Origin: a virus
Direction: 5' to 3' (one strand)
DNA length: 64,000 bases
Virus record (IMG/VR): IMGVR_UViG_3300017774_006254
Coordinates: 97,503-161,502 of that record
Each line of letters opens with the position of its first letter. Positions within the stretch are counted from its first letter, which is position 1. Below the pieces are notes generated by a model. That model was not told the origin of the DNA. It worked only from the letters and a program-made list of their open reading frames with translations, and ran no database searches. Made by a program: the position numbers and the translations under genes. Positions 1 to 64,000 of this stretch are shown here, piece after piece.

Positions 1-12
1 TCAGCCGAAGAC

Positions 13-354
13 ATGATGGAGGCTCTTGGAGATCAAGAAGACGTCAAGGTGAAGGCTACCCCTTGCGCGACCGGCGTGATCTTGATGGGCAACTGCCATC
101 ACTGCGGTAGGCAATGGAAGATGATTTCTCCATGGGCCGAAGTCGCGATGATGTTCGTAGGACAGGTTCCGAACGGGACAAATGGCGAGCCGCCGTGGAA
201 GCCCACAAGGCAGGGCATCTTCATGCGTACGGACTGCGCTTGCGGCAAGAAGAGCCCGATGGTGACCGAGTGGGACGAGATTCGCGCTTGGGTGGACATT
301 GGCATTCGCATCGGAGCGCTCAGTCCCATGATTCTAAAGGCGGTCAGGGGGTAG
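13..354 (+). CDS. Hypothetical Cys-rich (putative Zn-binding) protein
   Basis: 113-aa ORF with CHHC and CAC motifs. Confidence 0.6.
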   Translation: MMEALGDQEDVKVKATPCATGVILMGNCHHCGRQWKMISPWAEVAMMFVGQVPNGTNGEPPWKPTRQGIFMRTDCACGKKSPMVTEWDEIRAWVDIGIRIGALSPMILKAVRG

Positions 355-781
355 CAGGTTCGGGCTTCTGCTCGACTGGAGCTGGCGGGATGTACCCTCC
401 CAGCTTCACAAAGCTCTCTTCAGCTACAGTTTGAAAGCCCGCCACGATGTGCCGCGCATAGATCACAGCCGAGCGCTCAGCAACCGTCCGACCGTTCTGA
501 GCAAGGGTGCTGTTGATGCCGTCGAGGCGCACGGCGACGGCGACGAACGTTGCGACATCGCCATGGCGAATGGCCTCAGCTGCCATCTCGGGCGTGATGT
601 CGTAGATGCGTCTCGCTAGGTACGTCACAGCTCGGGGCATCTTGCCCATGGCAGGATCCAAACAGACAGAGTCCTGCATGCGCCGCCAGACGGAGTACAG
701 CGCCTCGACGCTGCGCACTCTCCCGAGCTGCTGAGGAAGCGCTTTGTACTCGATGACAGCGCCATGCCTGGAAACGGTCAT
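344..781 (-). CDS. Hypothetical protein
   Basis: ATG at 781 overlaps the TGA of the upstream phosphatase gene (ATGA coupling). Confidence 0.6.
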   Translation of the reverse strand: MTVSRHGAVIEYKALPQQLGRVRSVEALYSVWRRMQDSVCLDPAMGKMPRAVTYLARRIYDITPEMAAEAIRHGDVATFVAVAVRLDGINSTLAQNGRTVAERSAVIYARHIVAGFQTVAEESFVKLGGYIPPAPVEQKPEPATP

Positions 782-1218
782 CGTGGTGTCTGGCGCAAGA
801 GCCACTGTTCGAACATGGGGTTGCCCAGGCAGTCTTTGTGACGCCTGGTGCGAATCAGCCTGATCGCATCGACGGGCTTCATCTTGTACCCGTACATCAA
901 GGTGAGAGTGGTCATGAGCCCGCTCCTGTTGAAGCCCATCGCGCACGTGATGATCATGCGCTTGCCACGGAGAGCTTTCGCGCCGAGCACCTTCGCGTGC
1001 GCGTGAAAAATGTCGCCAGCTTCCTCAGGTACAGGCCGATAGATGTCGTCGTCGAAACCGAGGCGGATGATCTCCTTCCCCGGTGGAGGCTTCAAGCCTT
1101 TCGCCTGATGCTCTTCGGCGCACAGCACAAGGATATCTGCGTGGTTGAAACCAGTACCCTGGAGCCCGGGGTACGAGCCTTGGGCTACCCCAGGGACGAT
1201 CCAATCAAAAGCGTTCAC
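778..1218 (-). CDS. Dual-specificity/tyrosine protein phosphatase
   Basis: CX5R P-loop (ITCAMGFNRS), acidic loop GFDDD, C-terminal IRxxR..LxNPxF. Confidence 0.85.
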   Translation of the reverse strand: MNAFDWIVPGVAQGSYPGLQGTGFNHADILVLCAEEHQAKGLKPPPGKEIIRLGFDDDIYRPVPEEAGDIFHAHAKVLGAKALRGKRMIITCAMGFNRSGLMTTLTLMYGYKMKPVDAIRLIRTRRHKDCLGNPMFEQWLLRQTPR

Positions 1219-1288
1219 AAATCCTCTTGTTCTTTCGACACACGTGAAGTAACGTTGTCAGACATCAGCATGGTAGCAGAGGAGCGAC

Positions 1289-1687
1289 ATGGACACGACC
1301 AAGATGAAAGACGACACGACTCTCCCTGGGCACAGTTACTCGTTGGGGGAGATGCGGGACACGATCCGGAAGATGCGGGAAATCAACAGCGCCTTCTACG
1401 CGATGGTTTTTCAGGCAGGGATGGGTAGCCATTGCCACGCCTTTGTCGAGTTCAGTGGCCTGCAAGCGAAGTTCATCGACATGGCAGAGGCCGCGCTCGA
1501 CGCCGGGATTGAGTTTCCTTTCGCGAACACGCACAGCAGCACCTCTTGGCCGATGGAGGTTCATCACGCGGCGTACCTCGGGGAAAAGTTCAACTGCATC
1601 TACGGCTTCGCTCTCGCTCAGAGTCCAGATCTTCTGGAGGCCTTCAACAAAGAAGCCTTTGGAGAGAAGAGGGAATCCAATGGCTGA
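1289..1687 (+). CDS. Hypothetical protein
   Basis: 132-aa ORF, GAGGAG RBS upstream. Confidence 0.7.
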   Translation: MDTTKMKDDTTLPGHSYSLGEMRDTIRKMREINSAFYAMVFQAGMGSHCHAFVEFSGLQAKFIDMAEAALDAGIEFPFANTHSSTSWPMEVHHAAYLGEKFNCIYGFALAQSPDLLEAFNKEAFGEKRESNG

Positions 1688-2243
1688 AGACATCGAGAAG
1701 AACCGAAGCAAGGCGGAGGCTGGGGAGGACATCCTTCTCAGCTCGCACCCGTGCCCGCACTGCCATCATTTGACCGGCGGCACATACGACCGCTATTGGT
1801 CAACACGTGGCGGTTTTGGGAGACACTCAGCCCAAGAAAAAGACTGTTCGTTTTCTACGGACAATTACGAAAGGGCGATGAACCGGCTCGGTGTGGATGA
1901 CGGAGCGGACAGGTCTACCTCGTACCAATACAGCACTTGGTACCACGCCGCGATGGAACCTAAGTGGGCAGCAGCTTACGCCAAGCAAGTCGCCGAAGAA
2001 CTGGCGAGGCGAGAGCAGGAGCTAGCTCACTTCGCCAGAATTCGCCCGATGGCGGAACTCATCTATGCGTGCGATCGAGCTGCGACTCCGCAGTTTGCAA
2101 TTTCCAGAGCGGAGGAGTTCGTCAAGGCGTACGCCGAGAACGTGGACCCTCTGACCGACGCCTTGGAAAGAGCCAAGAAGGCCATGGCGGAGGCGACGGA
2201 GCGACTCTCGCGCTCCGAACGAAAACTCGCGGAGAAGACGTGA
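1680..2243 (+). CDS. Hypothetical protein (CxxC, C-terminal coiled coil)
   Basis: ATG at 1680 overlaps previous gene. Confidence 0.65.
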   Translation: MAEDIEKNRSKAEAGEDILLSSHPCPHCHHLTGGTYDRYWSTRGGFGRHSAQEKDCSFSTDNYERAMNRLGVDDGADRSTSYQYSTWYHAAMEPKWAAAYAKQVAEELARREQELAHFARIRPMAELIYACDRAATPQFAISRAEEFVKAYAENVDPLTDALERAKKAMAEATERLSRSERKLAEKT

Positions 2244-2440
2244 TGAATGGGCCGGAAAAATTTGGAGCGATAACGGTGGTCGCACTCTGCGCTGTGGGCA
2301 TTGCACTCATAGTCAGCAGGCATGTCTCCGACCAAGCTGAGCGGGGCGTGCGACCGAGCGCAGACACGGTGATTCAATGTTCTGACGAGTGCGTACGCGC
2401 TTGCGTCAGAGCTGACCGAGAGGAGATTGTGTTCGAATGA
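2243..2440 (+). CDS. Small membrane protein
   Basis: Hydrophobic N-terminal segment; coupled to both neighbours. Confidence 0.5.
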   Translation: MNGPEKFGAITVVALCAVGIALIVSRHVSDQAERGVRPSADTVIQCSDECVRACVRADREEIVFE

Positions 2441-3156
2441 GTATCCAACTTACATGCGGAGACGCCTGCGACCTGATGCGCTCCCTCCCCGCTGAGTCGA
2501 TTGACATGATCGTTACGGATGTCGCGTACGAGAGCTTGGAAGAGCACCGCGCGAAGGGGAGCACAACCCGTCTCAAGGTGAGCGACGCGAGTTCCAACGA
2601 GTGGTTCGACATCTTTCACAACGACCGCTTCGCCGAGTTCTTCAGTGAGGCCTATAGGGTTCTGAAGAAGGATGCGCACCTGTACTTCTTCTCCGACGGG
2701 AAGACGTCTCGTGTGGCTATCCCGGTCGGAGAAGCGGCTGGCTTCAAGTTTTGGAACGACATCACCTGGGTGAAGACAGGCGATGTGGTGAAGGCTGAAA
2801 GCTTGGACCCTCGGGATGTTCGCATCGGAATGGGCTACCACTACAGGAACGCGAAGGAGCTGGTTCTCTTTTTCGAGAAGGGGAAGAAGCGGCTGGCGGA
2901 CTTGAGCGTGCCGAACGTTCTCTGCTATCCGTCAGTGCGCAACAAGTACCCCACGGAGAAGCCTGTCGACCTGATTCGTGTCTTCGTCCGGCAAAGCACT
3001 GTCCAGGGTGATGTCGTGTTGGATCCGTTCATGGGCTCTGGAAGCGCGGGAGAAGCGGCGCTGCGCACTGGCCGGTCATTCATCGGTGGCGACATCAAGC
3101 AGAGCGCCGTGGACCTCGCGAAGACGCGTCTGGAGGCTCTCCAGCGTCCAGGCTAG
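2437..3156 (+). CDS. N4-C/N6-A DNA methyltransferase-like (beta order)
   Basis: N-terminal TDVAY at the DPPY position, YPTEKP, VLDPFMGSGS SAM motif. Confidence 0.85.
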   Translation: MSIQLTCGDACDLMRSLPAESIDMIVTDVAYESLEEHRAKGSTTRLKVSDASSNEWFDIFHNDRFAEFFSEAYRVLKKDAHLYFFSDGKTSRVAIPVGEAAGFKFWNDITWVKTGDVVKAESLDPRDVRIGMGYHYRNAKELVLFFEKGKKRLADLSVPNVLCYPSVRNKYPTEKPVDLIRVFVRQSTVQGDVVLDPFMGSGSAGEAALRTGRSFIGGDIKQSAVDLAKTRLEALQRPG

Positions 3157-3159
3157 AAT

Positions 3160-4407
3160 GTGACGGTGCATCAGAACCCGAAGATCGTATCTCTCTCTCC
3201 CAATAGGCCAGCAAGCGTCGACGTACGGGCGGCACTACTGGCCGCTCCTTCGTCATTTCTTGACAGCATCGGCCTGACGGTCGAAGACGTAGAGAGTATG
3301 GGAACACAGAGAGACCGCGTTCCTTCGATCGGCGAGGGGCACTACGCTCACGCGTACGCGCTCCCCAATGGCATGGTTCTCAAGGTCACAGACGACCCGG
3401 ACGACGCTGCCGCGGCTGACGTGGTCAGGAAGGCAAACGAGAGAGGAGAATTCCCAGTTGGCATCCTGCACGTCACTGCCGTGAAAAAGTTCAGGACGCA
3501 GGTCTACGAGAACGAGCGAGAACCGAACGAGCTTCGGGACATCTTCGCTATCGTATCTGAGCCTGTCATGTCGCTGAAGGATAGGATTTGGGGCGCGTTC
3601 CTTATGATCGGGCAGAAGCGCCGGTGGAAAGGGCGCGCAGACGGAATGCTCGTGAAACCGTTCTTCGGATACATGGTTCGCAATGGAATCAGGTCCATCG
3701 AGGAATTCCTTCGAGCGAAAAGCGACCACTCAAGCGACTACACAGACTTCGCGTGGACGCTGGCACTTGAAGCTCCTGAGGTCGTAGAGATCTTCGACGA
3801 GGTGCTAGAGGGTGCCCACTGGATGGCTGGCCACGGCTTTCAAGTAACTGATATTCACATGGGCAACTTTGGGGTCGCTGCGGGTGGGCGCACCGTGCTG
3901 TTCGACTTTGGGCACGGCTCTCGCCTCGATGAGACCGTGCATTCTGCGGAAAACGTCGAGCTGATGGCAAACGGCCCGATGAAGCGCGTGGTCGCCGCCT
4001 TCGACGAGTGCTTCGCCGTCCTCGTGAAGGAATTCCCAGACTTCGGGAAGATCGAGCTTGTGAACGACGAGAAGGCTGGCTCGGACAATGGGCATGGCTC
4101 GGAGCGCCAGTTCGGATACTGCATGGACGGTCCGACCATCCGCATCGCGTTCGCCGCGAAGACAGACGCCCTGCCAGTCGCAAACATCCGCGGCCTGATG
4201 GCTCACGAGTTCGGCCACGCCATCGATTTTAGGTACGGAGGCAAGCTGGGCAAGATGCTCGGACAGCGCCTCCCAGGGGGCATAGAGCGCCGCGCAGACG
4301 CCATCGCGAAAGCAGTATTCGGTCGCACCATCAAGTACGACGGGAAAGACGTGCAATGCGTGGCGTGCCAGGGCGTCAGCGTGCGACCGCGCAGGCTGGG
4401 CGCGTGA
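3160..4407 (+). CDS. Protein-kinase-like domain fused to zincin metallopeptidase-like domain
   Basis: GEGHYAHAY Gly loop, VLKVT, DIHMGN, LFDFG; C-terminal AHEFGHAID...ERRAD. Confidence 0.75.
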   Translation: MTVHQNPKIVSLSPNRPASVDVRAALLAAPSSFLDSIGLTVEDVESMGTQRDRVPSIGEGHYAHAYALPNGMVLKVTDDPDDAAAADVVRKANERGEFPVGILHVTAVKKFRTQVYENEREPNELRDIFAIVSEPVMSLKDRIWGAFLMIGQKRRWKGRADGMLVKPFFGYMVRNGIRSIEEFLRAKSDHSSDYTDFAWTLALEAPEVVEIFDEVLEGAHWMAGHGFQVTDIHMGNFGVAAGGRTVLFDFGHGSRLDETVHSAENVELMANGPMKRVVAAFDECFAVLVKEFPDFGKIELVNDEKAGSDNGHGSERQFGYCMDGPTIRIAFAAKTDALPVANIRGLMAHEFGHAIDFRYGGKLGKMLGQRLPGGIERRADAIAKAVFGRTIKYDGKDVQCVACQGVSVRPRRLGA

Positions 4408-4434
4408 GCGTGGCGGATGCGCTAGGATAGACGC

Positions 4435-4974
4435 ATGCCTAACGCGTTGGTTTTTGGAGACAGCACAGCAGGAGCCCCCGGCACAGCGGCGGCGACGGTG
4501 CTTCGAGCTAACGGTTACCAGGTGACCGTCATTCACAATGATGGGAAGTCGCCAATCGTGCAGACTCGTGCGCCGTACTGGGCTCAGTACGTCAACGCTG
4601 CTCGGGGAGCGGATGTGGTGCTGCTCATCTTCGGCAGTAACAGCTCAGCGAGCACAGCGCATCGTGTCGCCCTGGAGAAGCTGCGTGATGGTGTGAGGCC
4701 ACCGGTCTTGATGAGCGGTCCGCCGATCTACAACGCCGAGCGACGGCCAATTGGTGACGCGCTTCGAGCGATGAACGCGCAGGTCTTCGGCCCTCGGTAC
4801 ATTGATGCCTATCCGCACACGTCGCTGTCTCTTCCGCGAGCGCCGGACGGTGTGCATCTGACAGCTGCGGGGGCGGTGCCGTGGGGAACGGCGATGGCTC
4901 GGGGCGTGATGGACTTCATGGCAGATCCCAGTTCGTACCCTCGCGTGGGAGGCGCCTCCAGAAACCCTACCTGA
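4435..4974 (+). CDS. SGNH/GDSL hydrolase
   Basis: FGDS block I, GSN block III, DGVH block V. Confidence 0.8.
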   Translation: MPNALVFGDSTAGAPGTAAATVLRANGYQVTVIHNDGKSPIVQTRAPYWAQYVNAARGADVVLLIFGSNSSASTAHRVALEKLRDGVRPPVLMSGPPIYNAERRPIGDALRAMNAQVFGPRYIDAYPHTSLSLPRAPDGVHLTAAGAVPWGTAMARGVMDFMADPSSYPRVGGASRNPT

Positions 4975-5028
4975 GCACCAGCGGACTGCTTCTCGCTGGT
5001 GCCTTGGTTCTGGGAATCGGGTGGTTGC

Positions 5029-5304
5029 TTACTCCTCGACGCTGACAATGTTTTCTGGCGCGAACATCACGTCGTCGTTCTTGTTGAGTTGGGCGAAGGC
5101 AAGCCCCTCAATGACCTTGCCCTTGTAGGGGATGTCAAGCGAGTGGTCGACGGCTGAGATTCGAACGACAGCTTCTTCTTGAAGTTTTCGATTCGTCAGT
5201 TCAATGAGCAGTCGCACGACGTCTCCGCGCCGAAGATTGCGTCGCAGTTCCAGAAGCGGTGGTTTCTTTTGACCTGCGTCGGCCGAGGCAAGCTTCCAGT
5301 TCAT
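5029..5304 (-). CDS. Small beta-rich hypothetical protein
   Basis: ATG at 5304 coupled to upstream stop. Confidence 0.55.
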   Translation of the reverse strand: MNWKLASADAGQKKPPLLELRRNLRRGDVVRLLIELTNRKLQEEAVVRISAVDHSLDIPYKGKVIEGLAFAQLNKNDDVMFAPENIVSVEE

Positions 5305-6131
5305 CCTTCGAGATCGTCCATGGAGATCATTTCCGGTGGGACGATGTCTACGATTCCGCACTGATTGAGCACCGCTCGCCCAACGTGCGTGGAGAGCTGT
5401 AGGTCGAGCATGGCGGCGTCGACCTGCATGTGCTGGTGGAGCCCCAAGATCAGATCGGGCCATGTCTTCGGGGTCCATCCCGAGTTCTTCAGCGTCTGGA
5501 GTCTGTCTCGAACCTGATCGAGAAACGCGGGGCTCTCTGGCATCTTCTCTTCGTCCGATTCGTACTCCCTTCGTTCCCAGGGCATCAGAGGGGTAATCTC
5601 CGCTCCGTGTCCAGCCATGGGATCAATGGTCTCTGGAGCGACCATCATGTCCGTCATCCCTGGCGACGTCTCGGGGTTGAACGGAACGGCAATCGGCTTG
5701 TACGGGGCCTGTATCGAGATCATCGGAGCAGGCTCGGCAGTGGCTGCTGGCGCGTACCTCATTGGAGCATCATCGAGCCAAGACTTCGAGAGAAGTCCTG
5801 CGTCCAAGCCGAGACGATCGAGCCACTCTTTTTCCATTTCCCGAAGTGGCGTGTCGCTACTGCCGTAGATCAGGGCGTGGAGCTGAAACGGCTTCTGAGC
5901 AAGAGGCTCGGGAACGCCGCTCTCTGCCTTCACCATCTCGGCCGCAAGGGCTGCGATGGCCACACCTTGCCTGAGCCCCTCGAAGTAAGCCATCTGCTCG
6001 ATCTTGCCGACGTTGCGAAGCGCTTCGCTTCCGGCGACATCTGGCAGGCCGTTCTGAGCAAGGGCTCGAAAGAGTCCAGCGTGAAGAAGGTTGAACCGAC
6101 GCTCATCCGCTTCAAATCGAAACCTGATCAT
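5301..6131 (-). CDS. Hypothetical protein
   Basis: 276-aa ORF in a coupled - strand operon. Confidence 0.7.
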   Translation of the reverse strand: MIRFRFEADERRFNLLHAGLFRALAQNGLPDVAGSEALRNVGKIEQMAYFEGLRQGVAIAALAAEMVKAESGVPEPLAQKPFQLHALIYGSSDTPLREMEKEWLDRLGLDAGLLSKSWLDDAPMRYAPAATAEPAPMISIQAPYKPIAVPFNPETSPGMTDMMVAPETIDPMAGHGAEITPLMPWERREYESDEEKMPESPAFLDQVRDRLQTLKNSGWTPKTWPDLILGLHQHMQVDAAMLDLQLSTHVGRAVLNQCGIVDIVPPEMISMDDLEG

Positions 6132-6514
6132 TCTTCTTCCTCGTCTTCGTTGTCATCGTCGATCTCACTCGGCTCCTCCTCATCGTCAATTTCCCATGAC
6201 GATGAAGCGATGCGTGGTGTCAGCGCAGAGCGAAACCGACTGATCCAGTGCGCGAGAGTCGTCTCTGACTGCGATACATCGTCGAGGAACGACCCTTGTT
6301 CCTTGAGCCACCGCTCGAAGTCGTCACGCGAATGTGCTGCGCCACCGTCGGCGCAGTCCACGACCTTCACTTCTCGCACGCCCCCCACTTGGCTCAGCTT
6401 TGTGCAGGTGATCTTGAGCCACTGCGGAAGTGTGGTGGCCTTCACCTTCACCTCATCGAGGGCATCTTCCCGATGGTCGTCAAGCCAGTCGTCGAACTCG
6501 TCTCGCGTCATCAT
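6128..6514 (-). CDS. Acidic hypothetical protein with internal repeat
   Basis: RDEFDDWL.../RDDFERWL... duplicated helix, acidic tail. Confidence 0.7.
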   Translation of the reverse strand: MMTRDEFDDWLDDHREDALDEVKVKATTLPQWLKITCTKLSQVGGVREVKVVDCADGGAAHSRDDFERWLKEQGSFLDDVSQSETTLAHWISRFRSALTPRIASSSWEIDDEEEPSEIDDDNEDEEEE

Positions 6515-6957
6515 GACGGTTTTGATTCCGGAGCTGGGAGCTTCACGGCGGGCCCTTCAAGGTTCTCGACGACCAGAGCCATTGCCCTCAGAAACACCTC
6601 TCCTTGCTCAGGAGGAAAGTTCGTCGTGAGAAGCTTCTTGGCCCAGTCGATCTTCACGCACCGATCGTAGATGACGCCGTCGATGGTTTCTGGACTGCGC
6701 TCAAGAGGCGCTACCTCGTACTCAGCGACCGCTCGAATCACACACTCGCGGAACTTCGGCACCCCAATCATCCCCGTGGCCCCTGGGATGACATACTTGA
6801 CGCGATTGTTCTTCACGAAGAACAGAATCACAGTCGGAGAGCCGAGGAACGTCATGGCGGCGTCCTGGGCTTCGATGGCCTGCGCTTCAGCTTTTTCAAT
6901 CAGGCTAGCCAGGCTTCCGGAGACTATCGGGCTGAAGATCAGGTCTTTTTTCTTCAT
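6511..6957 (-). CDS. Hypothetical protein
   Basis: ATG at 6957; coupled to next gene. Confidence 0.65.
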   Translation of the reverse strand: MKKKDLIFSPIVSGSLASLIEKAEAQAIEAQDAAMTFLGSPTVILFFVKNNRVKYVIPGATGMIGVPKFRECVIRAVAEYEVAPLERSPETIDGVIYDRCVKIDWAKKLLTTNFPPEQGEVFLRAMALVVENLEGPAVKLPAPESKPS

Positions 6958-7019
6958 CGGGCGATAGTGCTTGAACTGTCCGACAAAGGCAAACCCGTTC
7001 GAATCGGCTAGCATTGGGC

Positions 7020-7727
7020 ATGTCATACGCGACGAAGCGCACATCTCTTGGGCAGGTAGACGTTGGTAGCGCTCCTGGTGGAGGTGTCATCCGAAGCAAG
7101 AATGGCTTTTCCTACCAGCTGACACCGGAGGATTTGCTTTGGCTCGCGCGGTCCGTGCAGTACGAAGCGGGCAATTATGCGGCAACCGCCTGGACCTACG
7201 CGCAGCGCCTTGCAATGGCACGCGGAAGCAGTCTCAAGAACCTCGTGCAAGCGCATAGTCAGCCTATCAACCCCATCTGGCGTCGGGACGGTGACAAGTG
7301 CCGTCCAGGCGGCACGTATCATGGCCGCGACGAGTGCTCTGAGCGCAGGCTTGCCGTGCGCGATCAAGCCGCCTCGCTTCCCTGGACCAGCGTGCGCCCT
7401 GAAGTTCGCGAAACGATTGTGAAGTTCGCGACGGGGCGCCTGCCAAATCCTGTCCCTCGCGCTGCCAACTTTGCGAATGCGCCAGTCACACAAGGCTATC
7501 TCTCGCGCAACCCCGACTCAGCTATCGTGCTGCGCGACGGCAACTGGTACATCACCGAACGGGCAACGAACTCTTGGCCAGCGGATTTCGTGACCATCGA
7601 AAGCGACGGGCGAATCGCCGGACCCGCAGTTGCCGTCGGAGCAACCGTTGTCGGTGCCGTGGGGGTTGCGGCAGCGGCGAGTTTTGCCTGGTGGGCTTAC
7701 TCGACGAAGTATAAGAAGCGAAGATGA
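7020..7727 (+). CDS. Putative cell-wall hydrolase (SleB/Hydrolase_2-like) with C-terminal TM and basic tail
   Basis: DLLWLARSVQYEAG resembles the catalytic Glu helix; TM followed by KYKKRR. Confidence 0.55.
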   Translation: MSYATKRTSLGQVDVGSAPGGGVIRSKNGFSYQLTPEDLLWLARSVQYEAGNYAATAWTYAQRLAMARGSSLKNLVQAHSQPINPIWRRDGDKCRPGGTYHGRDECSERRLAVRDQAASLPWTSVRPEVRETIVKFATGRLPNPVPRAANFANAPVTQGYLSRNPDSAIVLRDGNWYITERATNSWPADFVTIESDGRIAGPAVAVGATVVGAVGVAAAASFAWWAYSTKYKKRR

Positions 7728-8119
7728 TCGAACTTGTCCGTCCAATTCGAGTTGGGTTCTGGAGGCCAGTTACGCAGCCAGCGAAGTCAGCAAAATCGCT
7801 ACTTGGGCAACTTCTTGAGGGCTTGGACGACTGTCTTTCTCCCGAGCCCGATGTGCGCAAGTTCGTCAGTCGCAACTGGAATGCTGAAGAGCGACAGGTC
7901 GTAGCCGAATACGTCGAAGATCAGCGGTTTCGTTCAGCGGTGTACTTCGGAAGCTCCCGTTGTCGATTTTGCGGCAAAGAGAACGGAGTCGCCGACTTTA
8001 CGGACAAGACGTATGTCTGGCCGGAAGGTTTTGGCCATTACTTGCGTGAACACAGTGTTCGTCCTCCGTTGGAGTTCGTCGCGCATGTACGCCGCCGCCT
8101 TCGGGATGGTTTGCGTTAG
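7724..8119 (+). CDS. Hypothetical protein (YxGxSxCRxC motif)
   Basis: YFGSSRCRFCG...WPEGFGHYLREH. Confidence 0.7.
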   Translation: MIELVRPIRVGFWRPVTQPAKSAKSLLGQLLEGLDDCLSPEPDVRKFVSRNWNAEERQVVAEYVEDQRFRSAVYFGSSRCRFCGKENGVADFTDKTYVWPEGFGHYLREHSVRPPLEFVAHVRRRLRDGLR

Positions 8120-9159
8120 GTGACGATGCCCCTGGCAAGCTCTTCGGCCGCGGCACGCACCTTCAAGAACATCTCTTCGTGAGACTTTGTGGGACCGCTG
8201 ATCTTGTGTAGGTAGATAGCTGTTGTGTTGGGCGTGGCATGGCCCAGGAAGGCCTGGATGTCCTGAAGACGGGCTCCAGCCTTGTCCAGATCGCGAGCGG
8301 CCATGTGACGCAGACCGTGCAGGCGTACGGTGGCCAGGTCTACTTCGGCTCGTTTTGCGGCCCGAGCCAAGATCTTGTTCATCATGCGCGGGGACAGGGG
8401 TTTGTTTGGCTCGCACTTCTCCGTGAGCGCGCAGTCTCGCATCGAGCAGAAGACGCCATCGTCAGGACCCAACCCTTGAAGGCGACCAGCAGCAATCCAG
8501 TACGCTTTGAGAGCCTCGTAGCAGATGCTTGGTATCTCGAAGTGCTTCACGGCGCCGCCCTTCACTCGGCATCGGTATGACCGTGGTGTCGCTTTGAGAT
8601 CGAGGTCTTTTAGGCAAAGCGAGGCGACTTCAGTGCGACGGCGGCCAGTGAAGGCGAAGAACAGCAAGATGGCCCGATCGCGAATTCCAGCAGCATCCGA
8701 TGGGAGCTTGTCTAGTATCAGCTTGAACGTCTGCCACTCCATCGGAATGGCATGTCCGTAGGGCGTAGGCTTGATGTCCGAGCGAGGAACGTGCTCAAAC
8801 GGGTTGTATCTAAGAAGCGGTTCCCCGTTCGCGCCGCTAGGCTTGCGCAAGAAGTCGAAGTACGAACTCATGGCGGAGATTCTGTAGTACGCCGTCGAAG
8901 CCCCGACGTTCTCCATGAGGTGCTTCTTGAACCCAACGGCATGGGCCACCGTTACATCTTCGGGGCACATCCAGTTGTAGAGCGTGAAGAACTGCTTGAT
9001 CGAGGTACGGTACGCACGCTTCGTGTTTTCGGGCTTTCCTTCGAGGAAAGCAGCCAGCATCAACAGATGGCTCTTCAACTTCACGTTGTCCCCATTGCCG
9101 AACCTGGACAACGAAGCACTGTCTCGTGGCACGAACGTAAGTTCAGTAGCGGTACTCAT
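8116..9159 (-). CDS. Tyrosine recombinase/integrase (XerC/D-like)
   Basis: SAM-like N-domain; TGRRRTEV (R), VKGG (K), HGLRH, LGHA, TTAIY catalytic residues. Confidence 0.93.
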   Translation of the reverse strand: MSTATELTFVPRDSASLSRFGNGDNVKLKSHLLMLAAFLEGKPENTKRAYRTSIKQFFTLYNWMCPEDVTVAHAVGFKKHLMENVGASTAYYRISAMSSYFDFLRKPSGANGEPLLRYNPFEHVPRSDIKPTPYGHAIPMEWQTFKLILDKLPSDAAGIRDRAILLFFAFTGRRRTEVASLCLKDLDLKATPRSYRCRVKGGAVKHFEIPSICYEALKAYWIAAGRLQGLGPDDGVFCSMRDCALTEKCEPNKPLSPRMMNKILARAAKRAEVDLATVRLHGLRHMAARDLDKAGARLQDIQAFLGHATPNTTAIYLHKISGPTKSHEEMFLKVRAAAEELARGIVT

Positions 9160-9246
9160 GCGAAGAACAATACTCCTTCTTGACACCAAGTGCTCTGTCT
9201 GACACGGTGAACATCCTGACATCTATTTGTCGGAAAGGACGTACAA

Positions 9247-9456
9247 GTGAGCAAAGTTTCTGAGTTGACGGCGAAGAAGAACGCCAAGGTTGAAGTGCGA
9301 GTTCCAGTCCACATGCAGAAGGAGCACAAGCTTGCCGAGACTGTCACCGGCAAGGTCGGCGACATCCGCACAGAAGGTCGCTTGGCGCGCGTGACGGTCC
9401 TCGTCAGAGGCAAGCCGTTCGAGTTCCGGCCCCAGGACATTTCTCTCGTCTCCTGA
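9247..9456 (+). CDS. Small SH3/KOW-like protein
   Basis: 69 aa, GTG start after AAAGGA. Confidence 0.6.
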   Translation: MSKVSELTAKKNAKVEVRVPVHMQKEHKLAETVTGKVGDIRTEGRLARVTVLVRGKPFEFRPQDISLVS

Positions 9457-9540
9457 ATTCGCCTTCGCCTCGGCGCGGTGGCCAGTGCACCGGAGATCAC
9501 AGCGGACTGGAAAGCCAGAGCCGCTGTTGTCTTTTCTGAA

Positions 9541-9614
9541 GCTCCCGTAGCTCAGTTGGATAGAGCAGTCGCTTCCTAAGCGAAAGGTCCCAGGTTCAAC
9601 TCCTGGTGGGAGCG
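9541..9614 (+). tRNA. tRNA-Arg(CCT)
   Basis: Acceptor GCTCCCG/TGGGAGC, D arm GCTC..GAGC, anticodon loop TTCCTAA, T loop GGTTCAACTCC; no encoded CCA. Confidence 0.93.
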
Positions 9615-9662
9615 TGTGTCGAAAGTCGTTGCTATGTAGTGGCCCGCGAAGTACCATGGGGA

Positions 9663-9911
9663 ATGGTCGAAAGCGCAGCGTACGCGGCAGAATTTGAACT
9701 CGAAACGAGAAGCGCGCAAAGCTCTCGCCTTAGCATCCTTGGCCAGAGCACTAAGATTTGCAGGGGAGACTTTGTGCGCGTCATCGATGGCCCATTGAAG
9801 GGGCGCGGTGGACTTGTCGTCTACGCGTCTATCCACTTTGCGTCCGTCCACTTTGCGTCCGATGGAAAGATTCGCGTTCTTGAGCAACTGCAACTCGCGG
9901 TGGGCCAATGA
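9663..9911 (+). CDS. KOW-motif protein
   Basis: RGDFVRVIDGPLKGRGGLV matches KOW consensus. Confidence 0.55.
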   Translation: MVESAAYAAEFELETRSAQSSRLSILGQSTKICRGDFVRVIDGPLKGRGGLVVYASIHFASVHFASDGKIRVLEQLQLAVGQ

Positions 9912-10754
9912 AGCTACACCACGCGGTCCTCACTGCCGAGAAGATGCTCGAACGACAAGACCTCTCATCAGAAGAACGCATCGCTCTTGTCGTCGTGACT
10001 CGATTCTCGAAGAGAGTGCTTGCCGCAAAGCGGGCCATCCGATCTCTCGAAAAAGCTGTCAGCGGAGAAGACCTGAACCAGGACGAGTTGCCTGCCGGAT
10101 GATAGAGTTGGTCATGCGTAACACGGGCAAAGAAGCACTGCGTCGGCTAGGAGCATTTGTCTGTGGCATCTGCGACGAGCTGTCTGAGAAAGCGGGCTCT
10201 GTTGTCCCGCAGGACGTGCAAGTGGGCATCTACGCCGTAGGGACGACTATCGACGTGTGCGCCGCCTGCCTAGAGCGGCACAGCGAAGAAGCACAGCGAA
10301 AGCAGGCCGAACTCAAGCGCCAGGACGAACACCGTCGTCGAATGGACGAAATCGAGAGGAACCACAAGAAGTGGATGGACAAGCATCTCGAAAAAGCCAT
10401 TCCGCTCCTGTCCGTGACGCACAGTTCAAGCAGCTCCTCCTACAAGCACAGCTGCATTCAAGCTCATGATGATTTGATGGCGGCCACAAACGGTCGCTTC
10501 GGAACGAGACGCTGACGACCATGGCCGACCCGATTCACCACTGCGAACTCTGCGGAAGGAAGCTGGGTCAAATTCGCATCGAGCTTCCGCAGGACATGAT
10601 CGCCCGTATTGAGCTGGAGTCGGAGATGGTAGAAGACCCGACGTGCCTTCGGTTTTGTGACCAGAAGTGCAAGAAACGCTGGGGCGATTTGAAGCAGCAG
10701 GCTGCTTGGAAGGCTCACGGCGCGCTCTGTATGTGCCCCAGATGTCTCAGGTGA
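9908..10754 (+). CDS. Three small hypothetical ORFs (9908-10102, 10099-10515, 10521-10754), two with CxxC pairs
   Basis: Coupled or closely spaced ORFs. Confidence 0.55.
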
Positions 10755-10776
10755 GCGCGCGTGTTACGATCTGCGC

Positions 10777-12276
10777 ATGAGCTACAGTCACAGCCTCGGG
10801 GCCGGTCTATCAGCGCCACTGCTCTCCGCTTCGAATGCGGTGTTGCCGAAGAACACCCTGTCGGTGGCTCCGAAGGCTGCGACTGCGCCTGTGTCAACGG
10901 ATCCGTTTCAGATTGTTCCACCAGAGTGCAGCCGCATGCGTCCTACCGGCACCAGCATCTACCCCACGATTGCTGCGGGTCAGATTGCTATGTTCACTTG
11001 GCCGTATGTGACGCTGGATGACGTCCAGGTTCGGTCTGCGCTTGATGCCATCGTTGGGAACGGTTCACAGGGCGGAGGGCCAGCTGTACTTGCGGGTTTG
11101 GTGAGTGCTGTCAGCTCAGCCGTTGTTGCGACGTCTACCGCTCAGACAGGGCAGGTGACGTCCGACGCTGTGCGCGCAAGAGCGGTCGCCCTTGCTCCTG
11201 CTTTTTTGGCAGCGGGTTTCATCAGAGATGCCGAGGTGAATCAGTCGGTCACGCGGGGGTACTTGTGGATCGCTGCATCTTGGACTGCGGCTCAGAATGT
11301 CAACGAAGCGAAGCGAATCGTGACGTCTGTTCTGAGGTCCGCGCTTCCTCCTGATGCTCTGTGGACGGGAGCAACGCTTCCATCGGGGAAGGTCAAGGCG
11401 ATCTCGGGACTTGTCACGGCAGTGGCGAACGAGTCGGACGTTGCGCTTGAAGCTGCCGCGAAGGAGTCGGTAGTCAGTTTCGTCGAAGCCGCGAGCGCTC
11501 TGGCTTCGGTTGTTGCCACGGTGCTTGGTGGAAGAACCGTATCGAGCGCTGCGGTGGCTATGCGAAACGAGTTCAGCACTTCGTCCGAGAGGATGAGGAA
11601 AGCTGCTTTGGCCATCCAGTCGGCCACCAGCTTGGTCGGTCAAGTTGAGGCCGTGGCTGCGGCGGCGATGGCTCTCCCGGCTGAAGCGCAGAATACGGCG
11701 GGCATTGCGCTACAGGAGATGCAGCAGCGTCTCCGAGAGAGCAAGAGTTGGATCACGGACGGCATGCAGAATGCGCGTTCCGTTCTGGAAACCTGTGCGC
11801 AAGAGACCAACGGAACGGGAGGCATCGCTCGTCGTCTTCGAGATCTCGTGTACGAAGATGCCCGAGCGACCATCGATCGACGAGGCGTACCTACGGTGGC
11901 ACGTGAGTACGCAAAGTGTCAGCTGTGGAAGCGGGCTCAGCAGCAGCTGGACAACGAGCTTCGAGGCCTGGCCGCAGAGCTGAGCGGCGCATGCACTGTT
12001 GCTGGCGGCCTCATTCAGAATGGCAATTCACTCGAAGCTTTGATCGCGACTGTCGACGCCGCACTTGCTCGTCTCGACTTCGTCATCTCTCAGCTCCGGA
12101 TGAACTGGTGGTCGCGTGACTACATGGGAGTACCAGTCGGCTACTGGATTGGTGGCGCATCTGCGATTGCTCTGGTTGGTGGCGGCCTTGTGATTCGGTC
12201 CATCAAGCGAAGGAGAGCGACAGCTGCGCCACCCAAGCCTGCGCCAGTATCCAAGAACAGGAGGAGATCTCGATGA
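10777..12276 (+). CDS. Ala-rich helical membrane-anchored protein, probable virion component
   Basis: MSY..SLGA start; C-terminal TM followed by VSKNRRRSR. Confidence 0.7.
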   Translation: MSYSHSLGAGLSAPLLSASNAVLPKNTLSVAPKAATAPVSTDPFQIVPPECSRMRPTGTSIYPTIAAGQIAMFTWPYVTLDDVQVRSALDAIVGNGSQGGGPAVLAGLVSAVSSAVVATSTAQTGQVTSDAVRARAVALAPAFLAAGFIRDAEVNQSVTRGYLWIAASWTAAQNVNEAKRIVTSVLRSALPPDALWTGATLPSGKVKAISGLVTAVANESDVALEAAAKESVVSFVEAASALASVVATVLGGRTVSSAAVAMRNEFSTSSERMRKAALAIQSATSLVGQVEAVAAAAMALPAEAQNTAGIALQEMQQRLRESKSWITDGMQNARSVLETCAQETNGTGGIARRLRDLVYEDARATIDRRGVPTVAREYAKCQLWKRAQQQLDNELRGLAAELSGACTVAGGLIQNGNSLEALIATVDAALARLDFVISQLRMNWWSRDYMGVPVGYWIGGASAIALVGGGLVIRSIKRRRATAAPPKPAPVSKNRRRSR

Positions 12277-13193
12277 GCTACGTCGGACACAGGCATGGCG
12301 TCCCGCCAATGACCCGGCACTTCTACTTGCGTGACCGTGGCCTCGGACAGAGCCCCTCACCTCCGCTTCGCTCTTTTGACGAGCTGCCAAAAGAGGGTGA
12401 GCGATTCAACATCATGTGGGCGCTCTTGAGCGACGCTCCGACGATCCAAGCTCTTCGAAATCGACTGATCGAGCTTCGAGCGTTGAACCCTAGCGAAGCG
12501 GATGATTCTTTGTCCGAGACAGGGGCACTTGTCACTGGATTGAAGAACTTCTGGCTCAGGGCTTCATCCGATCCAGACCTGTGGCCAGGTATCCACGCTC
12601 ACCAGAACTTCAACTTCGGCCCGACGAATATGCAGAACGGAGTGGGTCAGATTCGCATCAATAGGGGCATGTGGGACCTCTTGAACGGTGCTGACGTGCA
12701 CCGACCATGGCGCGAGACGGACCGTGGATTTGTACGCTTGCGCGCTTCGGACCCTGTCATGACAGCGATGCGCAACAGGCTTTACAGCCTCGGCTACATC
12801 GACGCAGCCGTCATGCCTTCTGTTCAGGAAAACAGTGAGTTCGTGCGCGCTCTCATGACGTACGCATACGAGCTTGGCGGCATTGGTGTAGACGCGGGAT
12901 CCTGGCCGAGCGGCTTCAATTTCGGCCCGAACGACGGAGATAAGCTCAGGATCTCGTCGCAGCTTCTTAACTCACTGATCAACACACAGGACAACCCGAG
13001 GTCTGTGGCGGCCGTGGAGGGGTTCACATCGGGGATTGCGACCATGCGCACAAAGCCGCCGTTGATTGGCAGCGTGGGCGCAGGTTCGCCGTCGGCGCTC
13101 TTGTTGACGCCAGCGCCTGTCTTGAGAAGGGTAGCCATCTCCAGCATTGCATCTCGCCCCGGCTTGGTCGCGGCAATGACGAAGGCCAGATGA
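12273..13193 (+). CDS. Probable virion protein with two internal repeats
   Basis: MSY start, RGLGQ; LRNRL..WP..NFGP..RI module occurs twice. Confidence 0.7.
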   Translation: MSYVGHRHGVPPMTRHFYLRDRGLGQSPSPPLRSFDELPKEGERFNIMWALLSDAPTIQALRNRLIELRALNPSEADDSLSETGALVTGLKNFWLRASSDPDLWPGIHAHQNFNFGPTNMQNGVGQIRINRGMWDLLNGADVHRPWRETDRGFVRLRASDPVMTAMRNRLYSLGYIDAAVMPSVQENSEFVRALMTYAYELGGIGVDAGSWPSGFNFGPNDGDKLRISSQLLNSLINTQDNPRSVAAVEGFTSGIATMRTKPPLIGSVGAGSPSALLLTPAPVLRRVAISSIASRPGLVAAMTKAR

Positions 13194-13654
13194 TGGATGC
13201 CAACGCACAAAAAGACCTGTACTGGTTCTTCGTCCAGCTCTGGCCATCGATGGTCGTGGCTCTCATCGTGTACGTGGGCGGTCTGACAACCAACGCGCTC
13301 GCGTCTCTGTTTTTCCCAGCGGCAAAGGCGTACCTCTCTGGCAAGCAAGCAGAGATCGATCCCTCGTGGCCGTTTCTGTTTCGCTTGTGGGCGTCGACAC
13401 GAGTGTCTCACCCGTTTCTGGTCGGCGCGCTGATTTCTCTTGTTCCAGAACTTCCTCGGCCGGAGTTCGCCGAGGGCGAAATTAGCGCGGCTATGTGGTT
13501 CGGGCTCGTCGGCATGCTCAACGGGCAGGTGCACATGATCGGTGAGTCCGTTGTTCGACAAATTACCAGGGTGGTGGGACTCATTCTTCCGTGGGCTCGA
13601 ACGAAGCTTGGCCTTCCAGCAAGCGAGACCGAATCGGACAAGACGGATGCCTGA
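13190..13654 (+). CDS. Multi-TM membrane protein (holin-like candidate)
   Basis: 3-4 hydrophobic segments in 154 aa. Confidence 0.55.
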   Translation: MMDANAQKDLYWFFVQLWPSMVVALIVYVGGLTTNALASLFFPAAKAYLSGKQAEIDPSWPFLFRLWASTRVSHPFLVGALISLVPELPRPEFAEGEISAAMWFGLVGMLNGQVHMIGESVVRQITRVVGLILPWARTKLGLPASETESDKTDA

Positions 13655-14000
13655 CATTCTGAAGAAGCCTGGTGTTGTTCTGGTCCTGGCGATGGCGATC
13701 TTGCTCCTGGTCGCACTGGCTGCGACGGCGTTCCAAGGCTGCCACTGCTCGGGGACGCCCGCTCTAATCGTCACGGGAATTGATGCGGGGCCTGGAGAGC
13801 GCATCATCGAGGACAGGCTTGACGCTCGCGTCCAGCAGTTGTCGGTGCGCATTGAGCAGATCGAAGAGAAGTTCTCAGACGACCTAGCGGCTTTCGATGC
13901 GCAGCAGCGCGCTGAGTACGAGCGCTTGCGCGAAGGTGAAGACCTGGAAGCCGCAGCACGAATGCTGTCTGATTGGAATCGGCACCGGACTCGCCAATGA
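13647..14000 (+). CDS. Membrane/lipoprotein-anchored coiled-coil protein (spanin-like candidate)
   Basis: N-terminal TM ending FQGC, then coiled coil. Confidence 0.5.
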   Translation: MPDILKKPGVVLVLAMAILLLVALAATAFQGCHCSGTPALIVTGIDAGPGERIIEDRLDARVQQLSVRIEQIEEKFSDDLAAFDAQQRAEYERLREGEDLEAAARMLSDWNRHRTRQ

Positions 14001-15331
14001 AGTACAGCTTCCGCGAGTTCTCGGATGCATTACCGAAGTCGATTGTGGCACTTGCCCAGGCCAACACCTACGAGGTGCTCAGTCATCCGCGTCTCATCTT
14101 GATGCACGCGGCGGAAGAAGTGCAAATCTTCCTGGATTCCCGTTGTCGCCAGTATCTACCCGAAGCACTACGAGTCCTGCCGAATGACCCTGAGGCCAGG
14201 TTCGACTCTGCGCATGATGATAGACGGTTGATATTCGCAGCTATCGGGGCTCTTTGCGACGAGGGTTTTCAGCCTTTTGCAGCAAATCTAGCTCCGCCGC
14301 CAGATCATGAAGTAGCGGGACTATTGCCGGACATAGGCTTGCTCATTCAGCTGGTTCAACAGGATGAGCCTCTGTACCAGGAGCAAGCAAGCCGGTGGCT
14401 CGTCGCTGCGCATTTTTATGAGCAGTTCCGTGCCTACCTAGAAGAGAGCCCGGGCTTCTCTGAGTCCAGCTTGCGCATGACGCCAGAGCAAGCGGCCATT
14501 GGAGTGGGAATTATCAACAAGTGGTGGCCGTGGGTTGAAGCGATCGAAGCGGCCTCCAAGTCGGGCGAATGGGTCGACTGGAAAGGCCTTGGCGCGTCTG
14601 GTCTTCATCCGAACGCGAGAGCGACAAGTTTTCGCAAGTTGCTCGCCAGCCTTCCCGAGCCGCTGTCCGGGCCGTTGCGCGTCAAAGATGCGCGCGAGTC
14701 GCTCCAACGATGTGGGAGCGAAGCGCTGTCTACGGCGGCGATCATATGCCGTGCGTCCAAACCGGATGCACTGCGAAAGGCCATCAGCGAAACCGCGCTC
14801 ATGAGAAGCGATTTTGAGTTTCTTACTCGCTTCACGTTTGCTGCGATTGCCCGTCTTTCCGATGAGGGCTTTCAGCCGTTCCTTTCCAGTCTGACACCTC
14901 CAAACGATCCCGGGTTTGACGAGTTCTTACCGAGCGCTGACGCGTTGATTCGCCTGGTGCAGCAAGACGAGCGCCTGTATCAGGAGCAAGCTAGCCGCTG
15001 GCTTGTGGCAGCTCATTGCCACGCGCAACTGCGCGCTTACAGCAAGGACAACCCTGAATGCTTTCTTGGTCATTCATACGACAATCTGATGACCATCGAG
15101 CAGGCTGAGGGCTTGGTTGCCATTTTGAACAAATGGTGGCCGTGGGTCGCAATCTGCGACAAGGCGATCTCGACCGAAGGCACCTATGACCCTGCTCGGC
15201 GCTTGCGGGATGGAACGACCAACTACATCGACTGGAAGCATCTTTTTGGCGCTACCGAACTTCGTCCGAATGCAAGACGCACGAGCAAGCGCCGCCGCAC
15301 AAGCAGACGCTCCTCCAGGCGTGTAAGGTAG
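13997..15331 (+). CDS. Tandem two-domain repeat protein with Arg/Ser-rich tail
   Basis: DEGFQPF..LVQQDExLYQEQASRWLVAAH..NKWWPWV present twice; tail RRTSKRRRTSRRSSRRVR. Confidence 0.8.
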   Translation: MKYSFREFSDALPKSIVALAQANTYEVLSHPRLILMHAAEEVQIFLDSRCRQYLPEALRVLPNDPEARFDSAHDDRRLIFAAIGALCDEGFQPFAANLAPPPDHEVAGLLPDIGLLIQLVQQDEPLYQEQASRWLVAAHFYEQFRAYLEESPGFSESSLRMTPEQAAIGVGIINKWWPWVEAIEAASKSGEWVDWKGLGASGLHPNARATSFRKLLASLPEPLSGPLRVKDARESLQRCGSEALSTAAIICRASKPDALRKAISETALMRSDFEFLTRFTFAAIARLSDEGFQPFLSSLTPPNDPGFDEFLPSADALIRLVQQDERLYQEQASRWLVAAHCHAQLRAYSKDNPECFLGHSYDNLMTIEQAEGLVAILNKWWPWVAICDKAISTEGTYDPARRLRDGTTNYIDWKHLFGATELRPNARRTSKRRRTSRRSSRRVR

Positions 15332-15335
15332 AACC

Positions 15336-15809
15336 ATGTTTCGTCACATCGCTGCGCTCACCATCTGCCTCTGCACTGCCTCCGTGCCCGCTGAGGCCCA
15401 GAATGCGCCCGAGTATCAGCTCACTGAGCCAGCGGACATTCTCCCTCTGCGAAGGGGTTCCGTTGCGCCACGTGACGGGCTTCTCATTGACGCGTCGGAC
15501 CTCCTACAGATTCGCGCCGACTACGAGCGTCTGCGGTTCCTCTTGGCGCGCACCTCAGAGCGCGACACTGAGGTCTGCGGGATACGCGTGCAGATTGAAG
15601 AGGCGCGGACGGCCGCTTGCGGCGAGCGCGTGAGGCTCCGAGACGATCTGTGGACCGCGCGGCAGGCGGAGCTTGTGGGCCAGGTTGCCGCCGCTCAGGA
15701 GCAGGCTCGTCGCGCCGCGGAGCGTGGCTGGTGGGAGCTTCCGATCGTCTGGGCGATACTCGGGGCGGCCGTAGTCGGAGCCGCGTGGATTGCAGCCGCT
15801 GTGTACTAG
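15336..15809 (+). CDS. Secreted coiled-coil protein with C-terminal TM
   Basis: Signal peptide ending AEA|Q, coiled coil, terminal hydrophobic helix. Confidence 0.65.
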   Translation: MFRHIAALTICLCTASVPAEAQNAPEYQLTEPADILPLRRGSVAPRDGLLIDASDLLQIRADYERLRFLLARTSERDTEVCGIRVQIEEARTAACGERVRLRDDLWTARQAELVGQVAAAQEQARRAAERGWWELPIVWAILGAAVVGAAWIAAAVY

Positions 15810-15844
15810 TTGACGACCCAGTCTGAACCTGTCAGACACGTGGT

Positions 15845-16633
15845 ATGTCGAATGAAGGCGGTCCGAAGATACTGGTGAACCCGATCACAGATCGGCAGCG
15901 AGACGTGCTCGTCTGTATCCGCAAGTCCCTCGATGACCATGCGTACGCTCCAACGCTTCGGGAGATTGGTGACGCCCTCGACATCCAGAGTACCAATGGT
16001 GTGACCGAGCACCTCCAGGCGCTGATCCGCAAGGGCTACGTCGAGAAGGATGGTCAGAAGTCGAGAGCGCTGCGTCTTACGAAGATGGGGATGATCATCA
16101 CGGACCCGCCTCGACTTCCTGATGTCAGAAGAGGGAACTACCCCAGCAATCCCACGGAGGGTATCGAGCAGACATACTCGGTCGTCTCTTCCTTGCGGTA
16201 TCTGGCAGACGCCGCGGACCATCTGCTCCACGACCACAACTGCGACACGTTGCACTGGGAGCAGATCGTGGCCGCGAAGGACGCGGCTCGTATTCACGCG
16301 GACAGGCTGGAAAAATCAGGAGACCCCGAATCCGAGCGAGACGCTCTGCGCTCGGAGAACGCAAAGCTAAGGCGTCGCCTTGAGACAGCTTCGCCTTGGC
16401 AGGCAAAGTCGTTCACGGAAGAAGAGATGCGCGCGATCGAGTCGAGGTGGGCTACGGGACCTGAGAGGTATCAGGCAGACGCAGACTCGATGATCGCCTT
16501 CATCCGGTTCCTGAAGGGCGCCAACCAAGAGCTGCGCGCGAGAATCATGGAGTCGTCTGACGAGAAGCTGCAAGGAGCGGCGACTGAGTCGGTGGAAGAA
16601 TTGTTCGCTGCGCACCGGCGGAGGGAGTCGTGA
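15845..16633 (+). CDS. LexA-type winged-HTH DNA-binding protein lacking the S24 peptidase domain
   Basis: TDRQRDVL..PTLREIGDALDIQSTNGVTEHLQALIRKGY..SRALRL. Confidence 0.85.
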   Translation: MSNEGGPKILVNPITDRQRDVLVCIRKSLDDHAYAPTLREIGDALDIQSTNGVTEHLQALIRKGYVEKDGQKSRALRLTKMGMIITDPPRLPDVRRGNYPSNPTEGIEQTYSVVSSLRYLADAADHLLHDHNCDTLHWEQIVAAKDAARIHADRLEKSGDPESERDALRSENAKLRRRLETASPWQAKSFTEEEMRAIESRWATGPERYQADADSMIAFIRFLKGANQELRARIMESSDEKLQGAATESVEELFAAHRRRES

Positions 16634-16938
16634 GACTCTTCGGCGTTCAGGTTTGCAGGCGCCTCGGCCTCCCCAAGACGCAGCAGATCGCTGTTGGGAA
16701 AGAGTGGACGGCGCTGATTAGCCAGCCGGGAGACGAGTCTTGCTACGAACTCGAAGTGATGTTCTCGGGCGAAGTGGGTTGCAATGTTCGTGTTCGCGTA
16801 GGAGCGCAGGGCTCGACATTCGCGACGGCGACTCGTGCCATCGAGCTTGAAATCGAAGCAGCCGTTCGCGGCGAAATTGATCGCCGGTCTACGCAGCTGA
16901 AGCACATGCGGGCTTCGCTGTCGCAGCAGCGTGCCTAG
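16630..16938 (+). CDS. Hypothetical protein
   Basis: GTGA overlap with the LexA-like gene. Confidence 0.55.
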   Translation: MRLFGVQVCRRLGLPKTQQIAVGKEWTALISQPGDESCYELEVMFSGEVGCNVRVRVGAQGSTFATATRAIELEIEAAVRGEIDRRSTQLKHMRASLSQQRA

Positions 16939-17101
16939 TCCGTCGGATGCGTCAAGTGCAGGTACCACGGACCAGCGAACGTCTTCTTCTTTCGACGCCG
17001 CTTGCTCTCTTTGACCATCTCCAGCTGACGCTCGACCTTGATCGACTTGTAGCGCGGAGGTGGTGGGATGAGAGTGCTGTCCCGCGGCGACTGGATGGTC
17101 T

Positions 17102-17317
17102 TCACGTTGATACCGGCGTCGCGCTGATGCGATTATTCTTCAGCCAGTCGTCCACCACTCGCTTCGCACAAGCGAATCTCGGCTTCTCTGTCTGGCCGTT
17201 CAGTACCTTTGCGATGAACATGACGGTTGGCAGCTGCCCCGGAAACCTTCGAAGTTCCTGGTGTATCTCGGCTACCACTACGCCGCGGCCATCGACCCAT
17301 TTGAACATCGCTGCCAC
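17102..17317 (-). CDS. Hypothetical protein
   Basis: 71-aa ORF. Confidence 0.5.
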   Translation of the reverse strand: MAAMFKWVDGRGVVVAEIHQELRRFPGQLPTVMFIAKVLNGQTEKPRFACAKRVVDDWLKNNRISATPVST

Positions 17318-17321
17318 GGGG

Positions 17322-17531
17322 TCACCTGTGTCGACGGCGACGCCTGTTCTTGCTCATCGCTCTTGCCGGAAGGAAGAGGAGCGCGGCGCCCAGTCCCGCA
17401 ATCAGCAGGCCCGTTCCCCACCTTGACTGACTGACACCCTCACCAAGGCCGTTCATGCCACAGCCGCATCCCTCCAAACCCTGCAACGGAAATCGGGTGC
17501 TGCGCATACCTGTGTTCTGCGTGTAACTCAT
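17322..17531 (-). CDS. Small TM protein with Arg tail (probable virion membrane protein)
   Basis: MSY start, GLEGCGCGMNGLGE, TM, MSKNRRRRRHR. Confidence 0.7.
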   Translation of the reverse strand: MSYTQNTGMRSTRFPLQGLEGCGCGMNGLGEGVSQSRWGTGLLIAGLGAALLFLPARAMSKNRRRRRHR

Positions 17532-17620
17532 AGCAGTCACTGTAGCCCACCCGCGCTCGTCTCCCAAGCCAACTATCAGCTAACTATCAATCAGCCGCGA
17601 ATTGATACAGACGAGACTCG

Positions 17621-18832
17621 ATGCGAATTCTAATGGCCACGAACACATATCTTCCCCATGTTGGCGGTGTAGCCAATTCTGTCGACAGAATGGTCAGAAG
17701 CCTTCGAAAGATGGGGCATGACGTCCTTGTCGTGGCGCCTGGGGACAGCGCGATGGCACCCATCTATCTCGATGATGAGCACGTGGTGCGGATGCCTGCA
17801 CTCGCTTCTGTCGCTGGCAGTGGATTTGCCCTCCCCCTGCCGACGGCCGAAAAACTGACGGCGATCATCGCCGCATTCGATCCGGACATCATCCACTCGC
17901 ACCACCAATTCTCGCTTGGAAAAGCCGCGCTCACGGCGGCTCGCCTTCTTCAGAAGCCCATCGTCGTCACCGTTCACACGTTCCTTGAGAACATGGTCAC
18001 GAGCTTCAAGTCGCCGATCAAAACATCGCCGTCAACAAAGATTGTTGCGGCAGCCGCTTCGTTCCTGGGGATGGCCACGTTCCCGATTTTCTATGAGAAC
18101 CAGTGTGACGCGGTGCTCGCGCCAACCGATAGTGCAGCCAGGCTTCTTCTTGAAAGAGGGGTCACGTCTCCCATCTACATCACGCCGTCGGGCATCGACG
18201 CTGACATGTACGCGCGGCCTGACGGCGCTCCGGTGAGAAAGAAGTACGCGATAGATCCAGGCGCGTTCGTAATCGGTCACGTTGGCCGACTGTCGAAGGA
18301 GAAGAATCTCATTCTTCTTGCGAATGCGATGGCCATCGCTCTGGCCGACAACTTCGGCACCCGAGCTGTCATCGTGGGAGACGGGCCCTGCATGGGCGAG
18401 ATGAAGGCAATCTTTCAGCGGCGTCGCGTCGGGGCTCGTGTGCGCTGGCTTGGCGTGAAGCGTGGCCAAGATCTGGCGAACGCATACGGAGCTATGGACG
18501 TGTTCGGCTTTGCTTCGGTCATCGAAACCCAAGGCCTTGTCCTGGCTGAGTCAATGGCGGCGAGTACGCCTGTCATCGCGCTGGATGGACCAGGCACGCG
18601 GGACATCATCCGCAGTGGGGAGAACGGCCAATTGGTCTCCGAGTTGAGCCCGGAGGCGCTCGCAGAGGCGATGATCGATTGGGCGAAGATTCCTCGGCCA
18701 GAACGAGTCAGGAGGCGTGCTCAGGCAAGGGCTACTGGGTTCGATTACGCGCTTGAGAAAACCACAGCGAGACTCGTGTCTGTGTACATGCGGGTTGCAC
18801 ATGATGTCAGACAGCGAGTACAGTCGCGCTGA
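17621..18832 (+). CDS. Glycosyltransferase family 4 (GT-B)
   Basis: MRILM..YLPHVGGV, VGRLSKEKN, ETQGLVLAESMA. Confidence 0.92.
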   Translation: MRILMATNTYLPHVGGVANSVDRMVRSLRKMGHDVLVVAPGDSAMAPIYLDDEHVVRMPALASVAGSGFALPLPTAEKLTAIIAAFDPDIIHSHHQFSLGKAALTAARLLQKPIVVTVHTFLENMVTSFKSPIKTSPSTKIVAAAASFLGMATFPIFYENQCDAVLAPTDSAARLLLERGVTSPIYITPSGIDADMYARPDGAPVRKKYAIDPGAFVIGHVGRLSKEKNLILLANAMAIALADNFGTRAVIVGDGPCMGEMKAIFQRRRVGARVRWLGVKRGQDLANAYGAMDVFGFASVIETQGLVLAESMAASTPVIALDGPGTRDIIRSGENGQLVSELSPEALAEAMIDWAKIPRPERVRRRAQARATGFDYALEKTTARLVSVYMRVAHDVRQRVQSR

Positions 18833-19245
18833 TGTCAGACGAAGACTTGAGCCCTCCACCAGCGAACACCGGCGACGCCTACAGGCTCGTCTTCCTGAAG
18901 ATTGACTCTGAAGGTGTCATCTCGATCAGCGGTTCGGTCAGGTCTCTCACTACGAAGATCTACGACCGGCGGACAGCGATTCGCTTCGCGGCGCATGAGA
19001 TTCAAGAAGCGCCAGTCGGGGTCGCGGAACAGATCGTGGCTGTTGTTGGCCCGAACGGGAGAGCGCTCGCGGTGCTCGCGGCAAGCGGGAAGCCGGTTCG
19101 AGCTGCTCTTGCTCTGCGAACGAAGCGAGCGCTTTCTGGGCTCCTTCCTAACGACATTCAGCCGCGACGCCGAACGAGCCGGACGCCTGTCGATCGCCTG
19201 AGCAAGGGGTCCGAGGCGAAGCGTCGCACGTCGAGACGGGCCTAA
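18832..19245 (+). CDS. Hypothetical protein with RRTSR-rich tail
   Basis: C-terminus PRRRTSRT...KRRTSRRA. Confidence 0.65.
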   Translation: MSDEDLSPPPANTGDAYRLVFLKIDSEGVISISGSVRSLTTKIYDRRTAIRFAAHEIQEAPVGVAEQIVAVVGPNGRALAVLAASGKPVRAALALRTKRALSGLLPNDIQPRRRTSRTPVDRLSKGSEAKRRTSRRA

Positions 19246-19280
19246 TTGCCCAAGGGTGGAGCCAAGGCACCGGGTCGCGT

Positions 19281-19676
19281 ATGCTTGAGCCCATGCATGT
19301 GAACCCCTCTCCCGCAAGCGTTCAACCGTACGTCCCCTCGCTGTACCTTCCAGGGAGCCTCGGACGCTTTCGTCAGTACCCTCGGCGCGTCGTGACGCCT
19401 ATTCCAGGCGCGGGCTACAACGTGGGCCGAGGCGTGTGGGGAGAGCAGGTCTTGTACCTCGGCGGGTACGGCGACCTGTTCCGTCGAGGCCGCTCGTACC
19501 CGTACGGCAAATACGCTCAGGTGCCATTGCGTGGCATGGGACAGGTTCCGACTTCGCCTTGGTACATGAGGGGCTGGGTCTGGGCTCTCGCAGGAGGAGG
19601 CTTGGCTGTCCTTGGCGCTGGGTCTTACATGGCCCTTCGCAAGAACGGTCGCAGCCGTCGCAGGAGAGCGCGATGA
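19281..19676 (+). CDS. TM protein with Arg tail (probable virion protein)
   Basis: LRGMGQ, TM, LRKNGRSRRRRAR. Confidence 0.7.
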   Translation: MLEPMHVNPSPASVQPYVPSLYLPGSLGRFRQYPRRVVTPIPGAGYNVGRGVWGEQVLYLGGYGDLFRRGRSYPYGKYAQVPLRGMGQVPTSPWYMRGWVWALAGGGLAVLGAGSYMALRKNGRSRRRRAR

Positions 19677-20122
19677 GCTACGCATCCAAGAAGTATTGGA
19701 ACGAGTACGCAAGTGCTTGCCAAGGGATGGCGGACGAAGGCGCGTGCTTGAACCGAGCGATTCAGCATGGGGCGTCTGTGACGTTCGCGGCGAGCGGCAT
19801 GGGCCAGGTGCCCGTGCAGACCGTCCAGCAGGGCATCGCCACAGCTGCGAACGTCTCGGAGATCACTGTTCAGCTCTTGCGCAACCCTGAGATGTTTGCG
19901 TCGCAGCAAGCGCCTCGAATCGTCAATGCGCTCGACACGTACATCGTGACGCCGTTAGTCGACCGAGCTGCGGACAGAGCCACGCCGTACTTCGTGCGCT
20001 ACGTGATGCCGCCGCTGGCGGTGCTGTACGTGCTGTCTGGTCTCGCGGCTTTCTACAGCTACAAGGTTTTGGAAGGTCAGCGAGACCGAAAGGTGTCGCC
20101 GAACCGTCGTCGACGCAGGTAA
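19673..20122 (+). CDS. TM protein with Arg tail (probable virion protein)
   Basis: MSY start, SGMGQ, TM, VSPNRRRRR. Confidence 0.72.
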   Translation: MSYASKKYWNEYASACQGMADEGACLNRAIQHGASVTFAASGMGQVPVQTVQQGIATAANVSEITVQLLRNPEMFASQQAPRIVNALDTYIVTPLVDRAADRATPYFVRYVMPPLAVLYVLSGLAAFYSYKVLEGQRDRKVSPNRRRRR

Positions 20123-20145
20123 TCAAAAGAAGGCTGGGCGCCACC

Positions 20146-20700
20146 ATGAATGTTTCAAAACGTGATCTTTTCTCGATGAGTTCGCAGCAGGCGGCGGCCG
20201 GTCGTCAGGCCTGGACGAAGGCTGGTCAGAAGGGCCGATTGGCAAGCTCGTCGTTTGATGCCGAGGCTATGGCTCCGAAGACTTGGATCATCTGGGTCGG
20301 ACCCAAGGGTGATGAGATCGCGACGATTGAATGCGAGCTGTACGCCGTGCCACGTGCCAGCAATGCGAACGAGCAGATCGGTATGCTGATTGGCATGTGC
20401 CCCCGGTGTGGCGAGAACTTCACGGTCCGCGAGGACAACAAGGGCATGACGTGCGAGCGCGTGTCTTTCCGCAAAGCGCCCAAGCACCTGAAGATCAACT
20501 GGCAGTTCCATTGCAAGAACGTGCTGATGAAGCCGGTGATGGACGACGATCAGATCCCTGTCATCAGCAGTCCCGAGCGCTGGGCCTGTGACTACTGCAA
20601 GGGCTGGTGTGTGCGAGTGAGCGGGGGCATTGCTACAACGGATATGACCGGAGTCACGCAGTTCTCAGTATCGGGCAACACGCCCATCATCGGAAGGTAG
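20146..20700 (+). CDS. Zn-binding hypothetical protein
   Basis: CPRCG and CDYCKGWC. Confidence 0.7.
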   Translation: MNVSKRDLFSMSSQQAAAGRQAWTKAGQKGRLASSSFDAEAMAPKTWIIWVGPKGDEIATIECELYAVPRASNANEQIGMLIGMCPRCGENFTVREDNKGMTCERVSFRKAPKHLKINWQFHCKNVLMKPVMDDDQIPVISSPERWACDYCKGWCVRVSGGIATTDMTGVTQFSVSGNTPIIGR

Positions 20701-20702
20701 CT

Positions 20703-21053
20703 ATGTCGTATCACTTGGGCCCGAGTCCAATTCCGCAACCACTGGTGCGGCCGAGGTACACGGCCCCACAGCCTGTGTACGAGTTCCTGCCGCTGGCACA
20801 AGTTCCTTCTCAGCCCACAGGGCTGGTTCTGGACGCGACCACGAAGCGCGTTCTCATTGCGGTAGGGCTGTTCTTGCTCGCCGTGGTGCTCTTCTACGTG
20901 TTCCGAGGTAAGCCGCTTGCGAAGAACCATCGCCCAATCAAGCGGGCCTCGACGCCAGAACTTGCGAAGAATTTGTACGACCGACTTGAGCGACGCGGGG
21001 GCGCGAACGAGGCGACGATGCGAAGTCTCAAAGCGTACTCAAGAAAGAAGTAG
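20703..21053 (+). CDS. TM protein with basic C-terminus (probable virion protein)
   Basis: MSYHLG start, TM, LAKNHRP. Confidence 0.7.
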   Translation: MSYHLGPSPIPQPLVRPRYTAPQPVYEFLPLAQVPSQPTGLVLDATTKRVLIAVGLFLLAVVLFYVFRGKPLAKNHRPIKRASTPELAKNLYDRLERRGGANEATMRSLKAYSRKK

Positions 21054-21070
21054 TCTGTCGTAAGAACCAG

Positions 21071-21100
21071 TTGACACGAGTGTCAGACAGGTGGTACTTC
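21071..21100 (+). promoter_or_regulatory. Sigma70-like promoter containing a TGTCAGACA palindrome
   Basis: TTGACA (21071) then TGGTACTTC, 18-bp spacer. Confidence 0.5.
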
Positions 21101-21104
21101 TGAC

Positions 21105-21741
21105 GCTCGATGATCGCTGATTCAGTACGCAGAGCCGCAGAGTACGTCGTCATGTTTTGTGGCGCGGCGAGCCTGTTCAGCGATACAGCTTTTCAAGTAG
21201 CGCTGGTTGCCGCGGTAGCTTTGATTGCGTTCGATACGCTAGATCGCGTCAAAACATGAAGGCGCTCACAAGCATCGCAGCGACGTACGCCGCACGCCCG
21301 GACGAGCAAGTTGTGTCCGATGTGCTGGGTGGCGTTGTCATGTCTGTGACGGCACTGCTTCTGTTCTTCTGGGAGACCTTCTGGCAGTGGCTAACAAAGG
21401 ATCTCCGGACAGGTGAAACCAAGCGGAAGCGGCGTAAAGCGAGCCGCGTCTTCTTCGGCTGCCATTCTTGCAAGGTGGTAGCCAAGTACGCTCTCTCGGA
21501 TGGTCCGAAGGTGAGCATTGCGAACTCAGGACTGATCGACCATTTCCACCGGCGATCAATAATCATCGCATGGAGAACGAGTGCTACAGGTCTTAGTAGC
21601 ATGCGGGTGGCGCCCGCAGTTCAGCGGATCTGATACCAGGATGCGCGTAATTCGCGGCTGGGCAGAGTCATTAGTCAGGTAAGCGAATGAGAACCCGCAA
21701 ACTAACCAGGGCGGGCAAGTAGTGTATCCTGACCTGCCACT
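21105..21741 (+). ncRNA. Candidate large structured ncRNA (possibly GOLLD-like)
   Basis: Perfect 10-bp helix 21150-21159/21250-21259, many hairpins, some with GNRA-type loops; lies between a promoter and the tmRNA. Confidence 0.5.
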
Positions 21742-21743
21742 AT

Positions 21744-22109
21744 GGGCGTGAAAGGTGTCGACGGAGTGACTGGAGACCGTGTTGCGTGCAGGGGTTGATC
21801 GGCTGGCCCCTATATCAAGCCGATCATCGTAGATGCGAACGAAAGCAACTACGCTCGCGCCGCGCAAGCAGCCTGAGCCGTTTGGTGAAGTAGGCGGCGG
21901 ACTTCATCGGGCGTCATTTAGCCGAGGCAAGCTTGTTTTGTATCCTCAGGATTCAAGCCCAAGGCTGTTCATCTGAAGATTGGTGGAGGAGTGACCGTCA
22001 CTCCCGACCGGGCCGCACCAGCTGAGAGCGGTACTCTCGAACAGGTGATACGCACGTAGACGCACGGAATTTGGCATTTCGGACCCGGGTTCGACTCCCG
22101 GCACGTCCA
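21744..22109 (+). ncRNA. ssrA: tmRNA
   Basis: Acceptor GGGCGTG/CACGTCC-A with G3.U70, T arm CCGGGTTCGACTCCCGG, tag ORF 21835-21876 ANESNYARAAQAA*. Confidence 0.95.
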
Positions 22110-22110
22110 T

Positions 22111-22140
22111 CGCCACCTGGAAACGGGTGGCGTTTTCTTT
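22111..22140 (+). terminator. Intrinsic terminator
   Basis: CGCCACCTG-GAAA-CGGGTGGCG followed by TTTTCTTT. Confidence 0.85.
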
Positions 22141-22145
22141 GGCCG

Positions 22146-22193
22146 TTGACACCTGTCTGACATGCGCGTAGCGTGTCGGACATATGTCAGACA
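22146..22193 (+). promoter_or_regulatory. Sigma70-like promoter overlapped by three TGTCnGACA palindromes
   Basis: TTGACA-17 bp-TAGCGT; palindromes at 22154, 22174, 22185. Confidence 0.65.
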
Positions 22194-23539
22194 ATTCTGA
22201 AGCGAACGCCTACGCGCCTCATTCCGATGTGACCATCAAGGAGATGGGGGAGGACTTCAAGAGGAGTCCGATCCGCAACTACGTTGCGCCGCCTGCCCCC
22301 GGATACGACGTGCATGGTCTTTGGTCCTGCTTCGGCTCTCAGCACCGCTCGGGCTACGCAACTCACGCGATGGCACTTCATTGGATGCTGTCGAAGGAGC
22401 TTAGTATTCCGACGCAGCTGACTCCACATCGCACGATGGACGTCGACATCGAGAGGTTCCCAGCGGACAGAGAGCAGGTGCTGTTCGAGTGGCACAAGGA
22501 GGCTGTCGGCATCCCTCACGCGCTGTTCGTCAGCTTCCCGCTGGAAGTGGCTGCGGAGATGGAAGAGGCGGCGGGCGCTGTCGTTCCGTACTGCGCGTTC
22601 GAAGGCGACCGTGTGAGCAAGTACGCTCGGGACCTTGCTGAAGGTCCAATCTTCAAGAAGGTCTGGGTTGTCAGCGACTTCGTGAAGCAATCCTTGCTGG
22701 CGGCGGGCGTTCAGTCAGACCGTGTCGACGTGGTGCGACCGATGCTCACGGATGGCTTCTGGTCGATGACCGACATCGACAAGCTCCGGACGAGTCGCGA
22801 TCGACCGGTGACCGCCCAGGACCCTTTCGTGTTCGGCGTCATGGGCACGTGGCAGAAGCGCAAGGGCATGCTGGATTTGGTCCGCGCGTACTATTCGTCG
22901 TTTCGACGCGAAGAGCATGTCGAGCTGGTCATTCGCACCAGCTCCATCGCGAGCAATGTCACGATTCGTCGACTGAAGGAACAGATCACAGCGGATCTTG
23001 CTGCGGTTGCTGCGGAGTTTGGCGATCACAACTTCCCGCATGGGCACAGGCAACCTCGTCTTCGTCTTGAACTCGGCACAGACCTGACGGACCAGCAGGT
23101 GATCGAGTGGCTCGGTACGCTCGACTGCTACGTGACGCCTTCGTACGGAGAAGGTCTTGGTATCCCGCAGGTCTGGGCGAAGGCACAGGGCGTCCCGATG
23201 GTTGCCAGTTCATTCGGCGCGGTCGGCGATCTGCTCACAGAGATTGCAATCGCGAACGGAGGGACCGTCGACGAGATGTTCCCGCATGAACTCGTGCCGG
23301 TTGACCCAGAGATCCTCAGGCTTGGCTTGATGTTCGAGCGGTCGACGCAATGGGGCGGGTACAGGGTGCCAGACCTCGCACAGCACATGCGCTCTGCGAT
23401 GAACGCCGGAAGGATCACGGATGTTGCCGGTGCGATGTACGTGAGGCATGCGTTCGGGAAGGACACGCTTGTTCCGCTCCAGACTGCGCTCGCGAAGGTC
23501 ATCCCGAGCAAGATGTCAGAGGAGTGGTTCGAAAAATGA
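22184..23539 (+). CDS. GT-B (GT4-like) glycosyltransferase
   Basis: SGYATHA, GTWQKRKG, PSYGEGLGIP. Confidence 0.85.
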   Translation: MSDNSEANAYAPHSDVTIKEMGEDFKRSPIRNYVAPPAPGYDVHGLWSCFGSQHRSGYATHAMALHWMLSKELSIPTQLTPHRTMDVDIERFPADREQVLFEWHKEAVGIPHALFVSFPLEVAAEMEEAAGAVVPYCAFEGDRVSKYARDLAEGPIFKKVWVVSDFVKQSLLAAGVQSDRVDVVRPMLTDGFWSMTDIDKLRTSRDRPVTAQDPFVFGVMGTWQKRKGMLDLVRAYYSSFRREEHVELVIRTSSIASNVTIRRLKEQITADLAAVAAEFGDHNFPHGHRQPRLRLELGTDLTDQQVIEWLGTLDCYVTPSYGEGLGIPQVWAKAQGVPMVASSFGAVGDLLTEIAIANGGTVDEMFPHELVPVDPEILRLGLMFERSTQWGGYRVPDLAQHMRSAMNAGRITDVAGAMYVRHAFGKDTLVPLQTALAKVIPSKMSEEWFEK

Positions 23540-24597
23540 TTTCTGTCGTCGGTCACTTTGGCACCCTGTACTCGTACTCGACTGTTGCAGGGAACATCGC
23601 GGAAGCCCTGCGCGCTGAAGGCATGCTGGCAAACTGCCAGAACCTCGATGAAAGATGGCACCCACGATGGGCAGCGCTCTCCGAGGTGAAGGGGGAGCCG
23701 ACACACGGCCTGCTCGTCTCCGCGCCTAACCATTACGTTGACGTGTTCGCGAGCATGTTCGGCCGCGATCGCGCGGCGATCTTCGTGAGCCCGAACACAG
23801 ACGCGCTGGCGGACGAGCACGCTCAGACCATCAGCCTGTTCGGGCTTGTGATCGCGCCTTCGAGGTTCTGTGCGAACGCGGTGGCGCGGCAGTGCACAGT
23901 CGACAGCGTGTCCGTCTTGCCGCTCGGGACGCCCCTCGTCCTGGAGAAGTCTTTCGAGCGCATTGAGCGCATCCACGCTGAAGGGCCTAGCACGCGACCA
24001 CGCGTGCTTCACTTCACGTCGGACCAGGCGTGGCCATCCCGCAAGGGCACGGAGACTCTGCTGGCTGCGTGGGCGGCTCTGTGTCCGCGGGCTGACCTGA
24101 CGGTCCACGGACCGCCTTCTTTGCGCAAGGAAGCGCTCTACGCCATCGCAGACCTTGGCATCGATGAAAGCGTCACGTACGAGACGTCTGGTCGGTACGG
24201 GTCTTCTGATGATGAGCTGTCGAGCTTGTTCGCGTCAGCAGATCTCATCGTCGCCCCATCGCGTTCTGAGGGATACGGGATGATGATTGCTACGGCTGTC
24301 GACTACGGGATTCCGCTTTTGACCACGTACAACACAGGTCACGCGGAGTTCCTTCGGTCTTACGCAGGAGCGTGGTTGCAGATTCCGACGCCGAACGCCG
24401 GTCCAATCGCCTACGAGTGGGGCCAAGCTCCCCTTCTTGAGGCGGAGACTCTTGCGGCGGCACTTCGAGTCGCGTTGATGCCGAGCGTGCGAATGAGCAT
24501 GATCGTCGACGTGGCAAGTCCTGTTGAGCCCGCGGTGGGTTCTTGGAAATGGGCGTCTGCCCAATGGGTCGAACGCCTGAAAGAGTGGATGGCATGA
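23536..24597 (+). CDS. GT-B (GT4-like) glycosyltransferase
   Basis: RKGTETLL, PSRSEGYGM, GIPLL. Confidence 0.82.
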   Translation: MISVVGHFGTLYSYSTVAGNIAEALRAEGMLANCQNLDERWHPRWAALSEVKGEPTHGLLVSAPNHYVDVFASMFGRDRAAIFVSPNTDALADEHAQTISLFGLVIAPSRFCANAVARQCTVDSVSVLPLGTPLVLEKSFERIERIHAEGPSTRPRVLHFTSDQAWPSRKGTETLLAAWAALCPRADLTVHGPPSLRKEALYAIADLGIDESVTYETSGRYGSSDDELSSLFASADLIVAPSRSEGYGMMIATAVDYGIPLLTTYNTGHAEFLRSYAGAWLQIPTPNAGPIAYEWGQAPLLEAETLAAALRVALMPSVRMSMIVDVASPVEPAVGSWKWASAQWVERLKEWMA

Positions 24598-24893
24598 GCA
24601 GCAAGAAACCAGTTCTGAAGCACCTCAACGGCGAGGGGCCTGTTGAGATTTTGACTCGCACCATGGACTTCAACATCCAGCAGATGGAAAGCCCTGACGG
24701 GAAGAGGGTGGACCTTCCCGCGAACACTCTCGTCGCGTTCACAGCTCAACGGTTCCGTGAGCTTGGCGACACTGACGAGTGGGAGTTCACTACGGTCAAC
24801 GTGGCCCCGTCTGGTGCTTCGGTGACGAGCTACGTCTACCTCTCCGGCGTGGACATCTTCATGGTGCGGGCAGCCGCCCGAGTGGCACTCTGA
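24594..24893 (+). CDS. Hypothetical protein
   Basis: Coupled ORF, ATG at 24594. Confidence 0.6.
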   Translation: MSSKKPVLKHLNGEGPVEILTRTMDFNIQQMESPDGKRVDLPANTLVAFTAQRFRELGDTDEWEFTTVNVAPSGASVTSYVYLSGVDIFMVRAAARVAL

Positions 24894-25105
24894 TGTCGTC
24901 GCGCGAAACGCAGAGCGCACGACTTTCGTTTCGTGCGACCACGCAGAACATGGCGAAGCTCATCGCTGTCGCAAAAGCGAAGGCGATGACGACGGCGAAA
25001 GGCCTACCGAACGTATCGGCGGCCATGAACTTCCTCATCGAGGAATTTGATATCACTACGCTGGCTCGACGGAAGCCGAAGAAGAAGGAGAAGTCTGATG
25101 TCTGA
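24893..25105 (+). CDS. Small ribbon-helix-helix-like protein
   Basis: RLSFRAT strand followed by two helices (NVSAAMNFLIEE). Confidence 0.45.
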   Translation: MSSRETQSARLSFRATTQNMAKLIAVAKAKAMTTAKGLPNVSAAMNFLIEEFDITTLARRKPKKKEKSDV

Positions 25106-25607
25106 TGACAATTTGTTTGGTGTGCCGGACTTCAAGCCCGATGCTGTTGCGGGCACCGCTTTGACGCTGTCGAATGCTGTCGAAGCGCGTGCTCTTGTTC
25201 GGCGCATGTCTGGCGAGGAGGATCCCACTCGATGCCATTTTCACTGCGTCATGTGTGGATGGTCCAAGACGCTTCACTTCGACGAAGAAGAGCGAGCCGC
25301 GGTCGGAGATGTCCGCTCGTACACGGGTCCTTGTCCTGACTGCAATTCCATGACGCTTCAGCCGTTCGACACGATCGCCAATGGCGCGTTCAAGTCGATC
25401 CATGAGATGGCCAGCGACAACCGCAAGAAGGACTACAGCGAGGCCGCGGACGTCTTCATTGATCGGGTGACAGATCGGTTCGGCGGCAGCATCGCAAGCA
25501 TGGCGCCCAAGGACCCTGTGGCGTCAGGTGGAACGACACGAGACCAGTTTCCCGACGCCGACATGAGCGACACTTCTGTGGGCGCCACACGCACGAAGCA
25601 GGAGTAG
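25098..25607 (+). CDS. Zn-ribbon protein
   Basis: CVMCG...CPDCN. Confidence 0.65.
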   Translation: MSDDNLFGVPDFKPDAVAGTALTLSNAVEARALVRRMSGEEDPTRCHFHCVMCGWSKTLHFDEEERAAVGDVRSYTGPCPDCNSMTLQPFDTIANGAFKSIHEMASDNRKKDYSEAADVFIDRVTDRFGGSIASMAPKDPVASGGTTRDQFPDADMSDTSVGATRTKQE

Positions 25608-25609
25608 TC

Positions 25610-26833
25610 ATGGAGCACCGTTTTCAGCACATCGATGGTTGGTTCGACTTTGACGACATCTACAGCGAGGCCGTGGCCTCAGTGGACGGCGCAGCGGTGT
25701 TCGTCGAGGTCGGCTCTTGGCTCGGCCGTTCAGCGGCCTTCATGGGCGTGGAGATCGTGAATTCCGAGAAGCCCATCTCGTTCTTCTGCGTGGATACGTG
25801 GAAGGGATCCGTTACCGAGAAGTATCACCAGGACATGGTCGCTGCGAATGGAGGGTCGCTTCGATCTTTGTTCGAGAAGAACGTCGAAGGACTTCCCGTG
25901 ATGTCTCTCGAAGGCGACTCCGCTGAGTCCGCTTCGACGTTTGATGACGAGTCGGTTGACTTCGTCTTCATCGATGCAGCTCACGACTTCGAATCGGTGA
26001 GCCGAGACATTCGAGCGTGGTATCCGAAGGTGAAGCCAGGCGGCGTCATCGCGGGACACGACATCGGCTGGAGCGGGCTCTTTGCCGCAGTGCAAAGCGC
26101 CATCCCGGCGAAGGAGATTGAGCAGCGGCGTTCGAGCTGGTGGCACCGGAAGCCGCTTGCTGTGGAACCAAAGCTTCCAGAGCCGCTCGACTTCCAGAGC
26201 GCCGATGCGGTCGTCTGCATCCCATGGGTGAACCGAGAAGACCTCCTGGAGAAGGCGATCTCGTCTGTCCCCTCGTGGCTGCGCGTTGTGGTCATCGATC
26301 ACGGCCAGGACATGTCCATTTCACTTCCCAGCGGAGTGACCCGCTTGAGCACGGCAACGCGGCTCAAGTTCACACAGGTTCAGAATCTCATGCTGCGCCT
26401 CGCCGCAACGAATGGGATCAAGCACCTGTTCTTCATGCACTCGGACGCTTCGTGCTCGACGGACGTCTTCGACAGGCTCAGTGAGGCGGCGCGAGCAAAC
26501 GACGACTGGGGCGTCATCTTCACCCACTACGACGTGCTGGCGGCGTTCCATGTGCCGAACCTGCTATCGCGCGTCGGTGTCTGGGACGAGACGTTCGAGT
26601 GGTATCGAGCTGACTGCGACTACTACAGGCGCGTGCGCCTCGCAGGCCTTGCCACGGCCGACACAGGCCTGGTCGTTCACCATGCACCGTCGTCGACCAT
26701 CGGCGCCGATCCCGCGGAGAAGGCGCACGTGGACGCCGTCGCTGAGTGGCACAAGCTTCACTACCTCCACAAGTGGGGCGGAGAGGACGGGGGAGAGAAG
26801 TTCTCCGTCCCGTACAATCAGAGCGGAAAGTAG
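25610..26833 (+). CDS. Class I SAM methyltransferase fused to a GT2-like domain
   Basis: VEVGSWLGRS, VFIDAAH, GGVIAGHD; C-terminal FMHSD, GVWDETF, DCDYYRR. Confidence 0.85.
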   Translation: MEHRFQHIDGWFDFDDIYSEAVASVDGAAVFVEVGSWLGRSAAFMGVEIVNSEKPISFFCVDTWKGSVTEKYHQDMVAANGGSLRSLFEKNVEGLPVMSLEGDSAESASTFDDESVDFVFIDAAHDFESVSRDIRAWYPKVKPGGVIAGHDIGWSGLFAAVQSAIPAKEIEQRRSSWWHRKPLAVEPKLPEPLDFQSADAVVCIPWVNREDLLEKAISSVPSWLRVVVIDHGQDMSISLPSGVTRLSTATRLKFTQVQNLMLRLAATNGIKHLFFMHSDASCSTDVFDRLSEAARANDDWGVIFTHYDVLAAFHVPNLLSRVGVWDETFEWYRADCDYYRRVRLAGLATADTGLVVHHAPSSTIGADPAEKAHVDAVAEWHKLHYLHKWGGEDGGEKFSVPYNQSGK

Positions 26834-26834
26834 C

Positions 26835-27152
26835 TCAAGCGCGGTGTGTGGCCGTCCACACGTAGTTCGCGACCCAGCAAATCGCAGCCCCTGCAAAAGC
26901 CCCCATCAGCGGGGCTTTTTTGCTGCCTCCAGCAGCCATGGACCCCACCGCGCCCGCGATGGCACCGCCCACAACAGCCGCCTGTGTCCCCGCGTTCATC
27001 GCGCCAACGAGACGAGTCCGGAAGGCATTGCTGACGGCGGTCGGGTCGCACATGGATGACGTGAGAACCTGGCCCATGCCCACATGGCGCAGGTTGGCCT
27101 TCATGTCTCGGATCATCCACTCGGGAACGTCTGTTTTTGACTTGTAGCTCAT
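26835..27152 (-). CDS. Small glycine-zipper TM protein (probable virion protein)
   Basis: MSY start, MKAN, VGMGQ, two GxxxG-rich helices. Confidence 0.68.
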   Translation of the reverse strand: MSYKSKTDVPEWMIRDMKANLRHVGMGQVLTSSMCDPTAVSNAFRTRLVGAMNAGTQAAVVGGAIAGAVGSMAAGGSKKAPLMGAFAGAAICWVANYVWTATHRA

Positions 27153-27206
27153 GCAGGAAGCTTAGCCCCTTGGCGCCCGAGAGGCGACGGAGTAGTCTGT
27201 CCGACA

Positions 27207-27980
27207 ATGGTCAGACAACAGCACCGGTTCTACGACTCCGATGGCCCTGGAACGCTCACGCGCGTCCTGAACGAACCCCATCACCGCATTGGACACGTGC
27301 TTCTGAGGCAGCGGGATGCCGCTCGTGCGCTTGGCATACACAATCCTCGCAGCCAGCGCTTAGGGAGGGGATCGTTTGGCTCTGCGTACGAGGTGGACAT
27401 CATTCCTGGTGTTCGTTCCGTGATCAAATTCACGCGCGACCCCTCGGAGGCATTGGCCTCAGCATTCCTCTGCGGCAAGAGCGACCCGCGCGTGGTCGAC
27501 ATCTACCGCACCTGGTCTCTGAACTGGACGCACGAGCGGAACCTTCGTGGCTGGTACGTCGTGCATCGAGCGTATCTCCACAACCTCTCGAAGCGCGACA
27601 CGGACCTCGTCGAAGTCTTGTGGCGCCTCTACAACGACATGGAGATCGACCTGAAGTTCCCCCGAGCGAACAACAGGGCGATGATCGACAAGTGGCTCAA
27701 CTACGTCCGCGAAGAACTGGAGGAGATGCAGGCGTACACGAAGACGAACGTCTCACGCACCATGTCGCTGCTCATGGAGGTCAGCCAGTGCGTGCACGCG
27801 ATGCATCGACTTGGCATCGACTGGGAGGACATTCATCCGGGCAACATGATGCGACGTGACGACGGCACCATGGCGATTGGCGATGTTGGTTTTGGGCTTC
27901 TGCACAATCCTGTGGAGGCGCATGTCGACAACCTCACGACAGACCTGGCGATTGATTACATGGAGAGCCTTCGGCCATGA
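27207..27980 (+). CDS. Protein-kinase-like protein
   Basis: LGRGSFGSAY, VIKFT, DIHPGN, IGDVG. Confidence 0.8.
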   Translation: MVRQQHRFYDSDGPGTLTRVLNEPHHRIGHVLLRQRDAARALGIHNPRSQRLGRGSFGSAYEVDIIPGVRSVIKFTRDPSEALASAFLCGKSDPRVVDIYRTWSLNWTHERNLRGWYVVHRAYLHNLSKRDTDLVEVLWRLYNDMEIDLKFPRANNRAMIDKWLNYVREELEEMQAYTKTNVSRTMSLLMEVSQCVHAMHRLGIDWEDIHPGNMMRRDDGTMAIGDVGFGLLHNPVEAHVDNLTTDLAIDYMESLRP

Positions 27981-28204
27981 GCACCCCGGTTCGCCCTCCA
28001 GAGTGGTGGGCAGTGTACGGCGCGGTCTGGGCTCTCATGAGGCGCTCCGGGCCCACGGAAACGAAACAACTGCCCGACCGAACGTTCGTGACCAGCGTCG
28101 TACCGCGCAGCGCGCTTGCCGCCATGTGCGCGCAAGAAGCTGACGAGGCTATGAAGGCGTGGGAGGAGCACAACAACCCCGCACCGAAGGCCGTTGACTA
28201 CTAG
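27977..28204 (+). CDS. Hypothetical protein
   Basis: Coupled 75-aa ORF. Confidence 0.55.
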   Translation: MSTPVRPPEWWAVYGAVWALMRRSGPTETKQLPDRTFVTSVVPRSALAAMCAQEADEAMKAWEEHNNPAPKAVDY

Positions 28205-28405
28205 CTCAGAACGAAGTACCAAGTACGTTGCTGAGGAAGACTACAGGTCAGCGCGGGTTCGTTGTTTGTCCCAAGACCTTGCCCACGAGGATGACGCTTT
28301 ATGCGTGGGATACGATTGCGGCGTATTAGCGGAAGACTGTGACATCCGTACCGCAAGGTCACATGGCAGGCCGGAAAGACGGTCACTACTCACCTGGAGA
28401 CGAGC

Positions 28406-28669
28406 GTGGCAAGTCCACCCTGCTGGAAGTGTGGAAAGTGTAACCGGAAGTCCGACTTCGTGTCTGGATTCTGGGTGGCTCGGCACGGGAAGCCGACTCC
28501 CACCGGCAGGATCGAGAAGAAGTGGCTTGGTACCCGTGGTTACAACCGCCATCCAGCCACTGTGGTCGAGTACAAGTGCGGCGAGTGCGGACACGTTGGC
28601 TGGAGCAAGCTCGGGCAAGCCTTGCGCAAGTTCCGCGAAGTGTTTCCGGAGAAGGAGATTCTCACATGA
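28406..28669 (+). CDS. Zn-ribbon protein
   Basis: CWKCGKC...CGECG. Confidence 0.6.
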   Translation: MASPPCWKCGKCNRKSDFVSGFWVARHGKPTPTGRIEKKWLGTRGYNRHPATVVEYKCGECGHVGWSKLGQALRKFREVFPEKEILT

Positions 28670-28962
28670 ATGCGTACAAAGACGGGCCGTGTTCCTTTTG
28701 CGAGCCAGGCGAGCAGCGAAGCACATGCAGTGTGTGCGCGGGGACGGGCCTGAACGTGCCATCGCTTCAGTTCTTCGTGACGGGTCACCTGAAGCCAGAA
28801 TTCAAGGAGATGGTTGAGAAGTTCCGTGATGTAGCGGTGTTCGTCGTTCAGAACTCCCCGAACAATCCCGAGCGCAGCCGTGCGCTCGGAAAGATTGTGG
28901 AAGCGAAGGACGCCGCGTGTCGTGCTCTGATCATGAAGACGCACGAGCGCCGAGCGCCGTAG
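28666..28962 (+). CDS. Zn finger plus helical hairpin (possible Acb2/Tad1-like sponge)
   Basis: CSFC..CSVC, then LQFF..HL....PERSRALGKIVEAKDAACRA. Confidence 0.45.
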   Translation: MNAYKDGPCSFCEPGEQRSTCSVCAGTGLNVPSLQFFVTGHLKPEFKEMVEKFRDVAVFVVQNSPNNPERSRALGKIVEAKDAACRALIMKTHERRAP

Positions 28963-29005
28963 CGGAAAGAGTGCGCTTCGAGGTTCCGCGCCATAGAATC
29001 AGACC

Positions 29006-29614
29006 ATGGCAATTGGAATCGCGGTCATCGCTCTCACCGTTCTTGCGTTCGCCGCCATGGGGATATGGATGGCGGTGCGGGGAACCAAACCTCAGCTACC
29101 CGCAGGTGACACGACCCTGCTCTCCGTGTTCAACGCGAAGCTTCATCTTGAGAGAGGCTTCTCCGTTGCGAACGTTGGAAACCTCATGCACGGGACCGGT
29201 CTCGACTGGGACGAGATGAAGACCGATGCGACAGCCGCTCTCCTTGAGGTTTCGAAGGCGTGGGGGGTGTACAGAGGCGTCTCGCCAGTCAAAGCGCTCG
29301 ACGGCGTCATCATCCTCGTGCTTGGAGACGTTCAGTGGAAGGAAGCGCTCGCCTCGAACAGCCTCCAGGACAACACGGTGGCCTTCCAGTCCTACGCAAC
29401 GCAGTCAGTCGGGACTGGCCCCCTCATGCTGTGCATCAAGGGCTCAGCGGGGCCAATAGGGGAGCTGGTCGTCCATGAAGCGGCGCACGCCCTGCTGACC
29501 GTCGCAAAAGCGAGCACGAGCGACAACAACCTGCATGAGGACCCCAACGTGTGGTCGGAAGGTGGCATCGAGCAGACGGCTGTGGCGCGTTTCAGGGAGC
29601 GAAGGGTCAGTTGA
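29006..29614 (+). CDS. Membrane-anchored zinc metallopeptidase-like protein
   Basis: N-terminal TM, VVHEAAH motif. Confidence 0.6.
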   Translation: MAIGIAVIALTVLAFAAMGIWMAVRGTKPQLPAGDTTLLSVFNAKLHLERGFSVANVGNLMHGTGLDWDEMKTDATAALLEVSKAWGVYRGVSPVKALDGVIILVLGDVQWKEALASNSLQDNTVAFQSYATQSVGTGPLMLCIKGSAGPIGELVVHEAAHALLTVAKASTSDNNLHEDPNVWSEGGIEQTAVARFRERRVS

Positions 29615-31237
29615 GCGGGCCTGCGCTCGCCTGAAGCAGTGAAGAGAGCGTGGCGTAGGCGATGAGTGCGTGAGCCGTCTCTCCTGTCGCCCCGTTCGAC
29701 AAGAGCACTTGGAGTGCTTCGTCGTCTTCCACGCCGTAGAGTCGAATCGTCTCCACGGAAGAGTGGGTGAACGCCACCCAGAGTTGTCCCTCGCTCATCG
29801 TGAAGACGACGTGGCTGTCTCCCAAGGCGATGGAGTCGGGTTCACCCCCGACCGCCTTCTTCATTGTTGCCTTGAGAGCCTCGACGTCACACGTGTACAT
29901 GACGCCGTCACTGTCCTGTTCGTTGGCCATGGCGGACATCGTATCCCCATTTTCCTCTGTAGATGATCCCACGCTTCGCAAATTCTTCCCCGAGTGGAAG
30001 CGCGAAGAAGGTGACGATCTCGTGGTCCGTCCTGCGCTCCACAAGATTCGCTGTTTCCAGCTCGATCAGCTCAACGGTTACCTCTCCGGCCTCGTAGTGG
30101 TTCCTGTAGGGTTTTGTCCACCGGTGCTGATGGCCAGGAGGTCTGCGGATCCCAAGCATGTGTCGAAGACGGGCCAAGGCCTTAGGGCTTACGGCGATGT
30201 TGCTCGGCATATTTTTCTCCCAGTAGCTGAGGATTCAGCGAGCGCCACGACGCTGTTCGCGCTTCGTGGGCGCGGTGATTGCGCCTTGTCAGGACGAATC
30301 TGTGAAACGCGAAGGGCGAGGCACCACCTCTGTTCTCGTGACTTGTACATGCTTTGCACATGTACAAGTCGGTCTCTTGCGCACCTCTCTCGTGCAGCCT
30401 TGCGATTCGAGATCCGCTGCGCCAGTGCACGGGGCGCTGGCACAGGATGCACGTATAGGTCTCCGCTCTTGAGACGAGCCACTTGCGCCACATCGTGAGT
30501 AGTGCGTGGCGCCACGGGATGACGCGTGGGCTATGGCTCGGAGTGGGTGGGGCTGTGCGGTACATCCTGACCTCTTTCAGTCGCCGTGAGGCAACATGTC
30601 GCTGGCGCTCTTCGCGATGTTTTCGAGCCGAGTCACGGCGAGTTTCTCGATCTCGCTCTCTGACGAGCCGCGTTCCTCGATGTAGAAGCCTGATGTCGTG
30701 ATAATCACGCTCCATCGTTTGTGTGGCGATGGGCGCCGATCGTAGGTCACACGGATACGCCCGCAGGCACTGGTCCAGCTCTTGGTTGAGACATCTTCGT
30801 TCAGGTGGTGAAGGTCGAAGCTCATGAAGTGCAAACTGCTCATTGGCACCTTTGCTCCTTTCGCGGGTTCAGTCTCTGTTTTGGCGCGCTGAGCGCGAAT
30901 CGCGCGAATGGCGATGGCTGCGGCGGTGCGCTCTTCCTGCATTTGTCCACGCAAGTTGAGCTTGCGGGCGATCGCAACGTTTCTGCGCCACAGCCCTGTG
31001 TAGTACGCCTCGGCCGCGTCAAGTCGGGTCTGTGACATCGCGTTCCACCTTCTTCGCAGCCTCAGCGGCCTCCCAGGCCTTGTTACGTTCATCGGCTCGC
31101 CGCTGGGCACCATCAAAGGAGCGGAATGAGATGGGGCGTCGGAGCTTGTCGCAGATGACGTACAAGCGGTCTTTTTTGTTGTAGTACGCCACTCTGTAGG
31201 CGGCGTCATTGGATCCTCGGTAAGGGAAGTAGCGCAT
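29607..31237 (-). CDS. Run of small hypothetical ORFs (29607-29939, 29908-30210, 30182-~30565, 30577-31038, 31019-31237)
   Basis: Overlapping or closely spaced - strand ORFs. Confidence 0.5.
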
Positions 31238-31245
31238 ACGGGCTC

Positions 31246-33279
31246 CTAGATGAGGACCATCTGCTGGCCCTGCTTCGACGGCTGAATCTTCCGTCCTGGA
31301 ACGAAATTCTTCGAGTCCGTGATTTCCATTTCGATCTCGTGGAGCAAGATGCTCGGAGATGTTGCCGCGTCGAAGCTGTCGAGCATCGGGTACGACATCC
31401 ACAGTTCGTCCATCGCTCGCGTCACCCCGACGTAGAACAGGCGGCGCTCTTCGAGAAGGTCTCCGTTCGTTGCTGGGAAGGAACCATTCGCTAGGTACGG
31501 CATGTAGACGACGCTGGCCTCGCGACCTTTGTATCGGTGGATCGTGCTCACTTCGACAACGTTCCTCAGCTTGGAGGATGTCTTCTTGTGGTCGAGAATT
31601 GCGTCCACGGCGTCCACAAGTGAGGCGGCGGTGTCGTAGTCGGCGGCGAAGGAGAGGACTTGCTCGATGTTTTTGTCCGGCGCGTTGTCTCCGTCGTTGT
31701 CTGATTTGAGCCAGTCTCCGAGCTTGATGTCTTCGACGAGCTTGTGGAGAACCTGATAGGCGGACTTCCCGGCTTCGATTTCATCGCGGATCGTCTCTAT
31801 CAGCCACAGCCACTCGTCGACCTTTTCTCGTTGTCCGCGACCAATTTGCGGCGCGTTGACAACCGCTCGCCATTCCATGTCCTGGTTCGCGTCTTTCGCT
31901 TTGGCGAGGTCTTCGAAGTACGACTTGCCGAGCATTCTGCTCGGGTTCGACATGCATGCTTCCATGTCATCAATGGTGGCCCGGTCGAGCGCGACGCGTA
32001 GGTACCCGAGTAGGATGGACGCCTCTGTCATCTTGAAGAACGACTCGCCAGAGACGATGCGGTATGGGATTCGAGCTTTCGCCAGGGCCACTTCGATGGA
32101 CCGAGCCATGAAGTTCATTCGGATGACGATTGCCTGGTCTCTCCACGCGACGCCTTGGTCGAAGTGCGCGTAGATGTTCTTGGCGATGGCGTCTGCTTCC
32201 GCGGTCTCGTCGATGAACGAATGGCACGAGACGTGAGCGCGAGTGTTGCGTTCGCACTTCATCGCAGTGGCGATGATGGTATCGGGTGGCATCTGCGCGA
32301 TGACCTTGTTGGCCAGTGCGATGATCTCGATACCAGACCTGTAGTTTCGGTCCATCGTAATCGTTATCGCTGTCGGCCAGTCCGTCTCGAACGCAAGCAT
32401 GCGCTCTGGCGTTGAGCTTCTGAAGCCGAAGATTGACTGTGCTGGATCTCCCACGATCATGTAGTTCGTGTGGATGGAGCTGAGCGCAGATGCGATTGCG
32501 TCTTGGACGGGGTTGGCGTCCTGCGCCTCGTCCTGCATCACAAACGACCATCGCTGTGCCCACTTCTCGCGTATGTCTTGCATCCTCAGCAGGTCGGCCG
32601 CGGCGAACAGCATGTCGTCAAACGTGATGAAGTTCACGAACTCGCCGTTCTCTTCCACGCCTTTCCCCTGGCGAAGGTCTTCTGCGAGGTGAAGGATGCT
32701 GAGAGCCTCGTCAGCCAGGTGTTCTCCCGCGATTTTGTCAGCGGCCTTCTTCAGATCTTCGTTCGTCATTCCAAGGCGCCGCAGGGTGCGACTGGCAATG
32801 AGCATGCGTGACTTCGCACAGGCGGACAGGTTCTCGATCATCTTCGAGTTGAGCTGACTGCCCTTTGCGGCGAGGTTGTGGCCTGCGATCTTTGCGCTCG
32901 TGCGGATAGCTTTGCGCCAGAGCCTTCCGGTCGTGTCGAGTACCCACTTCTTCTCTGGGTCAACTTCTTCGTGGAAGATGTCCAGTCCGATGGAGTGCCA
33001 GGTACGACAGATGCTCTTCGCGTGCACGCCTGGGACTCGGGCAACGAGTCGCTTCTCCAGCTCCTTGCGAGCGTTGGACGAGAACGAGATGAGCAGGATC
33101 TTCTCTGGAGGAATGTACGAATTCTCGATGAGGGAAGCCGTGCGTTCAATGAGAGATTGCGTCTTCCCGCTCCCGGCTACGGAGCCGACCCGCAGGGGCC
33201 CTCGTGTATGTGCGATGACCCGTAGCTGTTCGGGGTTGAACTTCTTCTCTGCTGCTGGCTGCTTGGCTTTCTTCGCCAT
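31246..33279 (-). CDS. UvrD/PcrA/Rep-family SF1 helicase
   Basis: AGSGKT, DEAQD, VGDPAQSIFGFR, NYRS, STIHRYKGRE, EERRLFYVGVTRA. Confidence 0.95.
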   Translation of the reverse strand: MAKKAKQPAAEKKFNPEQLRVIAHTRGPLRVGSVAGSGKTQSLIERTASLIENSYIPPEKILLISFSSNARKELEKRLVARVPGVHAKSICRTWHSIGLDIFHEEVDPEKKWVLDTTGRLWRKAIRTSAKIAGHNLAAKGSQLNSKMIENLSACAKSRMLIASRTLRRLGMTNEDLKKAADKIAGEHLADEALSILHLAEDLRQGKGVEENGEFVNFITFDDMLFAAADLLRMQDIREKWAQRWSFVMQDEAQDANPVQDAIASALSSIHTNYMIVGDPAQSIFGFRSSTPERMLAFETDWPTAITITMDRNYRSGIEIIALANKVIAQMPPDTIIATAMKCERNTRAHVSCHSFIDETAEADAIAKNIYAHFDQGVAWRDQAIVIRMNFMARSIEVALAKARIPYRIVSGESFFKMTEASILLGYLRVALDRATIDDMEACMSNPSRMLGKSYFEDLAKAKDANQDMEWRAVVNAPQIGRGQREKVDEWLWLIETIRDEIEAGKSAYQVLHKLVEDIKLGDWLKSDNDGDNAPDKNIEQVLSFAADYDTAASLVDAVDAILDHKKTSSKLRNVVEVSTIHRYKGREASVVYMPYLANGSFPATNGDLLEERRLFYVGVTRAMDELWMSYPMLDSFDAATSPSILLHEIEMEITDSKNFVPGRKIQPSKQGQQMVLI

Positions 33280-33632
33280 CAGTTTGCCTTGGCAGCGTCC
33301 GGCTCTGGATCGGGTTCTGATGCAGGCTCTTCTTGAAGAAAGATGAGGTCTACGTCGATGGGCAGCGCACAGATGCTTCCTGGAACGTCGACGAGAGCGT
33401 AGGTTGTTCCTCCATTACCAGCGAGCCGGGTGAACCCGACGATCTTTCCGTGAGTGTGCGACGTGTCGGACAGACGGCAGAACACTGCCTGCCCGGGTCG
33501 GAGGCACCGGTCGTCTTGCTCTGGGACGACCTCTTCTTCGTGTTCGAGTGGAGGGGCGACCTTCCGATCTCTTGCACGAAGGAAGAAAGCATCTACCGCG
33601 GAAACGAGCTTGATGATGGAGGACTTCAGCAT
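33279..33632 (-). CDS. Hypothetical protein
   Basis: 117-aa ORF. Confidence 0.6.
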   Translation of the reverse strand: MLKSSIIKLVSAVDAFFLRARDRKVAPPLEHEEEVVPEQDDRCLRPGQAVFCRLSDTSHTHGKIVGFTRLAGNGGTTYALVDVPGSICALPIDVDLIFLQEEPASEPDPEPDAAKAN

Positions 33633-33633
33633 G

Positions 33634-34038
33634 TCAGCGTCCGTTGTTGTATTCGGCGGCGGCCGTTCCGGAGTACGCGGCGTTCGAGAGGAGGAACTGA
33701 CCCTTCCAGTCCCAGTCGTCCATCACGAGCGTCTGCACCTGGTCAGACGTGAGTTCGACCGTCTCTCCCGTGTGCATGTGGAGCATCTTGATGGCGGTGT
33801 CGTAGACCTTGGTGTGGTCCTGCGGTTCTGTCGGTGTCAGCCACAGCTTGAATGTCCCGCCGTTCTTGATCGTTTCGTTGAGCGAGGCTGTGTGAACCGC
33901 GAGCAGGGCGGCACACTTGCTCAAGTAGCCAGCTCGGGCCTCCTGCACGATCTTGACGTGCTTCTCTCGGTTCTCTCTCAGCGCCTTGAGGGTGGTCGCC
34001 GTGGAGGCAGTGATCTTCATTCCATTCAACACGCGCAT
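33634..34038 (-). CDS. Hypothetical protein
   Basis: Phage-type ORF (LRENREKH..P.DHT..YD.AIKML..D.WDW). Confidence 0.7.
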   Translation of the reverse strand: MRVLNGMKITASTATTLKALRENREKHVKIVQEARAGYLSKCAALLAVHTASLNETIKNGGTFKLWLTPTEPQDHTKVYDTAIKMLHMHTGETVELTSDQVQTLVMDDWDWKGQFLLSNAAYSGTAAAEYNNGR

Positions 34039-34101
34039 TGTTCTCTCCAAAAAAAGACAACCACGCGTTCGAGCATTGGCTCGTCCAGGTGGTTGTCGAA
34101 A

Positions 34102-34163
34102 TGGAGCTTGGCGGAGTCGAACCGCCGAGAAGGTGCTTGTGACACCGACTTCCTTTTAGCCCC
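34102..34163 (-). ncRNA. Mini tmRNA-like tRNA-like domain with Ala identity
   Basis: GGGGCTAAAAGGAAGTCGGTGTCACAAGCACCTTCTCGGCGGTTCGACTCCGCCAAGCTCCA: G3.U70, A discriminator, T arm, no D stem. Confidence 0.65.
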
Positions 34164-34277
34164 ATAGGCGACCGAAGCGTTCGTACCCGCACGCCCCGGT
34201 CTGTATTGATCAACTTTTCAAGGGTTGATGCTCTCTTAGAGATTCCACATCCGGCATGGAAACGCTTCAGATCTAAG

Positions 34278-34353
34278 TGATCGCGCCTTACCACTTGGCC
34301 ACCCCGACATGAAGAGAGAGTCGGGGACTGGGTTCGAACCAGTGTCTCGATCA
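34278..34353 (-). ncRNA. Circularly permuted tRNA-like domain #2 (YrlA/Y RNA-like)
   Basis: T arm ACTGG-TTCGAAC-CCAGT, looped acceptor CCCCGAC/GTCGGGG, D arm GCC-AAGTGGTAA-GGC, closing TGATCG/CGATCA. Confidence 0.75.
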
Positions 34354-34434
34354 AGAGTCGTTTCGTAGATGATGCTTCGTCAAAGAGCGTCGAGATTGTC
34401 CACTACAGATTTAGGATCAGGTTCACCTTTCGTT

Positions 34435-34521
34435 CGACGCTTCGCTTGCCTATGCCGTTCGGCTACTTCTCCCCAGATTGGAGAAGGAAGGACTTGAACC
34501 TCCAAATTTGGCGTCGCGTCG
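34435..34521 (-). ncRNA. Circularly permuted tRNA-like domain #1 (YrlA/Y RNA-like)
   Basis: T arm GGAGG-TTCAAGT-CCTTC, looped acceptor CTTCTCC/GGAGAAG, D arm GCC-GAACGGCATA-GGC, closing CGACGC/GCGTCG. Confidence 0.72.
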
Positions 34522-34576
34522 TTTTAGATTGAGATTGGTGGTCTTTTAGCGACGCGCGTGGCGCCGCGTAGTTGGT

Positions 34577-35317
34577 TCATCCAAGCAGGAAGTCGAAGAT
34601 GACGTCGGACATCTTCTTCTCGTCGACTTCGATGAGGTTTGCTCGCTCGCGAGCTTCCTTCACGGACTTCATCAGGAAGTCGGTCCTCTGAAGGATCGCG
34701 GTCTTGTGACTCTGCACGATCGCGCCGCTCTGCGCGATGGTCTTCCACGTGCCGACGGTGATGTCCTCGTCGATCAGCTGGGACTGAGCTGGGTGCTCTT
34801 TCGTGGGAGGCACAAGGACGATGGGCTTCTTGATCTTCTTCGTCTTGATGGTCTCGATGGGCTTGGTGACGTAGACGCGCTCCACAGCGTCGTACTCCCA
34901 TCGCTGAGCAGGGTCGAGCACTGGGAGCTTCTCCACGAAGGTGTGGATGTCGGAAAGCTGCTTCTCCAAGAACAGAAGCGTTGGGACCGGCACGTCCTTG
35001 ATCATCACGACGCCGCCGGGGCCGAGGATGTCCGCCATGGTCTTTGTGTTGCCGACGTCCTTCGTGAGCGTGATGTCGAACAGCTCGCGCTGCCTCTCCT
35101 TCACCTCGGCGAGAGCGTCCATGACTCGAATCGACACGAACTTGGACTCGGGCGGGTACTTCTCGCCGTCTTCTCCCTTCGGCTCGTACGTTTTGATCAT
35201 GCCGGTCACGGCGTCAGCACGCTGGAGGAGGACGTGCTCCTTCGACAGTTCCTTGTAGGCGCGCGTCTTGATGTCGCGCTCGACAGCCACGATCTGATTC
35301 AGCTTCTTCTTGCTCAT
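34577..35317 (-). CDS. Conserved-looking hypothetical protein (KLNQI.AVE type)
   Basis: ATG at 35317; sits between tRNA-Lys and the tRNA-mimic RNAs. Confidence 0.8.
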   Translation of the reverse strand: MSKKKLNQIVAVERDIKTRAYKELSKEHVLLQRADAVTGMIKTYEPKGEDGEKYPPESKFVSIRVMDALAEVKERQRELFDITLTKDVGNTKTMADILGPGGVVMIKDVPVPTLLFLEKQLSDIHTFVEKLPVLDPAQRWEYDAVERVYVTKPIETIKTKKIKKPIVLVPPTKEHPAQSQLIDEDITVGTWKTIAQSGAIVQSHKTAILQRTDFLMKSVKEARERANLIEVDEKKMSDVIFDFLLG

Positions 35318-35350
35318 GAGATTGAAATTCCTTGTTGTTCGCCGCAGCGA

Positions 35351-35423
35351 TGGGACGAGCGGGACTTGAACCCACATGTTGCGGATTAAAAATCCGCTCC
35401 TCTACCAATTGAGGTATCGCCCC
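35351..35423 (-). tRNA. tRNA-Lys(TTT)
   Basis: D arm CCTC..GAGG, anticodon arm GCGGA-TTTTTAA-TCCGC, T loop GGTTCAAGTCC; U1:C72 mismatch. Confidence 0.88.
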
Positions 35424-35444
35424 AGGGCCAGAGGCCCTTCGAGA

Positions 35445-35783
35445 TCAGAACGAGACGACGACGTGCGTTGTGACCTTGGGGACCACGCGCTCACCCTTGA
35501 TGATGAACACGTCCTTCTTCAGGTCGTCGGCGGAGATCTTCAGATCCTCCATGCACGCTTGAAGCGCCGACTTTGTCGCGCACTCGTGTGCTTCGTAGCT
35601 CGTGACGACGCTGATGATCTCTCCGGCGTCGTCGACGACGTCCTGACGGGCCGCTGGCTTCATGAGCCAGTACGACGTGCGCCGCGTCTTCTTCTTCTCG
35701 TCGCTCTTCTCGCCGTCAGAGCCGCCGCCGTCTGTCTCTTCCGCGCTTCCGGTCTCAGTGTTCAAAGTCTCTTCTTCCGACAT
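35445..35783 (-). CDS. Hypothetical protein
   Basis: 112 aa, GGAGAG RBS. Confidence 0.7.
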   Translation of the reverse strand: MSEEETLNTETGSAEETDGGGSDGEKSDEKKKTRRTSYWLMKPAARQDVVDDAGEIISVVTSYEAHECATKSALQACMEDLKISADDLKKDVFIIKGERVVPKVTTHVVVSF

Positions 35784-35888
35784 CTTCTCTCCGTGGGTTG
35801 ATAGTGCGTCCTGCTGGGCACTTGGTACACCGGGAACGTAGTCCTGAAGTTCCTGTCTGACAAGTACCTAATAGAACTTTTTTGGGGT

Positions 35889-37397
35889 TCATCCGCCGAG
35901 CTTTTCGAGGGCCGTGTGGCGTCTGAACTCTTCGGCCCTGGACGCTGCCAATCCGGCTTCCGCCAGGTCGAACGAAGTAGCGTGGATAGCCATCACTCGG
36001 AGCGCAAATCCGTGCTGTGACGTATTGAACGTCTCGCTCAGTTCTTTGATCGAAATGAAGTCTCCGCCGTAATGGGCGATGCGTGACTCTTTGTACTGCC
36101 CAAAGAGCATGCCGCTGTAGACGATCTCCGATATGCCGACGCCATCGTCTTTACGCCTCCATCCAATCAGCGTCATGTACTCGTGGAGATCAGTCTTCGA
36201 GACGTGGATCGGCGCTGACGGCATTGGTCTGACCTTTGGCAAGCCCACTGTCGAGTTCATCTGGAGACCAAAGCCCAGTAGAAGCCAGGCCCAGATGATC
36301 TTGGTCGGTCAGAGCGCAAATACACGACAGAGGCAGGCGTACAACGCTTTGGTCAGGCCGTCGTACTTGTACGTACTCGGCGGACTCGGCGGAACCATCG
36401 CCCGGACCGCCGAAGACTCGCACGCCGACGTGTGGATCCGCGTCGTGCACCCTGATGGTGGAGCCGTAACCCATCACCCTGACGACACGATCTTCGATCA
36501 TGTCTATCACGGCACTCCCGACGGCTGGTCGATATGCTGGCGTCGCTGATTCCGATGGTTTCGTTGGAGCACGGGGAACCTCAGCCTTCGCCTCGCACTC
36601 TCCGCAACGCCATCCGCTTGGACACAAGGCGCACCTGTATGCCCGCTTGCTTCCTGGCTCGATGAATTCTGCGCATCCAGTGCACTCCGGGATCAGCGGT
36701 CCATTCGTGACATCATCCTCAGCTATCGACGCCCAACGAACTACGGAGGGGAATGCACTGCCCCTCACCATAGACACGGGCACTGTGACAAGGGGCTCGG
36801 TACGAGCGTCAACGCGCTGCGAGCGCGAGGCATACACGGCCCCCAAACTGCCCTGCTGTTCCCATCCACGAGGTGGTGGTGGCTCGAACAGATCGTCAAC
36901 TTTGCTCTTGATCCACTCTCGCAGCCTCATTTTCATGAGCGCTCGAAATGCGGGCAAGTCGGCGATGACCAGCTCGATGAGAAGCGGCGGCTCCTTCTCG
37001 AAGTCCTCGCCATTCTCGGCAGCCTCGACAGCGGCCTCGACGTGTTCTTTGGAGCCAAAAACGTTCTCTCCATCGGCCCACGGGCCACCCTTGCCAACTC
37101 GTCCACTGTACGTCATCGGTTCTCCTTTGCGTGCCTGAGCCCGATGGTCGCAGCGAGCATCAGGGCCCCCTTCATACCGCGTGTTCCGTACGTCTCGGCG
37201 AGTTCTTGGAGCTGCGCATACATCTCCGGTGAGACATTGAGCGCGATCACCTTTGTGTTCTCGTGCTCTGCCTTCGACAGGTCGACGTCGCGCTGAATCA
37301 TTGCGCTCTCCTCCTTGGCGAGCTTCTTCCTCACGACGGATTCGGAGTGCTGAGCGTTCAACTTGTTTTCGATCTGGAACAACATTCCTGACATCAC
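35889..37397 (-). CDS. Hypothetical ORFs (35889-36260; 36190-37116 with CxxC pairs; 37113-37397 RHH-like)
   Basis: Overlapping - strand ORFs. Confidence 0.55.
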
Positions 37398-37603
37398 TTC
37401 TCTCCTTCGGTCACGTTGCTGTGACCGTTGTTCTTGAACTCGGCGAGAGCGGACTCGGAGATGCGCCAGGGGTTCCCCTGTACGTTCTCTCCGAACTTCA
37501 CCGCCTTGATTTTCTTGGCCTTGATGAGCCGCTTCATGGTGGATTTGCTCACCCCGAGCATCTTTTCCACCGCGCTCGCGGTGTAGAACTTCTCTTCACT
37601 CAA
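37394..37603 (-). CDS. Excisionase-like (HTH_17) DNA-binding protein
   Basis: YTASAVEKMLGVSKSTMKRLIK..IKAVK..WRISES. Confidence 0.8.
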   Translation of the reverse strand: MSEEKFYTASAVEKMLGVSKSTMKRLIKAKKIKAVKFGENVQGNPWRISESALAEFKNNGHSNVTEGEK

Positions 37604-38591
37604 AACTGACCTCCCTCCTTCATACCGAGAAGCTTCTCAGCTTCGTCGAAGCCCATTCTCTGTACCGCATCTTGGATACGTTTCGTGCGCGCCTCTTTGA
37701 TCAGTCCGGCTACCGCTTTGATCGCGTCCTTGTCCCGGATGTTCATGTTGACACCGAGCACCTTCCTCATGATCTGGCACATCTCAGACTCAGCTCCCGG
37801 CGCGTGCTCACGGTACTCGTATATCAAGTTGACCAGTTGATCGAACTCGGTGGTGACACCGGTAAGACGTTGCGCCGCCTGGCGGCCTTGCTGCTGCTGA
37901 CTTTTCGATCCGGATTCGTCCTGCTCGTTCATCACTACTCCTTATCGTCGCTTCTGGACCAATGGTACCTGCGCTCGGGGTCCGCTACTTCTCCGTTTGG
38001 AAGCAGGCGCCCGTGCACGACTGCGTCGCATACGTCGCATCCACATGGTGATCCGTGACCGGGCTCTGGAACGAGTGCATGGTCTCGAACCAACTGCGCT
38101 CGAACGGCGGCTGATGCGTCAATTCGGGCTGCGCGATGCCGCTTCATATCGGAGAGAAATTGCATGTAGCGCCGATGTCGATCTCTCTTCAGACGCCAGT
38201 CTGTCGAATCCCACCAGGAAGAGCGCCCAGTGAACTGCATCCACTCCATTCCGAGCGTCACGCTCAGCGCGTCAAACCTTTCAAGGTTCGCCAATAACGC
38301 TCTGTCGAAGGCGACGATATCCAAAGATGCGCCGACTACTGTTTCAATCGAGTTCAGCCACGAAAAGAGCATTGCATGCTCTTCTCGGCCGCCAATGGAG
38401 ACGCAGTGCGTTTTGGTTTTAAGAAGAGGTCGCTTCGCTTCTTCAGCGGACTTCATCGCTTGGACTACCTGCGACTCCAATTCGCGTCCTCCTCCGGCAA
38501 GCCGGATCAGGGCCTTGTAGTTGGCAACGGACTTCTCCGCCTGAGCGATGCGCTTCAGCCGCTTTCTTCTTCTGACTTCTCGGTAAGCCAT
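37600..38591 (-). CDS. Two hypothetical ORFs (37600-37935, 37935-38591)
   Basis: Coupled ORFs. Confidence 0.55.
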
Positions 38592-39133
38592 TTGGTTGTC
38601 CGTTTGTGAAACTCGCGAAGTCTCTTCTTGAAAGCAAGGACTGCCTCGCGAAGTGAACTTCCGCAGCTCTTGCATTCGTACAGACTGCCGCTGAACACGA
38701 TCTTCCAAGGGGATGGGTCCGGAGCACGGAGGCGCCGGACGACACTCAGGTCCCTGTCTTCGTAAAACAGAACCTTCATGTAAGCCTCAGAACGAAGCCT
38801 TTTCATCTCCAGAGTCTCTCCGAAGACGGAGATGAATTCGTCTACGACGACGATGGACATGCAGGCGAACCCCGTTGGCACTCCGAAGTCCGGCCCTCTC
38901 AACACGTACATGACGAGTGCGAACAGGTGCTTTCCGGAGTAGCTGTCTTTTTCGGTCCACTCGCGAAGAAACAGCAACTGCCCCTCCTCGAAGTGCCGAT
39001 CTGCCTCGCTCCTGAACTCGAACGTCTTCGTTCCGTCCATCACGACGCCAAACATCTGCGGCGTGATCTTCAGCTCGTGGTCGTACTCGATGTTTCCGTA
39101 CGCACGCTGCTCGGGAAAGTGCTTGAGCCTCAC
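38555..39133 (-). CDS. ASCH/DUF3850-like protein
   Basis: HELKITPQMF..V..GTKTFEFR...DR.F..G..L.LREW. Confidence 0.8.
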   Translation of the reverse strand: MRLKHFPEQRAYGNIEYDHELKITPQMFGVVMDGTKTFEFRSEADRHFEEGQLLFLREWTEKDSYSGKHLFALVMYVLRGPDFGVPTGFACMSIVVVDEFISVFGETLEMKRLRSEAYMKVLFYEDRDLSVVRRLRAPDPSPWKIVFSGSLYECKSCGSSLREAVLAFKKRLREFHKRTTKWLTEKSEEESG

Positions 39134-40874
39134 GATCCATCTCCTGCACGAAGCACGTAGTTGCAGATGTAGTCGAGTCCTTTATCGGGCCACCCCTCTT
39201 CCTCTTGAGTCGCCTCGTCAGCTGGGCGCTCCTTGTAGTCCACCTGCACGCACGTTTGGACCGGAAGGAGCATCCCCCACTGCACCCCTCTCATCATGCC
39301 GTCTTCGGGCCAGTGATCGCCTCGAAGCTCCAAGCACGACCTGGCGGCATCTCTCGCCTTGTCAGCGGAGTCGTACTCGTAGAAACAACCTTCTTCGTCG
39401 ATGGAGTACCAGGCAGCAGTCTTGCTCTCGTCGGCTGGCTTGAGCCCGCGCTGTTCGAGCTGTGCACGCATGATTCGGTTCTGCGCCATCACGAAGTCCG
39501 CCCCGAGGCGCACAGCCGCGATTTCGTCGAAGAGCCTGTCGAGCGCCTTCAGCCCTTCCAGCTTCTCCGTACAGGTGCGACAAGGACGCGTTCGCATCCG
39601 CTCAACCGTGCACGCTCCGCACTTCACAGCGCTGAGAATGGATGCCTTGGCCTTGTCTATTTCATCGTTGGTCATGATCAATTCCTGGTGAGCTGGGGCC
39701 TGGACTACTGCCTCGAATCTCGACCTTGTTCAGGTACATGCCGAGAACTTCGGACATAGCCTGTTCTTTGTCAGCTGGGAGGAACCACACTTCGGGAGCG
39801 AACCCGCGCCGTTCCAGTTCATCGAAGAGCGGCTTGGGATCTGTCATCGGTTTGAACGCGTCCATGACTTTGCGCGGAGCGGCATCGTCCCACTGGTCGC
39901 GTTCGGAGTTGTAGGCATCGAGGGCATGCTGCCCGCTGGGCTCGGGAGTACAGAGCGTGCAGACCGTCATATCGCGCACTGACTGCCGGTAGAGCATGCG
40001 CATGGCGTTGAAGATGTGCTCGTCTTCCATGTCGGCGATTCGAATCGACGAACCGTCCTTCATCTTCCAGCTAGGTTCCGTCTTCATCTGCGCCACCTTT
40101 CTTCGTGCCTGTGAAATCGGCCCAGCAAGAATCGCAGGCGAACGTCTCTGTCGCAGAGATCTTGCGCTGTGCTCCAGCGACAGAATAGAACTTTCGAGGC
40201 TCATAGAACCGCGCAGTGGCGGCGGCGCGGCAAGTGTAGTTTCGGTAATGGCACGGATGGTCTCCAACCCCGTCCCAGCCACAGCGACAAGCCTTACTCA
40301 TCTTCGCCCTCGTCGTCCTCGTCGTCCTCATCCCGCTCTGGATGCCACGGGCCGCCAAGATCCACTGTCGGGCCATCGGGAGGCGACGGGAGGTACCCGG
40401 CGGAGGTGCCCGAGGCATGCGCACGACCCATCCGGTTCTTCAGGTCTGCGTTCAGGCTGAGGAGCGCCGCTCTTACCACTTCCATCTGAAGCTCAACAAG
40501 CAATTGCTCGTACGTCATGTCGACGGTCAGATAGGCATCGACGATGGGCGACCAGAGCCGGTAGACGGGTTTACCGTCGCGAATTCGGTGATGGATAACG
40601 CTCATGTCGGTTCTTTCGTGTTGGCGGGCACTGCGTACTTCGCTGGCACCACGTACCACGCGGGCCATGGGCAAGAGTGCGGGGGCTGAGGCGGTCTTAT
40701 GAGCAGACCCCGATCACAGAGAGTGGCGACGTTGACGCGGATGTCGTACGCGCGAAGGTCTGCGCGCCAGACAGAGTCGCGCTGCATCGCGCGGCGGTGC
40801 GACTTGTTGAGAAGCACGCGCTCTCGAAGCTTTGCGCGGCGTGTCTTGGGCGGATGGCAGCTTGGCTTGGTCAC
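39130..40874 (-). CDS. Several hypothetical ORFs (39130-39681, 39662-40087, 40294-~40605, 40602-40874)
   Basis: Overlapping or closely spaced ORFs. Confidence 0.55.
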
Positions 40875-43800
40875 AGGACTTTCTCCTCGGTAATTTCGAT
40901 GCGCAGCACGCTGCCATCAGCGCCGCGCTCGCTAACCCAGGAGGTCGGTGTTTCCTCAGTCCATCTTGGAGAAGTCACGCGGTGCCTTGTGACTTGTTGC
41001 TGAGCGGAGTCGATCGTCGAGTGCAGGGTAAGGGGCCCTTCCCCCAGCAAGATGTGCTTCCTCCCTGCTGGTGACAGCTGGTACCTCTTCAGGGTTACAG
41101 CGAACACCAAGGCGGAGACAGGTGGAACGCTCGCGTTTGCTACTGGCTCCCAGTCGCTAAGCCTGATGCGGACGATAGCGGCCTTGCGCGGCCACCAGGC
41201 CGTCCACCATCCAGCGCTTGAATTCGTATCAAGCTCTCGCAGCACAAGCTCCTCGTTCTGGCTGACGTGCTCTGGCGAGTAGATTGGCTGGTGGAGTTCG
41301 ATGATCTGGTTCGGACCTGGCTTGCGCGGGCGAACTCGGCGCTCTGGAGATGGCGATGGCTGAGCGAAGATTTCCCTCAGTGCACCTCGACCAGATCCAG
41401 GCCGTCCGTCCTTCCCGCGGTCCGTAACAACCAAGTCGTAGCTTCTGATCGTGGCCACGCCGTTGGCATTGGGAACGACTGCACGAGCCTCTGCTTCTGT
41501 TGCGAACACGTTGTTGAAGTGCCCATCGACCGTGACGACGAACATCTTTGTCGTATCGCTTGGGAAGCGAGCCACGAACTCGCGAGACTTGATTTCACTG
41601 TCCCCAAAGACGCCCTTGCAGTCCAAGAAGAACTCGAACACGCATTCATCTTCTGGGTTCGGGGATGGTGGTGCCACAGGCGGAACGCCTGAGGGGGTAC
41701 CGCCGTAGTAGCTGACAGCGTTCTTCGGTTCCTCGGTCTCCTTCTTTAGCCACTTGGTGTACGCAGCAAGCGCGATGTCAAAGTCAACGTGTACGCGGCC
41801 CCATCCGATCTGGATGATGTCCAAGCTGTACTCGCCCGATGAAACGAACTCGCAGATCGAGCGCAGGAATTTTGCTGAGTTGTCCTCAAGCACCTGCGCA
41901 CCTGGCTCCGCATCCAAACCGAGCACTAGGCGCTCATGCGTGCAGCGAAGCAGCTCTCGCTGAACCATGTACGCGCCGTCGTGGTAGCCCATGACGACAC
42001 CGCGCGAGCCGTCTGGCATCTTCACGAGCGTCCCAACGGTGAGCACGTGATCACCTCGCTTCACCTTGGGGAACTTCCCATCCATGATCTCAGGCATGAG
42101 GATCGCGGGGACGAGCGCTCGGTTGATCTTCGCTGCGATAGCGTCACCCTGGCGGATGCTGTCCAGCCCATGGCTGAGGTCGTAGGCCATGGTATGAGTG
42201 ACGCGCCGGACCGTGGGAGTGCTTGGGCGCTTGTAGTTCTCTGACATGTAGACCATGTAGACATGCGGTTCGAAGTACGTCGCACCGGTTGCAGGTGCTA
42301 CGAACAGGTCTCCCACACGAGCAGGCTTCTTCAGTGAGGAGCCCTTGATGAACTTGTTGCAGTAGTCACTGCTGACGAGTTGGTCGTAGACGTCCTTGGG
42401 ATCGTCGGCTTTCTCTCTGGGTGCCTGGCGTGCCTGGCTTGCGACGATAGAGACGGCTTCGATGGCTTCGATGAGAGCTTGGTTTTCACTGCCTTCGTCT
42501 TCTTCTGGGTCACCTTCTTCGTCAGACGGCTCGGCAGGTGGCTCAGGACTGGGCTCGGGCGGCACGTCGGTGGTGGGCGCGTTGACGAACTGAAACAGGA
42601 ACGTCTCGCTTCTCGTTGTGATGCGACCGCGCGAGTCGTTGTCCAGGAGCAGTTGCCAGTGTGTGTCCTCGACCGGCTTCGCGATGCCGCTGGCTTTCAG
42701 GTCGTAAAGGTCTCTCAAGACGCCGCCGTGTATGACGCGACCGCGCATGCTGTCCGTGAAGTTGAGAACGCGCTGGCCTTTGACGGCTGGGAACAAGACG
42801 AACGTTCCTGCGGGCCGTGTAGCGTGCCAGTGAATGGACTCGGTCGTGACGAAGTCGTTCTCCTTGTCAGTCCCGACTTTCACGGACATCTCTGGCTGAA
42901 AAGTGCACTCTTTGATGCGGTCAGCGGGGTCGTTCTTGAACATGCCGACGCGCAACAGCTTGGGGCTCGGAGCTGGCTCGGGGTTGGACTCGGGAGTCGC
43001 GCGCGAGAGTTCGTTGAGGCGCGCAAAGTGGTCGGAGGCGTTGTAGGTCGTCTCCGGCACAGCGGTGCCTTCTGGCTTAGCGTCGGGAGCAGGTGCCGGA
43101 ACGCTGACGAACTTGAAGGCCGCGGTTACGTGGCTGTCGAGTTCCAGTAGGCCATGCATGTCCTCGGTCAGACCGATCACCCAGCGCGCCCCGTCGTTCT
43201 TGGCAACGTTGTCTTCTCGCAGGCCTTCCAGGTCGCGAGTGATGGAGCCTGCTCCGACGCGCCCACGCGCATGCTCAGTGAACTGCAAGGTGCACCCATC
43301 GGATGTCAGGCGAATGGCAATGTGCTCAGAAATCGACACGTACTCGATGATCTGGCCCGGTTTGTAGTCGTCTTCTTTGACAAGCTTCTTGTCCTTGAAG
43401 AAGCCGACGCGCAGTTGCTTCGAGGGCTGGTTCTGGACGGCGGTATCTGGTGCGGGCGTGATGGGCACTTGTTTCTCCTTCGAGTGGGCGGCGAGCATGG
43501 TGGTGAGTTCAGAACGGGTGACGCGTAGTTCGTTGACGAGGGCGTCGGCGGCTTCTTGCGGGCTTCCGTGACCCGTTACCGTGATGCCCGTAAGTCGAGG
43601 CCCGTACTTGTCGCGCGTCTTGAACGAGGCGCCCCAGGTGTCGGTGCGGGGGCTGTGAAACACGACGGTTTCCCCGGGCCTCTCTCCGCTATGCCCGCAG
43701 TAGAAGCGGCCGTGCTCCTTCCCCATCTCTTTCCCGAGGAAGAACACGGGGCCTCGCTCCTTGCCCACGAGTCTGTCCAGCGCTTGCTTCTGAGGCGGCG

Positions 43801-45655
43801 CGACGTGGGCGATTCTCGCCGTGGCGATTTCGATCTTGTTGGAGCTGACCACGAGCATGACGAGGCCTTGGTTCAGCAGCTCGAACAGGAACTCTCGTCG
43901 ATCGGGCCAGATGACCTCGTGGATGAAGCCATCGCGACTCATCTTGGTTCCAAAAAGGTGCTCCCACATCGCCGCCGCCTCGGCGCTGACGTCGATCACT
44001 TTGGAGGTGTGACCAGCGGGGAATGCACCGCACCAGAGCGTGTCACCGCGCTCAAAACGCATATTGTCGCGCGTGTAGCGGAAACCGGCGACAGGGGCTT
44101 TTACTGGCGCTTCCTCTTCTGGCCCGTCAACTAACACAAGCTTCTCGAAGTGGTCTTCATGCGCCTCGAACGCTTCGGATGACATGTGGAAAGTCTTGCC
44201 CGGGCGCTCGGTACATCGAACCCAGAATTCTTCGTTATCGTTGATAGGCGGGTGACGCAGGTCTTTGAGATTCACCGTGAAGGTCGTGCCGTCGCAATTC
44301 ACCACGTCAGCTTCAGATGCGTTGACCAGTCTCACGACGTGGCAGAGTTCGGCTCGGAACCCGGTACCAAAGAGCACTGCGTCGCCTGGTTCGAAGGCGA
44401 ATGTTGTGGTTTCTGGGGTAGTTACTGCGCGCACGGTCACTTCGTCGTTGCGCCAGTACCTCGTTCCCCGGTTTGTTTCGACCGTCAGATGGCCCCCTCT
44501 GGCGTCGGTGACCACGCCAGAATTCCCCGATCTTTCCACGGTGTCTCCGACTTTGATCTCTTGGAGGACTGCGGGGGCAGGCGTTGAGGGGAAGTGCGTG
44601 ACGACGGGGACGAACTTCGAGACGCGGGCCATGTCGGATGTGGGCATCACGAAGAAGCCGTCTTGCGGACGCTCAGGACATCGAACCCAGTCGCCCTCGC
44701 GAACGTCAGGGCGCCGCAGGAACTTCGGCTCGATCGCCTTCGTGGTAACGCCGTTCAGGTCTGTGATGTCGACGCTGGAGCCAGCCAGACTCACGCTCTT
44801 CACGACGTAGCGAGTGGCTCCGTCGAGGTCGAGCGTGGTGACAATGTCTCCAGGCTCGAAGTCTGCGCTCGCAGCCTCTTGCTTTGGCGGTGCGACTCGA
44901 ACGTAGTAGATGCGCTGCTCGTGAAGGTCTGCGCTAAACGAGACAGGAGCCTCTCGGGGATAACGGAGATCACGAACCCAGTCGTTGACGCTGAGAGGAG
45001 CGTGCCGAAGGTCTCCGGGGCTTATGTACACCTCGCCACCGTTCACGCTCAATGCGTCCTGGCCAAGCTTTCGAATCACGACAGATTCTTCGTAGGCACG
45101 CGTGACCACAAACTTGGCGGCAACCTCCACCGGCAGAGTGCCTGTCACGATGTCGCCAGTCTTGAACCCGTGCGCATAATCTTCAGGCATCGATTCGACT
45201 GGAAAGCCAGCTCGCTTGTTCCAACAATCCTCACTCTCGATCGTCACGACACCCGGCGAGATTTCAGCCGTCAAATAGACACCGCCACCATGCGGGATTC
45301 CAAGGTGCGCCATGAGGTGCGAAGGAAGGCGATGGAGCCCGTTTTCCGTGACGTGCGATACGCCGATTCCGCGAGCGCCGATCGACGTCTGCTTTCCGTC
45401 GACAATTTCGTTCAGAAAGCCAACAGCCTCATCCCAGGTGCTGGCCTCCCAGGTGGCAGCCGTCAGCTGAGCTGGATCCCCAAGGCCGTCGGCCCGAGCC
45501 CGAGCCTCGGAATAGCGGCTCAGAAAATAGGCCCTCAGCCTTTGCAAACGGCGCATCAGGCGGCGCGTGGCGTAACGTCTCGATTTCATTGGGTATCTCC
45601 GGATTGAGCTGGGTGCCCAGGGTAGGCGCGTACCATATGACACCGCCTGGCCCAT
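40871..45655 (-). CDS. Giant (~1590 aa) modular protein with SH3/KOW-like repeats
   Basis: FxxGDxV..LR.P..WVR module three times; LRVG.FK..FT..RGRV..RDL module twice; Pro-rich linkers. Confidence 0.85.
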   Translation of the reverse strand: MGQAVSYGTRLPWAPSSIRRYPMKSRRYATRRLMRRLQRLRAYFLSRYSEARARADGLGDPAQLTAATWEASTWDEAVGFLNEIVDGKQTSIGARGIGVSHVTENGLHRLPSHLMAHLGIPHGGGVYLTAEISPGVVTIESEDCWNKRAGFPVESMPEDYAHGFKTGDIVTGTLPVEVAAKFVVTRAYEESVVIRKLGQDALSVNGGEVYISPGDLRHAPLSVNDWVRDLRYPREAPVSFSADLHEQRIYYVRVAPPKQEAASADFEPGDIVTTLDLDGATRYVVKSVSLAGSSVDITDLNGVTTKAIEPKFLRRPDVREGDWVRCPERPQDGFFVMPTSDMARVSKFVPVVTHFPSTPAPAVLQEIKVGDTVERSGNSGVVTDARGGHLTVETNRGTRYWRNDEVTVRAVTTPETTTFAFEPGDAVLFGTGFRAELCHVVRLVNASEADVVNCDGTTFTVNLKDLRHPPINDNEEFWVRCTERPGKTFHMSSEAFEAHEDHFEKLVLVDGPEEEAPVKAPVAGFRYTRDNMRFERGDTLWCGAFPAGHTSKVIDVSAEAAAMWEHLFGTKMSRDGFIHEVIWPDRREFLFELLNQGLVMLVVSSNKIEIATARIAHVAPPQKQALDRLVGKERGPVFFLGKEMGKEHGRFYCGHSGERPGETVVFHSPRTDTWGASFKTRDKYGPRLTGITVTGHGSPQEAADALVNELRVTRSELTTMLAAHSKEKQVPITPAPDTAVQNQPSKQLRVGFFKDKKLVKEDDYKPGQIIEYVSISEHIAIRLTSDGCTLQFTEHARGRVGAGSITRDLEGLREDNVAKNDGARWVIGLTEDMHGLLELDSHVTAAFKFVSVPAPAPDAKPEGTAVPETTYNASDHFARLNELSRATPESNPEPAPSPKLLRVGMFKNDPADRIKECTFQPEMSVKVGTDKENDFVTTESIHWHATRPAGTFVLFPAVKGQRVLNFTDSMRGRVIHGGVLRDLYDLKASGIAKPVEDTHWQLLLDNDSRGRITTRSETFLFQFVNAPTTDVPPEPSPEPPAEPSDEEGDPEEDEGSENQALIEAIEAVSIVASQARQAPREKADDPKDVYDQLVSSDYCNKFIKGSSLKKPARVGDLFVAPATGATYFEPHVYMVYMSENYKRPSTPTVRRVTHTMAYDLSHGLDSIRQGDAIAAKINRALVPAILMPEIMDGKFPKVKRGDHVLTVGTLVKMPDGSRGVVMGYHDGAYMVQRELLRCTHERLVLGLDAEPGAQVLEDNSAKFLRSICEFVSSGEYSLDIIQIGWGRVHVDFDIALAAYTKWLKKETEEPKNAVSYYGGTPSGVPPVAPPSPNPEDECVFEFFLDCKGVFGDSEIKSREFVARFPSDTTKMFVVTVDGHFNNVFATEAEARAVVPNANGVATIRSYDLVVTDRGKDGRPGSGRGALREIFAQPSPSPERRVRPRKPGPNQIIELHQPIYSPEHVSQNEELVLRELDTNSSAGWWTAWWPRKAAIVRIRLSDWEPVANASVPPVSALVFAVTLKRYQLSPAGRKHILLGEGPLTLHSTIDSAQQQVTRHRVTSPRWTEETPTSWVSERGADGSVLRIEITEEKVL

Positions 45656-45725
45656 GTCAAGTGGTTCCTATAAGAGAGATTACCAGCCTTCCCGTTTGAC
45701 AACCAAAACCGTGCTACGATAGGCC

Positions 45726-46160
45726 ATGGCGCGCCCCAGGACCCCCTCAGTGACCTACTCGGAGCCCAGCTCGGAGGATTACGCGTCCAAAAACGTCGTG
45801 TCGTGCGACGGCTGCGGAAGGGACTGGCCGCGTTCGATGGCGGTCCCGCGCCTGAAGAAGTGCGTCAACTGCGCTCGGGACTGGTGGAGAGCCGCGCAAG
45901 GCGTGCACCGAACAGGCAACGGATCCACTCCAAAATTGCGTCTTCCGAAACCACTTTCGCTTGCACCAAACGGAATGGACGTCGACGCATTCTTGAAGAC
46001 GCGCACTGGCGTTCCAGATCCCATCAAACGTGCGCCGCGAACTCGCGAAGAAAAGCACGATCCGAACGAGTCGATCGACAGCATCGTTTCGCGCATGACG
46101 GCGAGTGCGGTCCTTGAGGAAAATGTCGACGAAGAATTCGTCGACACGGACGCGAGCTGA
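45726..46160 (+). CDS. Zn-finger hypothetical protein immediately upstream of the hairpin array
   Basis: CDGCG...CVNCA; divergent from the giant ORF. Confidence 0.65.
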   Translation: MARPRTPSVTYSEPSSEDYASKNVVSCDGCGRDWPRSMAVPRLKKCVNCARDWWRAAQGVHRTGNGSTPKLRLPKPLSLAPNGMDVDAFLKTRTGVPDPIKRAPRTREEKHDPNESIDSIVSRMTASAVLEENVDEEFVDTDAS

Positions 46161-47100
46161 GCGGCACGATACCAGGCGTGCCTCGATTCGAAGCATCGAG
46201 GAGCTTTTGCGGCGCTGCTCCGGTCTCGTCTTCTGGGTGCCGAGATACCATTGCCGTCGCAGTCGGGTCTCGATTCGAAGCATCGAGAAGCTTTAGACCG
46301 GCGGTCTGTTGTCTCGTCTTAGGCGCCGAGAAGCTTTGGAGGCCAGATGAGATGCTGTCTCGACTCGTGTCGAGCTACCGCTGTGAATCGCTGGGTCTCA
46401 GCTTCGGGCGCCGAGAGGCCTGTGCGCGGAGGTTCTGATGTTGGTCTCTTCGTCTCGTCTTGGCGCCGAGATGCCGCTGAACAGTGGGCGCGGGTCTCGA
46501 CTTGAGCGTCGAGGGGCTCTTGTGAACGTCGGTGGGAGTTTGGGTCTCAGCTCAGTGCTGAGCTACTTTTTCCGAGTCGCGATGGTCTCGTCTTTGGGTG
46601 CCGAGCAACCTCTACTGAGCGGCACGCGTGTGAGCGCGGGTGCACGTGTCTCGACTCGAAGCGTCGAGGGGCTCTTATACTACTGCGCGGAGTGGTCTCG
46701 ACTCAGTTTCGAGGTGCTGAGGGTCTCGACTTGGCGCCGAGAAGCCTTGGTGAGGTGCCGAGATCGTAGACGCCTACGCGTCTTGGCTAAGTGCCAAGCT
46801 ACTCCTGTTCAACATTTCACTTCTCTCTGGTCTCGTCTTTGGGCGTCGAGAAGCCGTTGGCGCTTGCGAGTGCCCATGCTCGCGGGGTTTCAATTCGAAG
46901 CGTTGAGAAGCTTTGGCGTAGTTCTTCGCATCCACGAGGATTGGGTCTCGGCTGGGCGTCGAGAAGTCTTTGGCAAAGGCTAGCTGCCTCAGTTCGAGGT
47001 GCTGAGGAACCGTGTCTCGGACTCATGTCTGACGTCTCGTCTTCGGGTGCCGAGTAACCTCTACCGAGCGGACTCTGTCGCGTCTCGACATCGTGTCGAG

Positions 47101-47319
47101 CTACTCCAACCCGTTCCACTTGTCTCGGCTGAGCGCCGAGCGGCCCTTGTCTTCGAGTTCCAACTCGTCCTCCGCATCGTGCATCACTGACATGAAATGC
47201 TCCGAGGTGTTGGTGTCGATACCCTTTCTCAGAGCCTCTTGAACGCGCGAAGCGTACGCGGGCGTACCTAGGCGCTCTCGCACGCGCGCTTGGAATTCTT
47301 CGCTGGTCTTGTCGATCAT
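47101..47319 (-). CDS. Small ORF embedded between duplicated array units
   Basis: 72 aa; flanked by 31-nt direct repeats 47110-47140 and 47329-47359. Confidence 0.5.
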   Translation of the reverse strand: MIDKTSEEFQARVRERLGTPAYASRVQEALRKGIDTNTSEHFMSVMHDAEDELELEDKGRSALSRDKWNGLE

Positions 47320-47907
47320 GGCGCCACGCCCGTTCCATTTGTCTCGGCTGAGCGCCGAGGTGCCTTTGTAAGGTGGACTTTCAGCCTCAGGTCGAAGGTG
47401 CTGAGGAACCGTTCGCTCTGTCTCGACTTGGGTGTCGAGCTACTTCTTATTGCTTACCAACTTGTCTCGACTGGGCGTCGAACTGCCGTTGCGCGTCTCC
47501 ACATCGTCTTGACTCGGTGCCAAGCAACACTCGGTTTCTTCATGAGGCTCGCCTGGGCGTCGAGCTGCTTTCATCCCGGAGGTTCCATGTCTCGGCATCG
47601 TGCCGAGCTACTTCTAAGAGTGATCGAACGTCCAAGCAGTCCGTTCCACTTGTCTCGGATAAGCCCCGAGCGACCGCAAGCCATCCCAGCGAGTCTCAGC
47701 TTCGAGGCGCTGAGCTGCCTTGGGCGGATGCAACTTGCCTCGCTTGGTCAGCGAGTAGAAGCCGTTGTGAACCGGGTCGTCAACGATGTCTCGGCTGAGC
47801 GCCGAGCGGCAGTAGCCTATGTCCTTCATGTCTCAGTTGGGTACCGAGTAACCGTTGAGACTCTGCCTCGGCTTTTGGTGCTGAGGAACCTATGCGACAC
47901 TGCCCTC

Positions 47908-48111
47908 GTGGCAACGCCAAAGTCGGTCCTCGTGTTTCAGAAGCTTGTTGACGGTGAGTACCAAATTGTTGCCACCTTTGGCGAGGTGGACACCGAGCTT
48001 GGCATCGCCTGGATGAGAGCGCGCAGGATGGGCGAGGACTACCACCGTGCTCAAGTGTGGAGAGGTGACGTTCTTACTTCCATCCCGATCGATTTCCTGA
48101 GCGGGAGTTGA
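47908..48111 (+). CDS. Small ORF embedded in the array
   Basis: GTG-start 67-aa ORF filling the repeat-free gap. Confidence 0.5.
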   Translation: MATPKSVLVFQKLVDGEYQIVATFGEVDTELGIAWMRARRMGEDYHRAQVWRGDVLTSIPIDFLSGS

Positions 48112-48556
48112 CACTGTCTCGGGAACTCCGAGCTGGCTCGACATGGGCATGTCTCAGTTCGCGAAGGCACTGAGAGACCGTAGAACTTGCACATTCGCCT
48201 CGCCTCTGTGACGAGGAACCGCTGGCTTCTCGATCGTGCTTTGACCAGCACGCGTCGCACCAGAGTCGCGCTTCGGGCGTCGAACCTGTATCGCAACCAA
48301 AATCATACGGAAAAACCTTCAAGCACTTCGGACACCGGAATAGCTCGTACCGGTCGAGCACTCTGGTCAGATGGCGCCTTCGCGGCAGGCGGAACTTTTG
48401 TGAACTAAAAGAACCGTCCTGATTTGGAAAGCAGATCCGTACTTGCATTTCATCTCTTCGGTGCGCGGGTGACATTGCCTCGCTCGACAGCGAGTGGTTC
48501 ATAGGCGTAGGCACGTGGTCTCGATTAGAAGGCATCGAGAAGCCGTCGGCAGTAAT

Positions 48557-48655
48557 CGGAGGGTACGAGGGTTGAACTCGCACACGGTTTTCACGTGTCC
48601 AGAGCCTCGCGCCCATGCGCTGCGCTCACGACCGTTACCATTCCGGCAACCCTCC
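48557..48655 (-). ncRNA. tRNA-Ser-like RNA with aberrant extended anticodon arm
   Basis: Acceptor GGAGGGT/ACCCTCC-G, D arm CCG-GAATGGTAA-CGG, long variable arm CACG..CGTG, T arm GCGAG-TTCAACC-CTCGT. Confidence 0.75.
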
Positions 48656-48664
48656 ATGTCATCC

Positions 48665-49072
48665 TTAGCGGGAAGTCCTTCGAGCTGACGCTCCGTGAAA
48701 CAGAAATCTCCTAGCCAACGGGACGCCGGGAGTAATGCGGCCCCAGTTCAACAAAGCGATTACTCGCTTCTCTGTGACGTGCAGTCTCCCAGTCCCGAAG
48801 CGAATTCCCTGCTGGTGCATCTGAGCTTCGTGGCGCTTCACGAAGGCCAGCGACCGGCGAGCTTTGCTCCACATCCTCGGCGTCCAGTTCTGGGCTCGGG
48901 TGCTCTTCATCCTCGCAAGTAGGGGTAGCTCTGCGCGGATGTGATCGAACGAAGCGTGCTTGGACAAAGCAGACGCATGCCACCGGCGAAGCTGGGACGC
49001 GGTCATGTTGATGGTTCTGTTGAACTCACCATACAGCTGAAGATCAAGCTCGGGACGCCTCGATGTTCTCAT
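48665..49072 (-). CDS. DUF3140-like basic protein with RTSR termini
   Basis: EFNRTINMTASQLRRW...ALLNWG; starts MRTSRR, ends RRTSR. Confidence 0.6.
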   Translation of the reverse strand: MRTSRRPELDLQLYGEFNRTINMTASQLRRWHASALSKHASFDHIRAELPLLARMKSTRAQNWTPRMWSKARRSLAFVKRHEAQMHQQGIRFGTGRLHVTEKRVIALLNWGRITPGVPLARRFLFHGASARRTSR

Positions 49073-49094
49073 GATGATTATGTAGCAGCTGTCG

Positions 49095-50461
49095 CTAGAG
49101 AAGTCCGTTCAGCGTGCTGACAAGCGCGGTCGCGTCGTCAGTTTGTGATGGCCACTTGAACTCACCTGGCCGGTGCCAGACCCGATGAGCAACTAGCACC
49201 GTTGTGCACTCAATGGGGATGAGTTCTTCGCCGTAACCTTCATTTTCGTTCTCGCTCTCACGCTGAACAGCGAACAGCGCGCCGTCTGAGAGACGCTTGA
49301 AGATCATCAACCATCGACCGCCGTTGGCGGTGTAGGTCTTCTGTGTTTGCTCAACGACTTGCTCGAAGTCTGGATCATCTCCGTAGCAAATTTTACGGGA
49401 CTTACTCTCGCTGATCTTGATTGGTTCCACGGTGTTCCTAGCTTGTGGTTGTAGCAGTGGCGTCCTGCGAGACTTTCTCTCGAAGGGATTCGCTCTTGGG
49501 GCGGAGTTCAAATGTCTCGCCGATGCTCAGTGCGTCGAAGGTGTCCTTCTTTCTTGTGAGCACCTGGAGAACTTGGGCGGTTGCCAACTGCTTGGCGCCC
49601 CACCCGCGTGGCCACTTCACGAACGCGCCGTCAGCGAAGCGAACTTGTCTCCAGCGTATGGCGAGTGACGAGCCGTTGCGCTTCGCTCGGCGAATGCGAA
49701 CGGAGTAGCCGCTCTTGTCCCTCGTGAACGCTTCGATGACAATTCTCTCTGAGACGATGTGAATCTTCATAACGTTGCCTCGCTTTGCGTTGGTTCTGGA
49801 CAGAATTTGTCCACGCAGTTGATGAGGGAGTTCATCGCGAACCACGCCTTCTTGTCCACGATGTCGAGCAGTTGACCTGCGTACCACTCCACAGTCATGT
49901 CTGGCGTCAGCCTACTGCGGCCCTCAATCAGCGGGGGCTCGGTCCCGACGTGGCATCCTGGGGCAAGTCCGCGCTCGGCGAGTGCTGAGCGAAGTGGTGC
50001 GACGGTCTCTTCGATACCGTCAGGTCCACCGCGCTCTACGGTGAGAACGGTGCTTCGGGTCAGCGCTCTGAGTTCTTCGATCGTCTTCATGGTTTTGGCC
50101 GGTGGCGGCTGGGACGCGGACGCGCCGTCGAGTTGTTCGAGGCAGATGGCGAGCGCGTCGGTGTCCGCCTGGAACTCGTCAGCCATGAGCCCGCCGAACG
50201 TCTTCACGCGGTACTCCGCATCGCTGTGCATCTTTCGCAGTCGTTCAATGGCGTCGGGGAGATTCACTTGAGCGCCCCTGTGCCAATGGTTGCAGTCTCG
50301 CTGGGCGCAGTTTCGGGCGACACCTTGACGCGAGGTCTTCCGAAAAGTTCGCCCCACTGTGGCGAGTCCGGGCCGTCCTCGGGACGTACTAGCTCCTCGT
50401 CCCCAGGCTGCGTGGGCAGATCCTTCGATGCGATGTTCGTTGGCACTTCATGCGTCTTCAT
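49095..50461 (-). CDS. Four hypothetical ORFs (49095-~49420, 49438-49770, 49767-~50267, 50264-50461)
   Basis: Consecutive - strand ORFs. Confidence 0.5.
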
Positions 50462-50475
50462 AGTTCTCCTGTTTG

Positions 50476-50928
50476 TCAGCGTGCCCTTCGCAGCCAGTCG
50501 TTGAACGACGGGTTACTAAGGGCGTAGAGCCTCTTGGTTTGGATGTTCGAGATGGTCGCTTCCACATCTGCGCCAAGGGTGATGAGGCTTTCGGCGAGGA
50601 CGAGGCCAGATCGATTGCGACCAGCGGCGCACGTCACAAGAACAGTCTTGCCGTCCTTCAAGGCTTCGACAACAAGGCCGACCGCGCGAAGCACCTCGGG
50701 TATCTGCGGCTCGATGTAGTCGTCGTTGAGACGAGCGTGCACCACACTGTGGTACTTGCTGATGGGCTTGAAGCGGGACTTGTCGAGGACGCTTTCTCCG
50801 TCAGGCGCAAGCTCCCACGCGACGTTCATCTTGAAGTCGAACTGATCGAGTTCTTCCCCGTAAGCGAGAAGGCCTCCGATCGCAACACCTGCCTCGATGA
50901 GCGTGTACGGCGCTGTTGAGCGGCTCAT
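50476..50928 (-). CDS. Dual-specificity/tyrosine protein phosphatase #2
   Basis: VLVTCAAGRNRSG (CX5R), LNDD acidic loop, LSNPSF. Confidence 0.85.
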   Translation of the reverse strand: MSRSTAPYTLIEAGVAIGGLLAYGEELDQFDFKMNVAWELAPDGESVLDKSRFKPISKYHSVVHARLNDDYIEPQIPEVLRAVGLVVEALKDGKTVLVTCAAGRNRSGLVLAESLITLGADVEATISNIQTKRLYALSNPSFNDWLRRAR

Positions 50929-53900
50929 GACGATTTCTCGCACTGACAGGCCTTCTCTTTGAGCCGCGCCTGCCCGACGTATGCAGTACCGCACGCTCGG
51001 CACGACGGTTCCCCACCGATCTCGCACTTCACTTCGTATCCGTACAGCAGCCAAGGGCAGACAATCTTCCCAGCCAGGCACGCCTGATGCTCTTCGGTGT
51101 AGCGAGAACCGACGACCTCGATTGGCCCAGTCTCATCATAGTCTGGTTCTCGAAGTACCGACACCTTCCACTCATGTTTGACGCAGAATGCGTGAAGATT
51201 CACTGCCATCTGCGTCCAGAAGTCTGAAGCCTCGTATCCGCCCCAGATCATCTTCAGGTGCACAGCAAGGCTTCTCTCGGTCATCTCGACGACCTTGGCC
51301 CACTTGTGCCAGGGCCCTGTGCCCAGCTCGAATGCCTCGCGGGGTACGCCTGCATTGGCAACTACGTAGTAGTACGTTCCCATCACTCCTCCTTCTCTTT
51401 CAGAAGCGCAGACAATCGCTGGATGACAACCCACGCAAAGATCATGTTCTGCGAGATGACACGTCCATCAGGAAGCATCTCGCTGTCGCCTGTGACGTTG
51501 TAGACCTCGGTTCGGAAGTCTCCGACGTCGTGGTCTGTCCCACGCTCTTTGGCGTCAGAGAGAATCTCTTTCAGCTCCACCAATTCACGGCGAGCTTTGT
51601 CGGGTTCGCGCATGCTGTCGGGATCGTGCTCTCCTCCGGGCACGCACTCGGCAATGTACGATTCGAGTTCTTCGCAGAAGCGGTCGATGCTCGGATTCCA
51701 GATGATCGCGTCAGCGCCACTGCCCATAGCGGTGCGCACTTTTTCCATGAAGTAACCGTCATCAGGGCGCGCACGGTTCATCCAGTGCACAGTGCTAGCG
51801 GGGCTCGTAGCGTCACGGTAGTGGCCGAAGAGAACTGGGTCTCCACCGTCTCCGTGGACCAAGAGCGTTCCCCTGGCGAGCACGGCGACTTCGGCCCAGT
51901 AGTTGTTCGTTCCGGGCTTCTTGATGAGCCAACGATCGCATTGGTTCGCAAGGTGATGCACGGGCGGTGCATGCGGCACGATCTGATGCTCGGCGTACCA
52001 GCTGGTCGCGCGTTCGACCGCGGCCTTTGTCTCCTCTTCTGTCTTGGTCTTCGTTCGCTCAGTCATCCGTCGAAAGTAGTTCTCGCGCCACTCTCCGTCA
52101 ACTACTTTCGACAGACCGCTAGCGCTACACGATCGTCTCTACAGCCGCTAGACTGTCTGGCCGCTCGCGTCGAAGGCGCGCAACAAATTCGGCTCTGGCT
52201 TGGGCACGACCAGAGAGCGAATGCGCTTCTTTCTTGGTGGCCGCCAGCACAACGATTGCCAGCGCGGCGGGACCTTTGCTGAAGTGCGCGGGCTGATCGA
52301 AAACCAAATTGATCTCGGCCCAGCGCTCTGCTCCGATGCTCTCGTCTAAGCACTTGGCGAGAGCGGCCGTGCTTTTGACGGGGTCCTCCTCGTACTTCTC
52401 CCACGCGGCCATCCAAGCCTGCACTACGGTGTCTGGGATGTGCGATAGGCGACTTCGCGAAACGGTCCGTGTTGTCGTGGCCTCCTTGTTGCCGGAAGCG
52501 ATGCCGAGAATCGTGTCCCGCAGCGAATGTCGAACAAGAGCGGTGTTCTTCTCGAAGTCCACTTCAAGGACTTCCACTTCCACGGGCGGCGCCTGAAGGA
52601 AGCTGAGCAGGGCGGTCGGGGCGAGTAGCATCTTCTTCATTGTTATCAGTTCCTTGCATTGGTCCGCACTGACAGCACACCTGCCCCTCTTCCTTTACGA
52701 AGCGGGCAAGTATGTGAGCGCCGCATTCGGCGCAGCGGTATCGGAGAGAGCGACTACTGCTTTTGAAGTGGAACACAAAGTTGGCAACGAGGACCATAGT
52801 GCGCCCTAGGTCTGTGATCGGGTACTCGATGTCAGACAGTCGTTGCAGGGCTCGCTCGCATGGGGCCAGCGCTTCGTAGTCTGGAGTTACAAAGATGTTC
52901 CCTGTTATAGTGAGCATCAGAGGTTCCTCAACTCTGTGAGCTTCTGAACAAGTTCTTCTTGTACGAAGTCGGCCAGTAGTCCGGCCTGGTGGAACATGTC
53001 CATGAGTCGAGCGAGTTCAGGAATGACCTTCTTCAGGTGCTCGGCTCGTAGCCGTTTTCTATCTGAGTTCTTGTTGGGTTCCGGGTAGTCAGTTTTCGGG
53101 TAGTCAGTTCTGCGCAGGTCACCCGAGGCTCTCAGTTTGACGAAGGCGTGCCAGTCGTGCTCCTGACCGCAAAAGTGACACTCCGTCGGAAGCAACCGGT
53201 AGTCGCATCACAGAAAGCGAAGTCGCTCACCATCCATATGGAATTCCTCGTCGTCAGAAGAACGAGACCATCCTCGCTCGCGAGCCATTCGTCGCAACGA
53301 GCACACAGCACTCTTGACCCACTCGCTGCCGACAGGTGACCCGAAGCTGAAACGCCTTCTAGTATTGGCGGAAGAGCGCTGGCAAGTTGCACGCGCCGTT
53401 GCACGGGTTGCCACCGAGCGTCACTCATGGCTTCAGCGGTTCAGTCATCGCGACGCGAATGTGCTGTGCCCGTGCCGCAACCTTGCCGATGCGATCGAGA
53501 ATGGACTTCGCTACTACCGTTGGCGCGGCGAGAACTTTCTCAGCCTGCGCTTCACACCATTCAGCGCGTTCGAAGGCGCCGAGACGGACAGCTGTTTCGG
53601 CGCGTTCTATTTCGCGAGCGTATGCGCGACGGAAGACCTCCGCCACTGACTCATAGGCTGCGTTTTTGACGCGGGTCTCCAGTACCTTTTGCAGCGTGGG
53701 GGGCGGGTGCATGAAGATCATGCTGTTCGGAGTGAGGTGCTCCAGTAGCTTTTTCCGCAGTGCCTCTGTGCCTAGGCGAGCAACGAATTTTTCACGCACA
53801 TCAGGTAGTTCGTCGATGATCCGCTCAAGTACGAGCATCGACGCGCGTTCTACTGATTTCGCGTGTCTCCGTTGAACGACCTCCTCTGCGCCAAGGATGT

Positions 53901-54075
53901 TGCCCAGGCCAGGTCGCTCGCGAAAGCCACCCTTGCCATCTGAAAACGGACCATCTGCCACGGAGAGTTCGTCGAGAACTTCGGTGACCGTGGCGACGGC
54001 ACTGCCAAAGATACCCCCCGTTGGCCACCCTGCCGACTCGGCATCGGCATCCGCTCCTCCCCAGTAGGAGTTCAT
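50925..54075 (-). CDS. Run of hypothetical ORFs (50925-51383, 51383-52066, 52125-52640, 52564-52917, 52917-53195, 53132-53428, 53425-54075)
   Basis: Coupled ORFs, several with CxxC pairs. Confidence 0.55.
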
Positions 54076-54959
54076 TCCACGGCTCCAAACAACGTGTAGA
54101 GCACGCGATGGTCCTCGTTGTACTTGTTGCCAAGCGTCTTCTCCAAGGCCTTCTCCATGTCGCGCCGGGTCTTGCAGTCCTTGAGCGGTCCTTCGAGGCT
54201 CGGCATCGCGCCTACGAGAGCTTTGACGCCCTCGGGGACCGTCAGCTTCGGCCGGTTCTTCCACATCTCATGGAACGAGAGGCGCGAGCGGATGCTGCCT
54301 TCGATCTCTCGGAGGTGTGAGATGCATTTGGCCTCAGCCTTGCTCAGATCGACGTCCCAGGCGCTTGCGAAGAAGTTGGAGGGACTGGACAGGGGCCTTT
54401 CCTGGTCGCCGATGCTGACGGTCCAGCGCATGGTCCCGTAGACCCCGTTCCACGTTACGGTCGGACTGTTGGACAGTGACGACTTGTACCTGAAGAACGG
54501 CACCCAGATCTGTTCGATCTCCAGAGACAGCTCTGCGCCCATGACGATTAGCCTCTCAGGCATGGAAGCTCGAACCAGCTTCCGGTTGTAGTCGTGAAAG
54601 CGACTGGACTCGTGAAGCACGGCGCCCAGGGATCCCCACGACGCGTAGATGCCTTCTTCAGCGCTGAACAAGGTGCCCGAGTATTCGTCCGCGACGAAGC
54701 CGACGACGTGGTGCATAGCGAACGAGTAGTCTTCTCGATAGACCTCTCGCAGCTTGGAGATCGTGATTCCCGTCTCCTCGCGCACCTCTCGAATACATGC
54801 CTCCTCTGCGGACTCTCCAGGCTTGGCTTTCCCACCAGGGAAGCTGAGGCCTTCGAGGTTGCCGCGTCGAGTGACAGTCAGAACTTGGCCCTCTTTGTTC
54901 ACGACAAGGGCAAAGGCGGCGAGCGGCCAGTTGAACTTGCTGTTCTCGGTCTCGGTCAT
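54072..54959 (-). CDS. NUDIX hydrolase with C-terminal extension
   Basis: GGKAKPGESAEEACIREVREETG Nudix box. Confidence 0.9.
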   Translation of the reverse strand: MTETENSKFNWPLAAFALVVNKEGQVLTVTRRGNLEGLSFPGGKAKPGESAEEACIREVREETGITISKLREVYREDYSFAMHHVVGFVADEYSGTLFSAEEGIYASWGSLGAVLHESSRFHDYNRKLVRASMPERLIVMGAELSLEIEQIWVPFFRYKSSLSNSPTVTWNGVYGTMRWTVSIGDQERPLSSPSNFFASAWDVDLSKAEAKCISHLREIEGSIRSRLSFHEMWKNRPKLTVPEGVKALVGAMPSLEGPLKDCKTRRDMEKALEKTLGNKYNEDHRVLYTLFGAVE

Positions 54960-55282
54960 TGAATTCTCTCCCAAGAGCGACTGTCGTAGCTCTTTCGTTG
55001 TTCGTAGGTGCCAGGCTCGAACTTCCCCACCGCGAGGCAGATCTGAAGCGCTGTTGCTGTCGCGCGGTGCAGGCGCATGGCGCGCTGCTGCATCTCTTCG
55101 GGGATCTCGCCTTGGTGGCCTTGTTCAATCCATCCAAGGATGGTTGCCACGTCGCGCTCGATGTCCTTGTTCCCGTATGGACGTTTCTGATCGACGACTG
55201 GCGCTCCAGTCTCTGAGCTGTAGACATACATGCTCTTCAGGAGGCGCAAGTGGTCCTCTGTTACCCGGACTTCATAGGACAT
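54956..55282 (-). CDS. Hypothetical protein (paralog of the C-terminal half of 56366-56941)
   Basis: HLRLL..P.VD.KRPYGN.D...LH....ALQICL..G.F..G.Y shared. Confidence 0.7.
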   Translation of the reverse strand: MSYEVRVTEDHLRLLKSMYVYSSETGAPVVDQKRPYGNKDIERDVATILGWIEQGHQGEIPEEMQQRAMRLHRATATALQICLAVGKFEPGTYEQRKSYDSRSWERIQ

Positions 55283-56390
55283 GTCTTCTCTCCTTGGATG
55301 CACGCGCTCGGCGTGCCTTGCGGTTCTCTTTACGTGGCTCCGGCGGCGGCATCTCGGAGAGCAGGCTGCTCCTGCCTTGGGGGTAGTTGCTGCTCGGGTC
55401 CCATTCGAGCGTGTCGTACTGGGGTGCGTGATGCCGAACCTTCAGAAGCACCTTGCCGTTGGCGTCGCACAGCACTTCTTCAGCGACGACGTCGTCCTGA
55501 GGGATCACCGTGTCGCCCCTTCACACGTCGAGATGGGTATGAGGGTTCTGCCGACAGGCATGAGTTGTGTGCGCAGCACGCCACCTCGTTGCACGCAGGT
55601 GTCGAGTTCACGCTGGCGCGCTGGCGCTGTCGCCATTGACCAGCATACGAGGGCCATAATCGCTGCCCAGCCAGCGACGAACATCGCGAGCTTCCAGTTG
55701 ATCGGAGCGCGTGATCTCTCCCTTCGCACTGGTGAGGGGGGCTTTGCTGAAGTTCTGTAGGTCATGTTGACTCCTTAGTTGACGAGGCCGCCGTCATGGG
55801 GTCGCGTCCCGGGCCTGCTGCCACTCCTTGAACTCATCCCACAGGGCTTCCGGCGTCGTCCCCAGGCGCGCCGCGTCGTCGATGATGTACTGCGGCCAGG
55901 GCGACACGGCTTCCAGCTTCGCGGCAACAGTGGCGAGCGCTTGATCGATGTGGTCGCATGCGTCCGAAGGGAAGTAGCAGACATGGCTGATGTAGCCGAG
56001 CAGCGCCAAAATGGATGGCGTCATCACGCCGTCCGCCGATACGTCCTCATCCCTGCCGAGGACGACAGGTATCTCGCGCCCGTCAGCCCAGTCTCTGCTG
56101 ATGCGCAAGCACCCGTTGTCCTGGAGCTTAAACGAGTACATCTGATGAACGGCGCCTTGCAGGACCGCTTTTGCATTGAGACTGAAGACTACTTTTGGCT
56201 CCGGAACCTCGGAGGCAGCCAGCTCTTCGAGCGGGCGAATCCCGTGCCCTTCCCAATTGTCGAATAGCACGGTTGCTACCCCGTCCGTGATTCTCTTGAC
56301 CGTTCCGCAGAACGTTGGGACTCCGGCCACGCATACGCGCGAGCCCTCTTTGATCTCGGCGTCGCTCACAGGACACGTTCCCAGGTACCG
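55272..56390 (-). CDS. Hypothetical ORFs (55272-55508; 55505-55765 with TM; 55794-~56390)
   Basis: Consecutive - strand ORFs. Confidence 0.5.
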
Positions 56391-56941
56391 GAGCCCTGCT
56401 TGCTGAGCACGTACGTTCCACGACCGAACGAGCCCGCGCTCAGGCAAACCTGAAGAGCCATGAGCATAGTAAGGTGAAGCGCCTTCGCGTCGGCATCACT
56501 CATCGCGCTGTGATGCGCCAGATCCTTGATGCTCTTGAGCACATCTCGATCGCCGTACGGCGCCTTCATGTCGAGCGAAGGCGCGCCGTGTTCCCAGGGA
56601 GCGGATGGGTCTGAGAAGGCATTGTGCTCGGCATCGCCCCAGTGTCCCCAGTCAATGCGCATGTTCCGAAGGAGCGCCACGTGCGACGCCGTCATCTGGA
56701 ACTCATAACGATCAGCGTATTCAAGCTGACCGTGCGCTGTCACCGCGAGAGGTTCTTCGGAGCGTCGAATCATCTGCGAGATGTCTTGGAGTCGGTCCAA
56801 ACGAAGGCGGCACTTTTCGAACGACCGAAAGGTTTCCTGCTTGATCTCGGAGAGCCTTCCTCTCACAGACAACCACTCTGGCTTGTCGCCGGTGGTGCGT
56901 ACGAACGACTCAAGTGCGTCGATGGCTTTGTCGATGTCCAT
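56366..56941 (-). CDS. Hypothetical protein (paralog of 54956-55282)
   Basis: HVALL..PSLDMKAPYGDRD..LH...ALQVCL..GSF..GTY. Confidence 0.7.
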   Translation of the reverse strand: MDIDKAIDALESFVRTTGDKPEWLSVRGRLSEIKQETFRSFEKCRLRLDRLQDISQMIRRSEEPLAVTAHGQLEYADRYEFQMTASHVALLRNMRIDWGHWGDAEHNAFSDPSAPWEHGAPSLDMKAPYGDRDVLKSIKDLAHHSAMSDADAKALHLTMLMALQVCLSAGSFGRGTYVLSKQGSGTWERVL

Positions 56942-57252
56942 GCGCCGAAAGTACAGCGCGTCAGACAGCTAGTCAACAATCTTTCTACACACCCGTGTCG
57001 CGACGTCGGCGAAGAACGCGGTGCGCTCTGGGAATGAGCGGGCGCAGTCCTCGGGGTCCATTGCCTGGTCATGGCAGACTGGGCAGGACATGTCTGTCCA
57101 CGGACTGCTGGACTCGCGCTCGTCGGCGAGGTGAAGTAGTTCGTTGATCATCGCCTCGCGAGCTTCCTTGCGTCGCGCACCCTTCACGCGAGAGCGAAGC
57201 TGGCGGCCCGTGTGAACGCACTTGAGATGCTTTGAAGGAAGATGCTTCATGG

Positions 57253-58296
57253 TCAGCGCCAGCGAGATGGTCGAGTCCTGTACCCTTCGACGCGTTTCCT
57301 GTCAGCCGCACTTGGGATGCGAGGAGGCTCTTTGCAGCCTCTGCATCGAAGCGAGCTGAGCTGAGTTGCTTTCTTGACCGTCATGCGAAACGCCGTGCCA
57401 CAGCACAGGACGTCAATCGTGTCCGCGCGTGTCCTCTTGAGCCCTTCTCGCGACACGGTGTGGTAGGCGGAAGGCTGGCGAATGCCCATGGCACGCATCT
57501 GCTTCTTCCAGGCTTCGCCGTGCTGCACGCCGAAGGTGCGCCCTTGGAAGGCCTCTACGACCGCATGGGCCACCTCGTGGATCACGACCTCTGCGCGCTG
57601 CGTAGGCGTTGCGCGCTCCCAGAGCGGTCGCGAGTAGCTGATCGTTCTGCTGCGGTAGTTCACCTTGCCCATGGCTGAGGTTTGGGCATCGCTGAACTTC
57701 ACAGCGTACGCCCGAGGGACCATCCAGCGTCGAAGTAGACGCTGCGTGTCTGCGATCGCCGTCGCCTCGCTACTCTTGGCTGGTTTCCTCGCAACGCCAC
57801 TGGACACTCGACGCACAGGCTTCCTGGAGGACGTTTTCTTCTTGGACGTCTTTCGAGGAGAGGCCTTGCGAGACGGTTTCTTGCGTCGCGAAGTCCGGCG
57901 TCCATTCCAGAGCATGCGCCCGGTGCGACGGCGTACGATTCTTGGGTTGATCAGTTCGACATCGGAGAACCATACGGCTTCGTGCCCTTCGGGACCTCGA
58001 CGATCGTCGGGCTCTCTCGCGTCGAACTCGATGAGCACGTTCTCTTCTTCCGGGAATGCACCGAAGTAGACAGAATGCTTGCTGTCCGCCCAGTCCATCG
58101 CCTGGTCACCGATAGTTGCTGACCTGGTGTCGCCTGCAAACACAGCGGGTCTCCCCTTGTACTTGTACGCGGGACGAGCCAGTAGCTTTCCCGATTCAAG
58201 AATCTGCTTCGCGAAGTCGCCGCGCGTTGCGTGGTAGTACGGGTTCCTGGCGACTCTTTTGCGCGACGTGCGACGCGGTTTCCTGGAAGTTCGCAT
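57253..58296 (-). CDS. Basic leader + putative ADP-ribosyltransferase-like domain + histone-like linker + SprT-like metalloprotease
   Basis: YYHAT..ILESG.L (ART-like); HEVAH...HGEAWK and C-terminal Cys cluster (SprT-like). Confidence 0.7.
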   Translation of the reverse strand: MRTSRKPRRTSRKRVARNPYYHATRGDFAKQILESGKLLARPAYKYKGRPAVFAGDTRSATIGDQAMDWADSKHSVYFGAFPEEENVLIEFDAREPDDRRGPEGHEAVWFSDVELINPRIVRRRTGRMLWNGRRTSRRKKPSRKASPRKTSKKKTSSRKPVRRVSSGVARKPAKSSEATAIADTQRLLRRWMVPRAYAVKFSDAQTSAMGKVNYRSRTISYSRPLWERATPTQRAEVVIHEVAHAVVEAFQGRTFGVQHGEAWKKQMRAMGIRQPSAYHTVSREGLKRTRADTIDVLCCGTAFRMTVKKATQLSSLRCRGCKEPPRIPSAADRKRVEGYRTRPSRWR

Positions 58297-58535
58297 GGCT
58301 TAGTCTGCATGCGCTAGCGTGTCGGTTCAAGGCCTTGGCAGGCACCCGCCTTGCGCGATACTGGCACATGCAGATGACGCGTTCTCTCTGGGCGAAGAGT
58401 GATGGCCAAGGCGACGCTGGCCTCGACCGAATCGTCATTCGCGATCTCACTCCAGCTGAAGCGGAGAGCGCGCGAAAGAAGGCGGATGAAGCGGTGCAGA
58501 CATCGAAGTTCGTGGAGTACCGCTTTAAGTAGCAG

Positions 58536-58988
58536 TCAGTCGACCTGACGCGCATGGAGGCCGTCGAAGTACGCCTTCATGTCTTCCCCGAGAGACGATG
58601 CTCCAAGTCGATCGAGAGCATCGAACGCCCGACCCATCTCAATGAACGCATCAAACTGAGCACGAGTGGGCTCAGCCTCAAGTTCAAGAATCTCGTTGGT
58701 GATTAGGTTCCGAGCGTCCTCTGACCGTGCCAGGAAACGGATGTCTCTTTGCCAGTCAGCGCGGTGCGGAGGAAACGTGTCGCAGAGCACCTGTAGTGCT
58801 TTTGCTTGCCTATGCGTCAGAACCTCGCCCGTAGAACCAAGAGTCTCCGTACGGAAAACCTCTTCCTTCGTCATTCGGGCTTGCGCAGCAAACTTCGCTC
58901 GCGACATCCGAAGGCGATGCCGGATGCTCATCAGCTCCAGACCTGTGATGCGGCCCATGCCCAGGTTGACCTTGGTGCTTACATACAT
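58536..58988 (-). CDS. XRE-like HTH protein
   Basis: ITGLELMSIRHRLRMSRAKFA..; paralog of the next gene. Confidence 0.65.
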   Translation of the reverse strand: MYVSTKVNLGMGRITGLELMSIRHRLRMSRAKFAAQARMTKEEVFRTETLGSTGEVLTHRQAKALQVLCDTFPPHRADWQRDIRFLARSEDARNLITNEILELEAEPTRAQFDAFIEMGRAFDALDRLGASSLGEDMKAYFDGLHARQVD

Positions 58989-58993
58989 GGCGG

Positions 58994-59452
58994 CTAGGAA
59001 ATGGGACGATGGAGGATGCCGTCCCAGAGCAGGCGCGCTGTGTCTGCTGAGGGCTCGAATGATGGTTCGAAGAGCCTGTTGAACGCGGAAAGCCTTTCCG
59101 CGGCCTCCTTGGCAATCGCTTGTTCGATCACAGCGCTGAATTGTGCGCTAGTCATGTCCTCGATGCCCATGACGGCCCGAACCCTGGCTTTCACGTCTTC
59201 GCTTAGGCCCATGAAGCGAATGTCGTACTCCCAGCTCCGATGCGACACGATGGCGGCCTTTCCACCAAGCGACTGGAGCACTCGAAGCGCCGCCGCCTGC
59301 CCTGGTTCAACCTCGATGCGGAGCGTGCCACGGCTCTCCCATCGATAGACAGTCTCGATGGACGTGTTGAGAAGTTCAGCGAATTGTCTCGGCGACATCT
59401 TCGCTCCAGTTCTGATTCTGATTGCGTCACTGCCAGTAATCGCGCTCATCAC
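58994..59452 (-). CDS. XRE-like HTH protein
   Basis: IRIRTGAKMSPRQFAELLNTSIETVYRWES. Confidence 0.75.
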   Translation of the reverse strand: MMSAITGSDAIRIRTGAKMSPRQFAELLNTSIETVYRWESRGTLRIEVEPGQAAALRVLQSLGGKAAIVSHRSWEYDIRFMGLSEDVKARVRAVMGIEDMTSAQFSAVIEQAIAKEAAERLSAFNRLFEPSFEPSADTARLLWDGILHRPIS

Positions 59453-59793
59453 ATGCTCATGGAAAGCGAAGCGTGAAGCCTCTTCGCGTCCGGCTTGGAA
59501 AGTTCTGCGTCAGCTCCGAACCGATCTTCGATGAAGCCGACGCATAGCCGCACGCACGCGTCGCAGATGGTCACACTCGGCCCCTGGATGATCATCTTCC
59601 GCTCGGCAGCAACGCCGCCACAGAAGGTGCATTGAGTCCTGGCGTGGGCTTCTTCCTTCGACATTCGCGTTCCGTGCCACTTGCAGTGCCTACAAGTGAC
59701 ATCTTCAAAGACTTCTGTCTTCCGGGAGCGAGAGCCGCCCAGGCCGCATGCGAGTTCTCCCTCGCGCAGGTAGTGGATGTACTTGCTGGTCAT
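59449..59793 (-). CDS. ClpX C4-type zinc-finger protein
   Basis: CTFCG......KMIIQGPSVTICDACVRLC. Confidence 0.75.
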   Translation of the reverse strand: MTSKYIHYLREGELACGLGGSRSRKTEVFEDVTCRHCKWHGTRMSKEEAHARTQCTFCGGVAAERKMIIQGPSVTICDACVRLCVGFIEDRFGADAELSKPDAKRLHASLSMSM

Positions 59794-59795
59794 GT

Positions 59796-60821
59796 TCAGC
59801 GTGCGTCGACGGTGAAGAGGTACTCGCTGTTTCGAAGTTCACCAACAGCTCCAACGATGCGACCCTGGGCGTTGTGAATGCCAATCTGCGCGCCGACGTA
59901 GCGCTTGTTGTCGAACACGTGAACGTTCACGGAGCCCTTCTTGCCAAGGATGTTGATGACGGTGTCGTAGGACAAGAACCCGTCACTGCTGTACGAGACG
60001 ATGAGGCGCTTCGCAGGGATAGCCTGGATGAGGCTGTGGAACGCTGACTCGAACTTGGGCTTCGAATTGAAGTCGGAGCCGCGAGTCTTGCAGTCGACGC
60101 GCTTGCACGCGACTCCGTACACTTCGGGTTTGTCCCATCGAACGAGTGATTCCCAGATGTGGTAGTTGCCGAGGTACTTGTGCTGGTTGTACGGCGGGTC
60201 GACGTACGCCAGGTCCACGTCTTTGACCAGAGGCGACTTGAGAAGATCCATCGCGTCGCTCTCGAACGCGAGCCCAGGGCCGTGCTTCGATGGGAGCGAT
60301 ACCAGATCGGGCATCCTCAACTGAAGGTCGTTGTTCGACCGTGGCGCCCAGTTCTTCAGGTACGCCATCTGGATGCCGGTCGTGGAGTCGACTCTGTCGG
60401 CGGCTTCCATGAGCGACACGAGGATGACGGCCTTCATGATTGGCTTGAGGTTCATCTTCTCAATGGTTTCGCGGATTGCGTCAATGCGCTCTCCGTTCTT
60501 CGGCTGGAAGAAGCGGCTCTTGACGCAGAACGTTTCCGTGAAGTACCCGGCGCGGCCTGGGATGGCGTTGAGCGTGTCGATGATGCCGCGGGCTCGCTTC
60601 TCAACGGCGGATCCGTCTGCGGCGATGTAGCAGCGCGCAATCGCGGCGGCGTACGCGTTGTGATCGTTAGCGAGAACCTGGTATCCCTCCTGCTTGAGTG
60701 CGAGGCCGACTCGCGAGGTTCCAGAGAACAGGTCGAGCGTCGACTTCACCTCCGGCATCTTCTTCACAAGATCGACGATGGCTGAGACGAGAAGGCGCTT
60801 GCTTCCGATGTACTTGATCAT
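59796..60821 (-). CDS. DNA adenine methyltransferase (alpha order, D12/Dam-like)
   Basis: YIGSK, DLFSGT, YVDPPY. Confidence 0.92.
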   Translation of the reverse strand: MIKYIGSKRLLVSAIVDLVKKMPEVKSTLDLFSGTSRVGLALKQEGYQVLANDHNAYAAAIARCYIAADGSAVEKRARGIIDTLNAIPGRAGYFTETFCVKSRFFQPKNGERIDAIRETIEKMNLKPIMKAVILVSLMEAADRVDSTTGIQMAYLKNWAPRSNNDLQLRMPDLVSLPSKHGPGLAFESDAMDLLKSPLVKDVDLAYVDPPYNQHKYLGNYHIWESLVRWDKPEVYGVACKRVDCKTRGSDFNSKPKFESAFHSLIQAIPAKRLIVSYSSDGFLSYDTVINILGKKGSVNVHVFDNKRYVGAQIGIHNAQGRIVGAVGELRNSEYLFTVDAR

Positions 60822-61072
60822 GTTTTCTTTCGACGCGAGCGCCTACTTGCCCCGGCCTCTTCCCGGAGGGCTTTGCGCACCGCGGTCGCCGTGTCAATCG
60901 TGTCTGTAAGCCACTCCTCCCAATTGCGCTTCGTGTCCTCGCATTCCAGCAGAGCGGCATCGCGCTCGGCTGTGACCTTCTTTAGTTTTTCCTGAAGCTC
61001 TTTCGTAACTTTGGCTACTTCTTTATCGACAATGGCCAAGATCGATGCTTGCGCTTTTTCGAGATGGGTCAT
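60818..61072 (-). CDS. Coiled-coil hypothetical protein
   Basis: 84 aa, GAGGAG RBS. Confidence 0.6.
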   Translation of the reverse strand: MTHLEKAQASILAIVDKEVAKVTKELQEKLKKVTAERDAALLECEDTKRNWEEWLTDTIDTATAVRKALREEAGASRRSRRKKT

Positions 61073-61100
61073 CGGCTCCTCGCTGACATGTTGTGACTAC

Positions 61101-61511
61101 TCATCGTTTTCTCTTTCGACGTGAACGCTTGCTTGCTCGGATGAACGCACATCCAAGGAGGAAGCCGAGGCCGACGCCAACGCTGATAGCTGTGGCGACG
61201 GGAGATGGGGCGGAGATGTCTCCGATGCTTGGAAGTGGCGCAGGGTCAGGGGACGCGGCGTCCTGGAGCCTGTCCAGAGCCGCACGGGCTGCACGGGCTT
61301 GTGCTGCCTTGGTCGCCGCGGTCACGTTCTTGAATCGAACCTTCAGGCCGGGGTCTGACGCGGCGATTGACGTCTCAAGAAGAAGCCTGCGTCCGGAGAG
61401 CCTTGCGCGGCTGATGCCAGCGGCTGCTACGGTCATCTCGTTCTCACCGAAGGTGACCGTGGCTTTCGGAAAGATCAGCTCGGCGCTCTCTCTCAGAGCT
61501 GACTCGTTCAC
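61101..61511 (-). CDS. C-terminal TM protein with basic tail
   Basis: TM followed by RASKRSRRKRKR. Confidence 0.6.
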   Translation of the reverse strand: MNESALRESAELIFPKATVTFGENEMTVAAAGISRARLSGRRLLLETSIAASDPGLKVRFKNVTAATKAAQARAARAALDRLQDAASPDPAPLPSIGDISAPSPVATAISVGVGLGFLLGCAFIRASKRSRRKRKR

Positions 61512-62697
61512 AGCAAGTCTCTCCCGTTTTCTGTGATCTTCGGAATCGACACTCGTTCTCGAAGTCGTTCCAGCGCGAGCAGGGGGCGCTGCATGTCCTC
61601 CAGATCCTTGAATAGCCATTTGCCCGTGAAACGCCTGCCTTCTCTCACGCACTCGAACTCAGACCGGACTGAGTGCGCGGCGCTACGGCTACTCGCAGCG
61701 GCCTGAGCGACGAGGCCCATCTTGTTGAACCTCGTGATTGCGGCGGACGCAATCTCAAAAAGACGTGTGTGTTTCGTGGTTTCAAGGTCGGTCGCAGCAT
61801 TCCACGGCTTGAGCTGGAGCTTCTGGAGCGCGGCGACATCGATCAGAACCTGACGCTCAAGCGCTTGACGGTACTTCGTCACTTGGGCGAACACTTTGGC
61901 CGGGTTGCGGTTCATTGTGACGAGAACTTTCTGCGCATGCGCACATCCCCCACAAGAAGCACCGCGTAGAGCGAGCTACTGTCGTCCACGATGAACTCGC
62001 CAACAAACTGCGGGTGAGGCTTGTACGCGATGCGCTCGGAGTAGTGGGCCACGATGTGTGGCAGATGCACCTTGTAGAGGAAGATGACCCCGTCTCCGGT
62101 AGACGTTCCGAGTCGGAACGGAGAGGATTCAGACCCGTCAGTCTCCTCAACGCGGTGCACGTGTACGTCCCGTCCTACCGCCTCTCCGTAGATGTGGCTG
62201 ATGAATTCTTCGCGGGTCATCGTCACGTTTCGCATGTCCGGATAGTGCGTCTACGCCAATCTCCTGTCAACAAACTTTCGACACACCAGCGAGCGCTAGT
62301 TCAAGCACACAGAATTCGGAAGCGGCGCGAATCCCTCGCTCAGAAGTTTCGAAACCAGAAGGAGCTTCAGGTTCCCGCTGAGCACCTCGTGGTACTTAAC
62401 AAGTAGCTCCTCTTCGCCGAGGGCTCCGCTTTGAAGCTCCGCGCAGAAGTGCGTCCACTCAAGCTTGAAATCGGACATGGTTTTTGTCCCGAGAGGAGCC
62501 CGCTGCGGAACAACGAACTTCTTTTCGCCGATCTTGAGCATCACGGAAACAAACAGTTCCTGGTCATACTCGGTTCGGGCGCCAGGGGTGAAGTCCACGA
62601 AGACGAAGATGTTGTCCGATCGAAACCCGAGGCGACGGAGCGCTTCTTGCCACGCCCAGCAATGAATACAGGCGGAGCTGTACGCTGAGACGCTCAT
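61508..62697 (-). CDS. Hypothetical ORFs (61508-61915, 61912-62235, 62296-62697)
   Basis: Consecutive - strand ORFs. Confidence 0.55.
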
Positions 62698-63167
62698 TTC
62701 ATCACCAGGTAGGCCATGGCCTTGATGTACTTGGCCGCACGATCGTAGTCCTCCGGGGTGGGACAAGGGATGCGGCTCATGTCTGAGTTGTCGTACAGGT
62801 CGGCCGACTTCACCAGGCGCCCGATGGGATTCTCGGCGCACCGTCGGATGAAGTCGTCATACTCCTCACCTGCGCGTCGAGTCACGGACAGCAAGGCGTC
62901 AACCGTGCTGTGAGGCACTGAAAGAACGCAGCTTCGGCGCCCCGTGCTCAACTCGAAGATCCCGCCGAGGTGGTTCACCTCGTACTTATCAGGATGATCT
63001 TCGATGACGTCATGAAGCACGGCTACCACCATGGCTTCGTAGCTCGTCTGCGCGAGCATCACGCGGAGTGGATGCAGGATGTAGGGATTGCCGCCCTTGT
63101 CGACGTCGAGCGCGTGAGCTTCGCAAGCGAGAGCGATCGCCTTCGGGAGCGTTTGTTCGTGTGACAT
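62694..63167 (-). CDS. HD-domain hydrolase (SpoT/Mesh1-like small alarmone hydrolase candidate)
   Basis: AH..DKGGNPYILHPLRV..LHDVIED..VKSADLYDN. Confidence 0.8.
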   Translation of the reverse strand: MSHEQTLPKAIALACEAHALDVDKGGNPYILHPLRVMLAQTSYEAMVVAVLHDVIEDHPDKYEVNHLGGIFELSTGRRSCVLSVPHSTVDALLSVTRRAGEEYDDFIRRCAENPIGRLVKSADLYDNSDMSRIPCPTPEDYDRAAKYIKAMAYLVMK

Positions 63168-63169
63168 GG

Positions 63170-63865
63170 CTAGACACCCTCGATGACGATTGCGTGATTC
63201 AGCAGCAGGACTTCGCCGTTCCCGCGAACCAAGTGAACTTCCCCGCCCTTCTTAATCTCAGAGACCAGAAGAGAGAACACGCCGACCGCCTTTCTGACCA
63301 CCTCGGTATTGGAGACGGCGTCAGTCTGCCGACGCAGCTCGCTGAGCCGAGCAAACGACTCTGGCGTGAGCTTGCATTCGAACCGCACGAGTTCTTGCTC
63401 CTTCGGCTTCTGTGCACGAGCGGACGGGCGCCGAGGAGGGAAAGGCAGGACAGCTGACGGCTTTTCCGCGGTGACGTCAGTCTCGGTGACGAAGCCATGG
63501 TAGCTGGCATCAGAAGGCTCTTCCGGGGTGCTCATGCCCACAACCTTGCCCGTGTCGATCGCGTTGCACACCGTATCCCACTGAGCCTGCGTGAAGCCTG
63601 GCGGAGGGGTTTCTTTTGAGACTTCGTCGTCCACAGTCGAGACATCCTCTGAAGGCTTGTACTCGCTCTCGCGAGTCACCATGTGCGCGTCGAATTTGTA
63701 GTTGATGCCATCGCCGATGATGTCGATCATAGGATCGCCACTCGCATTGAAATACTGAATGGTGCCACGGTAGACACAGCTGTCTCCAGGCTTGGTAGCG
63801 ACAACTCTGACGCCGACAGCCAGACCCCTGCGATGCGACTCGTTGGACCGGTTTTCATCACTCAT
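63170..63865 (-). CDS. Hypothetical protein with C-terminal RHH-like domain
   Basis: RFECKL....LSELRR....NTEVVRKA. Confidence 0.6.
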   Translation of the reverse strand: MSDENRSNESHRRGLAVGVRVVATKPGDSCVYRGTIQYFNASGDPMIDIIGDGINYKFDAHMVTRESEYKPSEDVSTVDDEVSKETPPPGFTQAQWDTVCNAIDTGKVVGMSTPEEPSDASYHGFVTETDVTAEKPSAVLPFPPRRPSARAQKPKEQELVRFECKLTPESFARLSELRRQTDAVSNTEVVRKAVGVFSLLVSEIKKGGEVHLVRGNGEVLLLNHAIVIEGV

Positions 63866-64000
63866 TCGAACCTCTGTGGCGTGTAAGTCTTGATGAACTC
63901 CAGGAAGTTCTTCAATGCGGCATCGCCACCGACGACATCAGCGTCGATTCCCCTGGCCCCTGCATCGAAGTCGGCCGCCGCGATGAGCAGGTGCGCGAAC

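Follow-up and report, generated by a model that had tools for sequence, protein, structure and literature searches.

The closest described relatives of the locus analysed here are the type V-M CRISPR systems, whose Cas12m effectors have been characterised as MmCas12m2, GoCas12m and MsCas12m (PDB 8HHL, 8PM4, 23VW). Published Cas12m crRNAs share the layout ...UAG-CUCAG-loop-CUGAG-AC-guide (Bigelyte 2024, supplementary table, PMC11013384), and the Cas12m2 structure contains a 6-bp helix pairing positions -22 to -17 with -8 to -3, G(-23) and A(-24) before it, A(-2)C(-1) after it, a pseudoknot and a 17-bp heteroduplex (Omura 2023, PMC10442227). Phage-borne Cas12m was first claimed for myxophage MV-1 in a September 2026 preprint, which describes one consensus repeat and eight spacers (bioRxiv 10.64898/2026.09.14.751636). 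Within a limited literature search we found no description of degenerate, minimal Cas12m arrays. Repeat-derived handles outside a canonical array on a mobile element, as here, are familiar as solitary repeat units, RNA anti-CRISPRs and CRISPR-repeat-like regulatory RNAs; unlike those, the handles of the phage studied here match its own effector and stand in an array in which about 17 nt of unique sequence come after every handle.

The source genome is a complete virus record of 161,502 bp with direct terminal repeats. Its last 64 kb (64,000 nt) form the window, the whole stretch of DNA that was analysed, and positions refer to the window unless given as genome positions. A first-pass annotation had singled out a pair of near-identical repeats around a 72-aa open reading frame (ORF72) and read them as the trace of foreign DNA acquired by the array with duplication of a repeat unit. 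With moderate confidence, we propose a different explanation: the flagged repeats are adjacent units of a phage type V-M (Cas12m) CRISPR-like array, ORF72 is a resident gene, and the near-identity of the two copies comes from duplication of a whole unit. The features on which the argument turns are listed in Table 1.

Table 1. Features of the window array and its surroundings, with single handles of bacterial genomes for comparison
Feature	Position	Strand	Basis
Whole array, 36 Cas12m-type handles of diverged sequence and conserved pseudoknot fold	46178..48547	-	Hairpin scan and covariance model
Upstream copy of the duplicated unit (crRNA sense is minus)	47329..47369	-	Best covariance-model hit in the genome, 36.9 bits
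Downstream copy, same handle, guide seed AAGTGGAACGGG, encoding the last 14 residues of ORF72	47110..47150	-	Second-best covariance-model hit, 36.3 bits
Third, more diverged copy, guide seed AAGTGGAACGGA, no adjoining ORF	47640..47680	-	Repeat search, 76%
ORF72 (P0001), conserved small gene between two array blocks	47101..47319	-	Coding score and homologue
Second ORF-sized interruption of the array, ~67-aa ORF (within P0006), antisense to the array	47908..48111	+	Coding signal and homologue
Terminator-like hairpin with T-run, downstream of the last unit of the array	45794..45810	-	Consensus scan only
Single handles in metagenome-assembled genomes (MAGs)	L232 7889-7921, L233 2258-2290, L234 4887-4919		Beside cas12m homologues

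A covariance model built from 28 units was run, together with a hairpin scan, on the whole genome. It gave 36 hits in the window array and five in a mini-array beside cas12m (genome 77066-77290, where about seven units can be counted by eye), and found no unit in the genome outside these two arrays. On the plus strand the unit reads GT-CTCGNN-loop-NNCGAG-nnnCC. In the RNA sense, a 3-nt pseudoknot strand is followed by 2 nt and the 6-bp helix CTCGNN/NNCGAG, with the partner of the pseudoknot strand as the first bases of its loop; AC and about 17 nt specific to the unit come next. Mean column identity among the units is 62%. The helix is 97% paired and carries 25 double-sided changes, against 8.7 in shuffles, and its pairing falls to 30-43% when the 3' partner is slid by 1-3 columns. 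The pseudoknot is 86.6% paired, with changes on both sides in all three of its pairs; on the plus strand, the last three loop bases covary with positions +3 to +5 after the stem (GGC/GCC, GGT/ACC, AGC/GCT, GT/AC). The balance of G-U and A-C mismatches (~8 vs 7) is uninformative for strand, and the array strand was set without recourse to wobble pairs, from the orientation of the genes and the homology with published crRNAs: since the published Cas12m crRNAs match in this direction and the flanking genes run in the same sense, the minus strand is taken as the RNA sense. The terminator-like hairpin beyond the last unit may mark the end of a putative array transcript.

Gaps between handles range from 16 to 46 nt. 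Because each handle is followed by AC, about 17 nt of unique sequence and a flank of 3-7 nt, which together account for the 22-26 nt seen in 18 of the 38 gaps, we identify the array as a trimmed type V-M array, diverged in sequence and conserved in structure. Two of the 38 intervals hold an ORF and the other 36 are too short for one. The phage locus resembles type V-M Cas12m systems in its full-length homologous effector, in the published UAG/helix/loop/helix/AC-guide layout of the handle with its pseudoknot and 17-nt guide length, in having no tracrRNA-like requirement and in the absence of adaptation genes. It differs in that its repeats are far more diverged than those of characterised arrays and trimmed to ~26-30 nt, in spacers of ~17 nt as against ~36 nt, far shorter than in any characterised array, and in being phage-borne, with a second array 66 kb from the gene and small genes inside the array. 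Near-identical repeats of ~36 nt alternating with 30-40-nt spacers are not what the window array contains. Terminators, promoters, REP elements, parS sites and iterons had also been considered for the units, and were ruled out by the covarying stems, the variable loops and the confinement to two loci; protein-coding repeats were ruled out because the coding scores are negative and the period is not divisible by three.

An exact search for the hairpin in IMG/VR gave no hits. IMG/VR and JGI contigs were also scanned with a double-hairpin pattern; most hits were single and due to chance, and the informative loci (L081, L009/L060 and L187) were picked by hit density. These loci suggested a CRISPR repeat, which led to a screen of the large proteins encoded by the phage. 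The phage encodes a Cas12m of 624 aa (genome 74613-76487), 66 kb from the window array, which matches the Cas12m of PDB 23vw_A (E 3.9e-81 over residues 28-596), Cas12m2 of 8hhl (4.5e-32), 8pm4 and the Pfam family PF07282 (Cas12f1-like TNB domain). Its RuvC D-E-D residues are kept; published Cas12m proteins with D-E-D are nevertheless DNA binders. The mini-array lies just downstream of cas12m, after a LysM gene and in the same sense. With MV-1 the phage shares a Cas12m of ~610-624 aa, the RuvC D-E-D triad, an adjacent array, the lack of cas1/2/4 and the lack of identified protospacers, and it differs in its ~41-43 diverged handles, minimal spacers and embedded ORFs (bioRxiv 10.64898/2026.09.14.751636). 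Also on this genome, at 81383-84505 (plus strand), lies a ResIII/SNF2-type helicase with an intein insertion (Hint and LAGLIDADG homing endonuclease domains).

The same hairpin recurs in two further complete viruses, each with a Cas12m homologue (31-34% identity) directly beside its arrays; neither homologue retains the RuvC D-E-D residues. The first, G001 (L081; IMGVR_UViG_3300028903_000001, 120 kb), has a canonical array with the 36-nt repeat GTCTCGAC-AAGCAAGAT-GTCGAG-CTACTACCGCTAC and a period of ~73 nt. Its region 77788-82563 (L081/L230) holds two canonical arrays with ~36-nt spacers, each followed by a common trailer of ~180 nt, with an ORF between them, and the first RuvC aspartate is missing from its Cas12m. 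The second, G002 (L009/L060; IMGVR_UViG_3300009148_000001, 86 kb), has degenerate arrays of the hairpin, and a near-copy of this virus is present in metagenome contig L187. Between 26786 and 35577 of G002 (L009, L060, L229) both strands carry Cas12m-type handles, ~30 in all, grouped in several arrays that run in gene sense, and one of these arrays lies directly upstream of the cas12m start codon; the spacers of ~8-17 nt, some of them themselves repeated, are too short for a 17-nt guide. Further homologues (35-37% identity), in MAGs of Polyangiaceae and other bacteria including Pseudomonadota, have a single handle with AC beside the gene and no array. Polyangiaceae MAGs give the best bacterial hits of the 624-aa protein, which is a lead to the host only. 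We found no match to cas1 or cas2 (PF01867, PF09827) in the complete phage genome in a search that covered the viral sequence and detected its positive controls, though such enzymes might be supplied by the host; both genes are likewise absent from G001 and G002. The first-pass annotation, which had likened the array to CRISPR, was thus right about its kind, the handles being of type V-M and the effector encoded by the phage itself; the spacer-type capture that it attached to the likeness is unsupported.

The flagged pair is real. Its two copies are 41 nt long and 90% identical, the 31-nt core first noticed matching at 30 of 31 positions, and they enclose 188 bp, close to the ~190 bp reported as free of repeats: the covariance model finds no unit between 47148 and 47339. 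ORF72 opens with an ATG 10 nt past the upstream copy and closes in the downstream copy and that copy's spacer, where its stop codon and the 14 codons before it (RSALSRDKWNGLE) lie; the third partial copy is also present. In the RNA sense, each copy opens with a 10-nt flank, runs through the handle and AC, and extends 12 nt into the guide; in the upstream copy the 5' flank is followed by the 6-bp helix CTCGGC/GCCGAG with the loop GCTCA, AC and the guide seed AAATGGAACGGG. The three guides read AAGTGGAACGGG-TTGGA (downstream copy), AAATGGAACGGG-CGTGG (upstream copy) and AAGTGGAACGGA-CTGCT (third copy), and a fourth unit at 47776-47816 has a hairpin identical to that of the pair. The likeness of the pair goes beyond family resemblance, because it extends for 12 nt past the hairpin (11 of 12 identical) into sequence that otherwise differs from unit to unit. 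What was duplicated is therefore a whole crRNA unit including its PAM-proximal seed, unlike in Cas1-Cas2 adaptation, where the repeat alone is duplicated.

That the pair is the most similar in the array, as had been claimed, is not clear: the units at 46585 and 47034 match at 35 of 38 positions (92%) and those at 46173 and 46260 at 31 of 35 (89%). Neither of these pairs brackets an ORF, which speaks against reading the flagged pair as the trace of an acquisition. Duplicates of a unit with part of the neighbouring spacer recur in the array and in G002, and three units share one guide seed; unit duplication followed by divergence would thus be the apparent mode by which the array changes.

ORF72 scores as coding (+0.159 per codon) and exceeds the 99th percentile of wrong-frame windows. 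Its 90% cluster has a second member, P0008, from a related contig of 157,568 bp, which is identical at 68 of 72 positions (94%) and of equal length, the array-encoded tail included. One of the differences, L63P, corresponds to a change of the loop from GCUCA to GCCCA that keeps the hairpin, and the guide of the downstream copy is conserved in the same relative. Besides P0008, we found no homologue of ORF72 among 1.84 billion representatives, no family hit and no distant homologue, and the gene is absent, as is P0006, from the other two Cas12m viruses. No clear Shine-Dalgarno sequence precedes it, and its AlphaFold model of three helices (pLDDT 62) was of too low confidence for a structure search. 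The ~67-aa ORF of the second interruption lies in a gap of the array at 47886-48117 and has a strong coding signal in the plus frame (0.28-0.32); no family matched it, and its homologue P0007 on the 157,568-bp relative is 88% identical.

The two relatives known to us, Logan contigs of 157,568 and 139,356 bp, were compared through their proteins. A search of IMG/VR for the locus with the 1594-aa neighbour, ORF72 and the 135-aa neighbour, a scan of JGI metagenomes with an alignment of the 1594-aa protein, and megablast and tblastn searches of INPHARED phages gave no relatives. The 1594-aa ORF lies directly downstream of the array (40871-45655, minus strand) and has relatives only in the two Logan contigs (68-78% identity); neither Pfam nor PHROG gave a hit for it, and nothing evident ties it to the array. 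Upstream of the array, among otherwise unknown genes, a dual-specificity phosphatase-like protein is encoded at 50476-51081 (minus strand), its Pfam scores lying below the curated cut-offs. For the 157,568-bp relative, identity is 76-78% in the 1594-aa neighbour and 91% in the 135-aa neighbour. Given that P0008 is identical at 68 of 72 positions while the neighbouring genes stand at 77% and 91%, the arrangement of unit, ORF and unit is older than the split of the two phages, and the ORF is under no less constraint than its neighbours. The 139,356-bp relative has both flanking genes, and its protein records, the only records compared, contain no homologue of ORF72 or P0006; the missing records could reflect an empty site or ORFs that were simply not called.

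Since a diverged relative has the ORF, array-encoded tail included, at 94% identity, the arrangement is old and not a recent insert, and nothing in the flagged pair points to foreign DNA captured recently. The segment is native in composition, with a GC content of 58.5% against 59.3% for the genome, neither insert has a paralogue or fragment elsewhere in the genome, and the homologues in other contexts that a mobile insert might have left were not found for ORF72. Spacer acquisition by Cas1-Cas2, which duplicates the leader-end repeat, has in common with this locus two repeat copies around a unique segment. It differs in that the duplication here reaches beyond the handle, 12 nt into the spacer and 10 nt into the 5' flank, in the length of the gene-bearing segment (188-202 nt, where the modal spacer has ~17 nt), in its position in the middle of the array and in the absence of cas1 and cas2 from a complete genome. 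Integron cassettes (IntI, attI, attC) likewise place a small ORF beside a folded repeat in an array, and capture of that kind had been suggested too, but the features of an integron are absent. There is no adjacent IntI; the only tyrosine recombinase in the window, at 8116-9222 (minus strand), is a phage integrase beside tRNA-Arg (9541-9614), 38 kb off. The units are 26-30-nt pseudoknots (GT-CTCG...CGAG) where attC sites have 57-141 nt with R''/L''/L'/R' boxes, and only two of the 38 intervals hold an ORF. ORF72 is most likely an old resident gene, conserved and nested between two blocks of the guide array.

Some observations count against a resident gene: a recombinational insertion, too, would leave a unique segment between 41-nt direct repeats, an ORF end supplied by array sequence looks like a junction, and the 139,356-bp relative could have an empty site. 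These would be explained by an ancient capture, in which the ORF72 segment was inserted in one unit, by a Campbell-type event through a shared unit or by illegitimate recombination, duplicating the 41-nt unit and replacing the 3' end of the ORF, with later deletion possible. The 90% identity of the repeats around 188 bp of unique sequence, the origin of the last 14 codons and the stop in array sequence, and the relative that has the flanking genes and no recorded homologue of ORF72 or P0006 all fit such an event. We nevertheless think it unlikely, given that the arrangement, tail included, is conserved in a relative whose neighbouring genes are 77-91% identical, that composition is native with neither paralogue, fragment nor homologue in other contexts, that similar unit pairs occur without inserts, and that a nearby recombinase, cas1 and cas2 are lacking.

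Gain or loss of the ORF72 segment by recombination between the 41-nt direct repeats is possible but, in our view, unlikely. The repeats might in that case mark a gene-sized gain/loss polymorphism, with units of handle plus seed as recombination substrates through which small genes enter or leave the guide array, and with the mRNA of the bracketed ORF cut by Cas12m, so that its expression is gated by the effector; this fuller proposal strikes us as rather improbable. Cleavage upstream of the downstream handle would cost ORF72 its stop codon, and the phage has a tmRNA (21744-22112, plus strand; tag ANESNYARAAQAA), whose relevance, if cutting by Cas12m leaves non-stop mRNAs, is speculative.

A related idea is that the handles flanking ORF72 are not so much genes for guide RNAs as sites at which Cas12m docks on and cuts phage mRNA, releasing or regulating the ORF72 message, with the "guide seed" as part of the regulatory site. 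One handle ends 27 nt before the start of ORF72 and another overlaps its end; handles share the sense of the surrounding genes in both phage arrays and in G002; and in G002 the spacers measure ~13-17 nt or less and units lie between genes and directly upstream of cas12m. Against this, 34 of the 36 units adjoin no ORF, the spacing equals the 17-nt guide length of the Cas12m2 structure and so fits guides better, and the cut just described would delete the stop codon of the very gene to be released, all of which makes a regulatory role of this kind doubtful.

Still less probable, and in our view very unlikely, is that the array is a decoy whose handles, with no functional guides, act as RNA mimics soaking up the Cas12m of the host or a competitor, ORF72 being unrelated or an anti-defence gene. 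RNA anti-CRISPRs that mimic repeats are known, and many diverged handles with neither adaptation genes nor detectable targets would suit that role, but the phage has its own Cas12m with a mini-array of the same handle directly downstream, a decoy has no need of a constant ~17-nt spacing, and the guide of the downstream copy is kept in the relative. That ORF72 is no gene and the 188 bp a long non-coding spacer or decayed stretch of array, as the lack of family hits, distant homologues and a clear Shine-Dalgarno sequence and the low pLDDT might suggest, is hardly credible for a frame that is intact, of equal length and 94% identical in the relative, scores as coding above 99% of wrong-frame windows and holds no unit remnants recognised by the covariance model.

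We return to the reading of the flagged repeats as units of a type V-M array around a resident gene. The window array is a second, distal array in addition to the mini-array that adjoins cas12m, and would be co-transcribed with its minus-strand neighbours. Cas12m would bind each handle and cut upstream of it, and the short crRNAs may then steer DNA binding or silencing at candidate targets. Targets in the phage's own genome are not apparent, the guides giving 16 hits with up to three mismatches compared with 17.9 +/- 4.6 for shuffled guides; in 1.7 Mb of fetched loci there were 11 hits compared with 10.8. Within the putative transcript the start of ORF72 follows the guide of the upstream unit, the downstream unit supplying its last 14 codons and stop. 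Unit sequences show drift with compensatory changes that keep the pseudoknot fold, and an array with neither Cas1 nor Cas2 would grow by duplication of whole units, handle and guide seed together, and not by adaptation or cassette capture.

With regard to ongoing capture of cassettes or spacers, the result is largely negative. What the flagged spot suggests is that the array grows by whole-unit duplication, guide seed included, and that conserved small genes can sit within it and share sequence with a crRNA unit. The overlap of ORF72 with such a unit makes a link between RNA processing by Cas12m and phage gene expression testable. Should the units serve as guides, the phage would equip its own Cas12m with some 40 minimal guides, each fixed and ~17 nt long, and their upkeep would depend on structure-preserving drift and unit duplication in place of adaptation. 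The locus would then be a natural non-repetitive guide array, perhaps with a silencing programme hard-wired against the DNA of hosts or rivals.
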